Source of the DNA: Narcine bancroftii
Lineage: Eukaryota
Reading direction: 5' to 3'
DNA length: 64,000 nucleotides
NCBI RefSeq assembly: GCF_036971445.1
Contig: NC_091477.1
Span: forward strand, 97,030,001-97,094,000
Shown here: piece after piece, positions 1 to 64,000 of the stretch
Position numbering within the stretch: position 1 is the first letter of the stretch
How the letters are laid out: each line of letters begins with the position of its first letter
Notes under the pieces: model-generated
What the model was told of the DNA's origin: nothing
Database searches by the model: none
What the model saw: only the letters and a program-made list of their open reading frames with translations
Position numbers and translations under genes: made by a program

Positions 1-394
1 AACAAGAATGTTGGGAAGGCGCAGCAGATCAGGTCATGGCAGTGGTAAAAATAATGCCATCGGAACCAGTCAGGGGTTTGAAAAGCAAAAACAATTGCAA
101 ATATCAGAGATCTGAAAAAGTAAATGCAGGAAATAGCAGAAACAAGCTAACGACTCAGGCCATGACTTATTGGAACACTTGCCAATATCACCTCTTCACA
201 CACCTACTTCCCAGAAACCAAACTTGAATAGATTCCACTCGATCCCACTGATCACATGATGGACGTGCAAACTGTGAAACAGCTGGACTCCAGTTCCCAT
301 CCCTGCGGCACCCCACTAGCCAAGCCTTGTCACCCAAAATTAGCCTGGTCTTTCCTATTTCACTTGATGTGCACCCACTTTCTTGAAATATTGA

Positions 395-642
395 CTCATC
401 TCACTTTCTTCAAGTCCAGGAAACCCAACCAGTCACCCTCCACGACCAGCCTCCTCCGCCTTGTTCTCACTCTTAATAGTGTCTCCTTTGACTCATCCCA
501 TTTTCTTCAAATATGTCCTCCTCCCCTCTTCACCACTTTATTCGGGTGCCAGCCGACGTTTTCCCATACCTTATGAAGGGAAACGTTGGTTATGTATCTT
601 TACTACATAAAGTACACTGATCAGCTGAGTTTCTCCAGCATC
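395..642 (+). mobile_element. Penelope-like element fragment (RT remnant plus pseudo-LTR tail)
   Basis: PNQSPSTTSLLRL..VLTLNSVSFDSSHFLQI resembles Penelope RT; tail TGAAGGG..AAACGTTGG..CTGAGTTTCTCCAGCA. Confidence 0.6.
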
Positions 643-848
643 GGCCAGTACTATAAGTTCAAATTGTTCCTTCGTTCCCTATAACTACAACAGGCACCTC
701 ACTTCACTGGTTTGAGAACTGTCTGTGGAAATTGATGCACACGCCAGTGGCCCAACAGGAACTCCACTGGGACAGCGTTCCTCCGAAACAAGCTGCAATC
801 CAGATCGCCCTCGGCCCCTCCTCGGCGCTCGGGTGACCAGTTACTCAC

Positions 849-937
849 AGTGCCGGGCGAGTGGCGACCGCCGTGCCGCCGCCGCCAGGGCTCGTCTGCA
901 CCAACCGCCGGCACCAAGCCGCCACCCTCGCCGCCAT
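849..937 (-). CDS. MRPL47: MRPL47 coding exon 1 (mitochondrial ribosomal protein uL29m, targeting peptide); gene continues off the left edge
   Basis: AAGATGGCG start at 937 gives MAARVAAWCRRLVQTSPGGGGTAVATRPA, then a GTGAGT donor (848-843); 89 nt, phase 2. Resembles the human N-terminus MAAAGLALLCRR. MRPL47 is the known head-to-head partner of NDUFB5. The call rests mainly on synteny. Confidence 0.75.
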
Positions 938-1640
938 CTTCGCACTCGCCCACAGTGCACCGCGCCGCGGTTCCCAGGGCAACCGCCCGCGGATTGGATC
1001 CCGCTGACCGGGGCAGCGTCCGGGACCCTTTCGACAACCATCGGGCTCCCTTTTTCAGCGGTGGGTCCGCGACTGAAGTAAAAGGCGAAGCTGCGAGGTC
1101 GAACAAGTGTGTCTTTATAGAGAAAAGATGATGACCGAGGCTTGAGGTGTCGGGGAAACCGGCATCATTGCTGCTGGTCGACCATCTGTGCCTCCTGAAG
1201 CCTTGATTTTCACGGGCGGGGCTTGGCAGCGCCCATGTCCAGGCAAAGGGTCCAGGATGCTTTGGAACCGGCATCTCGGCTCATGCAGCCGGAACTCCTC
1301 CACGTCCTCATTTCTGGCTTTGCTCCCAGACCCGAAACTTCTACTCATGGTCGCCGCCCGGCCCGACAACCTCAGCAGCGGCTCGGGTTTCTCCTCCTCA
1401 TTATTAAGTCCAGATTCATCCACGACATTTTATCTGGGGACTAAATCCCTCCTTCAAATCCCGTAAAGCCGCGGATCTTCCGTGAAGACCAGACAGAGCC
1501 CGTTCCCCGCCGTCCTGACCTCTGACCCCGAGCCATGACGCACGCCCCGCTTCACCCTCGACCTCCGCCGGAGGTGCCGATTGGCCGCCTCACGTTCGCT
1601 TCCGGTGACGCCCGCTCAGAATAACAAACATGGCCGCGCT
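930..1640. promoter_or_regulatory. CpG-island bidirectional promoter MRPL47/NDUFB5
   Basis: CpG-rich ~760-1750 between divergent ATGs (937 minus, 1630 plus). Inverted CCAAT (GATTGG ~1579), ETS/GABP-like CTTCCGG next to TGACG (~1599-1610), GC boxes, and YY1-like motifs over both start codons (AAGATGGCGGC, AACATGGCCGC). Confidence 0.75.
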
Positions 1641-1744
1641 GAGCGTGTTGCGAACCGCGGTCGCTTTTCTGGCTCGGCGGCCTCCCGTTCAACTGCAGCA
1701 CCTGGCTGAGAATACCCTGCTTCGCCCCCTCCCTGGATCCCATG
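1630..1744 (+). CDS. NDUFB5: NDUFB5 coding exon 1 (complex I subunit SGDH, transit peptide)
   Basis: MAALSVLRTAVAFLARRPPVQLQHLAENTLLRPLPGSH; G|GTACGG donor; phase 1 joins exon 2 in frame. Confidence 0.9.
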
Positions 1745-2480
1745 GTACGGCTAACTTTCAGCGTGTTCTTCTTCAGTGCACGACCTCTAACTGTTCTGGG
1801 ATTGACCTTGTAGAGAGGGGGGTGGGGGTAGATGAGACTCGGAGGAAACTCGGCACTGATCGCAAATGTTTACCTGTGAAGGCTTAGAAGTCGATCAAAG
1901 TAGAATCAGGGATAATGCAGGAGGGAGGAACAGAGCTGTCGTTTCAGGTGGTCGGCTCTTCGGAAGAAAGGTCACTCGCCGACTTGTGCATTAATGCTTA
2001 TTTCCCTCTTCACAGGGCCCTCCATCTCGGTGCTTCCAGTTCTCAGTAATTCGCTTTTCTGATCGGTGCACTGTTCAGAATTTGTAGGGTTGGTTCACGA
2101 GCATCAAAGGAGTGATGGAAAGCAAAAATGATTAGGTTGAATAAGTGAAAGAGAATAATGAATGAACTGGGAAACACTGCTGATTTTTTAAAAGAGAAAA
2201 TATAAACAGATCCAGCAATGACTTCCATGAAAAGAGAAGCTATTAGTTGGAAATGCAACTAATGTTGTAATTCATCTTAATATGTTGTAAGAGGTTGGCA
2301 TAAATGGTGCATGAGACTTGCTATATTAAAAATACACTAGTAATAGACAGGGTTCAAGATTCCATTTATTGTCATGTGCACAAAAATCTTTGTCTGATGA
2401 AGGCCTGCAAAGAAGCACTATTAATACAGTGCCACTAACAAAAAAGATAAAGTAAAGCAACAGAGAATCCCTGCAGGGGC

Positions 2481-3230
2481 ATTAATGTCACCAAAACCAA
2501 GGAGCTGATTGTCGACTTCAGGAAAGGAAAGCCAGAGGTATACAATCCAGTGATCGTTGGTGGCTCAGAGATGGAGAGGGTGAAAAAATTTAGGTTCTTG
2601 GGAGTCACTATTTCAGAGGATCTTTTCTGGATCTGTCACCCCAATAGCATCGTGAAGAAAGCACACAAGTGTCTATACTTAGGAGTTTGTGGAGGTTTGG
2701 TATGACACCAGAAACCCTGACAAATTTTTACAGAGGTATTGTGGAAAGTGTGCTGACCAGCTGCATCACGGTCTGGTATGGGGACACCAATACCCTGAGC
2801 GTAAAGCTCTCCAAAAGGTAGTCGACACAGCCCAGGCCATCACTGGCAAAACACTCCCCACTATTGAGTACACCTACAGGGAACATTGCTGTCAGAGAAC
2901 AGCAGCAATCATCAAAGACCCACACCACCCAGCACATACTCTGTTCTCGCTGCTGCCATCAGGAAAGACTTGCACCATCATGTTCAGGAACAGCTGCTAA
3001 CCCTTTACCATCAATGACAAAGTCAGTCAGAGACTCATTTAAGGATTCTTACTCATGCACTTTATTAATCAATTTTCTTCATTCTCTCTGTATTGCACAG
3101 TTTGTTTATATTCATTATCTGTTTACAGTTCTTTTATTTGTTTACACTGTATACAGTTTATTTTTGCACTACCAATTAGGGATAATTCTGCAGGAAGAAG
3201 GAATCTCAGGGTTGTATGTGATGTCATGTC
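2481..3230 (+). mobile_element. Rex1/Babar-like LINE, 3' fragment
   Basis: NVTKTKELIVDFRK...ERVKKFRFLGVTISEDL, LQKVVDTAQAITG, IIKDPHHPAH; frameshifted; family 3' UTR follows. Confidence 0.8.
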
Positions 3231-3755
3231 TATACAAAAATGCCTTTGGATCCCAATGCCTCCTCTGATTGCTGTCGCCTCGTGCACCCTCACTGCATGG
3301 CCTCCCATCCAGCAGTGGAAACCCAAGGAGGAGACATCCCAGCTGCTGAGCTCTGAATTGGAACCTGGTCTGTTGCTGTGGTTTCCTACTCTGCAGAATG
3401 TTTTAATTATTTTGAGTGTTAAGCAAGCACATTTCATTCAAGAACCTCTTGAATATGTGGAACAAACCACATTTGCAGGATGACTCCTTAAGACAGCACT
3501 TGAGTATTTTTAATTCTTTTGAGTATTTCTATCTTTAGTTATTTACTACCTAATTTTTTTTTCCAGAAAGCTGATATTGTAACCTTTCTCCAAAGCCAGA
3601 TCAACATATTCAGCTCCATTGATTGTATTGGCCACACACATCCTTAATTTGGGCTGCATGTCAGACACTTTTCTAACCTGCCTTCACAGCCATGGAAACA
3701 TGAGCATTACTTTTTTATTGGCTGATAATTAAATTACAGTATTTCATTTGAAGTA

Positions 3756-5349
3756 CAGTACCCTCCATTATATTTTGGAACAAAGATGGAATTTTTCCTT
3801 TTTGTCCCTGTGCTCCACAGTTTTAAATTTGTAATGATTAAAGTGCATGTTCCAGATTTTATTCAAGGAAATTTGTGTACATTTTGGTTTGACCATGTAG
3901 AAATTACAGCACTTTTTAATACATAGTCCCCCCATTTCAGGGCACCATAATATTTAGGACAGAGCAATATTAAAGTAGCTATGTTTAAAACTTTGTTACA
4001 TATCCCTTGCTTGCAATGATTGCTTGAAGTCTGTGATTCATAGACATCACCAGGTGCTGTGCATCTTTGGTATGTCTCTTCTGCAGCCATCTTCAGCTCC
4101 TGCTTGTTTTGGGAGCTTGACTCTTTAAGTTTTCATTTCAGCATATGGAAGGCATGCTTAATTGGATTTAGATCGGTTTACTGACTAGGCCATTCAAGGT
4201 TTTTCCAAATTTTAAGCTTTGAAAAACTCTTGTTGCATTAGCAGTATATTTTGGATCATTGTCTTGCAGGAGGATGAAGTGCCATCCAATGAGTTTGGAG
4301 GGATTTGTTTGAACTTGATCAGATGTTTCTATACACCTCAGAATTCATTTTGCTACCGCCATCAGCAGTTACAGTATCATTGAAGATGACTCTGCCAGTA
4401 GCTGTGGCAGCCATACATGCCCAGGCCATAACACCTCCAACACCATGTTTCACAGATGAAGTGGTATGCTTTGGATCTTAGGCAGTTCCTTTTCGGCTCC
4501 ATACTTTGCTCTAGGCATCACTCTGATACAGGTTAATCTTGGACTCATCTGTCCACAAGATCTTTTTGCAAAATTCTGCAGGCTCTTTTAAATACTTCTT
4601 TGCAAACTGTAATCTGGCCATCCTGGTCTGTGGCTAAACTAGTGGTTTGTATCTTGCAGTGTAGCCTCTATACTACTGTTCATCAATTCTTCTGCAGACA
4701 GTAGTCATTGACACGTCCACATCTGTCTCCTGAAGCATGTTTCTGATCTTTTGGACAGGTGTTTGTGGATTTTTCTTCATTATGATGAGTTCTTCTGACA
4801 TCAGCAGTGGAGGTCTTCCTTGACCCTTTGCAATTACTCAGCTCACAGTACACTCTTTCTTGATGATGCTCCAAACACTTTATTTTGATAATCCTAAGGT
4901 TTGGGCAATGTGTTTATTCTTGTTTTTCAGCTTTATAATGGCATCTTTGACTTTCATTGGCACAACTCTGGACCTTGTGTTGAAAAATGGCAAATACAGA
5001 CTCCAAAGATTATCAAAAGCTTAGAAGCAACCCCAAATCTCGATACCTGCAGCAATGAACCAATTAAGCATACCTGAGGTCTCTGACTGCCTTTCGGTAG
5101 ACAAAAATCAAAGAATTTCATGTAAGGAAAAATTGCATCTTTGTCACAAATGCCTGAGAAGCCAAATGTCCCAAACATTATGGTGCCCTGAAATTTCTAA
5201 TTGATCAAGCCAAGATATATACAAATAACCTTGAATAAAATTTGGAATGGGCACTTTAATCACATGTGAATTGTTTGATTACAAATTGAAAACTGGAGCA
5301 CAAGGCCAAAGAAAAAAGATGTCTTTGTCCCAACATTATGGAGGGCTGG
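3756..5349 (-). mobile_element. Tc1-like DNA transposon, full length but decayed, IR/DR-type ends
   Basis: TA|CAGTACCCTCCATTATATTTTGGAACAAAGA inverted with TCTTTGTCCCAACATTATGGAGGG; inner repeats at ~3933-3963 and ~5168-5195; minus-strand WTDESKINL, TSSVKHG, QDNDPK transposase motifs with stops. Confidence 0.9.
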
Positions 5350-5429
5350 ATTGCTAATTGTCTATAACCTTTTGCATCTTTTTTTCTATTACCTGCACTA
5401 TGTACAAGAACTGGGTGTGTAAATTCTCT

Positions 5430-5750
5430 TCTTTCTTCTTTGGCTTGGCTTCGCGGACGAAGATTTATGGAGGGGGTAAAATGTCCACGTCAGCTGCAGG
5501 CTCGTTTGTGGCTGACAAGTCCGATGCGGGACAGGCAGACACGGTTGCAGGGGAAAATTGGTTGGTTGGTGTTGGGTTTTTCCTCTTTTGTCTTTTGTCA
5601 GTGAGGTGGGCTCTGCGGTCTTCTTCAAAGGAGGTTGCTGCCCGCCGAACTGTGAGGCGCCAAGATGCACGGTTTGAGGCGATATCAGCCCACTGGCGGT
5701 GGTCAATGTGGCAGGCACCAAGAGATTTCTTTAGGCAGTCCTTGTCTCTT
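5430..5750 (-). mobile_element. RTE-clade LINE 3' end
   Basis: Minus strand KDCLKKSLGACHIDHRQWADIASNRASWR...CLSRIGLVSHKRAC, then a GCCAAGCCAAAGAAGAA tail. Confidence 0.75.
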
Positions 5751-6140
5751 TTTCAGTTTCCCCACGGAAAAATAGTTGCTTTAATTTTCTGGGGCTGAAT
5801 AAAATGTTAACATCCATTTTAAGAGCTGAGAAGATTCATTTTTCCTTCTGAACAATTTTTCAGTTTGTGTTGGACAATTGTGGTTTGTTCTTTGACAGTA
5901 ATATTGATTCAAGAAAATTTGCCCCACCTCCCAATAAAATTATGACTGATTCGGACCATTAAATTTGCTTTTCCTCCCAATCATCGTATCCCTTAGTTTT
6001 TTTAAGGTCAAAAAATTCAGTTTAGCATTGTACAGATTCAGCCACTATGGGTCTGCATATGAACTACTTAATGGTTCACTGAACAATTTGCTTCTGAGAT
6101 GCGTGTTTTTATCGCTTTAAAGTATTTGCATTGTTTTCAG

Positions 6141-6226
6141 TTGTGGTTCGCCATGGTAGTCAGGGGAAGAAGATGTTTGTCATCAAGGCCAGCCAGTATT
6201 ACGATCGTCGTTTTTTGCGTCTCTTG
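6141..6226 (+). CDS. NDUFB5: NDUFB5 exon 2
   Basis: TTTTCAG acceptor; VVVRHGSQGKKMFVIKASQYYDRRFLRLL; GTATGT donor. Confidence 0.96.
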
Positions 6227-6925
6227 GTATGTATGAAAGTCTTGTCTGAAATTTGTTAAATCCATGATTGTGAAAATTTATTTGATTAGAGAATTGATTA
6301 ATTTTTGTTGGGCCAAGTTGTCACTTCGAGGGAAAGAAAAGCCTTATTGTTAATTGTCCATGCAAATATAATGAATATCCAAAGAACACAAGCTTAGCAG
6401 CAGGTAACAAGTATTTTTATGAAATCGCTTTAAGCTTACTTTGGACCTGTCAATCCCATGATCGGAGCATATATTAATGCAGAATATTTATTCAATTTTC
6501 ACTCAGTTCTTGGAATAATTTTCTTTATTAATTAGAATTCTCACTTCTGCAAGTACAATTTGTTTTAACAAGCCCCTGATTTCTGTGCTCTTTTAATTCT
6601 GGCTCTGTTTGTTCCTCAATATTTATTGATTGGTGTAGGCTATATTCTGGAATTTTTTACTTCACTTCCTTTCTCCCCCTCCAAAATGCTCCTTTAAATA
6701 GACTTCTTTGACTGAGCTTTTGAACACGTGTTAATAATTTTAAAGTAGTTATGAAGAGCTTTTTTTTACGGTAAAGGCACTATTTAACATTGTTTAAATT
6801 GGTGAGTTGTGTTTAATGCCTTCAATTAAGAACAAAGTGCCTAGATAGATGTATGCTCCCTTCTGCCTGTGAGAATTTCATTCCATTGCAATTAGTTACT
6901 TGGCAGCTTATTCCATCATTTAGTT

Positions 6926-8329
6926 CAGGGGTGGCCAAACCACGGCTCATGTGGCTCGTTGATGTGTAATGTGCAGCTCGAGGACATATATTGGCTGGAG
7001 GAGAATCCAGCACTCCTGAAGTCACTCTAGGACACTCCAAATTCCTATAGCCAGACCAGGGGGTGGAGGAGGGTTCCAGGATGGTCACAGTCTGTGATGT
7101 ATGACAAGGAGAGGGAAGAGGGAGTAGGAATGTCCCCTGCAGAGCGAGCAGCACACGGTGGAGTCAAGTTCTCACTTTGGCCAAGCCGTACCATAGCAGA
7201 GCATCGCCAATGTGGGGTGTGGTTGCGGAGGATGGGAAGCCAGGGCTGGGCTAGTAGGGCTCCAATGAAGCATGGCCTGCCCCAGAGGCAGGTATCTTTC
7301 CAAGGCAGGCACTCTGGCAAGATGACAGAGATAGGAGGAGAGGGTCCCTAATGAGGACCTCATGCAGGTGCCAAGCCAGGTCAGAACCTGGGCTGGCAGC
7401 AGCAGTGAAGGTCTTATTAGTTGCCCTGAGCAACTGTCAGAAATAGGAGCAGGAATCATCCATCTGGCCTGATGAGCCTGCTCCAACATTCAGTGAGATC
7501 ATAGCTGATCTGGTCGTGGACCGAGCTCCGCCTTCCCCAGCACAATTCTACAATGCAAAAATCTATCTTACTGTATCTTAAATATATTTAATGAGGCGGG
7601 CTCTACTGCTTCCTTGAGCAGAAAATTCCACAGAAAATCAGTAGCAATTTGAAAATATTGGTATGTAAATCTGTACTTTTTGATTATTGAAACTATACAA
7701 ATTAGCAGTGTAAAAACTCCTAATCGGGGGAATTACTGAACCCCACCGTGACCCAAGGAAAGGTCTCTTTGATTGATCCATTCCTGCATTTTGGAAGTAG
7801 GAGAATTGTTGCATCAGATTGTGACCAAAGGAAAAGTCACTTTGACCAGTACCTGGGTTTTGGAAGGATTGTGGAAGCTGTGCGTTTTGTTTACCTTACG
7901 CAAGGAAAAGGGGAGTTGAGACAACTGTTTGTACGAAAGGATATTTCTCTGGAAGAAACTTGACTAGGATTCATGAGATTTTTGGTAGTCCAGCCATTCA
8001 GTCCTTCGTGATTACTTCTGTGCATCTGTTTAAAAGTCTGCATTTTGACACAGGATTTCTAAGACTGAACTTTGAAATGACTTTCCAAAATGGTGCCTAA
8101 GCTGTAATGGTTTGGGTATTTTCCCCCCACCCCCTTACTAATGTGTTATTAGAAGTTATTAATAAAGTGTTTTAAAAATAAAAATATAACTCTTCCTTGG
8201 TGAATTTCCATTGCTGCTGGTCTGCGACATAACAAAGTGTATGTAATATTTTTTTTATGTCTTGCGGCTCTCAAACATCTGAAGTTTATTGTATGTGGCT
8301 CTTATGTTAAGCAAGTTTAGCCACCCCTG
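6926..8329. mobile_element. Non-autonomous hAT-like element with nested retroelement fragments
   Basis: TIRs CAGGGGTGGCCAAAC ... GTTTAGCCACCCCTG; degenerate 8-bp TSD ATTTAGTT/CTATAGAT; CR1-tail-like piece ~7436-7640 and LTR-like piece ~7660-8200 inside. Confidence 0.7.
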
Positions 8330-8398
8330 CTATAGATTGTTAAATTAAAACTGAAGTAAAATTGCATTTCTAATTCTCAATCTGTTCTGTTCCTCAAG

Positions 8399-8465
8399 AG
8401 ATTCTATATTTTATTAACTGGATTACCGATGGCTGCATTAATTACTTTTGTGAATGTTTTTATTG
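8399..8465 (+). CDS. NDUFB5: NDUFB5 exon 3 (transmembrane helix)
   Basis: RFYILLTGLPMAALITFVNVFIG; AG acceptor and GTAAGT donor; 67 nt. Confidence 0.96.
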
Positions 8466-8765
8466 GTAAGTAGTGTAATGGTAATCATAAATGGTACAAA
8501 ACAAATTTTAAAAATAGTACTACAAGCTAATGTTGTCACATTGTAATTTCTTAAGACAAATTCACGCTGGGTCTTACCTTCAGTTAAAGTATGAAGTGGC
8601 TAAGCCAAATGTAATAAGACATATTTTTTATGTTATTAAATATTAAATGCATTTATTTTGATAGAGTTGAGAAACTCATTCATGTCCACCAAAGATTGAT
8701 TATTTTTTTTCAATTTGTTTTTTTCCAAAAACATATATTTGTGCTGCATTTATTGGATTTCACAG

Positions 8766-8827
8766 GTGAAGCTGAGCTTGCAGAGATTCCTGAAGGTTAT
8801 GTTCCAGAACACTGGGAATACCACAAG
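8766..8827 (+). CDS. NDUFB5: NDUFB5 exon 4
   Basis: (G)[20 protein letters not shown]; CACAG acceptor, GTACAG donor. Confidence 0.97.
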
Positions 8828-9109
8828 GTACAGTACACCTTAAGGAGGTGTGGTCATTCATGTTTGGAGTTATGGGAGATGACCAAGGCGTTAAATTAAT
8901 ATTTTTCATGGTAAAGATCGTGAATGCGAGGGAAATCGGGGAAGAGAGCAGTTGTATCCTGTAATGTATCCATATTACAAAAGATAATGTTTAGCATTTT
9001 TGAGGTGCATAAAGGTAGAGAAATCCTCAGGGCCTGACCAATATTTTGGGGAATAGAAAAAAAATGGCTGGTTCTTATCAGTAATTTTTTTGCCTTCCTT
9101 AGCCACGGT

Positions 9110-11060
9110 TTATTTAAGGGCTGCAAGGATGAGCCAGGGAACTATAGGTCTGTGAGCTTAACATCAAGAGAGGTTTCAAAAGATGGGATCGAACTGCATT
9201 TGGGAGGGAAAGGACATTAGGGATAGTCGGCATGAGAAATTGTCTCACAAATTTCATTGAACGTTGAAAATCTGGCCAAGAAGATTTGCAGTCAGGGTGG
9301 TAAATATTTGTCTACATAGATTATAAGGCTTTTGACAAGTTCCTGCTTTGTAGCCTGGTTCAAAGGTTAAGATCACATGGGATCTTGGGTGAGCTAGCAA
9401 ATTAGATACAAAATTGTATTGGTGGAAGGAATTGGAGGATGGTGTTTTATTTCAGATTGGTGGCCTATTGTGCCACAGGGAGTAATGCTGGATGTCTGTC
9501 ATATATATCAACTATTTGGATAAGAATGTAGGAGGCACAATAAAGAAGGTTGTCTAAAGTTAGAACAAGATCTAGGTTAACTGGGAATGTGGGAATTGAA
9601 ATGGCAGATGGAATTTAATCAAGATAAGTGTGAAGTGAGGAGTTTTAGGAAGTTAAACCAGGGCAGGACTTGAACAATAAATGATGGTGAGGAGCATTGT
9701 AGAACAGAAAGAACTAGGGGTACAAACAAATAGTTCCCTGAAAGTAATAGCACATGTAGACAAAGTGCTGAAGAAGGCTTATGGCACACTTACCTTCATT
9801 GGATGGGGAATTGAGTACAAGAATTGGGACATTAATTTACAACTACATAGGATGTTGCTGAGACTTAAGCTGGGATATTGTTTCTAGTTCTGTAGGAAAG
9901 ATGTGATTAAGCTAAGGAGGACATGGAAAAGATTCACAGGGAACTTCAAGGGCTGAGTTGTAATGGAAGATTCAGTAGGATGGATTAGTTTCCATGGAGT
10001 AAAGGAAATGAGGGGTAACCTTAGAGGTTTTCAAATCATAAAGTGCAGAGACAAGGTGAAGTGTGATGGTTGATTTCCCAAAGTATGGCAGTCTTAAAAA
10101 TGCAGTTAAAGGTGAGAGTGGAAATATTTAAAGGGTCTTGAGTGTTACGTGAGATTTAAATCCAGTTCATTGGGTTCACAGAGAAGCAAGTCCAGACACA
10201 AGCTGACAAACAAGGAGTAACCTTTGTTGTACACACGGGGAAATCATAATGGGGAAGGCACAAAACAACACAATACTAAAAACTACATAGGCATTCACAT
10301 TCGGATACAGCGATCTCCAATACAATGGCCGCCTACTCTTTCTTTGTTACACGCATGCAATAATATACGGTTACTAACACAATCTTGCAAGACAGGGACT
10401 TCAGCACACCCTCCTGGTTCCTTGTACCAGTGGTGAGGTTGGTGGGGGGGGGGGGGGCTCAACGCTAAGTATTGCCACACTATACTACATTTGTATAGAC
10501 GTGCCCACCTTACCAATGACTCCTCCTGCAATGTCCACAATTTGCCACCTGGCGCAGAGCAGCTTTTGTAGTCAGGACCAAGGAGCAGCAAGAGTGTGCT
10601 TTTAATGTGTAGTAAGCTGGGGTGCCTGGCCCAGGTGATCAGTAAATGATTAAAAGTGGCCAATAGACCTCAGTGAGGTCTTAAAGAAGCCAGTGATCAG
10701 GTGTGTACTAATGGGTGGGCAGAGTCCCACCTTGATTGGCAGGTGATGCGACTTCCAACTAAATTCCAGACGGAGAGCTTGCGTGACCCTCTGCAATCCA
10801 CCTTCCCACCAAGTTCCAGACGGAGAGGCCACATGACCCTCCACAATTCACATGACACTGAGGGATACAGAACATGGTGGGTATATGAAACAAGCAGCTA
10901 AATGGTGGTAGAGGTAGGTATAATTACAATTTTTAAAATGCATTTGGTCTGGGGTTCATGAATAGAACAGATTTAGTGGGATGTAGGCTGAATTCTGACA
11001 AATGTACTCACTCACGATGGCATTTTGGTCAGCGTGAACAAGTTGGGCTGAGCTGCCTGA
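9110..11060 (+). mobile_element. CR1 LINE fragment (decayed), interrupted by a solo LTR
   Basis: KAFDK, WQMEFN-DKCEV, VLKKAYGTLTFIGWGIEYK motifs. Confidence 0.85.
10143..10857. mobile_element. Solo LTR nested in CR1
   Basis: TGTTAC...ATGACA termini; near-perfect 5-bp TSD TTGAG/CTGAG; CR1 homology resumes on both sides. Confidence 0.65.
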
Positions 11061-11416
11061 CTTTCTCGACATGCTCAGTCCTGATATGGAACCGAAATGA
11101 CAGCCACCCTCTTGCCTCCACACATACTCTCTGACCCATTGAGTTCCTCAGTAGTTGGTTTATTACTTGTCTCTTGGGCCTCCTCTTTTCAGCCTATCTT
11201 TTGTGACACACAGCAAATTTAACATAAATCCCTTTGGCTCCATTCTCGAGTGCATAAATTGCAAAAAAAAATTGAGACTCCAGTTCCAGTCCCAATGGCA
11301 TACAACTTGTTACTTCTTGTCAACATATATTTCCTGTTAGAAGGCCTTATCTTTTATCCATGCCCTGTCAGAATGAACTTACTTTCTTACTAGCTTGTTG
11401 GGACTTCTAAATTATC

Positions 11417-11488
11417 ATATTTACAGTTATTCTTGTAACTTCCCATAGCCAGATTGATTTTAAATAATATTTCTGACCCACCTGAGAA
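11417..11488 (+). pseudogene. Degenerate partial duplicate of NDUFB5 exon 5 and its acceptor
   Basis: Aligns to 11716-11797 (shared ATATTTACAGTT, TCCCATA, GATTTTAA, TGACCCACCTGAGAA); the acceptor AG is lost. Confidence 0.85.
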
Positions 11489-11512
11489 TTATAATATTTA
11501 ATAATTTGATCG

Positions 11513-11713
11513 TTTAAGGACTCTTAAGTTTGCACTTCATTGATTTTTATTTCTTCTGTATTAGTCACTTTGTTTATATTTATTTATTTGTTTAAATGTG
11601 TATGTTGTGCTCTGTTTATTTTTGCACTACCACTCCCTCGCCTGCAGGAAAAAGAATCTTAGGCGTTGTATTTGATGCCATGTATGTACTCTGACAATAA
11701 ATCTGAACTTTGA
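11513..11713 (+). mobile_element. 3' UTR tail of the Rex1-like family
   Basis: TTTAAGGACTCTTA...CTGACAATAAATCTGAA, same tail as 3040-3230 and 33090-33320. Confidence 0.75.
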
Positions 11714-11747
11714 AAATATTTACAGTTCTGCTGTTTTATTCTTACAG

Positions 11748-11854
11748 CATCCCATAACCAGGTGGATTTTAAGAAATATTTATGACCCACCTGAGAAGGA
11801 TTATGAGAAAATGATGGCCCTTATTTCAATTGAAGCTGAGAAAGCAGATCTGAG
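11748..11854 (+). CDS. NDUFB5: NDUFB5 exon 5
   Basis: [36 protein letters not shown]; TTACAG acceptor, GTAAAT donor. Confidence 0.97.
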
Positions 11855-13153
11855 GTAAATTGGAGCAAATTTATAATAGCATTTCCATCTTTACTTCTGA
11901 GGGCATATATATTTCAAAATGTGTACTAAAATTAAAATCTTTGCATGTAATTAACTGCAGTGGTATTGTCAACCATCCACTTTCAAGTAAGTATAATTTT
12001 CAAGAAAGAATGTGATGAAAATTTATAGGCTTTGTCTTGACTGAAGTATCTAATTTAAATCTACTTTTGTAAATTCTGATTTTCCCTGGCCCAAGTGTAT
12101 TACTTGACAAACTGCAGAATCCATACTAATTTTGATAAGAGTTTATTGATGTATATTTTATACAACTTGCATATGAATGAAGATTTTTGATTTCGGCAGC
12201 TGAAAGGGTACTTGGTTTAAAACAACTACAAAACACCCAAAAAACTACATTAGTATACTTGATTAAATTAAAAAGAGACTGTAAACATAAAAAATAGAAA
12301 ATAAATAATAAGTTATTGTAGTGTATATAAAAAAAAAGACTTACTTCTTGTGGTATTGGAGTAGTCCAAGAGTAATGTGACAAGGGTAGGTTTCAAAGTC
12401 TGATACCTGTTGAAAGGGAACTGTTTTTGAACCTAGGGGTGCTATCTTCAGGCTCCTGTACTTTCTACCCAAAGGTTGCAGAAAGAATAGATTGTAACCA
12501 TGGTAATGATGAAACAAAAGTAATGAAAAACTCTGCTATTTAGGATGTAAATAAAAGAGGAACAAACATAAAAGATTTGAAATGTGTGTTCATCTAAGAA
12601 TATTCAAAGGCATTTTGCAGTAGATAAAGTAATTTTTTGAAATATCATTTAAGATACTGATTTGAGTGATAAGTATTAGCAAGAATACTAGAAATAATTA
12701 ATCTGCTCTTAGAGCAGACCATGTCGATCTAAGACAGCAGACGAGATTTTATTGACACTTCCAAAGATCCTGCTAGCAACATTAGTAAAGAGCTTTGTAC
12801 TTGAATCTTGGGCATGGGACTTGAAATTACAACTTCTGATTTTGGATAAATCACAGCTCCATGCTACATATAAGCTGCTGCTAGTTGATTTAATATTTTT
12901 ACTCGACTTGGAAGAAGCAATTGGCTCCTGGACAATGAACAAAGAGAACCTGGAGGGACACAACGAGTAGTTAATATTTTGGGTTACAACCCTTTCTCCA
13001 GACTAAAGTCGTGAATAAGCCTGGCTTGTTCATGATTCTGGGTGACCAGGGATCAAAAATGGTTGGAATTGAAATAGTTTACTGTTTAAAACATACATAA
13101 TGAATCTGATTGAAAACTGTTGACAGTGTATGCCTGTTTGTGTTTAATTATAG

Positions 13154-13274
13154 GCTTAAACAGCTTGAGGTTCGCCGGCTGATGAGAGAAAGAGGTGATG
13201 GTCCTTGGTATCAGTATGAAACATTGGATAAAAATTTGATTGATAATTCTCCAAAATCAAACCCAGATTTCTAA
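13154..13274 (+). CDS. NDUFB5: NDUFB5 exon 6 (last coding exon)
   Basis: [42 protein letters not shown]; spliced CDS totals 558 nt (185 aa). Confidence 0.97.
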
Positions 13275-13361
13275 ATGAACAAAAGATAATAAGATTACCA
13301 TTATCAAGAATGAATGAAGAAATAGTTAAATTATCATGTTTGTGTTTGCATCATTTTGACA

Positions 13362-13367
13362 AATAAA
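13362..13367 (+). terminator. NDUFB5 polyadenylation signal
   Basis: AATAAA ~90 nt after the stop, followed by a GT/T-rich tract. Confidence 0.65.
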
Positions 13368-14094
13368 ATTTCTTATTCCAATCAAAACATGTTTGTTCTT
13401 TAAGTTACCATTCTTTTATTGCTATTCTCCCCTGATTTTTGACATTTCAATGATAGATTTATGGATGCAAATCTGCATTTAGTGACGAGAAAAAGATTGA
13501 AATGCCTCCTTATAGAGTCCTATAACACAAAAATCAGCCTTCTGCCAGAATGTCCATGCTGACCAAGTACACATCGTAATTTATCTCATTGCCAGTACTT
13601 GATCTGTAGATTTCTATATCTTGCCCTTGAAGTCCTTGTCCTGATAGTTTTTATTTAAAAAAATAAATGTAATTTATATTATCAAATATGTACAATAGAA
13701 ATAAAGTTCAAAACTCTGTTATTTGTGTCCTATTCTGAATAGGATCATCCAGCCACAATATATTAGCTTGTAAGGAAATGTGGAATGATACCTGGACTTC
13801 AAGGATTCAGTGAAGGATTATATGAAGTAGGAGTATATTTCCTGAGAATATGGAAGATTTTAAAGGCAATTTAATAGAAAGTTTAAACAAATAGAGTCAG
13901 AGCAAATGGAGAGAAGCTATTTTTGCTGATTAGCTTCTCTGGGACCAAATAGTCAAAGGTTATAGCCAGGTATCTCAGGAATGGTATGGAAACATTAAAA
14001 AGTAGAATTTTAAAACCTCTGAAAATATCAATTGATATATCAATCAATCAATCGTTAACTTTAAATCTGGAATTGATAGATATATGACCCAATG

Positions 14095-14520
14095 TCAAAT
14101 TCATGTTTTTAAAAAGTATCTTCTGTGTATACACAATCCAGCGAAACAGCACTTCTCCAGAGCATGATGCACACACATACATACATAATAATCACATATA
14201 TCTATAGAGATGCAATTTAAAACAAATATATATAAATATTTGGGGATAGTTTACTCAGTTATAGGATACTGTTTATCAATCTCACAGCCTGTTGGAAGAA
14301 GCTGTTTCTCTTGATAGTGGGTCAAAGATGCTGTGTGCTCAATGGAAAGGGCCTTCTATAATTCTTTGAGCCCCTATTTAAGGAGTTCTCCTGCTAAATG
14401 CCATTAATCAAGGAAAGGGAGACACCGTGATCTTCTCAGTCCGAAGCTTTGCAGCAACCATGCCACACAATGATGCAGCCAGACAAGACAATCTCAATTG
14501 TGCTGGTAGCCTTGTTCTCA
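14095..14520 (-). mobile_element. Rex1-like LINE remnant
   Basis: GGAAGAAGCTGTTTCTC and GTGGGTCAAAGATGCTGTG are reverse matches to the family 3' region. Confidence 0.55.
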
Positions 14521-14859
14521 GCTCTTTAGGTTGTGTGTTAGAGGATGTAGAGGAAAGACTAGTACAGAAAATCAGGTCATTGAGCCTAATGAGTAATGAG
14601 AGGCTTAAAAAGTTCGAAAGGCCAATCTTGTTTCCATGTTTCTTTAAAGAAAAGAATGGAAGGAAGTAAATGAGTTAGATGAAATATGGACAGAATTTTC
14701 TTTGAGTCCATAAATACTGACGTGGAGCTGCTATGATGAACAGTATGTTTATGTTCTGTGGAACTAGGTAAATATCTGAAATGGAAAACTCATAAAAGTG
14801 AAATTGAAATATGAATGCTGTATATATTTATGTGATTGAATTTTTTGGACCACTTTTTG

Positions 14860-16462
14860 GGGCATTGGTAGAGCATTGGCTGATCAGCAGGGATCAGAGA
14901 ATGGGAATAAAGGGATCCTATTCTGGTTGGCTACCGATTACCAGTGGTGTTCTTCAAAGGTCAATGTTGGGGCCACATCTTTTTACTTCCTTTGGTAATG
15001 ATTTGGATTACAGAATAAATTGCTTTTCTGTCTGGGCACTCTCCAACAGGATGGCATTGACATCGACTTCTCTTGTTTCTGTTAGTCCCACCCCATCTTT
15101 CCCTGTATTTCCTTTCCTCTAGTCTGTCTCTTTCCCCTATCCCCTATCCCCTTTCCCCTTTCCCTCTATCTTCTTTCCCCAGCTCTGCTTCAGCAGAAGC
15201 CAAATCCACCCCTCCCCCAGTCACTTCTCACCTTTCCTCTCTCCTGCATTTGATTCTTATCCAATTTGCACCTTAGTACCCCTCCCCTTGCCCATTCTTC
15301 AATCTCCCCAGCCTTTTAATTCAGGCACCTGCCAGCTTTTTATGTGCACCTTGAAGAAGGACTCAGTACCAAAATGTTGGTTATATATCTTTATCTCCTA
15401 TAGATTCTGTGAGTTCCTCCAGCATTTCTGTGTTTTTATCTCCTATAGATTCTGTGAGTTCCTCCAGCATTTCTGTGTTTTTACTGCAATCATAGCATCT
15501 GCAGACTTCTGTGTTTCACTCATGGCTAAGTTTGCAGATAATTAAAAAATATGTGGAAGGGCAGGTAGTGAGGAGGAAATGGAAAGGCTGCAAAGGGACA
15601 GATAGATTAGGAGAATGGGCAACGAAGTGGCAAATGAAATACAATGTTGGAAAGTGTACGGTCACGCACTTTAGTAGAAGGAGTAAAAGGGACAGTGATT
15701 ATTTGGATGGGGAGAAAATTAAAAATTCGGAAATGCATAGGGTCATGAGAGTGGTCGTGCAGAATACCTAAAGGTTAACCTCCAGGTTGAGACAGTGGTG
15801 AAGAAGATGAATGCAGTCTTCATTCATATCTAGAGGGATAGGATACATGAGCAGGGATAGGATACATGAGCAGGGATATGATGTTGAGGTTTTATAAGGC
15901 ATTCGTGAGACCTCACTTGGAGTACGGGGTACAGTTTTGGCCTTCTTATTTCAAAGGGAATGTGCCGGCATTGGAGAGGATTCAAACAAAATTGACAAGA
16001 ATGATTTCTGGAATGAATGGATTAGCATTTGAGGAACATTTGACAGCTCTTGGACTGTATTCCTTGGAGTTCAGAAGAATGAGGGTGGACCTCATAGAAG
16101 CATTTTGAATGTTGGAAGGGCTGGAGAGAGTAGATGTGGCAAAGTTGCTTCCAATGGTAGAGTAGTCTCAGACAAATCGCACAACTTCAGGATTGAAAGG
16201 TCCCCATTTAAAACAGGAATGTGGAGGAATTTAGTTAGTGGTGAACCATTGGAATTTGCTTACAGGGGTGGCTGTGGAGGCCAAGTTGTTGGGTGTATTT
16301 AAAGCAATGATTGATAGTTATTTGAATAGTCAGGGTATCAAAAGATATGGCGAGAAGGGAGGTGAATGGGGTCGAGTGGGAGAATGGATCAGCTCTTGAT
16401 GGAATGGTGGAGTGGACTCAATGGGCTAAATGGTTAACTTCTGCTCCTGTACCTTATGGTCT
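14860..16462 (+). mobile_element. CR1 LINE 3' part, interrupted by a Penelope-like insertion
   Basis: TSGVLQRSMLGPHLF, KFADN, WQMKYNVGKC, VRPHLEYGVQFW motifs. Confidence 0.88.
15021..15500 (+). mobile_element. Penelope-like element 3' end plus pseudo-LTR
   Basis: FCLGTLQQDGIDIDFS resembles the C-terminus of Penelope GIY-YIG ORFs; pyrimidine tract; decayed hammerhead-like TTGAAGAAGG..CCAAAA; ~47-bp tandem duplication at ~15390-15482. Confidence 0.65.
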
Positions 16463-16837
16463 CATTAGGCAGTGGCCTTAGTACTGGTGAATCCTCATGC
16501 CTTTGAACAAATTATGGAAAGTACATTTCCTTTGAGCTGAAATATTTATTTCAGATTAAAAATAACTAGAATAGTCATCAATGTTTCCTCCTCAAATAAT
16601 GTCAGGGTTTTACTGCCCTCTACTGTAATATGTATCACACTGCATCCCAAATACAGATTTTTAATTTTGTTTTAATTACACAAAATATAATTTATCTTAA
16701 TAATTCTGTCTTTAATTCAAATATGTAATTTGATTGAACCCATAAAGAACATTGTTGTAAATACATCTTTTTATTCCATATGCTTATTGTTTCCAGTGAT
16801 TTTGAAATTCAACTTTAAATTATTATTTTTAAAATAT

Positions 16838-17070
16838 TTAGCCATACAACATGGTAACAGGCCATTTCGGCCCATGAGTCTCTGCTTCCCAATTAACCTA
16901 CACCCCAGTACGTTTTGAATGGTGGGAAGAAACTGGAGCCCCCGGGGAAAACCCACACAGACACAGGGAGAACTTACAAACTCTGTACAGACAGCATGAG
17001 ATTCAAACGCTGGTCCTGATCGCTGGCGCTGTAAAGGCATTATGTGAACTGCTACGCCAACCGTGCGGCC
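16838..17070 (-). mobile_element. tRNA-derived SINE (HE1-like); other copies at ~19930-20140(-), 33325-33515(-), 33850-34090(+), 34330-34560(+), 48400-48720(+)
   Basis: Minus strand GGCCGCACGGTTGGCGTAGCAG...TTTGAATC A/B-box-like head, and a CR1-like tail (GGGCCGAAATGGCCTGTT). Confidence 0.75.
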
Positions 17071-18775
17071 CAACGTGGTTATTTGGATTCAGCTTTGCCT
17101 ATCCAATGTTTAAGGGTGGATTTTTTGTGAATTAAAGAAGCTTACCCATGATTGGGTTGTTAGAATTATGGCATGTTAACAACAAATATTTTATGTCCAT
17201 TTGATTGAAGTGCATTGTACAATTAATTTAAGCTGTTTTCATACTTCAAACTTCTTCACCTTTTGCTGTCTTTTAAACTATGAGTGGGAATACTGAAATT
17301 TCTTGTCCATATGTATCCAAAGTGTATTACCAACTTTTTCGATGCAATGTTTATTCAAACTGTCCTGTCAAAAATGGCAACAAATTTGTTTCTGAGTCTG
17401 TTAACAGGATCATGATTTATTTTCTGTTCCATTTACAATCAACACTTTGGCATTTAATTGGATTATTTCTTCACAATCTGACTTAGATGTGCTAAAATCT
17501 CCAGATGCTTGGGATAAAGAATTGCAGAAACCTACTGCTGTCTGGAATCTCTGATTTAAGTGACAGGTCCCTTGAAAGTAGGTCCCCTCAGTTGAGACTC
17601 TCCCACTGGTGAAAACATCTTGACATCTTCCTTTTGACATGCCCATTTACGATCTTATATGCTTCAATAAGATCACCTTCAGTCTTCTAAACTCTGTTTG
17701 AAACATGGCTTGTGTTTGTAATTGTACATTACACCAGCACTGCATCTTAGAACAAGCAATGTGTATATTCTTAATTTGTAAAATGGTCAGTTTTTAATAA
17801 TGTTACTCTAAGTATCATTTTAAAGTTGCAAATCTCAATCTAAGCAAACAACTCTTGACAGTTTTTAATAGCTGAACACATTTATGACTGCGTCTAAACT
17901 GGAATAATTGTGATTCACCCACCCCAAGGACACCTATGTCTACTTATCATATTTTCAAGACTTGGAGTAATGACAGCAGCCTCAACTTTAAAAAAAAACT
18001 CCAGAATGTATAATTCATTCTATAGGAACAGAACTGTTATTGTTTAGATGTGACATTAAATTGAGGTTTTATATGAGGTTGATGTAAAAGATCCAATGAT
18101 ACCCTTTGAAAAAGAGCAGGCGAGGGTTTGGAGGGGGGTGGGGAGTGAGAAGGGGGAGGGAAGATAGGGGGAAAAAGGGAAGAAAATGCCACTGTGTATA
18201 TTTAAGAGGGAAATATTTGTATGTATTTTGATTGATATGGTTCACAGTGTGAAAATTTTTTTTTAAATTAAAAAAAGAAAAAGAGCAGGAGAGATTTTCA
18301 ATATCCTAACCTACATTTAGTCTTGAATTACTCTGTCAAAAGCTGTTGAGTTGGGTGTTTGTTGATGGATGTCAGCTGGTACTTAAATTGGTTTCCATGT
18401 GTTTTTAAAGCACCCTGTCTTTCAAAATTAATGAAACTGGCTATAAAATGCTTTGGGATACCACAAGGATATAATTTACACTACTTAAAAACTTTGCTGT
18501 CTTGGATATTGGAATCCACTTAACTAGCACTAGAGTAAAGATTGTATATTCCTTGTTAGCTGCACTTTAAACTTACACTAGATCTTTAGTAATTACTTTG
18601 TATATGTCATGAGCCATCACTATTTTATTTTTACCTTTTGCTGATTTTTGGCACTATTAACTATTTAACTTACAATGTCTTTCCATGGACCACAAGACAT
18701 AGGAACAAATTAGGCCATTCAGCCCAACATGGCTGATTTTTCCTCTCAACCCTGTTCTCCTGCCTCCTAATACGA

Positions 18776-19767
18776 TTTCAAATTGAATTGTTTATTGCTT
18801 CATGTATCAAGATACAACAAAAAGCTTTGTTTTGTGTGCTATATGGGTATATCAACCCTCAAGTACAATAGATAGTGCAAAATCGTAGAATATAGCATTA
18901 CAGAGAAAAGTACTGTTTTACAAAATGCAAGGGTAGAAATTAGGTTTTGTGAGATCAGGAGATCATGATTATGTATGGGAGGTTCAAGTGTCTGATAACA
19001 ACAGGAAGAAAACTGTACTTAAATATGGTGTTATATGCTTTCATACTCTTGTATCTTCCACCAGATGAGAAAGGGGAAAGAATATGATTGGGTGGATGAA
19101 TTTTTTATTATGTTGGTTGTATTCATGAGGCAGTGGGAAGTGCCGATGGGGGCAATGGAAGGAAGGCTGGACTGCTGGAGCCTCAGTTACATTCACAACT
19201 CACTACAATTTCTTGCAGTCTAGAGCTGCGATGCATGTCAACTTTCTACATGAGCTCTATAGAGAGCATCCTGGCTGAACAGTGTGGTATGGTTGCTGCA
19301 GAGAAATGGATTGGAGGTCAATCCACAGGACTATAAGAGCTGCAGAGAGGATCACTGGAGTCTCCATCTCCCATTGACGTCTGAAGATTGTTGTCTGAAG
19401 TGGGGGCACAAAATCATTGAGGACCCCTTCCACCCCACACACCGTATCTTTCAGGTGCTCCCTTTGAGAAAGAGATATAGGTGTTTCAGAGCCAGAATTA
19501 CCAAGCTGAGGAACAGTTTCTTTGCACGACCAGTGAGAATGCTGAACGACCAAAAGAATTCCTCACATTAACAATCTGAAACTCTCATATTCACAAAACA
19601 ATATTTATTTATTTATTTGTATATTCCTCTTCAAAGACTTATCCTGCATGTGTATTGCTTGTCTATGTGTATGTGTGTAATGTCTGGTTGTGTATTTCTT
19701 GCACCGAGGACAAGTGAGTGCTGTCAGGTTGTACTTGTGTAATCAGATGACAATAAACTTGACTTGA
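18776..19767. mobile_element. Two divergent Rex1-like LINE 3' fragments (minus ~18776-19222, plus ~19225-19767)
   Basis: IIEDPFHPTHRIFQVLP..RYRCFRARITKLRNSFF on plus; GACAATAAACTTGACTTGA tail; reverse-strand relative on the left. Confidence 0.7.
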
Positions 19768-20945
19768 AAAATTCTCAACAGGATACTTTCTATTGTATAT
19801 CAATAAAAAATAGTATGAAGAATATAATATTCTGAGGACATGCATTGTTTGAACTATTTTTATCAACACTAAGCAAAGGATTTAGGTTCTACACCTTTTA
19901 ATAACTTAATTTACTTTAAAAAATTTAAATTTAGACATAGAGCATGGTAACAGGCCCTTCTGGCTAATGAGTCTGTGCCATCCAAATACCCCAAATAACC
20001 TACAAGCCTGGGCCTTTTTATAGGGTGGCAGGAAACCAGAGGACATGGAGGAAACCCAAGCAGCCATGAGGAAAGTACTGGATAAGAAACCCTGGTCTCT
20101 GAAACTGCAATAGCAATACACTAACCAATTCCATAACTGTTGCTGGAATTAACAATTCCTGTTAATTCCTGAAAATACTGTTAAAATGAATGAAGGTGGT
20201 AACATGTTGATTCCTCACGTCATTGCTGTCATCTGCCTTAGGGAATGGGAGCAAAACTTTGGCTCAATTTCCAATTAGCTACAAAATCAAGCAATTTACA
20301 TACGATTAAAGGACCTTGCAAAGTATAAATACACCACCTGCAATAATTTATAAAGGGGCATAGGAATCTAAAGTGTTTTAATTTATCTGCAGTATTTGTA
20401 CATAGCAACTTGATTTAACATTTTGCATTAGCCATTGTTGTCACATATTCACGTTACATTACTTTAAAGATGTTTTGTGGCTTTTGAAGTGTTGCTTTAT
20501 TTTTTTAGTAAACTTCATTTAATAGTGCAAATCATACCTCGCCTTTTAAAAGTAAACGTCAGGGTTTTGTGATTGCAGATCTGACAGATGGTAAGTATAC
20601 ACCATTCCATTGTTGGTGATGAACTAGGTGGCCACAGAAGGTTGAAAACAAGACCATGACTCAGATGCATGAATTGTCCTCATGGAATTGTTTTCTTTTT
20701 ATGAGCATAGTGTCTTAGGAAGCCCTTGAACCTTGACATCAAGATACAGCTGGGAACTCAGCCATTTAAAGAATAGTTTGTGACACCCAGAAGCTACTAA
20801 TCATTGTTAGAATATTCTTGACATTAAAAAATCTTTGAATTAAACGTGCGATAATACTTGGAAGACGTTATATTTCATGTCACAAAATATTAGTTACTTT
20901 CAGTTTTTACTTAACATGTCTATCAGGAAGTACAAATGTTATATG

Positions 20946-21169
20946 TGTGATAGTACAGATTCTATCACCAATGTGGATATGTACAGATGGTAGTGTAGGA
21001 TGACTGTGATTGGCTGAGAGTGTAGCCAATGGCAGGTCTTAAAGGATTGCTCCTAGCCAGACCAGGTCATTCTGGACTGGTCGACCTACTTGTGATATGC
21101 TCCAGTCTTTTAGTTAATAAAAGCCTTGGTTTGGATCAACAAGTCTTTGTTCTTTCGACATGCATTACA
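20946..21169 (+). mobile_element. Solo LTR (Gypsy-type, 224 bp)
   Basis: TGTGAT...ATTACA termini; perfect 5-bp TSD ATATG; internal AATAAA. Confidence 0.85.
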
Positions 21170-21660
21170 ATATGGTCTTTCTTAATTATGGGTAGGGTCC
21201 TTTACAGAAAACTCCACAATGTCCAGGGGATTCAAAATATCTAATCTCCCATTGAACTCTGATCTTCAATAAGATAACAGAATTATTCCTTCCTTGGTCC
21301 ACCTATTGACCACTGACCCCTTCCCCCTTCTTTAATATTGCCTGCCTTCCCTTGTGCTCCTCTCCCTGCCTCTCCCCTTCACCATTTTGTTTGGGCGCCT
21401 GTCTTCATTTTGGAAGCTAAATTTATTGATTATTTTTGACAGATTTGAACGCCTGCTATGACCATGATTAAGTAACTTGTTGGTATTTTCTCTGCTGTTT
21501 TGTGGGTAGTATGTGTTCTCTCTTCACCAGATGAACATCTAAACATGCTCAAGGACCTTACTGAAGAGGACTGAGATAGCTTCAGAATGGAAATTGATTA
21601 TAAGAAACCACACCAGGTAAATTCAAAGATAACAAATAGAAAAACAGTAAGTGAGGTTGG

Positions 21661-21950
21661 CATGGAGCTGGTGGGGAATTCCAGCCCATTGGAGCTGGTG
21701 CTGGTGGGGAATTCATGGAGCTGGTGGGGAATTCTAGCCCATTGGAGCTGGTGCTGGTAGGGAATTCATGGAGCTGGTGGGGAATTCTAGCCCATTGGAG
21801 CTGGTGCTGGTGGGGTATTCATGGAGCTGGAGGGGAATTCCAGCCCATTGGAGCTGGTGCTGGTGGGGAATTCATGGAGCTGGTGGGGAATTCTAGCCCA
21901 TTGGAGCTGGTGCTGGTGGGGAATTCATGGAGCTGGTGGGGAATTCTAGC
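21661..21950. repeat. ~54-bp minisatellite, ~5.5 copies
   Basis: Unit CATGGAGCTGGTGGGGAATTC(C/T)AGCCCATTGGAGCTGGTGCTGGTGGGGAATT, built from two related halves. Confidence 0.95.
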
Positions 21951-22329
21951 TCATTGTTTTAGGGTGAAAATTGTTCTCCTGAATTGTCATTCCCTGAAAC
22001 ATGACATCTCTCTTCATGGATATTGTCTGTCCAATTTTCACTGACCCTCTGCACATTGCCAGTGTTATTTATTACGTACCAGACAGCAGCAATAGAAGTG
22101 AGCCCATATAGTGTTGTATTTAAAATAATAATTTTAATTATTAATTAACAATGATATAGCACCTTACCTAACTTATTTACACTTGTCTAAACTTATCTAA
22201 CTTAACTCACATCTATGCATGAATGAACATTGTGTGCGTGTGTGTGTGTGGAACACCCCAAGCCACTACAGCTCAAGGCCAAATTCTCAAAAGGCAGTTC
22301 AACATTCAGTTTCGGAAGTTCAGTGATGA

Positions 22330-22752
22330 TATGTAGGCTTTAGATGGATGCGACACGCAGGCTTTAGATGGATGTGATATGTAGGCCTTAGATGGATTCA
22401 ACACATAGGCTTTAGATGGATGCGACACTCAGGCTTTAGATGAATGTGATATGCAGGCCTTAGATGGATGCGACACACAGGCCTTAGATGGATACGACAC
22501 GCAGGCCTTAGATGGATGCGACACGCAGGCCTTAGATGGATGCGACACGCAGGCTTTAGATGGATGCGACACGCAGGCCTTAGATGGATGCGACACGCAG
22601 GCCTTAGATGGATGCGACACACAGGCCTTAGATGGATTCAACATGTAGGCTTTAGATGATGCAACACACAGGCTTTAGATGGATGTGATATGTAGGCCTT
22701 AGATGGATTCAACATGTAGGTATTAGATGAATGTGACACGCAGGCTCTAGAT
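22330..22752. repeat. 24-bp minisatellite, ~17 copies
   Basis: Unit GCAGGC(C/T)TTAGATGGATGCGACAC. Confidence 0.95.
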
Positions 22753-23105
22753 GAAATTAGCAGTTCATGAAGTGGGTGAGTGAGACCAGGGGTGACAGAA
22801 TGTTGTTTAACTCACGAAAACCTTGTCAAGAAGCTTGTGACCCTCACACTGGTCACCATCCAAACGTAGTATTTCTTCTGCTTTCAGAAGCCTTTTCATG
22901 GGTTAGCTGAACAATGTGACCTCACTTTTCTGGTCACAGAGTGGTATTCTCATTCCCCTATAATGTGGAGAAATCAGACAGTTTGTCAATAACCATACAT
23001 GAGCCCACAGACAGAACAGTATCCTTTCAAAGGTTGCTTCTCCAAGTACTGACTCCTTAAAATGCCCACACTTATTCCCCTTCAAACATGGAGACATATT
23101 GTCTG

Positions 23106-25873
23106 TGTTATACAGTCAGGATAATGTGAACTATTTTGTTACCGTGTAAGAATACACCCTTCTCACTGTAGTGCACTACTGTGGAGCTTATGTTTATCCA
23201 TCTAAATACACATGCATATACATGTGAGTGTGTGAACATTCTCCTGAGATGGTGGAAGGGATCAGTAAGTAAAAGTCTCTTCTGTTATTTGAATCTTGTA
23301 TCTTTAAGTTATTTAAGAAGCCTCCCAAGTAACCCAGAGACATAACATGGTGGCAGTGGTATAAGAACAAGAATAAAGCCATACAATTGATTGTAAGTCA
23401 CTGAAATAAGAAGGGGAAGATGAGAAAAACTATTACTGAAAAAAAATGCCTGGAGCAACAGCAGTTTATCCAGTGATGGACGGGGAGACTGAAAACATTG
23501 TTAAATCGTTTAAAAAGTTTCAGCAGAAGTGCAATTTAGCTTTCAAAAGCTATTTTAAAAATGCAACAACAGAGGAGAAGGTCCGTTTTCTACTTCTCTG
23601 GACAGGAGAATGAGTCCTTGACTTATTTAATAGCTGGGAGCTTACAGAGGTGGAAAAATATGATCCAGAGCAGATATTTGGAAGGTTTGCTTCTCACCTT
23701 GAACCCAGGTCTAATCATAGAATTAAACGCTATGAATTTCAAGGTTTAATGCCCGAGACTAATGAAACTGTTGATAACTTCCTCACTAGACTAAAAATTG
23801 TTGCTGCAAAATGCAGATTTAAGGATATAGAGGAAAGATTAGTGCCCATCCCAAAGTGAAAAAGTCTCTTATAGGGAAGGATAGCTTGAAACTTGCCGAA
23901 GCTATAGACACAGCCAGAGCTTTCGAAGCCACGAGGATGCAAATGAATTCCCTATCTATGGCAAAGTGAAGGAAGGGTTGATGCTACAAAGAACACAATC
24001 AGAAAAGTGGAAACCCCCAAGACCTGCAGGAAGTGTGGCAGACAACACTCCTTCAATGACCGAAATAAATGCCCCGCATATAGTTCTGAATGTAGAGCCT
24101 GTGGTTAAGCAAACCACTGGGTGAAGATGTGCAAGTTTGGTATGAAGAAAACTGTAATACCAGTAAAGAAAAAACACAAGAAGAAGATCCACCACATAAA
24201 AGGAAACAACAATGAGGATCCCGACACCCAGATACTGGACATCGAATCTTCATGAGATGTCGGGTGAGATGAAAGAAGGAAGCGAGTTGCACAAAAGGAT
24301 CCAAATACAGAGGACAATCCAGAACAAGCCTACGATATTTAACCTAAAGGTGAAGCTGGATAATGGATCACAAAGAAACATCCTTCCACTCAGACTCTAC
24401 CGCCAGATGTTCCCAGAGAACATAATAAAAGGGTATCCAAAAGATGGTACTTGGAAACAGCAAATGTCACATTAACGGCCTATGGTGGACCCATGATCAA
24501 GCAGCTAGGGAGAGCTAAGATCGATGGCTGCCATAAGAGAAAGAACATCCTCTTTACATTCTACATGGTAGATGCGGACTGACCAGAAATTCTAGGTCTG
24601 GATAGCCACTAGGAGTTGCAGTTGATCTCTGTCAATTATGAGATCCAGACAAAGATATCCCAAAGCATTAACAGAAACATACAACAAAAAGAGGAAATGA
24701 TTTCCACAGAAGTACCTGCCAGGCCATGGCACACAATGAGAGCAGACTTGTTCACCGAGAATCAGGAGTGGTATTTAATAGTAGCCTGTTACTACTCTAA
24801 GTTTCCATTTGTCAAACGGGTGAAAGACCTGAGAGCGTCAACTATTACCTCAGAAATGTGAGTGCTCCTTGCTGAACAAGGAATACCTGAGCAAGTAATA
24901 TGTGACAATGGAACATGGTTCGCATCACAAGAATTCAGGAAGCTGGCTGCAGAGTATGGGTTTGTTATCACTACATCATCCCCATACTACCCCAAAGGTC
25001 ATGGGTTCAATGAAAGACAAGTGCAAACTGTAAAACGGACACTAGTTAAGTGTCGCGAAACAAAAGAAGACCCATACCTAATTCTTCTATCATTACGAGT
25101 AACACCTTAAAGGAAAAATACACCCTCCAAAAGACCAGAAGGAAACTAGAAGAAGATTGGCTGACACGCAAGAAGGAGAATGCCAGCACAAACATGTACA
25201 AATGTTGCCAGAACTCTTCAGAGGGCAGCATGTGCATATTTAAGAGCCGATGTTGAAAACATGGACCCCAGCAAAGGTCATCAGAGAAGCTGAGACACCA
25301 AGATCATACATTGACAGGACAGACTCTGGCAATCAGCTGAGGAGAAACAGAATTCACATCCAGTCGACATAGATGTGATGAAGCAGAAAGCTTTATTACC
25401 AGCAAAGCCCGCAACACCAGTATCAAGTGAAAAGACCACAACCACGAATCAACACAGCAGTGAAGCACAACAAGGTCCATCTCCTCCACGTGGACCAGCA
25501 ACACAGAGCCAAACTATTGCCAGCCAAATCCACAAGATGGTGAAGGAACATACTGCCACCAATGCGATATCAATAAGAAATAGTTGTGTAAATAAATTAG
25601 TGTACAAGTTCAGTTACTTAAGTTGCACTGGAAAGAAAGTGATAAAGAACTCTAAATTTTTCTTTATCTTGAGAAGGAGGGATGTTATATAGTCAGGATA
25701 ATGTCAACTATTTTGTAACCATGTAAGAATACACCCTTCTTGCTGTAGTAACTGTAGTGCACCACGTATGTATATGTGTGTGTGAGCAGTCTCCTGTGAT
25801 GGTGGAAGGCATCAGTAAGTAAAAGTCTTTTAAGTTATTTAAGATTCCTCCCAAGTAACCCAGAGACATAGCA
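23106..25873 (+). mobile_element. Internally deleted Gypsy LTR retrotransposon (LTR-gag-PR-IN-LTR, no RT/RNase H)
   Basis: 5' LTR 23106-23347; PBS TGGTGGCAG; gag zinc-knuckle remnants; protease KLDNGSQRNILP; integrase PWHTMRADLF and DNGTWFASQEF; PPT GAGAAGGAGGGA; 3' LTR 25683-25873. Confidence 0.9.
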
Positions 25874-27040
25874 CCACATGACTGCTTCAGCGCAGAATCC
25901 CTTCAAAAGATGATTCTTCAAGTGCTGCTTCCTTAAAATGGCCCCTGAGCAAAGTACTCTGTCTTGAATCTGTTGGTCTCATGATCATTGCTCCTGGGTT
26001 TCCTCTCTCCAAGATGTATCCAATGAGGAACATGCTGTCTTCAAACCTGCTTTCGATTCACAGTCACTCCAAAATGGTGATGTTTGCTACAATATTATTC
26101 TTTCTGACTTGGAACAGTTCCTAGCCAAGTCTTTAAATTAATATAATGGTATGCGTTTTGGTATAAAGATCCACTGTAAATGATCTGTATTTAAATGACA
26201 ACAAATCTCATTTTTTTAATGAGCTGTGAAATTCACCGGATTTCACATATATGCCAATGCCACTAAGATACACTTCACCATCCCCTCTTTTACCTCTTTG
26301 ATAAAAATAAACAATGCTATAGGGATAGACATTTCTTCCAACTTAATATTGAAAAAATAACAGCTGAAAATTCTGTTTCCTGACTCAATACTTTCTCCGA
26401 GGCTGCTGTTTAAAGTTGATAAGTAGTTGATGTCACATCTAATCCCAAGACCACCTTCATTTTGACTTCACCATAACCGCCTACTTCTACCTCCATAAGA
26501 TTACCAGCTCCTCCTGTTTTTATTCAAAATGGTCAATCGTCCTCCTTCTCGTTTTGACTATTTCAATGGTCTCTGTCTCATCCTCCTCTTTGAGCTCACT
26601 CAAAACTTTGCTGCTTGTATCCTAATTCATAATGTCCCATATCCTGTACTAAAAAACCTCTGATTTTTAAAAATTTATTTTGGTGCTAAAATACTCAGTG
26701 ACAGGATATGGGACGTTATGAATTAGGATACAAGCAGCAGAGCATTTTAGCACCAAAAGAAATTTAAAAAAATCGGAGGTCAAGATGATGTTATAAATGT
26801 GGAAACAAGAATCACTTATACTTTAATTCCCCTGAAGTCTTTCCTTCTCCAACTGTATCTCTGACTCACTCCTCTCTATACTCCTTCAATTTTGGCCTTT
26901 TGTACATCCTCAACATCAATCACTCCACATTAGTGATCATGCCTTCAGCTTCCCTGGGCCAGGACTCTGGAGTTCCTCCCTAAAACTCTCCCCCTTTATT
27001 TTTCTCTTATTAGACCAACCATTAAACTAAACACTTTGAT

Positions 27041-27510
27041 CATTGGCGTCACTCGGGGAGTGCAGACCGCACCGGGTGACACCATCAGAAGGGTTGACAC
27101 CAAAATGGCTCTAATAAATTTTTGTGTAGTGTTTCAGCAGAAATTTATTATTTTTAAGAAAAATATCCCTGTAATTAGTTATAATAACAAAACTATTTTT
27201 CATAAGCCCAGCTTACATGTAGCAATAGACCTACAAGGCTAAAAATTTATGCTAATTTACTTTTTGAATCTTCCAATGCAGCTGGTCAGAGCTGTCATTA
27301 TTATCCAATTACAATGATGCTTTGAATCACATGGTTTTGTCTGCAAGTACTACAAGCCCATGCTGCTGTTTTTATAGTCGCAGCTTTTATCAAATTTTCT
27401 GGTGTGGTAACATTGTGGTAATTACCATATATTTCGGAATATAAGTTGAGTCGTGAAACCCTAACAAATTTCTCGGGGGGGGGGGGGTTTGACTTGTACG
27501 CCGAATATAC
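27041..27510. mobile_element. DNA-transposon end fragments (hAT-like end ~27041; Tc1/pogo-like short element ~27424-27510)
   Basis: CATTGGCGTCACT...GCACCGGGTGACACC; TACCATATATTTCGGAATATAAG ... CTTGTACGCCGAATATAC inverted ends. Confidence 0.45.
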
Positions 27511-27605
27511 TTTTGAGACCTTAAATTCACTGACGTCAATTCAGCATATAAATCAATGCTGGAAGCACCTCTCCATGGCTGGGGGCCGCCATAACCGCTC
27601 CTACC

Positions 27606-28683
27606 TTGTGTGGTTATTTTGTTGTGTCTACTGCAAATCCAATGGCCACAATTGGTGACCCCGATGAGTCCAAAAACGTATGTTTGGACAAACATGGACT
27701 CTGCAGCTGTTGCTGTGAACCTACCACCTTTCTGGAAAGCCTGAACTGTGGTTCTAACAGGCTGAAGCACTTGTGCTCGGGCGTTCCTCAGTTCCTGGGT
27801 AACTCATTTTGGTTTTCCGGCTCATATTACTTCGGATAGAGAACCACAATTTACTTCCTTGCTGTGGACGGCCTTGTCTCACTTGCTCAGTGCAACAATT
27901 CATCATATGAATGCCTATCATCCCCAGGCTAATAGAATGGTGGAAAGATTTGATCGACATCTCAAGTCAGCCTTGATGGCTCGGTTATAGGGTCTGAACT
28001 GGGCTTATGAGCTGTCCTGGGTATTATTGAGCATTAGAACAGCTGTAAAGGAGGACCTCCAAACTTCATCTGCGGAGCTCATGTATGGTGCACTATTGGT
28101 GGTTCCAGGGGAGTTCATCCCCAACCATTCCAACTCCAACAATGATCCTAAGGAATTGTTGAGCAGGCTAAGGGAGACCGTAGGGAAATTGTCTCATGGA
28201 GAACGCTCTTCTTTTGGGTCTCAAAAACTGCCAATATGTCTTTGTCCGAAGGAGAACACTTGGTCAACCTTTACAGACGCCTTACAAAGGACCTTATAGG
28301 ATACTCAGACAAACTAGGTCAACCTGTATTTTGGACATTGGAGGGAAGCCACAGTCTTTCACTATTGACTGGTTTAAACCAGCTCATATGGACAAATCTT
28401 CCCCACTACAGCAGCCAACAGTCCATCGCAGAGGTCAACAACCTAAGAGACAGGCAAACCTTTCTGCCCGTTTTGGGGGAGGGGCATATAGCGGCACTAT
28501 AACTCCCAGAAGGCATCAAACTGGCTAAGTGACATCAGTGCATGATGACGTCAGTGCATATCGAGCGCGTGATTTCTGGATTTTAAAAGGTGGCACAGGT
28601 GATGAGAGTAAATCTGTTTGATTCACTCTAGAAACTCCTTGTGTGGTTATTTTGTTGTGTCCACTGCGATTCCAGTGGCCACA
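27606..28683 (+). mobile_element. Second internally deleted Gypsy element
   Basis: LTR end TTGTGTGGTTATTTTGTTGTGTC...GGCCACA at ~27606-27650 and ~28639-28683; PBS TGGTGACCCCGA; gag start MDSAAVAVNLPPFW fused to integrase YHPQANRMVERFDRHLK and PYKGPY; PPT GGGGGAGGGGCA. Confidence 0.85.
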
Positions 28684-28933
28684 CCTCTTTATACCAAAGC
28701 TCATCCTCCTAAATCTGTGTGTTCATTGACCTTGTTAGTCTGACTTAATGGGCTACAAAACTAAGGATTCTCAATGCAGAATGTGGAAAGGGCAGGTAAT
28801 CTCTGATGTAGGCTCGGCTGAATTATTTTGAGCTACGTCCACCTAAGGATATCACTCTTACTGCAGAAATAGATCTATTTTAAGATCTTCGATATTGAAC
28901 CTCTATGCAGCCTGATTTTTCTGTGTTTGTTAG

Positions 28934-29241
28934 GTGCGACAGGATTTAGATATGTTTTTGGGAGATAAATTGGGGCAGGTTTGTTAGTGTAGGTCACATA
29001 CAAACACTTTAAAACAGATCTTATTTAAAATACTGGAGCTCTGCTTATGTTAGACATGTTGGGGTCAACAGTCTTTGCAAAAGCTTTGGAGAGTGCCCAA
29101 GAGACTTCACTAATGGATTGTTGTTGTTTACAAAAAGGCAACAGATGAAAGAGTTCATCAGAGCCACATTCTGTCTGGAGTGGAATTTGCTGTTCTAGGA
29201 GGGTCAATGGTTTTGCAAGCAGAGAGAGTAAAACAGGCTTG

Positions 29242-29299
<58 letters not shown>

Positions 29300-29975
29300 C
29301 ATGGAGTTCAGTTCTACTGTTTTACAGCCAGCAGCAGCAACTGGAACAGAACAAGCTGGCAAGCTTGAGGAAAAGCCCATTTGGAAGACGGGTTGTGAGT
29401 GCTTAGTTCAGCCTGGTCAGAGCCCTTAGGGTTCATGCAAGAAGAGAGGACTGGCTGTCTAATGTCTCAATTGAAATAGGAGAAACAAAAAGGCACTCTG
29501 TGGTGACCTGAAAGAAAGAGGTGATCATCTGGAGAACCCTGAGGGGGCAAGTTTCATCAGCAAAACACTGAAGAGGCTGATGGAAGTAAATCAGTTGTGG
29601 ATGTCCTGGAACAACAAATCTCTCTCTGAAAACTGACAAGAACCTTCCTGAGTGGTAACCATTTACAAACACCAAAGCCTGGTGAAGTTTATAAATGTTA
29701 AATTCTGTGCACAGTGTAAGAATTGCCTACAATCAGTGGACTTGGAGGAATGAGAAGTGAGATTGGACTGTGAATCAAAGAACATTTCTGAACTTACTCC
29801 CCCTTTACATGCACGTGCACTTAGAATTAGAAGGGGTTAAGTTAGGTTAGTTAAGTCAATAGTGATAAGTTAAAGTGTGATTCTGTTTTCATGTTTAAAG
29901 ATAATTAAGGGCAACTTTTGTTTAAGCATTTGTCTTGGTGAGTATCTATTGCTGCTGGGTTTTTGGGGTCCTCTG
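28934..29975 (+). mobile_element. Long solo LTR-like element with a (GT)n(GA)n microsatellite (~29245-29299)
   Basis: TGCGACAGG start; LTR-like composition; bounded by a GTTTGTTAG direct repeat. Confidence 0.6.
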
Positions 29976-30199
29976 GTTTGTTAGAGACAAGTTATGTTGG
30001 TGCCTAATACTACTGACACCCTCTTATACAGACACAGGCAGCATCTCTGAAAAGAGAGAAAAAAGTGAGCGTTTCAAACGGAGGAACCTCAGAACTTTGT
30101 TCTGGTCCTCGTTTACAGTTTAGTGTGGGTAACATTCGGAAAGCTGTCACCCTCAGTGAACTGGAAGTGAGAACCCTCCCCCGAGTGCACGAACGTCAG

Positions 30200-30245
30200 G
30201 AGGTCCAATATCAGGAGGGAGGGCGGCACTGGTTTAAAAATAGCG
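30200..30245 (+). promoter_or_regulatory. USP13 proximal promoter
   Basis: CCAAT (~30205), GGGCGG (~30221) and TATA-like TTTAAAAATA (~30233) in canonical order, in a CpG-enriched region upstream of exon 1. Confidence 0.55.
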
Positions 30246-30317
30246 TGTCGTCCTGCTGTCTCCTCTCTTTATGATCAATGTCTGCCCTGAACCGCCTTCT
30301 GGGTTAGGAATGTCAAC

Positions 30318-30428
30318 ATGGCTGCAGACGTCGGAGAACTGCTGGTCCCGTATATGCCAACTATCCGAGTCCCCAGATCAGGGGACAGGGTCTACAAGAG
30401 CGAATGCGCCTTCTCCTTCGACTCCCCA
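30318..30428 (+). CDS. USP13: USP13 coding exon 1 (ubiquitin-specific peptidase 13 / isopeptidase T3)
   Basis: [37 protein letters not shown]; GTAAGT donor; USP13 follows NDUFB5 in conserved synteny. Confidence 0.95.
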
Positions 30429-30604
30429 GTAAGTAGGCACCGCATTCCTTCAGCGGGGAGCCTGCCTTGTCTGAAGAGCAGGACTATTCTGGATTGACAC
30501 GTGAATTGATTGTGAGCCCTGCAGATGTTGCTCCGTTTGGGAACCTCTGGTCCCTTTGAGTGAATCCGGCAGGGAATAGGAAAGGTTTGGTGCGAGCCCT
30601 GCAG

Positions 30605-30778
30605 AGACCCCAGCAGCCGGTGGCGGAGACCCCCCCCCCCCCCCAGCAGCCGGTGGCGGAGACCCCCCCCCCCAGCAGCCGGTGGCGGAGACCCCCCCCC
30701 ACAGCAGCCGGTGGCGGAGACCCCCCCCCCCCAGCAGCCGGTGGCGGAGACCCCCCCCCAGCAGCCGGTGGCGGAGCG
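30605..30778. repeat. GC-rich ~30-bp minisatellite with poly-C runs, 5 copies
   Basis: Unit CAGCAGCCGGTGGCGGAGA followed by C8-C14. Confidence 0.95.
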
Positions 30779-32762
30779 TGGCAGAGTTCCACAAGGTGAT
30801 TTGGAGGGAGCTGAACCATTTAAACCGAGATAAAGCGGCAGGTCTTGGATGGGAAACAGTTGTAGAACTTGTCAAAGTCGTTGTTAGGCGAGTAAGTCAA
30901 GGAGGCAAAAGGAAAAAAAAACCAACCACATATTGCAATGGTTACTTTGGAAAGAAAAGTGAGGAAATTAACATTAAAAGCGCTTCAACTCGTACAAGTT
31001 TGAGCAGGAGGTAGATAAATCGTCAGATTTCTGTATTTTAAAAAACTTGATACAAGTGTTAAAATGTTGCAAAAGGTGACTCAGCTGTTTGACGTTCAAC
31101 AGCAGGGCCAGAAAAGGTTATTTATAACCAGACAGTTTGGGGCTCGGGTGTCGCTTGTTTTGTTATGAGTTGATTTTGAACATATTAATTGAAAAGGAAA
31201 AATGAATGAATTGATTTAAATAATTACACATGTCCACGCATTAATAACTTTCAATGTCGTTTTTAAAAGCTGTATTCTTGTATTTTATTTGTGGTGTAAT
31301 GTGATCACTACATTAACCTTAAAGGTGGAACGTGTGGGAGTCTGTGCTCCATCCAGTGGCGAGTGAGCATATGGTAATTGCCACTTATCTACTTATCTAC
31401 TATCGACTAGCGGGATAAATAAGCGCAGATTTTTTTTCCCGATCAATAGGAATTTCCTTCACCATGTTTCAACTTGCTGAGAGCATAAAAAACCGGAAGG
31501 AGACACTTGCTCCCTTTCAGAATAGTTCATGAACATTTGGAGATGTGCCTAAATTGGGAGTGTTGTTGTAATCCTTCAATATCTTCTGTCCCACCAAGAT
31601 AGCAGCATGACAATATAGGCTGGGACTCGATGACCTTGGCAATCCAGACTGGATGATGTCTTGTCGCATAGGGACAGGCACAGACTCATCAACTTTCTGC
31701 TCCTTAACTCTGCTTGCCTTCCATTGACTCCTTCTGCCTCTTACCCCATCCCAGTTAATGATTCCCAAGAGTCTTTATTTTCATTCCACTTGGAATAAGT
31801 ACTGGGAACAGCAAGCTAATTGATTGTACTCTGTGCAGAGAACTTGTACAACCATCAGCAAGAATGACTGACAAGCGTCATCACTGACCGAATTAGATGT
31901 ACCCTGAAAAATGCACTATTGACCGCTGATGGCAAAAGAAATATTACAGATCTATCACCTTATCCTCATTAATCGACTTCTTGCAAGTTCATCTGTCCAA
32001 AATTAATTGGTAGCTTTTAAGAACTGCATGGTTATTGTGCAGGTAAAGTCCAGTATTCCTATCTGGAATCCCATCCGTTGTGTTATAAGGCAATACCTTC
32101 ATGGCTAAATGGGATAAATGAAAGCAAAGTGTGGTATCGATGAGGTGCTGTGGACTGTTGCTACACTCCCATCAGTGAACTGAATTGATAAGCAAAGTGA
32201 TGAAAGGTATTGATGAAAATGCAGTTAACTAGCAGTTACCAAGAACAGATCAACCAAAGATACTTGGATACAATGAAATCAATGAGTAATATTTTCACTG
32301 GCAAGAAATCTATCTAGCATTAAGGAAGATGGATGTAATTGGTGGAGCTCTGTCTTCAATTCAATTTATTATAATTCCACTGAATGCATTTAACCAGATG
32401 AAAGTGTTTCTCAGGACTTTAGTGGACAAGCAAACACACATAATACACAGCACATAATAATCACATATACATAAATATAAAATAAGTATGTATTATATTG
32501 ACATTATATTAAAATTTCAGGATTTTCTCCATATAGTGTTCGAGATGCCTTTTTTTAAAATCAGTAATAAAAGAAATGGGTAAGTTTATTGCTAGTTGCA
32601 CAATATTCTTTGACATTCACATTATTCCTTGTTAATGAACCAACCTAACACCTGAAGAGCAATGTGGTGATAAATTGCAGGGAATATTGACAATATCAGT
32701 CATAAACAATTATCCTTCTTTAAATTTATATTTTTAAATTTAGACAGACAGCATGGTATGAT

Positions 32763-33322
32763 GGCTACATCACAGTCTGGTATGGGGACACCAATACCCC
32801 TGAACTTAAAACCCTCCAAAAGGTAGTGGACACAGCCCAGGACATCACAAGCAAAACCCTCCCCACTATCGAGAACATCTACAGGAAACGCAGCTGTCAG
32901 AGAGCAGCAGCAATCACCAAGGATTCACACCACCCAGCACACACTCTGTTCTCACTGCTGCCATCAGAAGCACACACTCTGTTCTCACTGCTGCCATCAG
33001 AAAAGAGGTCTAGTGGCCACAAGACTCACACCACCAGCATCAGGAACAGCTGCTACCCTTCCACCATCAGACTCCTCAATCAGAGACTCATTTAAGGACT
33101 CTTACTTGTGTACTTTAACCATATTGTTTCTTTTTTAATTTTCTCTATGTTGCAGTCAATTTATTTGTATTCATTGTCTTTTTGCAGTTCTTTGTTTACG
33201 TTTACACTGTGTACATTTTTTTGCACTACCAATTAGTCATAATTATTGCACGCCCTCAGGTAAAAGAATCTCAGGGTTGTATGTGATGTCACATACATAC
33301 TCTGACAATAAATAAAACTGAA
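32763..33322 (+). mobile_element. Rex1-like LINE 3' fragment
   Basis: LQKVVDTAQDITSKTLPTIENIY; internal ~33-bp duplication; GACAATAAA tail. Confidence 0.8.
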
Positions 33323-36092
33323 ATGGGTAAAAGGCCCTTTCGGCCCATGAACCTGTGCCACCCAATTACACCTAATTTACCTACAATTTTGAACAGTGGG
33401 AGGAAAGTGGAGGACCTGGAGGAAACCCACACAGACATGGAGAGAACAGACAGCGTGGGATTCAAACCCCGGTCTCAATCGCTGGCACTGTTACAGCATT
33501 GTGTTAACCGTGCCCCTCTTCTCACATCTAAGCACATGTCCTCCCTGATATAAAACTCAGTCTCCATCATCAAATCTTCAAGGAGTTCCATTGACTAGGA
33601 GCTTGCCTTCTCTAGGTACACAAATGCTGTGAGTATAATTGGGACAAGGGCTGAGGATCTAGTGATGACTGACTTACCTTCTGATTTCCAATCCTTTTCC
33701 ATCAGCTGCACCATGCGCCAGGATGGAATAAAGTTCACTTGCCTGGATGACCACAACTCCAGCAGCTCAATGTTATCCAGGAGAAAGCAATTTACCTGAC
33801 TGTCACCCTTAACACCACCTTCATTATTCAATCTATTATGTCGTCATTCTGCAGCACGATTAATGTAGCAGTTGGCACACACTATTACAGCGCCAGCGAC
33901 CTGGGTTTAAATCTGGCAATGTCTGTAAGGAATTTGTATGTTCTCCCCATGTCTGCATGCGTTTTCTCCAGGTGCTCCAGTTTCATCCCACCCTTCAAAA
34001 TGTACGGAGATTGTAGGCTAATTGGGTAAAATTGGGCAACATGGACTTGTGAGCCAGAAGGGCCTGTTAGCATGCTGTATGGCTAAATTAAAAAAATAAA
34101 CAAGTAATTAATTAAATTTAAAAAACATAAATTAAAAACTAAATTAAATCAATACTGATGGGAGTGCTGCAATAGCTCATAGCATATCATTGATACCTCA
34201 TTTTGGACTGTTAGATTTATCTCATATAGCCATGATGGTATTACAATGGGAGGAAGGGACAAAATGTTTGGTGGTAGCATCAAGGTGAAGCTGGTGAAAG
34301 ATCACAGATGTCACGGAGGCAGAATAGTTTATGCTGGTGGCGATCAGCTTCAGAGACCCTAGTTCAAACCTGACCCCAGGTGAGGAGTGTGGGAAACTTG
34401 CACTTTCTCCCAGTGCCCCTGTGGGTCATCCCCAGGTGTTCCAGTTTCCTTCCACATCTCAAAGACATGCTGGTTGGTTAATGACACATGTAAATTTCCC
34501 CCAATGTGTACAAGTGCCAGATACTAAAGATATGAGCATGTGGGGGAGAATAGATTGCAGGGACGCAGGAGAAGCAAGGGGCCTCACAGAAGCCCTCAGA
34601 ACGTCATCACTATCCTGATATTTCTGTTTTGTAGGAAATAAAACAATGAATCATCAGCTGAACACAGAGGCCAGTGAGGTAGAAAGTAGGGAGAAGGGGA
34701 GCTTTATTCTTGCTCTAGATGAGTGGTGTGGGCTTGAGAACAGAAATGGATGAGGTTGAGAATCTTTATCAATGAAGTAAAACCACAATTGTGGGAAGAG
34801 TAAGATATATTGCTTTTTGGTGTTTCTCCTGTGTTACTTGCACTACAGTTGTATTAACTTTTCTAACAGTAAATTACTACATCCACTTTTATGAAGTTTC
34901 CACACTTGCATGATCTAAAGAACCCTCCTGCCAGTCGAGTTACTGTGAAACCACAGATTTTTCAGGGCCTCGGTGGATATTTCCAGATATTTAAAAATAA
35001 ATTACATTTGGATTTCCAATATCTGTAGTAGATTACCTCTTTTGATTACTGGTATATTTGGTCATGCTCCCACTAGAAATTTATTAAAGAAATTTAAGCT
35101 TGTACCTGTACTCCCATATCAGTCTGCTCTGGTGAAGTTCAGATGAAGAATTGTTGAAGCAAAAGAGATATTTGGACCAAGCCTTGCAGGTTTGGCTCAA
35201 CTCTATGCTAAGATCATGTATTTTTCAATCTGTATAAATGCATTACACTTATAAAGTGGATGTGTAATCTGCATAAAAGTGTATATAATAATTCATTATT
35301 GGAAAAGTTAATAAAATTGCTGTCTGCCAAATATGGTTCAGAAAGAAGCTCTTTAGGAATAATGCTTTGAGCTAAAATCTATGTTTAAAAAAAAAAAAAA
35401 CAGCTTTCATGGTCAAACCAAAAGAAACAATTGATGTATGGTGTATTATATTCCAGGAAATCATTTATCTGTAGCTGATTTGTGGGTGAGTCATCAGAAC
35501 ATTAATTTCATTTGATTGAAGGGGAATTATTAGTCTGTAGACATTGTACTTCCATTTTTTAATTACAAGAGTAGATCTTTTGGAACAAACTATTTGGTGT
35601 TTTATTTTGCTGTATTAAAAGAATAACGTTATAAAATGTGCAATAGGCCTATTATCTGTAAAATATAATTGGATTAGACAAACCATTTTCATCATGTGTT
35701 TGATTTAATTTTGGAGTGAGAATTAACTAAGGGTCCATGGATATTTTCATTGAATGAAAACATAGTTAAGAGATTCAATTTATGTTTTCTGTCTAAAATT
35801 TACAAAACAAAATTTGGCTGCAATTTTTGTGTTTTAACAGTGCCATTAAAAGAAATGCTGCTGGATCAGTTTACTAATTCAGTACTAACGCTATGCATTA
35901 AAACTGCTACCAAATAATGGATGGTGCACTTTTGTTTTATTATTACACTGCCTGCTGTACTTAAGTGTATGTTGACTTGGCTGGATGGCACACAAAGCAA
36001 AGCTATTAACTGTATCATCGTACACATGCCTATAAATAATTCAATTCATGCACTATGACTGTAAGATGAACCTCACAGTTATAGAATAGCGT

Positions 36093-37329
36093 TGTCTAGT
36101 GCAAGAGCATGCTAGAGATACCAGCATGTCAGGCAGTGCCTTTGGAGAAAAACATTGAGCTACTTTCATTGGAATCGTGATCAATTAAATCTGAGTTTCA
36201 GTGTAGGGAACAAAAGAAATGGTGGTGTGAGTGGAACAAATGGGCAAGTTTGTGAGAGTGGAGGTGGATACAATTACAACATTGAGAAAAAAATGTGGAC
36301 ATGTACATTGTTAGAAATACTTAGAGGGATATGGGTCAAACAGAGGAAAAATGGATTAGCATGGAAGATTGGGCAAATGGCCTGTTTTTGAGCTGTAATA
36401 TTCTGTGAATCTATGTGGTTGTGGTGCTGGCTGAGAGAGAGATCTGTATGAGATATAATAGGAGCTGAATGAATGCAGAGGAGAGGGAGAACAGTAAGCT
36501 ACAAAATCTCAATCAATGTGCTGTTAAACACAGCCTGCTTTCTAAATTGCACAAAGCACGTTGCTCACTTTCTGAGTGGTACACAACACCCAAACATACT
36601 GGCTTTCAGCTCTTGTGCTGACCTGATTTCTCTGATTTTCATTTCAGATTTCCAGCATTAAAAAAAATGTCATCTGATTCAAATCAGTGAAGAAATGCGT
36701 CTTGTTTACTTTGGTTTTAGTGGAAGTTGTGCATGAGAGTAGTTCGGTTGAATTATTTGATTTTAAATATTGTATATGGTATTCCAATTATTTGTCAAAC
36801 TCCTCTGAATATCTGTACTTCCCCGATTTATATTCTGTTTAAACTACAGGAGTCTGAGGGCGGCCTTTATGTGTGCATGAATACTTTCCTTGGTTTTGGA
36901 AGGGAACACGTGGAGAGGCATTATCGCAAAACGGGACAATGTGTCTACATGCATCTAAAACGAACCATAAAAGAGGTAAGAATGATGCCTGTGATGGTAT
37001 AAGAAGTTTAAAAGTAACCTCACTTCATTCACCTATATTTCAAATGATTGTAAAATGTTAACATTGGAAAAATATGATCCTAACTTGTATTTTGCAAATT
37101 ATTGCAATGATGAGTATGATTTATGTTTCTGTTGCACATTAGATTCATACTCTCTCAAACTTGCCCGTTTGTTCCACTCACACCACCACCAACATATCTT
37201 TTGTTCCCTACACTGAAACTCTGAGATTTAATTTATCACAATTCCAATGCAAGTAAAAGTAGCTCAATGTCTTTCTCCAAAGGCACTGCCTGACATGTTG
37301 GTATCTCTGGCACACTCTTGCACTAGACA
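36093..37329. repeat. Long inverted repeat (arms 36093-36259 and 37149-37329) around USP13 exon 2
   Basis: The reverse complement of the right arm matches the left arm over its length, with small indels. Confidence 0.92.
36850..36975 (+). CDS. USP13: USP13 exon 2
   Basis: [42 protein letters not shown]; 126 nt, phase 0-0. Confidence 0.97.
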
Positions 37330-37540
37330 TCTTACATTCATAATACTTGAATCTCTGTTGATCCAAAGTCGAATAAGCTAAGGTGTAACCTTTAAGTTAG
37401 CTTGATTTGTTTTGAAATTTTTTGAATTTAAGTGAACTTAAGTATGGAAAATTATGCATTGATATTTGCTTTAAATAGTAGGTAATCTCCATGGGCATAA
37501 TACCTTATTTTCTCTTTGAATATATTTTGATTCATTCAGT

Positions 37541-37800
37541 AGATTTCAGATTTATTGTTAGAGCACATACATGACATCACATACAATCAACCCTGAAAAT
37601 CTTTATGCTGCAGGCCAGGCAGAATGACTACATATCGGTAGGGCCAAAAAAAAACTGTACACAGTGTACAAATGTAAACAATGGTCTGTGCAATACAGAG
37701 AGGAGAAAAAAATACACAAATAAGATGCAAAAGTAAGTGTTTGTTGTTGGGAAGTCTGATGATGGAGGGGAAGCAGCTGTTCCTGATCCTGGTGGCAGAC
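37541..37800 (-). mobile_element. Rex1-like 3' tail
   Basis: Minus strand ATRIRNSCFPSIIRL, then AATAAATCTGAA. Confidence 0.7.
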
Positions 37801-37832
37801 ATTTAAAAAAAAATTAACAATGGCATTTATCA

Positions 37833-39430
37833 ATTTCTTTCTTTTTCAATATTTTTATTAACATCAAAAATACAGAGTACATAAGGATATATGATAAAAG
37901 TCAGAAAGATACATTGCACTTAAATCATATAATTTCATCCAATGTACCCCACATTTTTAATCAAACATTGCTTAGTATTAATATTTGATTATTATAAAAA
38001 AGAAAATCTAAACCCACTAGCAAGAAAGATGATATTTAGCCAGAAAAAAAGACAGAATTCTTATCAGAGTTATAAATTACCTCATTAGTTGACACTTCTA
38101 CCTTCTTATCAAATCAAAAATTATGAAAGTAATTCAAAAAGGGTCCCCACATTGTTTGAAAATTTGAATTCAAGTCGGAAATTGAGCATCTCATCTGCAG
38201 CATTGTCCCTCCATCTGAGCAACACTGCCTGCCAAGCCATGAGAAATAAAAGCTAATACATGCAGAACAGATACTAACCTTCCTTTTAAAATTGTTAGAA
38301 ATCTATTTACCTATTTGGATGTAACAATTACTAAAAATTATAAAAACCTATTCAAAGAAAATGTTCGTACAGGTACCTTAATCAAACACGTGAAAGGGGT
38401 ATTATCAAATTGGTTACCCCTTTCTTTATCATTGATTGGTCGAATTAACTCTATTAAAATGAGTATATTACCTAAATTTTTAACCTTTTTCAAGCTTTGC
38501 CTATATTGTATTCCTAAGTCTTTTTTTGATTCCCTTGATTCAGTCTTATCTTCTAATATATGGAAGAATAAACATCCTCACCTAAATAAAGTCCATTTAC
38601 AACAACTTAAAAAGAATGAAGATTTTAGGTTTTATTATTGGGCAGTCAACATACAAAATTTTTCATTTTGGTTATATTAACCATGAAGACTGTCCAATAT
38701 GGGTCTTTGGAATATAATTCTGTTATAAAATTTTTTTCTTATTTCTCTTCTAGGATCTTCACTTCCTATATCTTTAAATAAATTAACTAATAATCTGGTG
38801 GTTAAACATATTTTGAGGATCTGAATACAATTTAGAAAACATTTTGGTTTAATGAGATTTTCTCTCTCTCGTCCTATTTTTTTCTAATTATTTTTTTCAA
38901 CCTTCCATGACTGTAACTTCTACAGCTGTGGTTCTCAACCTTTTTCTTTCCACCCACATACCACTTTAAGTATTCCCTATGCCTTAGGTGCTCTATGATT
39001 AGTACGTGATTGCTTAACGTGGTATGTGGGTGGAAAGAAAAAGGTTGAAAACCACTGTTTTGATCATACCTAATTGACTCATTATGTGCACGGTTTCATA
39101 ACTCCAAAGGAAATGGGCCAATGACAATTTTTCTCAAGCAAAATATTTCAGTAACGGTTGGGTCTAGAGCAGTGATTCTCAACCTTCCCTTCCCATTCAC
39201 ATACCACCTTAAGCAATTCCTTACTAATCACAGAGCACCGATGGCATAGGGATAACTTAAAGTGGTATGCGAGTGGAAAGAAAAAGGTTGAGGACCACTG
39301 TTTTAAAGAATGGTATAGATTTGGCATTAAATGTTATAAAGATTTATTTGTTGAGGCGAGTCTCACTTCTTTTGAACAACTTTCAGTTAAATACTGTATA
39401 CCAAATACTAATTTTTTTTGTTATCAACAG
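37833..39430. mobile_element. Rearranged L1/Tx1-clade LINE: 3' end on minus (37833-38195), ORF2 piece on plus (38280-39430)
   Basis: LSLIGRINSIKMSILPKF and FRFYYWA on plus; FQTMWGPFLNYF plus an A-rich tail on minus. Confidence 0.7.
38927..39300. mobile_element. hAT/Charlie-like MITE made of palindromic units; partial copy at ~44530-44622
   Basis: TGTGGTTCTCAACCTTTTTCTTTCCAC..ATACCAC ... GTGGTATG..GTGGAAAGAAAAAGGTTGA..ACCACTG occurs twice. Confidence 0.75.
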
Positions 39431-41187
39431 ATTATTCAATATAGTAAATTTTAAGATGCCATTGAAGAGTATCTGCGCAAATCTAATGGAAAAGAACCTT
39501 ATAGGATGCTGTGATGCTTTATCACTGATACAATATAATATTGTGGAGGGTGTTTTTGGTTCATCCAAAGTTCAGTCCAATGTAACTGAATTGAAGGAGC
39601 AAAGTTATACCTATATTATGTCCAACCACTATTATATTATGTCCGACCACTGTTATATTATGTTTAATACATGCAGCGAAAGCATTTCTATCAGGTTTTC
39701 GTAAAGTACCAGTGAATCCATATTTACTGTAATTAAAATTAAATGATACAATACTGCAGTATGGATAGAAATTCAACATAAAAGTCTTAGCTTGCAATTG
39801 TGAGACATTCAGATATAGTCATGGTGCCAATCAGAAATTTTCAGCTGAAATATTCATTATGGCAATCTGGTTTAACAGAATGAAGCATGTGACAGTGATG
39901 TGGACTTCAACTGCTTCTGATTTGGGCAGCAGACTATTTTCTTGTTGCTTGATAATTAATATAATTTGTAGTGTGCACCTGAAAGTAATGGTGCTGTTGA
40001 ATGGGACAAGACTCAGCTGGTGTCAATATTTTGTTGCCAGTTCTTTTCAGTTATCACTAATGCCAACTGCTGGACCAGTGCACTTTCTCACTTCTGTGAT
40101 TTAAAAGTGGTATCTTGTAAAAGACTTGCATTGTAGCTGAAAGAGTTGGCAAAAGTTGTGAAATTTCATTGGGGCAAAGAAAAAAAGTAAAACACAATGA
40201 TAAAGCCAAGGTAAGACGCTACTGGAAGAGGCAAGGAGGAGAAAGATACTCTCTCCATCATTTTCCCTCTCTGCTCTAACTCTGACTGACTTGTATTTCA
40301 AGATTCAATTTATTGTCCTAGTAATAAATCAGTGTCATATTACATGAAATTTCTTTTTGCCTGCTGTAAGGCAGACCGATTCACCACAGGCAGGAATTGC
40401 CTAAGCGCCTCCTACAGTCAGACTTGCAGTCAGACTTAGAGGCAGAGAAGTCCCCTCAGAGTCACCGAGTTCCGTAGATTCACCTCCAGTGCTTCTCCGG
40501 TCCCCGTAGCCATTGGCAACCTGAGCTCCAGATCTGAGCCTCTGACATGGTCAGAGGGAGAGGCTCCCTCGGCATCTCCTTGAATCCCGGATATGATACC
40601 TGGTACCCCTGCAGCCAGTTCGAGCCAGTCTCCAGCAGCCCACAAGCTTCCATGGGTTCCTCACCTTGAGTTGCTAGCAGCTCACCACATGTGCTGGTCC
40701 CTCAGCCGCAGAGCCCCCTCACTGGTCCATCATCATGGTCACCAGCCTTGTGGGTCATCTTCTCCGCTTCTCCCTCTCAGATGGTGCATGATCTTTCCGT
40801 CCTCCTGTGCCCTGCTCCAGTCCTCTGCTTCCCCAGAGTCTGCAGCCCCTCGTGGCTGCTACCGATTAATAGGGTGCAGACCTGTGGTCGTGGAATTTCG
40901 ACTAAAACCACCATCGGCTCCCTTAACAGACCATTCAAAGCCCTTGTGGAGCTGTCCACTGGGCAGCTGGACCCAACAGGAGTGCTGCATCTCCGCTCCT
41001 TCGCTCTCTGCAGATCCGTACCAGCAGCAAGAATCAATGGAGATGGAAAAGCACGGTAGGGCATTTTGCTTCCTACCCATCCTCTTCCCTCTCCATAACT
41101 GTCCCGCATGGCTTTTTCCCTTTCAGAAACCTATGAACTACAGTTGGTCAGGTTAAGGTGGAGCAACTACCACACTGAAAATGCTAC

Positions 41188-41421
41188 TGGGGTGAAACCA
41201 CTATATTATATATCTGCCATATGTAAATGTCATGACTTTTCCTGGTTGACCCTGCTCCCTCTGGCTGGCTGATGACTCCTCCCCCTTTCTTCCCCACAAG
41301 CCTGCCCCCAGTTCGAGACCAGGTCAGTGTGAGTGATCAACACAGGGATGCTGTCCATCTCTTGTAAATAAAAGCCTTCAATCTTGACAACTTCAGTCTT
41401 TGTGTAATTGATCGTACTTCA
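41188..41421 (+). mobile_element. Solo LTR (234 bp)
   Basis: TGGGGTG...ACTTCA termini; perfect 5-bp TSD GCTAC; internal AATAAA. Confidence 0.85.
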
Positions 41422-43019
41422 GCTACCATAGGAAAATGCTACCTTGTGAATAGTGCAGTGTTGGAGGTTGGGCTCTTTGGAAGCATTGTCAGAGGTGCCT
41501 ACTGTCAGGTTGAGTGGAGGGGATGAGCAGAGGAGGCAGAGATGGTATCTGATGCGACGAATGCTGCTTAGCCTTGTCGGGCTCAGAGGTCGGGACAGAC
41601 ATGCCTAGGCCTCATGGACAAATAGAGGATTTGAGGCCGTGAAGTCTGGGCCTCATGGGAAGGATGGTGCTGGAGGGCTGGGGCTGTGTGAACTTATGAT
41701 TGGCTGGTAGTTGGTTTCCCTGCCTCTGGTGAACTTTACACCTGTGAAATGGTTGGTAAGCTGACCTGTTGAAGGTGGTGCAAGCAAAGCCTGCAGTGGC
41801 CCCTCAGGTTTGGAGAATGTTCTTCTTCACCCATAACTGGCGGAGATTTTATAACAACATCTAGCTGTAACCTTGTACCATTGTCTGGTTTCTGAAAATT
41901 AACTGTTTGTTAGGCAGTTTTTGTAGCAAGACGGGGACATTTTCTCATTTTTAATGCTGTATGGTGTTAATTGCAACAAAATAAATGATTCCTGATATCA
42001 TCTGTGCTGAAAACTGGTGTGACACTGTATTGAAAGACATGCAAGTGGAAGGCAGATGTTCAGGTTTAAGGCAGAAGCTAAAGTGAAGCACAAGGATGAT
42101 TGGTTGACTCGGGATCAGGATTGACTTCATTCTGTTCCAGTTCTGAGTGGATGATGCTTTCATGTGAATCCTTTTAAATGTGGGGTGTCCAGTGTACATC
42201 AGCATCCTCATGGCCTCGATGCAATATGGAGGCCCAGGTCTATTCGGCTGGGAATGTGAATGGAATAACTGTAAAAGGTGGAAATCTGAAATAAAGTCAG
42301 TTGTAGGAAACTTTCTTGCATTGAGCAGCGTCAATCTTTCATGTTGGAGACCTATTGTTGAACATTCTGTTTCCAACATTATCAGTTTTTGTTATTTATT
42401 CAACCAGGAAGAGTTTCACTGAGAAAATTGATTTGAAGTGTTCATTTTTTTAGAGATTTATTTAATCTTGCTTCGTTTAATGTAGATGGAAATAAAGATG
42501 GAAAAAGTAAAATTTACCACGTGTTTGATTTTTAAAAGACATAATTTACTCTTGTCTAACACAATTTGCATGTCATAGCAGGTTGTGGCCAGTGGGATAT
42601 CTCTGAAGTGTGCTCCCTTGCAATAGCCGCAGCCAGCCTGTGCTCGGCAAAATCTCACTTGGGTGATGACCATGTGCTCTGTTTTTACTGCTGTGATTGA
42701 GGAATGAATTGATATAAATAAAAATGTTGACCATAATACTGCAAGAATACCACTGCCCTTCTTTGGAGGGTGTCATGGTATATTTTTTTCCTTCTGAGAA
42801 GATGAATCAATTGAAGTATGATTTCTCTGACAGTACAGTACCTCCTTGCTAATGCAGAGAAATATCATCCTAGCTCGAGGCTTGTGTGTAACATGAGTGT
42901 TCTGTCTAGGTTGGCACTTCCGTCTGGCGTTGAGCCAGTGCTGTTGTCTGAGCCCCCATAACTCACTTTCAAGAGGAAGATCACCAAAATTCATACTAAC
43001 TTTGTTCGTTACTGTATAC

Positions 43020-43515
43020 TGTTCTGGCTGCCCCTTTACAAGAAGGATGTGGAGGCTTTGGAAAAGAAACAGAAGAGGTTTACTAGGATGCTGCCTGATT
43101 TAGAGGGTATGAGTTGTGGGGAGAGATTGGACAAACATGGGTTGTTTTCTCTGGCACCTAGGAGGCTGAGGGGAAACCTGACAGAGGTGTACAAATCATG
43201 ACAAGGATGGACAGTCATAACTTTTTATCGAGGGCAAAAACATCACATACTAGAAGATATGGTTTAAGATGAGGGAAGAGGACATTTAAGGGTGATATGT
43301 GGGGCCAATATTTTACACAGAGCATGGCAGGTGCCTGGAATGGGTTACCAGGAGTAGTGGTGGAAGCAGATAAGAGGCTTTTAGATACACACACAAATAT
43401 GAAGGAGATGGAGAAATTTATACCAGGTGTAAGCAGGAAATTCTTAGTTTGATTTGTTCAGCATAGACATGTGGGCTGAAGGGCCTGTTCCCGTTATGTA
43501 CTATTCTATGATCTA
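43020..43515 (+). mobile_element. CR1 3' fragment
   Basis: KDVEALEKKQKRFTRMLP, ERLDKHGLFSL..RRLRGNLTEVYK; GGGCTGAAGGGCCTGTT tail. Confidence 0.8.
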
Positions 43516-45700
43516 CGGCCAAACTTTTGTTCTACTTAAGGTTTACTGAAGAATGATGTGTGGGGGCAAGGAGAGAGCGCTGTGTATGTAGGTCGGACTC
43601 TGCTAGAGAACTATTTTATTCATATAAATTTTTACCTTAAGATCTGATCTGTGGCCCTAATCTTCACAGCTCTTCCTTCCTATCTGGTTACTGAAGGGAA
43701 GATTTTTGGAAAGGATGTTTTGCACATATGAATTCAAGACTACTTTACTGTTTTTCAGGGAAAGCAAGCAGGTGGTGATCTTATTGGTAGGAAATTAATT
43801 TGGAGAGCCTCTGATCAGTCAGAAAAAATTGAATCAATGATTTTGGAGAAGTTAGAAATTAAACTTGTTCAAGTTGCAGAGGAAGAGGAGGAAGGGTAAT
43901 GAGAATGAAAGACAAAATTTGTGATAAGTGGGGGACTAGGATTGAATGTCCTGAAAGAGGCGAGGCTGGCAGAGAGAGTGGTAGAGATGAATGTCAAATG
44001 GAGTAAGGTCAGGAGAGTATCTGAATGCTGGAACATTACGAAGGACTGGAACAATTCAACAATTTCAGCTGCAGTCTTGATTCTGCAAAGCTACAATGTG
44101 CCTGGTTGTCAGATGAGATGCTGTTCTTTGAGCTTGTGTTGATCTTTGTTCGAATGATGCCCTCCAACAGCCACCTTCTCCCCCTGACTGAACCTGTTCT
44201 ATGTTGGAAAACTTCTGTAACTCCACTCACATAATACAAATAAAAATGGTTCGCTGATGGTGGGACGTATTGAGGGATATAGGAATAGGGCTGAACCATG
44301 TTGAGGCAAGAAGCTATGCCAGAATCTTGTTGAATGGTAACACAGATTTGAAGGGCTGAATGGCTTATTTCTGCTGCTTCTCATGTTCTGTGGCAACATT
44401 TATGGGCCCTATACCTGCCTATCCCTTTGAAAATGTATAGAATAGTCTGAATGACTTCACGATGGCAGTTTTGGGTCTGCTGCCAGCTAATTTTACAGAA
44501 TGTGCAAATTTTAACTCCTTTGTTGCCAACTTCTTTCCTATACCACCTTAAGCAATCACTGAGCACCTAAGGGAATACTTAAAGTGGTATGTGAGTGGAA
44601 AGAAAAAGGTTGAGAATCACTGTTTTAGAAGGAATGAAAGGGATGGCAGGAAAAGCAGGTCTAAGGTAAATGGTGCTGCTTAGTTGAAAGCAACAATTAA
44701 AGTTTAAAGTTCTTAAGTAGGAACATCAAGCAACAAGGCTATTCTAAATCTGCACAACATTTCAGCTGGGTTGTAGTTGTAATAATTTTGCTGGTTTTGT
44801 GGTCACTACTTTTAAGACGAACACCTGAAAGAGGTTATGGGATGGAATTCTTGGGGACTAACAGACATGGCCACCAGTGGTGGAGCAGAGATAAGAATGT
44901 GAGATTGTATGAATGCCACAGATAAGAAGGGGCAAGACCAATCTCTGGTCTTGTTTGAGGGATTTGAAAACTTGGATGAGACTATTCAAATCACTGAATT
45001 GCTTAACTAAAAGCCGTTGTCCATGAGCAAGAGCTGGGGTTTATGTTTAAAGTGAGAACACACAAAAGCTTGGTGTAAATGATGGAAAAAGCACACTACC
45101 TCACAAATCACCCACCTACCTGACCGATCTGTGGTGGAATCTGCAGTTCCCATATTGGCTTCATCAGTTGGCTCAGAATCCAGTGAAATAAAAGTGTCTT
45201 GGAGGAAAATTGAGGAATAGCCCTTAATCTGAGCTAAAGTGCAGGCAAGTTTTTGGATGAGCAAGCGGATAGGAAAAAAGAACGAGGAGGATTGTCTAGT
45301 CAAATCTTGAGGAAGTAAAAAGCACAAATAGGCTTTCAATTATGAGTGCGGTGAAGATTCCAGGATGTTACAGAGGTGAACTTAGTGATGGTGTAGATGA
45401 GAATTGTTATTGGCAAGTGTTGAAGTATGTTGAAGAATGGATACTGTGTCATACAACTCCAGAATTGTATCTGATATTTATCTGCAATATTCTTTGGAAA
45501 TAAATACTTTGTTACTTTGTGTTGCTTCAGTCTAGACAAATACCCAAGTATTTAGAATCTTAATTAAAATGAAATCTAGTGTCATTCAGTTTTAACTGTC
45601 AATCTTTTGTATTGTTAAGTACTGAAAATGGTGCAGAAAAAAATGCATTTGTAAAGTTGACATAGACCAAAAATTTTTTTTCCTTGAATTCAAATTACAG

Positions 45701-45761
45701 AAGGCCACAGGAGCTTCTGGTGGAGTACTTCCAAAGAGGAGATCCCCTCGGATATTTCTTG
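45701..45761 (+). CDS. USP13: USP13 exon 3
   Basis: KATGASGGVLPKRRSPRIFL(D); TTACAG acceptor, GTAAGC donor; 61 nt. Confidence 0.93.
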
Positions 45762-48157
45762 GTAAGCAGCTGCTAACTCAATTCCTGCATATTGCTTTAG
45801 AGCATTCATTTTAAAAGCATTTAAAAAAAACATTTGAATTAGTTTTCAATCTTTATACAGTGTTCTATCCCTGTCTCTTCTTAAATCTATCTCTAAAAGT
45901 ACTGATCTTTACATTGCTCCCAAGAAGAGGTCAAATGATGGACACGTTTCTTTTCAGTCCTAGATCCTTGGAGAAAGAGCTCAATCCTTGTTTGGCAGAT
46001 TTTCAGTCCCAAACCTGTTGCAAAGCCTTAGCACATTGGATATTCTTTTCAAAACCAATAATGTTCTCTTATGGACTTATTTCTCCAATATCTACAGAAG
46101 TTAAATATTGGCCATATCTCCAGGGAAAATAGTTTTTGATGAAAATGAAGAATTATTTGGATGACAGTAGGAAAAAAAGATCATGTCTAACCAGATTTGT
46201 GTAACTGAGCCATGAATCAAAACCTCTGTTGCAAATTGTAACTTATTTTGTCTTTCATGAAACTTGCAAGCACATTGAGCCTCTCTGACATGAAACCCAA
46301 AAATTTTTCCTTTGCTGGGTGCAAGTTTGATGTGGATTCCATTCTTCCTATATGAAGTTCCAGAAGAGGAAAATTCAGTATATGTGGCATACCCATCCAT
46401 TGTTAAATTTGGCTGCTTTCAAGTACTTCTTTTCCAAAAGTGAGTATCAGAGATCATCCTGCAATCTCTGGTTTCTTCAATGCATCAACAAAATCTCCTT
46501 AAACATCTCTCCTTTTTCCCCATAATATCCAAAATCAAGTGGGAGGAGCTCATAGATTTCTTATTAAAGTTACAACCACCCAGTCTCCATCCCTTTTCTA
46601 GCAAACCCAATTCCTCTTTACTCCCAGCCTTGTACTTCTGTCTTCTGTTTTGTCTTCTGTCTCTTCTGTTTCCTTGAATCCATTTATATTGTCTGCCTAT
46701 TGCTCTCTTTATTTCCAGTATTAACGGTGCACAGGATAAATGCTGAGAAACTGATTATTGCTGGATAGAGAGTCTAGTGCTAATTACATGACATTAGGGC
46801 ACAATTTGAACTATTTAGGATTGAGATGAGGTGAATTTTTTCTTTTACGCTATTTTGTACGATAGAAGAATCAACATTGGGCTCAAATGGTTGTGAATCG
46901 TTGAAATTCTCTACCTATTTGAGCTCAACATTGAGGATATTCAAATCTGAAAAAGATAGATTAGAAGTTAAGACTATAGCTTTTTTTGGGATAATGTGGA
47001 AATGTTGAGGTTTAACAGTATTGAATGATGAAGCAAGCTTGAGGCCCTCTCTTCATTTGATCCATCACCTCAGCTGGCTGCTTTCAGACATTTTGTACCC
47101 AAAATTGCTGATTACACAAGATTGCCTCTTCTCACCATCTTCTTGCTTCATCTCCCAAGCATGAACTCCAAAAACAGTGTCAGAAACTCATCACTGTGCA
47201 ATGACCCATGCAGTCGCTATCCTTGCAAATGATCAACTTTTCTCCAAATCCTCCAAGGATTTTCACCTCATATCCTCAGCTAAAAGTTTCTATGAACTCA
47301 ACACTTTTTCTAATATTTAAATAAAATTGTTGAAGATGTTGTTAAGAATACTCTGAGGGTATAGAGTAGGTTCTGTGAAGATGATTCTCTTGGTAGGGGA
47401 GGCTAGAATTGAATGGTGAGAGGGAGCTGCATAGTTTTAGAATAATTGGTTTGACAATTAATAATGAGATGGGAAATTGTCCTTCAGAGTTTTATGATCA
47501 TTGGATTGCTCCATTCTGGAGAACAATGAATACTGAGCCATTAAATACAACAAGGGTGAGCTTGTGCATTGCATAATGCAATACAAGGTGAATCTGGAGG
47601 GAAAATGAGTTGTAGCCAATGGGCCAACCATGTTTAATCTTATTGGATGGTTGAGGATGCTCTTGGGATCATCTAGTTTTCTTATTCCTATGCTATTACA
47701 GGTTTGAATTTTGAATAAGGTATTCAAATCTTTACTTTCATTTTGCTTTACTTGTGTCATCTATAGCAAATATAGATTATTTATGCAGTTAAAATATTAA
47801 ATCAGGCCCAACAAATTTAATGTTAATAAAATAAATGATGAAAATATGATTCCACTCATAGCAACAAATCCTTTTCACCATATGGTTTCCATCCCAGTTT
47901 TAAAGGGAGCAGATGAGAACTTTACAAATATCAAATTTTCAAACTTTATTGGATTTATTTCAATTAGAAAAACTACATGTTACTTTTGCCATTGAAGGTG
48001 GGGAAAGGAAATTGAGGAATTGCATTTGATGCTGGGAAAAGATGGTAGTTTATCATTAAGGATACTCTGATACATTGTATCATCTGTTGATACATGGGCA
48101 TGCCTGAGAAACCTAATGAAACACTTCATAAGAGATGAGTGTGGAATGTCCAATGGC

Positions 48158-48193
48158 ATCGCTTCTCGACCTTTTTGCTAAGATCAAGTGTAG
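48158..48193 (+). pseudogene. 3'-truncated U2 snRNA retropseudogene (nt 1-36)
   Basis: ATCGCTTCTCGaCCTTTTtGCTAAGATCAAGTGTAG matches the U2 5' end with 2 mismatches; flanked by GAAT(G/A)TCCAATGGC direct repeats. Confidence 0.9.
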
Positions 48194-51100
48194 AATATCC
48201 AATGGCATTTGTATAAATGAAAAGAAAGGTTCGAAGTAAGAGTCCACTAGATGAAGTTGAAACTCATGGGATTGAAGCTAATTAATTTGCATCTAAATAA
48301 ATTGGTGATTAATGATATGCAAATTCTTGTTGGGCTTACAGCTTTACATTAAATGATTTGGATGATGGAGAGGGCTGATCGGGTGGGGGAGTAGCAATGT
48401 TCACAGAGTCGCCACTTCACTGCTCCAGAGATCCAGGCTCGTTCCTGGATCTTGGGTCCCCTCTGTGTGGCATTTGCATGCCCTCTCTGTGAGTGCGTGG
48501 ATGTCCTCTGGATGTGCTAGTTTCTTCTCGCATATCAAGAATGTAGATTGCCCTTAGTGTGGAGGTGAGTGGTGGAATCTAGGGGGACTTGATGTAATGA
48601 GGGGAGAATTAAAGAAAGCATGGGATTAATGTCGGATTAGTATAAGTGCGTGGCTGGTTGGTGTGGTCACAATGTGCTAAAGGGCTTGATTTTGTGCTGT
48701 ATGTGTTCTGATTCTATAGCTCTACAAAAAATCCACATATCCAGGTTTGCTCATGCAGCCGACTTGGACCTTGTAAGATATTTCACAGAAATATTAAATT
48801 AGAAAAATTTTAATAGATTAAACAAATAGATCAAATGGATTTCAGTACAACCAAAGTGAGGTCATCCACTTTTGACCAGAAAACAGTACTTTCTAAATGG
48901 CAAAAAGCTAAAAGCAGTGAAAAGTCAAAAACATTTGGAGCTAAGGGGAGCAGATGAATTGTCCATGTAATGCAGATTATTAAATTGTCGTGGACAAAGA
49001 CAGAATATAATCTGTTCCTGCGCCAACACTTCAATAATGTACAAGCATCACCTTGGAAGATGTGTGTCATGAGTTTATTGGAACAAAACCTGGATTCCAA
49101 GATTTAAATTTTGTGGAGCAAATGTGCAGAGTTCTGCACCTTGGAATTTAGAATAACTTGATTTCAAATTTTCAAGATATTGAGCTAAAATGTTTGGGTG
49201 GACAGAGGGAAAATAATTTCTGCTGAGGGTTGAATTGAGGAGGAACATGGTCCAGATTTCAGAAGGAGGACCTTGGAAGTGAGTCCAGAAACATTTCTGT
49301 TTGTTGTGCACAGTGGAAATTTGGAAAGGCAATGCCAAGATCAGTGGATGGCAGGACAGGGTTGAAGGGCCTAATAGCTACTTGTACTATTTCAAAGGAT
49401 AATGAGAAGATTTTTAGGAGGGTTTTTTTTGTCATATTTGGTAATATATATTTTTAAACTAGTCTCAGACTGATGAAACCTATAACTCTGAGCTTTCCAC
49501 AGATGAGCCCACTGATTCCTAATGTTCCCTTATATGGAAACGACTCTTATTGACACGTTTTGTATAAAAGGTGATGTATTGTCACCTAGGAACTCTGTTG
49601 CCAGCTGTTCAAATTTAGGAACTGGGAAGTAAAGGATCTTCCTTCTGAAGTCAGAAGAGACAAATCATATTTCTTGTGTGCAGTCAGAAGTCTAACTTAA
49701 TTTAATTGCCTTCTGCTCAAACGTATGTACGTCATCATATAACAGTATTAGTGTGTAGCTGGTCCTGACAAAAAGCAGCAGCTGTGTAGTTGAATAAGCA
49801 TTGTGCTGTAAACAAATCTGTTCTTGGCACAAATAAAAGGGCCATGTATAACATGGATGTAGATCTATCACTAATCGACTGCAGAAATAATTATGACCAG
49901 GCTCCAATCTGGTGTGGATGAAATTAATGAAATCTGAGACACAGTGGCACTTTTAGATGATGAGAAGATGCAGTGGCAAGCATGGTTGAAGGTGAATCAT
50001 GATAAAGGGAGGCAAAAAATGGTTGACATGATTGAACGTAGCATGGAAAGTGAAGTGGGTAGTTTAGAAGGTTTGGGCCTTAAATAGCATGTGGCAGGGC
50101 AGTGGCGTATAATAAACCTGTGAAGAAAATCCTTCTCTTAGTCTTTGTTGATGAATTAATTCTGTTCCTGCTCTGGATCTATTGGAAAAAGTATGAATCA
50201 TATTGACGTATCCTGCCACTTCTCTACATTTGCGGCTACTCTGCTATAACCAGGGGGATGCAGAGCCCCCATCCTGCATCAGTACAGCTGAAGTCAGGAT
50301 CTGGAGCTATAAATTAATTATGATGTTGGGTCCTTCAGAAAGTTGTTTCCCACTAATCACTATTGATAAATAGTTTCCATAAATATGGATTATGGGATTG
50401 GAGGCTAACTTTGAGCAATGCCTAATCCCCTGTATTTCTTTCATTGTGAATTAGATGCATGACGGAAACTATTTAGCACTGACAGATACATCAGATTATT
50501 GTAAAAACAGCTCAAAATTGGGATAGGTGTGGGAAGGAGGTAGTTGCAGGTCGACATTCCATGCGCTGCACAAGTTCCAGTCAACTGCATCAACTTTCAG
50601 TCAATTTAATGATGAATTATGGGTGGTTTTCCTCTGTTTTCTGCTGAAAACTAGTCTGACTTCATTCATTGATTCAGACGAAGGAACAATAGTGAACAGT
50701 AACTTGTGTTTATCAAATAGAATCCATACTGCAAAATGTTCCAAGGTATTTCAGAAGAATGCTGTCAGAATGTGTCCCCAAGCCACCTAAGGTGGTGAAG
50801 TGCAAATAACCGAAAGCTTGATAGGATTTAAAGAGAATCACAAATAATGGAGAAGAGCAAGATGAAAACATCCAGGAAGTTAATGCCAGAACTTGTAGTC
50901 TTAGCTTTTGAAAGTGTATCTGAGATCAAAGGGGTCAAGGAAAAGGTCAGAACTGCATTTAAATTGAAGAATGAGGCAGGATAAGATTTCAGGTGAAGTT
51001 GTGAGAGATTTGAAAACAAAGGTGAGATTTTTAAAACCTAGATTTTACTTAACCAAAAGCCAAGGTAGAGCTGTAGGGGAAATGAAACATTAGGATTTGC

Positions 51101-52499
51101 TGGAGGTTAGGACACAAGCAGCAAGAATCTGAGGATATCAGGTGAAGTAAGGCAGGCACAGAGTAGTGCAAACAGATGGATTTAGAGGTAGTTTAGGTAA
51201 GTGATCTAAAGTTCTACACTGGTTGCAGTAAAATTGTGAACAGTCTTGTTCTGTTTTCTATCGTGGTCAATGGAGGACATGTAGTTTGATGGCAAGACAA
51301 TGGGTTTGGTCAAATTGGTTGTGTTTCTTCTGGCTGGAACCAGAATTTGCAGTCTCAAAATCAATTATCCATTGATGACAGTGATGAGAAAAAGTTTCTT
51401 CACCCGGTGAATCTTTGGATTTTACGGCCAATTCTCATTTGGAATTTTAAAGACTTAACTATTATGCACAAAATGAGTCTATTTGGTTTCCACCCCTCTC
51501 CTCCCCCTTTCCTTTTTCTCAGGCAGCTATCTGATCTGCCACACTCCTGGAAGAGCTCAGGCCTGAAATATTGATGGCCTTTTACTTCCGATGGATTCTG
51601 CATGTCTTGCTGTGTTTCTCCGGCACTTTTGAGTACTGTGGTTATTTTATCCCTCAGATTGATGCCACTCTGAGTGCAGCAATCCCATTCCATCTCATTT
51701 TGCTGTACCATGCATGCCTATTTTTTTTGGCTGTAACCAATATTAAAGGGTAATCCACAATGGCCAATTAACATATGGATGTGAGGGGAAACCAGAATAT
51801 CCAGTAGGAAGTGAGATGGCAGTTGTTGATGATCCAAGCAAGATTGTCAGCATTGGAAGAGAAGCTATTGTTGTTGATTTATTACTTGTAACTGGATGGA
51901 TTTAGGACAGAACCTTCAACTAAAACGAATGAAATGCATTAATCCAATGTTCAATTCAATTCCTTGTTATTTGTCAAGTTTGATCATGATACCTCCGCAC
52001 ATGCTCGGGGAAAACAGAAGGTGTCCCTTTTGATTACATCTAAAGTCATTGCATTTGGAGCCCTAGTCTTGCCAGCATTAAATTGAAAACATAGCATGCT
52101 CTTTGTTTAAGTTATGAGATTCAGTTAAAGCTTACCAAAAGCAGATCATTAATGCTTTCAAGCAAGGGCAGACAGAGGCAAATGGTATTGTTGTAGAAGA
52201 TCATTACTATAATTCAGAGGAGCATGAGGTAACATGGGTGGTGTAACGAAGTGGGGGAACACACAAATAATCAGATATTAAAATAAGGGAGAATGATGAC
52301 ACGGGGGCGTCATAGATTCTGAAAGGTAGCAGGGCAGGCCAATAAGGCATGTGGGCTGAGTCCTATGTAATTTGCAGCTGTAGCAAAACATCCCTGATCA
52401 TGGAAATGCCAATTGGAACCTGTAGCAGGTTAGACAGGTGTAGAATTTTAAGGATCCTATTTAGTCCAGTGAGGAGGGGTGGAGTAGTTAAGATATGTT

Positions 52500-52900
52500 T
52501 TAAAATAGTCATAATGAGAATTTATTGTCATGAACGTGTCAAGAAATTCATTGTTTTGCAGCAGCGTCAAAGTGTAAACATTTATAGAAATCACCTTACA
52601 ACATCAATCTTTTAAAAAGTGCAAGATAAAGTCAAAGTAAGACAATGTCTGTGGTTCATCGTTCATTCAGGAATTTGAAGGCAGATGGAAAGAAGCAGCC
52701 CTTATGTCAAAGTGAAAGGCTCCAGTACCTTTTCCCTAATGGTAGCAGAATGAAGCGGGCATATTCTGGGTGGTGGGGGTCCTTGAGGATAGAGACTGAT
52801 TTCTTAAGACTCTGCCTCTTGTAGAAGTACTTGATGGAATGAAGGCTGGTGCTTGTGATGTCACAGGTCGAGTTAACAACCTTCTGGAGTTTTTTTTCTG
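52500..52900 (-). mobile_element. Rex1-like LINE 3' fragment
   Basis: KKLQKVVNSTCDITS...ILKDPHHP on minus. Confidence 0.7.
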
Positions 52901-52939
52901 TTCTGAGCATTGGGACCTCTTGCTTTGGTTTAATATTTT

Positions 52940-54673
52940 TAAAAATTTTTTTTATTTTTCACACTATGAACCATATTAACCAAAATGCACACAAACATTT
53001 CCCTCTTGAATATACACAGTGTCATTTTCTCCCCTTTCCCCCCCTCCCTTCCCTCCCTCCTTCCCACCCCTCTCCCTACCCATTAAATGTTCAACATATA
53101 CAATACAATAAACCCATTAAACAATGTAATCACACAATGAAAATAAACAAGAAAATTGTGTCATCTACTTTTACACACTGGGTCAGTTCATTTAATCTTC
53201 TTCTCATTCTGTCATTTTAGGGGGTGGAGGTCCACAGTAGGCCCTCTCTGTTGTGTTCCATGTACGGTTCCCAAATTTGTTCGAATACTGTGACATTATT
53301 TCTTAAATTATATGTTATTTTTTCCAATGGAATACATTTATTCATTTCTATGTACCATTGCTGTACTCTCAGGCTCTCTTCTGATTTCCAGGTTGATATA
53401 CATTTTTTTGCTACAGCTAAGGCTATCATAATAAATCTTTTTTGTGCTTCATCCAAATCGAGGCCTAGTTCTTTACTTCTTATATTACTTAGAAGAAAGA
53501 TCTCTGGATTTTTTGGTATGTTGCTTTTTGTGATTTTTATTAATACCTGATTTAGATCTTCCCAAAACTTTTCCACTTTCTCACATGCCCAAATTGCATG
53601 TACTGTTGTTCCAGTTTCCTTCTTAAAGTGAAAACATCTGTCTGATACTGTTGGGTCCCATTTATTTAACTTTTGGGGCGTGGTGTATAGCCTGTGTAAC
53701 CAATTATATTGTATCATGCGCAACCTCGTGTTTATTGTATTTCTCATAGTTCTGGAGCATAGCTTTTCCCATTTTTCATTTTTTATCTTTATGTTTAGAT
53801 CTTGTTCCCACTTTTGTTTGGGTCTACAGCTTATTTCATTGTTCTCTTTCTCTTGCAGCTTGATATACATGTTTGTTATAAATCTTTTAATTATCATTGT
53901 GTCTGTAATCACATATTCAAAACTGCTTCCTTCTGGTGACCTCAGTCTGCTTCCCAATTTGTCCTTTAAGTAGGTTTTCAGTTGGTGGTATGCAAACATT
54001 ATACTGTGAGTTATACCATATTTGTTCAAAAGATAATAAATTATTTCTCAAAAAACAATTTTTTATTCTTTTGATCCCTTTTCTCTCCCATTCTCTAAAG
54101 GAAAGGTTATCTATTGTGAAGGGGATTAGTTGATTTTGCATCAATAATAATTTTGGTAGTTGGTAATTTTTGTTTTTTTTCCTTTCTACGTGAATCTTCT
54201 TCCAAATATTGAACAGATGGTGCAGTACTGGTGAACTTCTATGTTGCACCAGCTTTTCATCTCACTTATAAAGTATTTGTCCTGGTACCTTCTCCCCTAT
54301 TTTATCTAGCTCTAATCTGGTAAAATCTGGTTTGATAAATATCTGATAGATATCTTAATTGTGCTGCTCTATAATAATTCTTAAAGTTTGGTAGCTGCAA
54401 ACCCCCTTGTTTGTACCATTCTGTTAATTTATCTAGCGCTATCCTCGGTTTCCCCCCTTTCCATAAGAATTTCCTTATTATTTTCTTTAGCTCATTGAAG
54501 AATTTCTCTGTTAAGGGAATTGGTAATGATTGAAATAGGTATTTTATCCTTGGGAAGATATTCATTTTAATCCAATTTACCCTTCCTAACAGTGTTAGTG
54601 GTAAATTTTTCCAATGTTCTAAGTCATCTTGTAATTTCTTCATTAATGGCTAATAATTTAATTTGTATAGATG
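52940..54673 (-). mobile_element. 5'-truncated L1/Tx1-clade LINE, relatively young
   Basis: ORF2 C-terminus (LTLLGRVNWIKMNIFPRI, QGGLQLPNFKNYYRAAQL, RCFHFKKETGTTVHAIWAC); perfect 18-bp TSD GCTTTGGTTTAATATTTT at 52922-52939 and 54674-54691. Confidence 0.92.
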
Positions 54674-55303
54674 GCTTTGGTTTAATATTTTAATGACATT
54701 TTAAAAGTACTATATTTATTTCCATTTTAATTGACACTGAAATATTTTAAAATTGTTAAAACCAATGAAGCCAGCAGAGCTTCCCTCAGATGTTTGCTAG
54801 TTGTCAAAGACTGTCATGGGTTTCCTGAGCCTTCTAAGCTCAGTCACCATCCAGAACACAGAAATGGTTGGATTCTGGGCCGCAGAGAGCAGTCAGGTGA
54901 GCAGGACTTCTGGTTTGGCTAAGGCAAGTGTAGGTGAATAGCTAGTGGTGAATCTGAATGGAAGGCACAAGGCAACACTATTTGGCCCAACACATCTTGA
55001 ATTCCAAAATGTGACAAAATAAATAATCTATTTTTTTTAAAGTTTTGTTTTTAATTTTGAAGTGTCACATAAACTAATCATAATGGAATTTTCTATCATT
55101 CGTTATTTCCAGCATTTCTAATGTGGTTTAATGCTGAGGTACATGTTTTGTATAAATGGTAATTTCTTTTAATGCCGATTGTTTATGCTGGTTTCAATAG
55201 GATATTTGACTTTCCTTTTAAAATGTACTTTTGCAATGCCTGAAGCTTAATTTATTCAGTGTGTTAATTTGCTTTTATTTTAATCCTACTTATTCCTTCT
55301 CAG

Positions 55304-55425
55304 ACCTGGAGCAGAACAAAGACTTCAACAACGAAGATTACGAATATGAAGATGAAGCTAAACTTGTTATATTTCCTGACCACTTTGAAATTCCTTTGCC
55401 AAACATAGAGGAGTTGCCAGCGCTG
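55304..55425 (+). CDS. USP13: USP13 exon 4
   Basis: (D)[40 protein letters not shown]; GTCAGT donor. Confidence 0.96.
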
Positions 55426-56799
55426 GTCAGTGAGTGTGTTCAGTAGCTGCTCTAAATCTTCCCCTTTCAAGGATGTTTTTAATGTGAGAGAGGTGGGCAA
55501 GTGGAGTTGGTTGGAGGTTACTGCTGAAGAAAGATGCACAATTCCCTTCAGCCTAATCATACGACTCTTGAGGAAGATGAACACTGGTTTACCAAAGAAT
55601 GCAATGTATAACTTGGGAAACCTTTTTAACCTAGACTTCAAAGAAAACAAAATTTATTGTTGATTTGAATATGATTTAATAAAGTATGTGTAGAGTTTCG
55701 GACTGAAATACTGTCAAAGATTTTAAATTAATGTCAATGTAACCAATTCATAACAAATTTTTAATATCAGAAATTTGTAAAGCAGGAAAAAAAATCATTG
55801 AAAATAAGATGTCTCAAACTTGATGCTAAAAGGACAGGATATTATAGAAAGGCACTTAGAAACTTTAGAAATGTTCAAGATCATCAGGCAAACTCAACCT
55901 GGTAATGTGAAAAGAAAACATGGTTGACTAATGGTTGAAGTTCTTTGAAGAAGTAAGTAAGCTTAGGGAAAGGGGAATTGGAGGATGTAAGATAGTTAGA
56001 GTCTCTGAAGCCATTTGATAAGGTGCACATCAAAGGTTATTGTGGAAAAATAAAAGCTCGCTGTGTGAAAATCCATTAACGTGAATGGAAGACTGATTAT
56101 ATAAGTAAGTAGGCATAAATCGCTTATTTGTGGTTGATATGATGTAATGAGTGGTGGGCCACAGGGATAAGTCCAGGATACATATTTAACAATCAATTTC
56201 TAAATGTGCAAATGACATAAAAACAAGTAGAAAAGTAAATCATAGGATATAAGGAAACTACAGAGTGAAAATATTTTGATCTGGGAGAGTGGAGATGCAA
56301 CACTGCTCCAGAGGAATCAACCGCCCAGTCCTAACGCTTCTGGCTCCATATAGGTGTTGTGGCCACTTAGAGGAGTTGAAAGTGTTTTTGATCTAAAAAT
56401 TCTACAACTGTGGAGGTCTGTGCCCAAGATGATGGCGCCTGTGCTCGGAAGTGGGCACGAGGGTTTATAAACTACGGGGAGCAATGGACCAGCACAGAGC
56501 ATCAGAACTGGGGAGAACACCCCTCATTGAGAAGGAGGAGCAGAGGAGAAAACCCTGCAGGATGGTAACCATGGCAGCGAACCAGGGTGGGGCTCAGCAG
56601 CTGGGACCCACACAGGCTGCAACCAACTTGCAGTGGGGGCACCCACATGACTGCAGGCTCCTGGAGACTGGCTCATAGAAACCAGTTGTTCAAATCAAAG
56701 GCACGTAGAACGGGATGAGATCAGGATTCATTTTCTTCATCCAGAGGATGGAGGATCTGCAGTGTAATGATAGAGTGCTAGCGATAATCCTGACCACTA

Positions 56800-58260
56800 T
56801 CTCAGTGAGATGTTGCCATAAACCCAAAGACTGAAGTTGAAGCTACTACACTATGTCTTTGAAGTGGTGTTCGCACCAGGGAAACTTGCTGAGTTGATGC
56901 AATATCCAGGGAAACGACTCAGAATAAAGCACACATTGAGAGTTCCACAGAGATTTATGTGAATCTCCACGTGGACCTGATCACTGAATCGCTTCCCGTA
57001 TCTGACATGAAATCCAAACAGATCGCAGCAGAAAAAGACACAATTCTACAGCAGGTCATCAAGAATCTGAATGGCCTAGAGGTGAATGTCAGCCATTCTA
57101 CAACATCAGACCTGAGCTGAGTGTTGTCAATGGGCTTCTACTCAGACAGATCAGAATTGTCATTCCTCCATCACGACAACAAGAGATGCTGAAAGCGTAC
57201 ATGAGGGGCACCTTGAAATGGAAAAATGCAAGAGGAGGGCCAGAACTGCTGTTTATTGACCAGGGATAAATGCTAACATTGACAGGATGGTTTCTAGCTG
57301 TGAGACCTGTTTGAAGCATCATGCAAAGCAGGCAAAGGAACCCATGATCAAAACTAACTTACCAGTGGAATCATGGCAGAAAGTTGGGTCTGATCTGTTC
57401 CACATGGGTGGAAAGAATTACTTGCTGGTTATTGATTATCTATCGAATTATCTGGAGATTGCACTGTTTCCTAACATGTCTGCTGCTTGTGTGATCAAAT
57501 ATATGAAATCGATCTTTGCAAGACATGGAATTCCTCAAATTGTTTACAATGACAACGGACCATGTTACAGTTTTAGAGAACTTCAGAACTTTGCAGAAGA
57601 GTATGATTTTTGACATGTGACTTCAAGTTTTCTGTATTCTCAGTCAAACAATAAAGCAGACAAAGGAGTTCACATAATTAAACAGTTGCTCAAGAAAGCA
57701 CAAGACAGTGGCTCAGATCCCTATTGAGCTCTATTGAGTTACAGACCTTCACCACTGAACATGACATGTCACTCAGTGAGCTTCTGATGGGACATAGAAT
57801 ATGCACTATGTTTCCTTACTCTGCAGACCCAAACAAGAACAGAGATGTCCAAGATTTCAAACAGAAACAAAAGCATCTGCAATGGAGGCAAAAAGAAAAC
57901 TATGACAAGTCAGCAAGAAGCTTAGGGCCACTGGCACAACATGACACAGTGAGGTTCAGAGATTCCATCATTTAGGACAAAAAGGCCACTGTTCTGGAGG
58001 AAGTAAATCCAAGATCCTACACTGTCAGGACAGAGGACGATCGAATACTGAGGAGGAATCGAAAGAGCCTGCTGAAAACGCAAGAGAAACTCCAGGAACA
58101 GACCAATGCAGAGGATCCAGCCTGCACAGCACAGAGGAAACACCACCAGTGCTAGATCAGCAGAGCCGACACAATCACCAGTGATAAGAAGATCCACATG
58201 CATTATCAAAGCACCTGACAGACTGAATCTCAAAAAGAAAAAGGACTTCACACTTAAGAA
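56800..58260 (+). mobile_element. Gypsy pol remnant (integrase region)
   Basis: VSSCETC, WQKVGSDLF, YLLVIDYLSNY, IFARHGIPQIVYNDNGP, IIKAPDRLNL. Confidence 0.88.
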
Positions 58261-58264
58261 GTTT

Positions 58265-58785
58265 AGAACCATAGAACAATTACAGCACAGAAACTGGCCA
58301 CCTCATCCCCTCCAGTGTATGCCAAACCTTTTTTTTTTTTGTTGCCTAGTCCACCCAGTCTATAACCCTCCATACCTCACCCATCCATGTACCTCTCCAA
58401 ATTCTTCTTAAATGTTAAAATTGAGCCTGCATTTACCACTTCAGCTGGAAGCTCATTCCACACTCCCAGTACTCTGTGAAGAAGTTCCTCCTCATGTTCC
58501 CCCTAAGCCTTTCCCCTTTCACCCTTAACCCACGATGCTACTTTCAGGGAATTAGGTATCTGTATTCCCAGATCCCTCTGTTCTACCGCACTCCTCAGTG
58601 CCCTACCATTTACAGTGTATGCCCTTTGGTTTGTCTTTCCAAAATGCAACACCTCACACTGGTCTGCATTAAATTCCATCTGCCATTTTTCATCCCATTT
58701 TTTACAGCTGGTCCAAATCCCTCTGCAACCTTCTTTGCTGTCCACAATACCTCCAATCTTAGTGTAATCTCCAAACTTGGTCCCA
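58265..58785 (-). mobile_element. CR1 3' fragment with internal deletion
   Basis: KWQMEFNADQCEVLHFGKTN on minus, then CR1 tail. Confidence 0.8.
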
Positions 58786-59738
58786 ATTCCTGAGCATCAT
58801 CTGTAGTCATGAACATTATTCATCTCAAGGCAAGCACAGCACTGTAGCCAGGGCAGCTAAACAGTCACTATTGGTGATTGCGATATCGATGTCCCTCACC
58901 GATCAAGTACATTTTTTGAAGTAACTGTTCAATAATGCAGGAAATTGCAAATGTGAAGTCCCCAGTACTTCATTGCTCACTAATTGCTCTCCACCCTTGT
59001 TGAAGGACACTGCTGCTCCAATCCTGTACCTAAAATGGCTATTCTGCACGTGTAACTCCAGCAAGTATCAACAAGGCATTTGACAAGTGAGAAGAGTATA
59101 GCTGAATCCAATTCCATCCATTGCCCTTCCAAAAATATCTTTTCTGAATAGTGATCAAAGGTAGAGGGAGATTGTTCATTGTAGGGATCATTTGGTCAGT
59201 CAAACCACTAACAAATTTTGAATACAACAGATTCACAATAGGCTCCTGTTAAAATTGAAAGCTGAGGGGAATATACAGGAACACTTAATTCCCTAATCAT
59301 TTTGCTCTTTCCTTTTCCTTCAAGAGAAACTAAAACTAATGGCATCATTCTTTGCTGAACCTGAATATTTTGTTGAAACAAATCTGAGAATATCTCATGC
59401 TTGTTGTTTCTCTCTGGCTAAGCTTCGTATCTGGGCAAACTATCATATTTAGACAGTGGCTGATTGGAGCGTTTTGCACCATTTGATATTCAATGAAGAA
59501 TGTCTCAGCATGTCTGACTAGCTGGCATTGTTAAAGCTGTTGCTTCATCAAGAATTGCTTTGCTAAGGGGGAATTTTCTTTTACAAAGGTATATGTTAAA
59601 TGTGGATAGAAATCTGTGGTGTACTAATAAATGTTTTAGTTGCATGGTCATTTATTTTGAGCAGCTTTGATAAATAATCATTTCAACCTTGTATTTCATG
59701 TTAATATATGAACCTCTTGTTCAATCTCACCATTCCAG

Positions 59739-59881
59739 GTGACAATAGCATGTGATGCAGTCCTAGCTGCGAAATCTCCATATGGCAAACAAGATTCTGA
59801 ATCCTGGGAAGAAGAGCTTAAGCATTCAAAACATGAAGACAACCTCCAACAACTGGACAATGGAGTCCGAATCCCGCCCAG
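59739..59881 (+). CDS. USP13: USP13 exon 5
   Basis: [47 protein letters not shown](S); AG|GTCAAT donor. Confidence 0.95.
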
Positions 59882-60542
59882 GTCAATGTCCTTCTCTGCT
59901 CCAAAAACAGTGATATGATTCAACCACTTGTCCTTTTATTCCTTCCGACCTGAATATTGTTCAGATGTTGAGAACAATATTCCGGACTTAATGAAATAAT
60001 AGGTTGATTAAAAAAAAATCATTTAATTCTTTAGAACAATTTCTTCTTTTAATTGTAGTTAGTGAAATACAAAAAAAAAGTGACTTCCTAACCACAAAAC
60101 GCCTGAATATATTATAGCCATTGTAATAACAAACCAAAGAATATAAATGTAATGCTTTGGGATTACTTGGCCAAGTAAAAATGCATTTTTATGAACACCA
60201 GTAAACTAAAAATGCTGTTACTTTTACATGGACGTAAGACAAAATAATGCTGATGTGTGAGATCTAAAATAAGTGCAAATCACACTAAAGATATTCATCA
60301 AGTTGAGCAGCATTTGTGGAGAGAAAGAAAAAAGGGGAGATGGTAGGGACATTTTAAGTTGATAATTTTTCAATGGGACAATGTTCCACTGTTGGTGATG
60401 TAAAGCTTTATATAGTATTGAATAGCAGTATTACTAGGCTCTGAAATCTTCTTTGATTTTTGACATTTATTTACTTGAACTGGGGAACTGCAGAATAGTA
60501 AAAATAATTACCACTTTATTAATGGGGAGAAATAATTCCTTC

Positions 60543-61447
60543 AAGATACTAAGATAGGTGGAATAGTGGATAATGAAGAAGGTTTTCAAGGATTTCAGAG
60601 GGATTTGGGCTGCTTAGAAAAGTGGGCTGAAAAATGGCAGATGAAATTTAATGCTGATAAGTGTGAGGTGCTTCATTTTGGTAAGAAGAATCAGAATAGG
60701 ACGTACGTGGTAAATGGGAGAGCATTGAGGAATACAGAAGAGCAGAAAGATTTAGGAGTGACGGTACATCGTTCCCTGAAGGTAGAAACTCACGTGAATA
60801 GGGTGGTGAAGAAGGCTTTTAGTATGCTGGCCTTTATCAATCATTGCATGGAATATAGGAGTTGGGAGGTGATGTTGAGATTGTATAAGACGTTGGTGCG
60901 GCCTAATTTGGAGTTCTGTGTGCAGTTCTGGTCGCCTAATTATAGGAAGGATATAAACAGAGTGGAGAGAGTGCAGAGAAGGTTGACCAGAATGTTACCT
61001 GGGTTTAAGCATCTAGAGTATAGGGAGAGATTGGACAGATTAGGTCTTTATTCTTTGGAGCGTAGAAGGTTGAGAGGGGATTTGATAGAAGTATTTAAGA
61101 TTATGAAAGGGATAGACAGAGTGGATGTGGATAGACTATTTCCGTTAAGAGGAGGAAAGATTAAAACAAGAGGACATGAGTTAAGAATTAAGGGGCAGAG
61201 GTTTAGAGGTAACATGAGGGGGAACTTCTTTACTCAGAGAGTGGTAGCCGTGTGGAATGATCTTCCAGGAGCAATAGTGGCGGCTGAGTCAATTGTATTA
61301 TTTAAGAAAAGGTTGGACAGGTATATGGATGAGAAGAAGATGGAGGGTTATGGGCATTGTGCAGGGAGGTGGGACTAGAAAGGGGTGTTTGGTTCGGTGC
61401 GGACTAGAAGGGCCTAATGGCCTGTTTCCGTGCTGTAATTGTTATGT
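60543..61447 (+). mobile_element. Young 5'-truncated CR1 LINE with an uninterrupted 270-aa ORF2 C-terminus
   Basis: WQMKFNADKCEVLHFG, LVRPNLEFCVQFWSP, LGLYSLERRRLRGDLIEVFK, FFTQRVV; CR1 3' UTR GGGCCTAATGGCCTGTTTCCGTGCTG. Confidence 0.93.
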
Positions 61448-61638
61448 TAATTTCTTGTTTGATAAGTTTTTATTGAAGAGATAAGAATGTAATGTGCCAT
61501 CCTAAGTTCCACAGTTATATACGCCTTTCATATCATACTATTTCTGTCATTATTGAATTATTTTTATGAAACAAGAAAGATGAATGTTAAGTCTAATACT
61601 TTCTTGTCATTCATCTGCTTTTTTACAATTTCTAACAG

Positions 61639-61823
61639 TGGCTGGAAATGTGCCTGGTGTGACCTGAGGGAGAACCTTTGGTTAAACTTGACAGATGGTC
61701 ACATATTGTGTGGGAAATGGTTCTTTGATGGCAGTGGCGGCAATGGACATGCTCTGGAACATTACCGAAAGAAAAAATATCCTTTGGCAGTTAAATTGGG
61801 AACGATTAGTCCAGATGGTGCGG
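61639..61823 (+). CDS. USP13: USP13 exon 6 (ZnF-UBP domain); gene continues past the window
   Basis: [61 protein letters not shown]; CGKWFFD is USP13-type (USP5 has CGRRYFD). Confidence 0.97.
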
Positions 61824-64000
61824 GTAAGATGATTTTTCTTGAAAACTAAAATATGATTTGCTGAGTTGGATGAGTTTGCAGTTAGTTCTGATTCTGAAGT
61901 AATTTTTAAAAAATTCTCTGAATTGTAAATTCTATTTTTCATTCTTTTTTTTTAAAAATGATTTATGTAAAATTAAAATGTACCAGTTATCCCTCAGATA
62001 ACACAGAATGAAAAATAGTTGTATCATTTTCTTTTACATGTTCTAATTTCCTTTTATTTGCTCAAAAAGGCACACAAATTGGTTTCACCAGTCCAGTGCC
62101 CATATCAAAAAGTGAAAGAGAAGCAACAGAGCCCCTTCAGAGATATTGAGTGCCCATGGATCCTATCACCTTCTCCAATGCCACAGCCTCCTGTATTCAC
62201 AAAACCTTCATAGCCGCATGGCCACTCTTCCGTTTCAGCGGAAAATCTGAGCTCAAGGCATCCACATCACTCTCCTTGGCCCCTAGTACTGAACCCCTAA
62301 TTAGGAAGTTGTTCAGGAGCCCTGTTTGACATCAACACCCTCATAAATCCCAATACCTGGTTCCCATGAGCTAGTCCCCAGCCTGGTGTGAGACTTTTGA
62401 CTGCCATTCCTCACACTGGTTCACTGCTGTGGTCTCCTACCATGTAGTGTTTTCTCCAGACTTTCCCTTCTTTGTGGGGGGAGGGCATATCTTGTGCTTG
62501 TCCTCTGCTCCCTCAGAGCCCACAATTTTTGAGGTCTAGGAGAGCCATTCTCACCGGGGGCTCTATGGAACTCCCCCATCCCAAGGCCAGAGCATACTTC
62601 AGGAGGTGTCAGAGATATATCTAGGGAAAATAGTGCCTTTGGCAAGCACTGAAATTGCACCCCTCCTCTTAAAACTAACTTATTTCAACCCTTCATCCCG
62701 CAACCATCCCTTGCTGCTGCCATGCCATCCACTTTGCTTCCCCTACCTGTCCTCACTGCCTCCTCTCTGCAATGTGCTCCTCGTCCTCTCATTTCACCTT
62801 CCCCACATCTCTGGGAGGGAGGATTGCAACATGCTCTGCGTGCACGTGTGTGTATGAACACTGGTCAATGTTTGCTGACTCTCTCCCCCCCCCCCCCCCC
62901 AGAGTTCCATGCTACTCAATGTGCACTACTTTTGTCGACACTCAGTGAGTCCTTTGTGATTTCAGTGCCTGCCATCCTCCACTATGCAGAACCATTTATG
63001 GTATATAGTGGGTGGTGTGTGTCACACACACACACACACCCACGCACACACATGTGGATATGTCTGTGAGAGACAGATGGGAGCGAGAGAGAAATAGAGA
63101 ATGCAGGCAGGCAAGGAATTAGCCATCTTTCCCTTTAAAGCCCCCTTGTCCCAGTTTGCCTTGGTGTAATGAAAGGGCTATATGCATGGAGCATGAGTAG
63201 AGGGGTTTCTCTGCCACACAGAAATTGTTCGATATGCCGGAGATCTCCCATCAGCATCTTCTTACCAGGGGATTGTTTCTTGGCATCGGTTTCTGATATA
63301 GCACAGAGGCAGGGGGGATCTTTCCCTGCTGAAGGGATTAAATTATATGACTTGTGTCTGGGGAGGGGGAGAGGTAAGATCAGTGAGGCTGTGGCGGTTG
63401 GGCACCGGGAATTAGACGTGAGGGGGGTGAATGGGTGGCCCGGGCTAGGATCAGCAAGGCGAATGGGCATCGCGTCAGGCTTGGGAGTTAGATGTCAGGC
63501 TTACTCGGGCAGCAGCACAGTGGGGGCAGGATCAGTGGTCAGGTTGGTGGGCGACGAGCACGAGACGAAAGGCAAGGATCAGCGTTGGGCTTGTGAGTTC
63601 GATATTGGGCGGGCAAGGTGAGGACAATGGCTCCTCCTCTTCAAGTGGCTCCCAGGCCATGTGCACTGGCTTCTGTAGCCTAGATATGCCTATGGGAGGG
63701 ACCACAGAGTAAAACCATAAAATGCTTTTTATGTAGTCGGAAGGAGGGATGTGTGGAAGAAACCAACTAAATATTTGCTTCACAGAGAAGGAAGCCCATA
63801 AACTTTGAGCAGAGTCTAAGTGGGCCATAGCCAAATAAGGTTGAGAATGGCTGGTCTTGTGTACCAAGCATGGGTGCCATCTTGAGCATGGGCCTCTGTA
63901 CTTTCTCCAATGTGATGATGCAACCAGCTCCACTCTGCAGGCAGTATATACGTGTACATGGCTGTCGTGAGTGAAGGTTAGATAGTAGGACCCTGAGGAG

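What the first reader, a model, noticed from the sequence alone, without database searches (positions are those of the whole stretch)
36093..37329. ~170-bp inverted repeat brackets in-frame USP13 exon 2 (candidate circRNA, exon-skipping or editing stem)
Seen: the left arm 36093-36259 (TGTCTAGTGCAAGAG...CATGTCAGGCAGTGCCTTTGGAGAAA...GAGTTTCAGTGTAGGGAACAAAAGA...GGTGTGAGTGGAACAAA.GGGCAAGTTTG) is the reverse complement of 37149-37329, with several exact blocks over 20 nt. The ~890-nt loop contains only exon 2 (126 nt, phase 0-0). Part of the arm resembles an old Penelope-like tail, but by eye the arms match each other better than other such tails in the window, suggesting a local inverted duplication or concerted maintenance. 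Established: flanking intronic complementary sequences promote back-splicing and exon skipping and are ADAR substrates. Inference: a lineage-specific stem that could remove 42 aa from the USP13 N-terminal region or yield an exon-2 circle.
Basis: partly seen in the sequence, partly recalled or inferred. Interest (0 to 1): 0.7.

Follow-up and report, generated by a model that had tools for sequence, protein, structure and literature searches.

The report
Inverted intron copy flanks USP13 exon
About 190 bases of one intron of the USP13 gene sit as a backwards copy in the next intron, absent from two related organisms, so a small exon now lies between two matching arms; this is likely a harmless DNA-repair scar, and whether it makes the exon get skipped is untested.

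Summary
The inverted repeat is real: 36093-36259 vs 37149-37329, 157 of 181 columns identical, around the 126-nt in-frame USP13 exon 2, and these are the only two matches found in the genome. DNA contigs of two related organisms hold the left arm but cross the right-arm site without it, so the right arm is a lineage-specific insertion, not a long-kept pair. It copies the left region in two pieces with short matches at the junctions, the signature of a templated (template-switch) insertion. The arms differ by 6%, statistically no less than this genome differs from the relatives (8-9%), and 7 of 10 changes break a base pair: no sign of upkeep. The nearby repeat tail is CR1-like, not Penelope, and mostly outside the arm. 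Comparable close inverted pairs occur about once per 100 kb here. The closest precedent is the mouse Tbxt insRCS2 allele (220 bp, same geometry), which does cause skipping, so an effect is plausible; RNA of this organism could not be examined. Skipping would delete 42 of 64 positions of the N-terminal zinc-finger-like domain. This scan noted similar cases in other genomes.

The parts
30318..30428 (+). USP13 exon 1, coding part (37 codons, phase-0 donor)
   Evidence: Pfam zf-UBP_var positions 1-22 of 64
36054..36066 (+). Second, short donor piece of the left arm (weaker complementarity runs on to about 36044)
   Evidence: 12 of 13 complementary to 37330-37342; 0 of 20000 random 60-nt intron pieces reach this
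36067..36092 (+). 26 nt of the donor region missing from the copy (skipped during copying or deleted later); 2-nt match at the jump
36093..36259 (+). Left arm, intron 1: the older (donor) copy, mostly single-copy DNA
   Evidence: covered by contigs of organisms B and D
36210..36415 (+). Decayed 3' end of a reverse-transcriptase LINE (CR1-group by recalled motifs); firm from about 36256, faint over the inner 30-50 nt of the arm; continues only beside the left arm
   Evidence: 40 scored genome matches at 68-85% apart from the self hits, most starting near 36257-36270; 5 of 8 copies align into the arm; profile hit 36256-36398 only
36850..36975 (+). USP13 exon 2, 126 nt, phase 0-0; encodes positions 23-64 of the 64-position zf-UBP_var (nUBP) domain
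   Evidence: X13 contig, 1 mismatch
37139..37149 (+). Left junction: 11-nt stretch repeated imperfectly (10 of 11) at 37332-37342
37148..37348 (.). Stretch absent from organisms B and D (10 other letters in its place): the insertion
   Evidence: one contig each jumps 37147 or 37137 to 37349 (X5 record 12, X8 record 29)
37149..37329 (-). Right arm, intron 2: inverted copy of 36093-36259
   Evidence: a 151-nt record of another study is identical over 37208-37358 (X7 record 18)
37330..37342 (-). Second copied piece (inverted 36054-36066), merging into the old intron 2 flank
45701..45761 (+). USP13 exon 3 (61 nt, phase 0 start); the acceptor that an exon-2 skip would use in frame
   Evidence: found by splice signals and frame; likeness to USP13 exon 3 is recalled

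Best explanation
A roughly 190-base piece of USP13 intron 1 is present as a backwards copy in intron 2, likely inserted in one repair event after this lineage split from two relatives, and it is likely a neutral scar whose predicted RNA stem has at most a small effect on exon 2. Inferred steps: a DNA end in intron 2, about 174 nt past exon 2, primed on the same-strand sequence about 890 nt upstream (own strand folded back, or the sister), copied 167-181 nt backwards, jumped 26 nt (or lost them later), copied about 13 nt more and rejoined intron 2 through an imperfect match, leaving an apparent 11-nt target duplication. Since then both copies have drifted without sign of selection. In pre-mRNA the arms are predicted to pair (160 pairs, uninterrupted runs of 41, 33 and 25), which likely attracts some intronic A-to-I editing and perhaps trace skipping, while most mature mRNA likely keeps exon 2.
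For: Shown: two copies only. Right arm absent, left arm present, in 2 of 2 other organisms whose DNA contigs span the site. The LINE remnant runs on beside the left copy only. Two-piece insert with junction matches, as described for germline templated insertions (PMC8421209). Arm divergence 6.0% (95% CI 2.9-10.7) vs 9.3% (140 of 1505) and 8.4% (127 of 1513) to the relatives, not significant; 3 of 7 transitions keep G-U, as chance gives. 7 inverted pairs of at least 150 bits within 2 kb in 664 kb, this one included; exon 5 of the same gene also lies between inverted LINE copies, predicted -251 and -179 kcal/mol against -271 here. Predicted opening of both exon-2 splice sites is unchanged by the stem, 0.48 vs 0.48-0.51; donor GAG|GTAAGA is near consensus. 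Skipping would remove 42 of 64 domain positions of an exon that differs by 1 of 126 nt in another organism.
Against: The mouse Tbxt insRCS2 allele, 220 bp captured backwards about 950 bp from its source, made the skipped form exceed the full-length one (PMC10901737), and removing one Alu reduced skipping in 7 of 8 reporters by about 1 to over 40 points (PMC13019944). This stem is the strongest and tightest around any of exons 2-5, the exon is in frame so a skipped mRNA would escape decay, and the acceptor's pyrimidine tract is only moderate (10 of 17; no MaxEntScan here), the class most sensitive in PMC13019027. The confidence interval on arm divergence is wide. Absence in relatives rests on one contig each; the 10 letters at the empty site were not printed, and the simplest model predicts 8. 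A loss in a common ancestor of B and D is not formally excluded.
Confidence: 0.7

Rival explanations
1. Natural counterpart of Tbxt insRCS2: the new stem loops out exon 2 in a sizeable share of transcripts, giving an in-frame USP13 that lacks most of its N-terminal nUBP domain and so likely has altered partner binding or activity.
For: Geometry and size match the mouse allele; duplex -271 kcal/mol, loop 889 nt; phase 0-0 exon; gain of inverted pairs goes with more skipping between primates; the human USP13 N-terminus is reported to bind partners such as MCL1 (PMC9014248).
Against: 14 unpaired nt, 7 broken pairs and a 26-nt gap have accumulated with no sign of repair; in humans stem stability barely separates skippable from constitutive exons (d = -0.12), and the less perfect Alu pair gave little skipping in mouse tailbud; the deletion would cut a folded domain in two.
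Confidence: 0.15
2. The arms drive back-splicing of exon 2 into an abundant 126-nt circular RNA.
For: Flanking complementary sequences promote circularisation, even at 30-40 nt (review passage, PMC6376182); bamboo-shark liver circles of 170-177 nt are listed (PMC7759564).
Against: The same passage says efficiency rises with exon length and single-exon circles come from exons about 3-fold longer than average; 126 nt is an ordinary exon length. No USP13 mention in the shark paper's main text.
Confidence: 0.05
3. An old pair kept alike by gene conversion or by selection for pairing.
For: Point estimate of arm divergence (6.0%) is below that to the relatives (8.4-9.3%); two other local pairs are more alike than any dispersed copy of their family.
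Against: Right arm absent in B and D; difference not significant; no excess of pair-keeping changes.
Confidence: 0.04
4. Same outcome, different origin: the copy was made from the nascent pre-mRNA by a LINE reverse transcriptase priming at a nick in intron 2.
For: An inverted copy of upstream sense sequence is what priming on the gene's own RNA would give (inference); 10 of 11 direct repeat at the ends; CR1-group elements cover 22-34% of shark and ray genomes (PMC13343379).
Against: No poly(A) or LINE tail at the insert end, the insert stops before the firm part of the LINE remnant, and the apparent target duplication is explained by donor sequence. The sequence cannot tell an RNA from a DNA template.
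Confidence: 0.1
5. Assembly artefact (fold-back chimera).
For: None beyond the inverted form.
Against: 10 substitutions and 3 indels between arms; a record from another study is identical across the outer junction.
Confidence: 0.01

Closest known systems
Mouse Tbxt insRCS2 allele (Xia et al. 2024, PMC10901737; passages and sections 9 and 21 read)
   Same: A roughly 200-bp piece of one intron captured backwards in the neighbouring intron, about 0.9 kb from its source, enclosing one in-frame exon; non-Alu sequence.
   Different: That allele arose at a CRISPR cut, is a perfect 220-bp match and has shown skipping and a phenotype. This one is natural, aged (87% of columns) and has no RNA evidence.
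Microhomology-mediated templated insertions, MMB-TI (PMC8421209; passages and section 10 part 1 read)
   Same: Insertion near and inverted to its template, short or imperfect matches at junctions, more than one copied piece, germline.
   Different: Their search covered templates within 100 bp; here the template is about 890 nt away and the insert about 190 nt. The repair pathway is inferred.
Inverted Alu pairs that flank skipped or circularised exons, e.g. human TBXT AluSx1-AluY (PMC13019027, PMC13019944; abstracts and results read in part and in full respectively)
   Same: Lineage-specific gain of a second arm creates a predicted long duplex around an exon.
   Different: Arms here are not members of a dispersed family, so no other partner competes; about 170 bp rather than 300; effect not shown.

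Membership tests
Templated (template-switch) insertion | Insert absent from the ancestral allele | tested here: met
   2 of 2 spanning relatives lack 37148-37348; polarity by parsimony plus LINE continuity
Templated (template-switch) insertion | Insert is an inverted copy of nearby sequence | tested here: met
Templated (template-switch) insertion | Short or imperfect matches at the junctions | tested here: inconclusive
   Exit junction imperfect match and 2-nt match at the internal jump; entry junction 1 nt for certain; empty-site letters not printed
Exon-skipping inverted pair (TBXT type) | Stable predicted duplex enclosing an in-frame exon | tested here: met
Exon-skipping inverted pair (TBXT type) | Skipped transcript seen, and dependent on the arms | not tested
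   No RNA of this organism was laid
circRNA-promoting reverse-complementary match | Back-splice junction seen | not tested
   No RNA of this organism was laid; no go-back joint at exon 2 among the 15 of 23 joints shown for four other runs, which says little
ADAR editing substrate | Clustered A>G changes in RNA against DNA of the same individual | not testable with these tools
   No raw RNA reads or matched DNA listed; helices of 41, 33, 25 pairs predicted
Conserved or concertedly evolving RNA stem | Both arms in relatives, with compensatory changes or excess identity | tested here: not met
Dispersed repeat pair (SINE, LINE, MITE) | Arm has many genomic copies | tested here: not met
   2 matches against 1443 and 1745 candidates for two control pairs
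Penelope-like element | GIY-YIG endonuclease after the reverse transcriptase | tested here: not met
   The tail family ends a 280-aa frame with a weak RVT_1 hit (E 0.022) and no GIY-YIG hit; all 8 tail loci match that frame by tblastn, E 2e-25 to 0.005
CR1-group LINE | Reverse-transcriptase phylogeny or match to a curated consensus | not testable with these tools
   No repeat library held; the label is recalled from the C-terminal motifs
Known structured RNA (Rfam) | Match at a family's gathering score | tested here: not met
   3 matches, all far below threshold

The most novel reading that the evidence does not exclude
A natural, fixed counterpart of the engineered Tbxt insRCS2 allele: one DNA-repair accident, with no transposon, built an exon-skipping stem and gave this lineage a USP13 isoform lacking its N-terminal domain. 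Relatives without the arm are a ready-made control, and local templated insertions would be an overlooked source of new splice forms.
Probability: 0.13. Interest if true: 0.62.

Novelty: new member of a known kind. Interest (0 to 1): 0.3.

Why it matters
As it stands it is a clean, datable example of a germline templated insertion with its empty site seen in relatives. If it changes splicing, it would show that repair scars, not only Alu-type repeats, create lineage-specific exon skipping in nature. I found no paper on this locus or on a natural case of this type in searches (listings read, open-licence library only), which is weak evidence of absence.

Tried and rejected
RNA evidence: no listed holder is on record as RNA. 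Rfam: nothing near threshold. ESM Atlas gave no answer for the LINE frame. First exon scan placed the exon-1 donor 4 nt too far; corrected; a mis-set exon 5 was redone. Retroposition with a true target-site duplication was considered: 10 of 11 repeat, reached by 4 of 5000 random draws, but only when the first base of the arm is counted (9 of 11 without it), and donor sequence explains it. The idea that the LINE inserted into a longer arm was dropped: the relatives hold the left arm with the LINE beside it and no right arm. Direct-repeat counts are swamped by satellite arrays and were not used; close palindromic (MITE-like) spans were counted apart. Supplements: PMC7759564 held 1 file of 294 characters, so its circle list was not seen; PMC13019944, 3 files, no USP13 or USP5. 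No relatives' genomes are held for this window.

Full report
Observation. The repeat is as described. 36093-36259 aligns to the reverse complement of 37149-37329 over 181 columns with 157 identities, 10 substitutions and three indels of 6, 2 and 6 nt; it is the best of 17 inverted self-matches in the window. Exact blocks of 26, 25 and 21 nt are present. Folded as RNA, the arms pair in both the minimum-energy and centroid structures; duplex energy is -271 kcal/mol, with 160 pairs in runs up to 41, 33 and 25.

Gene. Exons were placed at 30318-30428, 36850-36975, 45701-45761, 55304-55425, 59739-59881 and 61639-61823 by splice signals and frame. Exon 6 is closer to USP13 (2L80, 121.9 bits) than to USP5 (107-111 bits). 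Exons 1 and 2 together encode Pfam zf-UBP_var, exon 2 giving positions 23-64 of 64; this is the nUBP domain of the USP5 structure 3IHP (legend passage in 10.1101/2021.05.17.444542). Exon 2 is 126 nt and phase 0-0, so a skip is in frame but removes two thirds of that domain.

Copy number. Either arm finds only itself and its partner in the 3.3-Gb genome, and so does a 26-nt core with two mismatches allowed. The tool's counts are lower bounds, but two control pairs gave 1443 and 1745 candidates. The stretch next to the left arm is a decayed repeat. It aligns to the 3' end of an element at 60536-61430 whose 280-aa frame has a weak RVT_1 hit and no GIY-YIG hit, and all 8 tail loci match that frame. 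I call it CR1-group from recalled motifs; it is not Penelope-like. Five of eight copies align faintly 30-50 nt into the arm, but a 15-copy profile starts only at 36256, so the arm is largely single-copy DNA. The remnant continues beside the left arm only.

Relatives. One run search listed 14 runs, all kept as contigs. Four were laid on 35600-37900. In X5 (organism B) and X8 (organism D), contigs cover the left arm region, and a single contig in each runs through exon 2 to 37147 or 37137 and resumes at 37349, with 10 other letters in place of 37148-37348. So 2 of 2 organisms that span the site lack the right arm. X7 (another study) has a 151-nt record identical to 37208-37358, across the outer junction, which excludes an assembly chimera. 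X13 has a 3222-nt transcript-like contig that covers exactly exon 2 with one mismatch; its arm status is unknown.

Anatomy of the insert. After 37329 the copy continues with 13 nt matching inverted 36054-36066 at 12 of 13, after a 26-nt jump with a 2-nt match; none of 20000 random intron pieces matched as well. That piece also resembles the old intron 2 flank, which produces the 10-of-11 direct repeat at the ends. The simplest reading (inferred) is a template switch: entry at the inner end of the donor, backward copying, one jump, and return through an imperfect match. Germline insertions of this type, including multi-piece ones with imperfect junction matches, are described in PMC8421209 (passages and section 10 part 1), though from templates within 100 bp. 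An RNA template cannot be excluded.

Selection. The arms differ at 10 of 167 sites (6.0%, CI 2.9-10.7%). Summed over the listed contig pieces, this genome differs from B at 140 of 1505 (9.3%) and from D at 127 of 1513 (8.4%), exon included; Fisher p 0.20 and 0.37. This fits a copy made after the split and left to drift. Seven substitutions break a pair and three leave G-U, 3 of 7 transitions, as chance predicts.

Background. In 664 kb (67 pieces: the window, 200 kb beside it, 400 kb from elsewhere, several of them satellite arrays) there are 7 inverted pairs of at least 150 bits within 2 kb, this one included, enclosing 0.66% of bases. Two of the other six were checked genome-wide: both belong to dispersed families, yet each one's best match is its local partner (91% vs 87%, 98% vs 87%), so local copying is not rare here. 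Exon 5 of the same gene lies between inverted LINE copies (-251 and -179 kcal/mol, loops 1.8 and 2.6 kb); exons 3 and 4 have no such pair. The exon-2 stem is the tightest and most perfect of these.

Function. No RNA of this organism could be examined, so nothing is shown. For an effect: the mouse Tbxt insRCS2 allele, a 220-bp piece of intron 6 captured backwards in intron 5 at a CRISPR cut about 950 bp away, made the skipped form the major one (PMC10901737, passages and sections 9 and 21); deleting one Alu reduced skipping in 7 of 8 reporters (PMC13019944, results read in full). Against a large effect: stem stability barely separates skippable from constitutive human exons, and tracks skipping only where the acceptor is weak (PMC13019027, first third of results); the 228-of-297 Alu pair gave little skipping in mouse tailbud; the stem stops 590 nt before the acceptor and 174 nt after the donor and does not change their predicted opening; single-exon circles come from long exons (PMC6376182, passage). 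The human USP13 N-terminus is reported to bind partners (PMC9014248, section 4), so a skipped form might matter if it exists.

Verdict. A real, lineage-specific inverted templated insertion, most likely neutral (0.7), with a 0.15 chance of sizeable exon-2 skipping. It works like a TBXT-type stem in geometry only; membership needs RNA. Earlier notes of this scan describe the same arrangement in at least five other genomes (unchecked); none concern this place.

Noticed in passing
window 58275-58763 and 60548-61443: Two oppositely oriented LINE copies (72-73% over about 415 nt) enclose the frame-shifting USP13 exon 5 (59739-59881).
   Followed up: partly
window 33031-33324 and 37543-37795: Two weaker inverted repeat-family pairs (71-78%) also enclose exon 2, loops over 4 kb.
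   Followed up: partly
L033:579-678 and 1042-1141: Inverted pair 98% alike over 100 nt, 364 nt apart, while the best dispersed copy is 87%: a recent local inverted copy or conversion.
   Followed up: partly
L072:2988-3144 and 4441-4598: Inverted pair 91% alike, 1.3 kb apart; best dispersed copy 87%.
   Followed up: partly
L030:934-1166 and 2465-2698: Local direct duplication, 96% over 234 nt, 1.3 kb apart.
   Followed up: no
window 38917-39305 and 26606-26780: Near-palindromic, MITE-like elements with 117-nt and 41-42-nt arms.
   Followed up: no
window about 36107-36180: Extra depth in X5, X8 and X13 beyond the orthologous contig suggests short matches elsewhere in those organisms; pieces not listed.
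   Followed up: no
window 55426-55431 and 59882-59887: Donors of exons 4 and 5 read GTCAGT and GTCAAT, off consensus at +3.
   Followed up: no
window 21661-21956, 22335-22753, 30608-30776: GC-rich tandem arrays of period 53, 24 and 29; the last lies 180 nt after exon 1.
   Followed up: no
window 57458-58148: Frames resembling an LTR-type integrase region in intron 4 (likeness recalled, not tested).
   Followed up: no
L052, L053, L058, L059, L074, L075: Large satellite arrays related to one another on contigs C15, C17 and C5.
   Followed up: no
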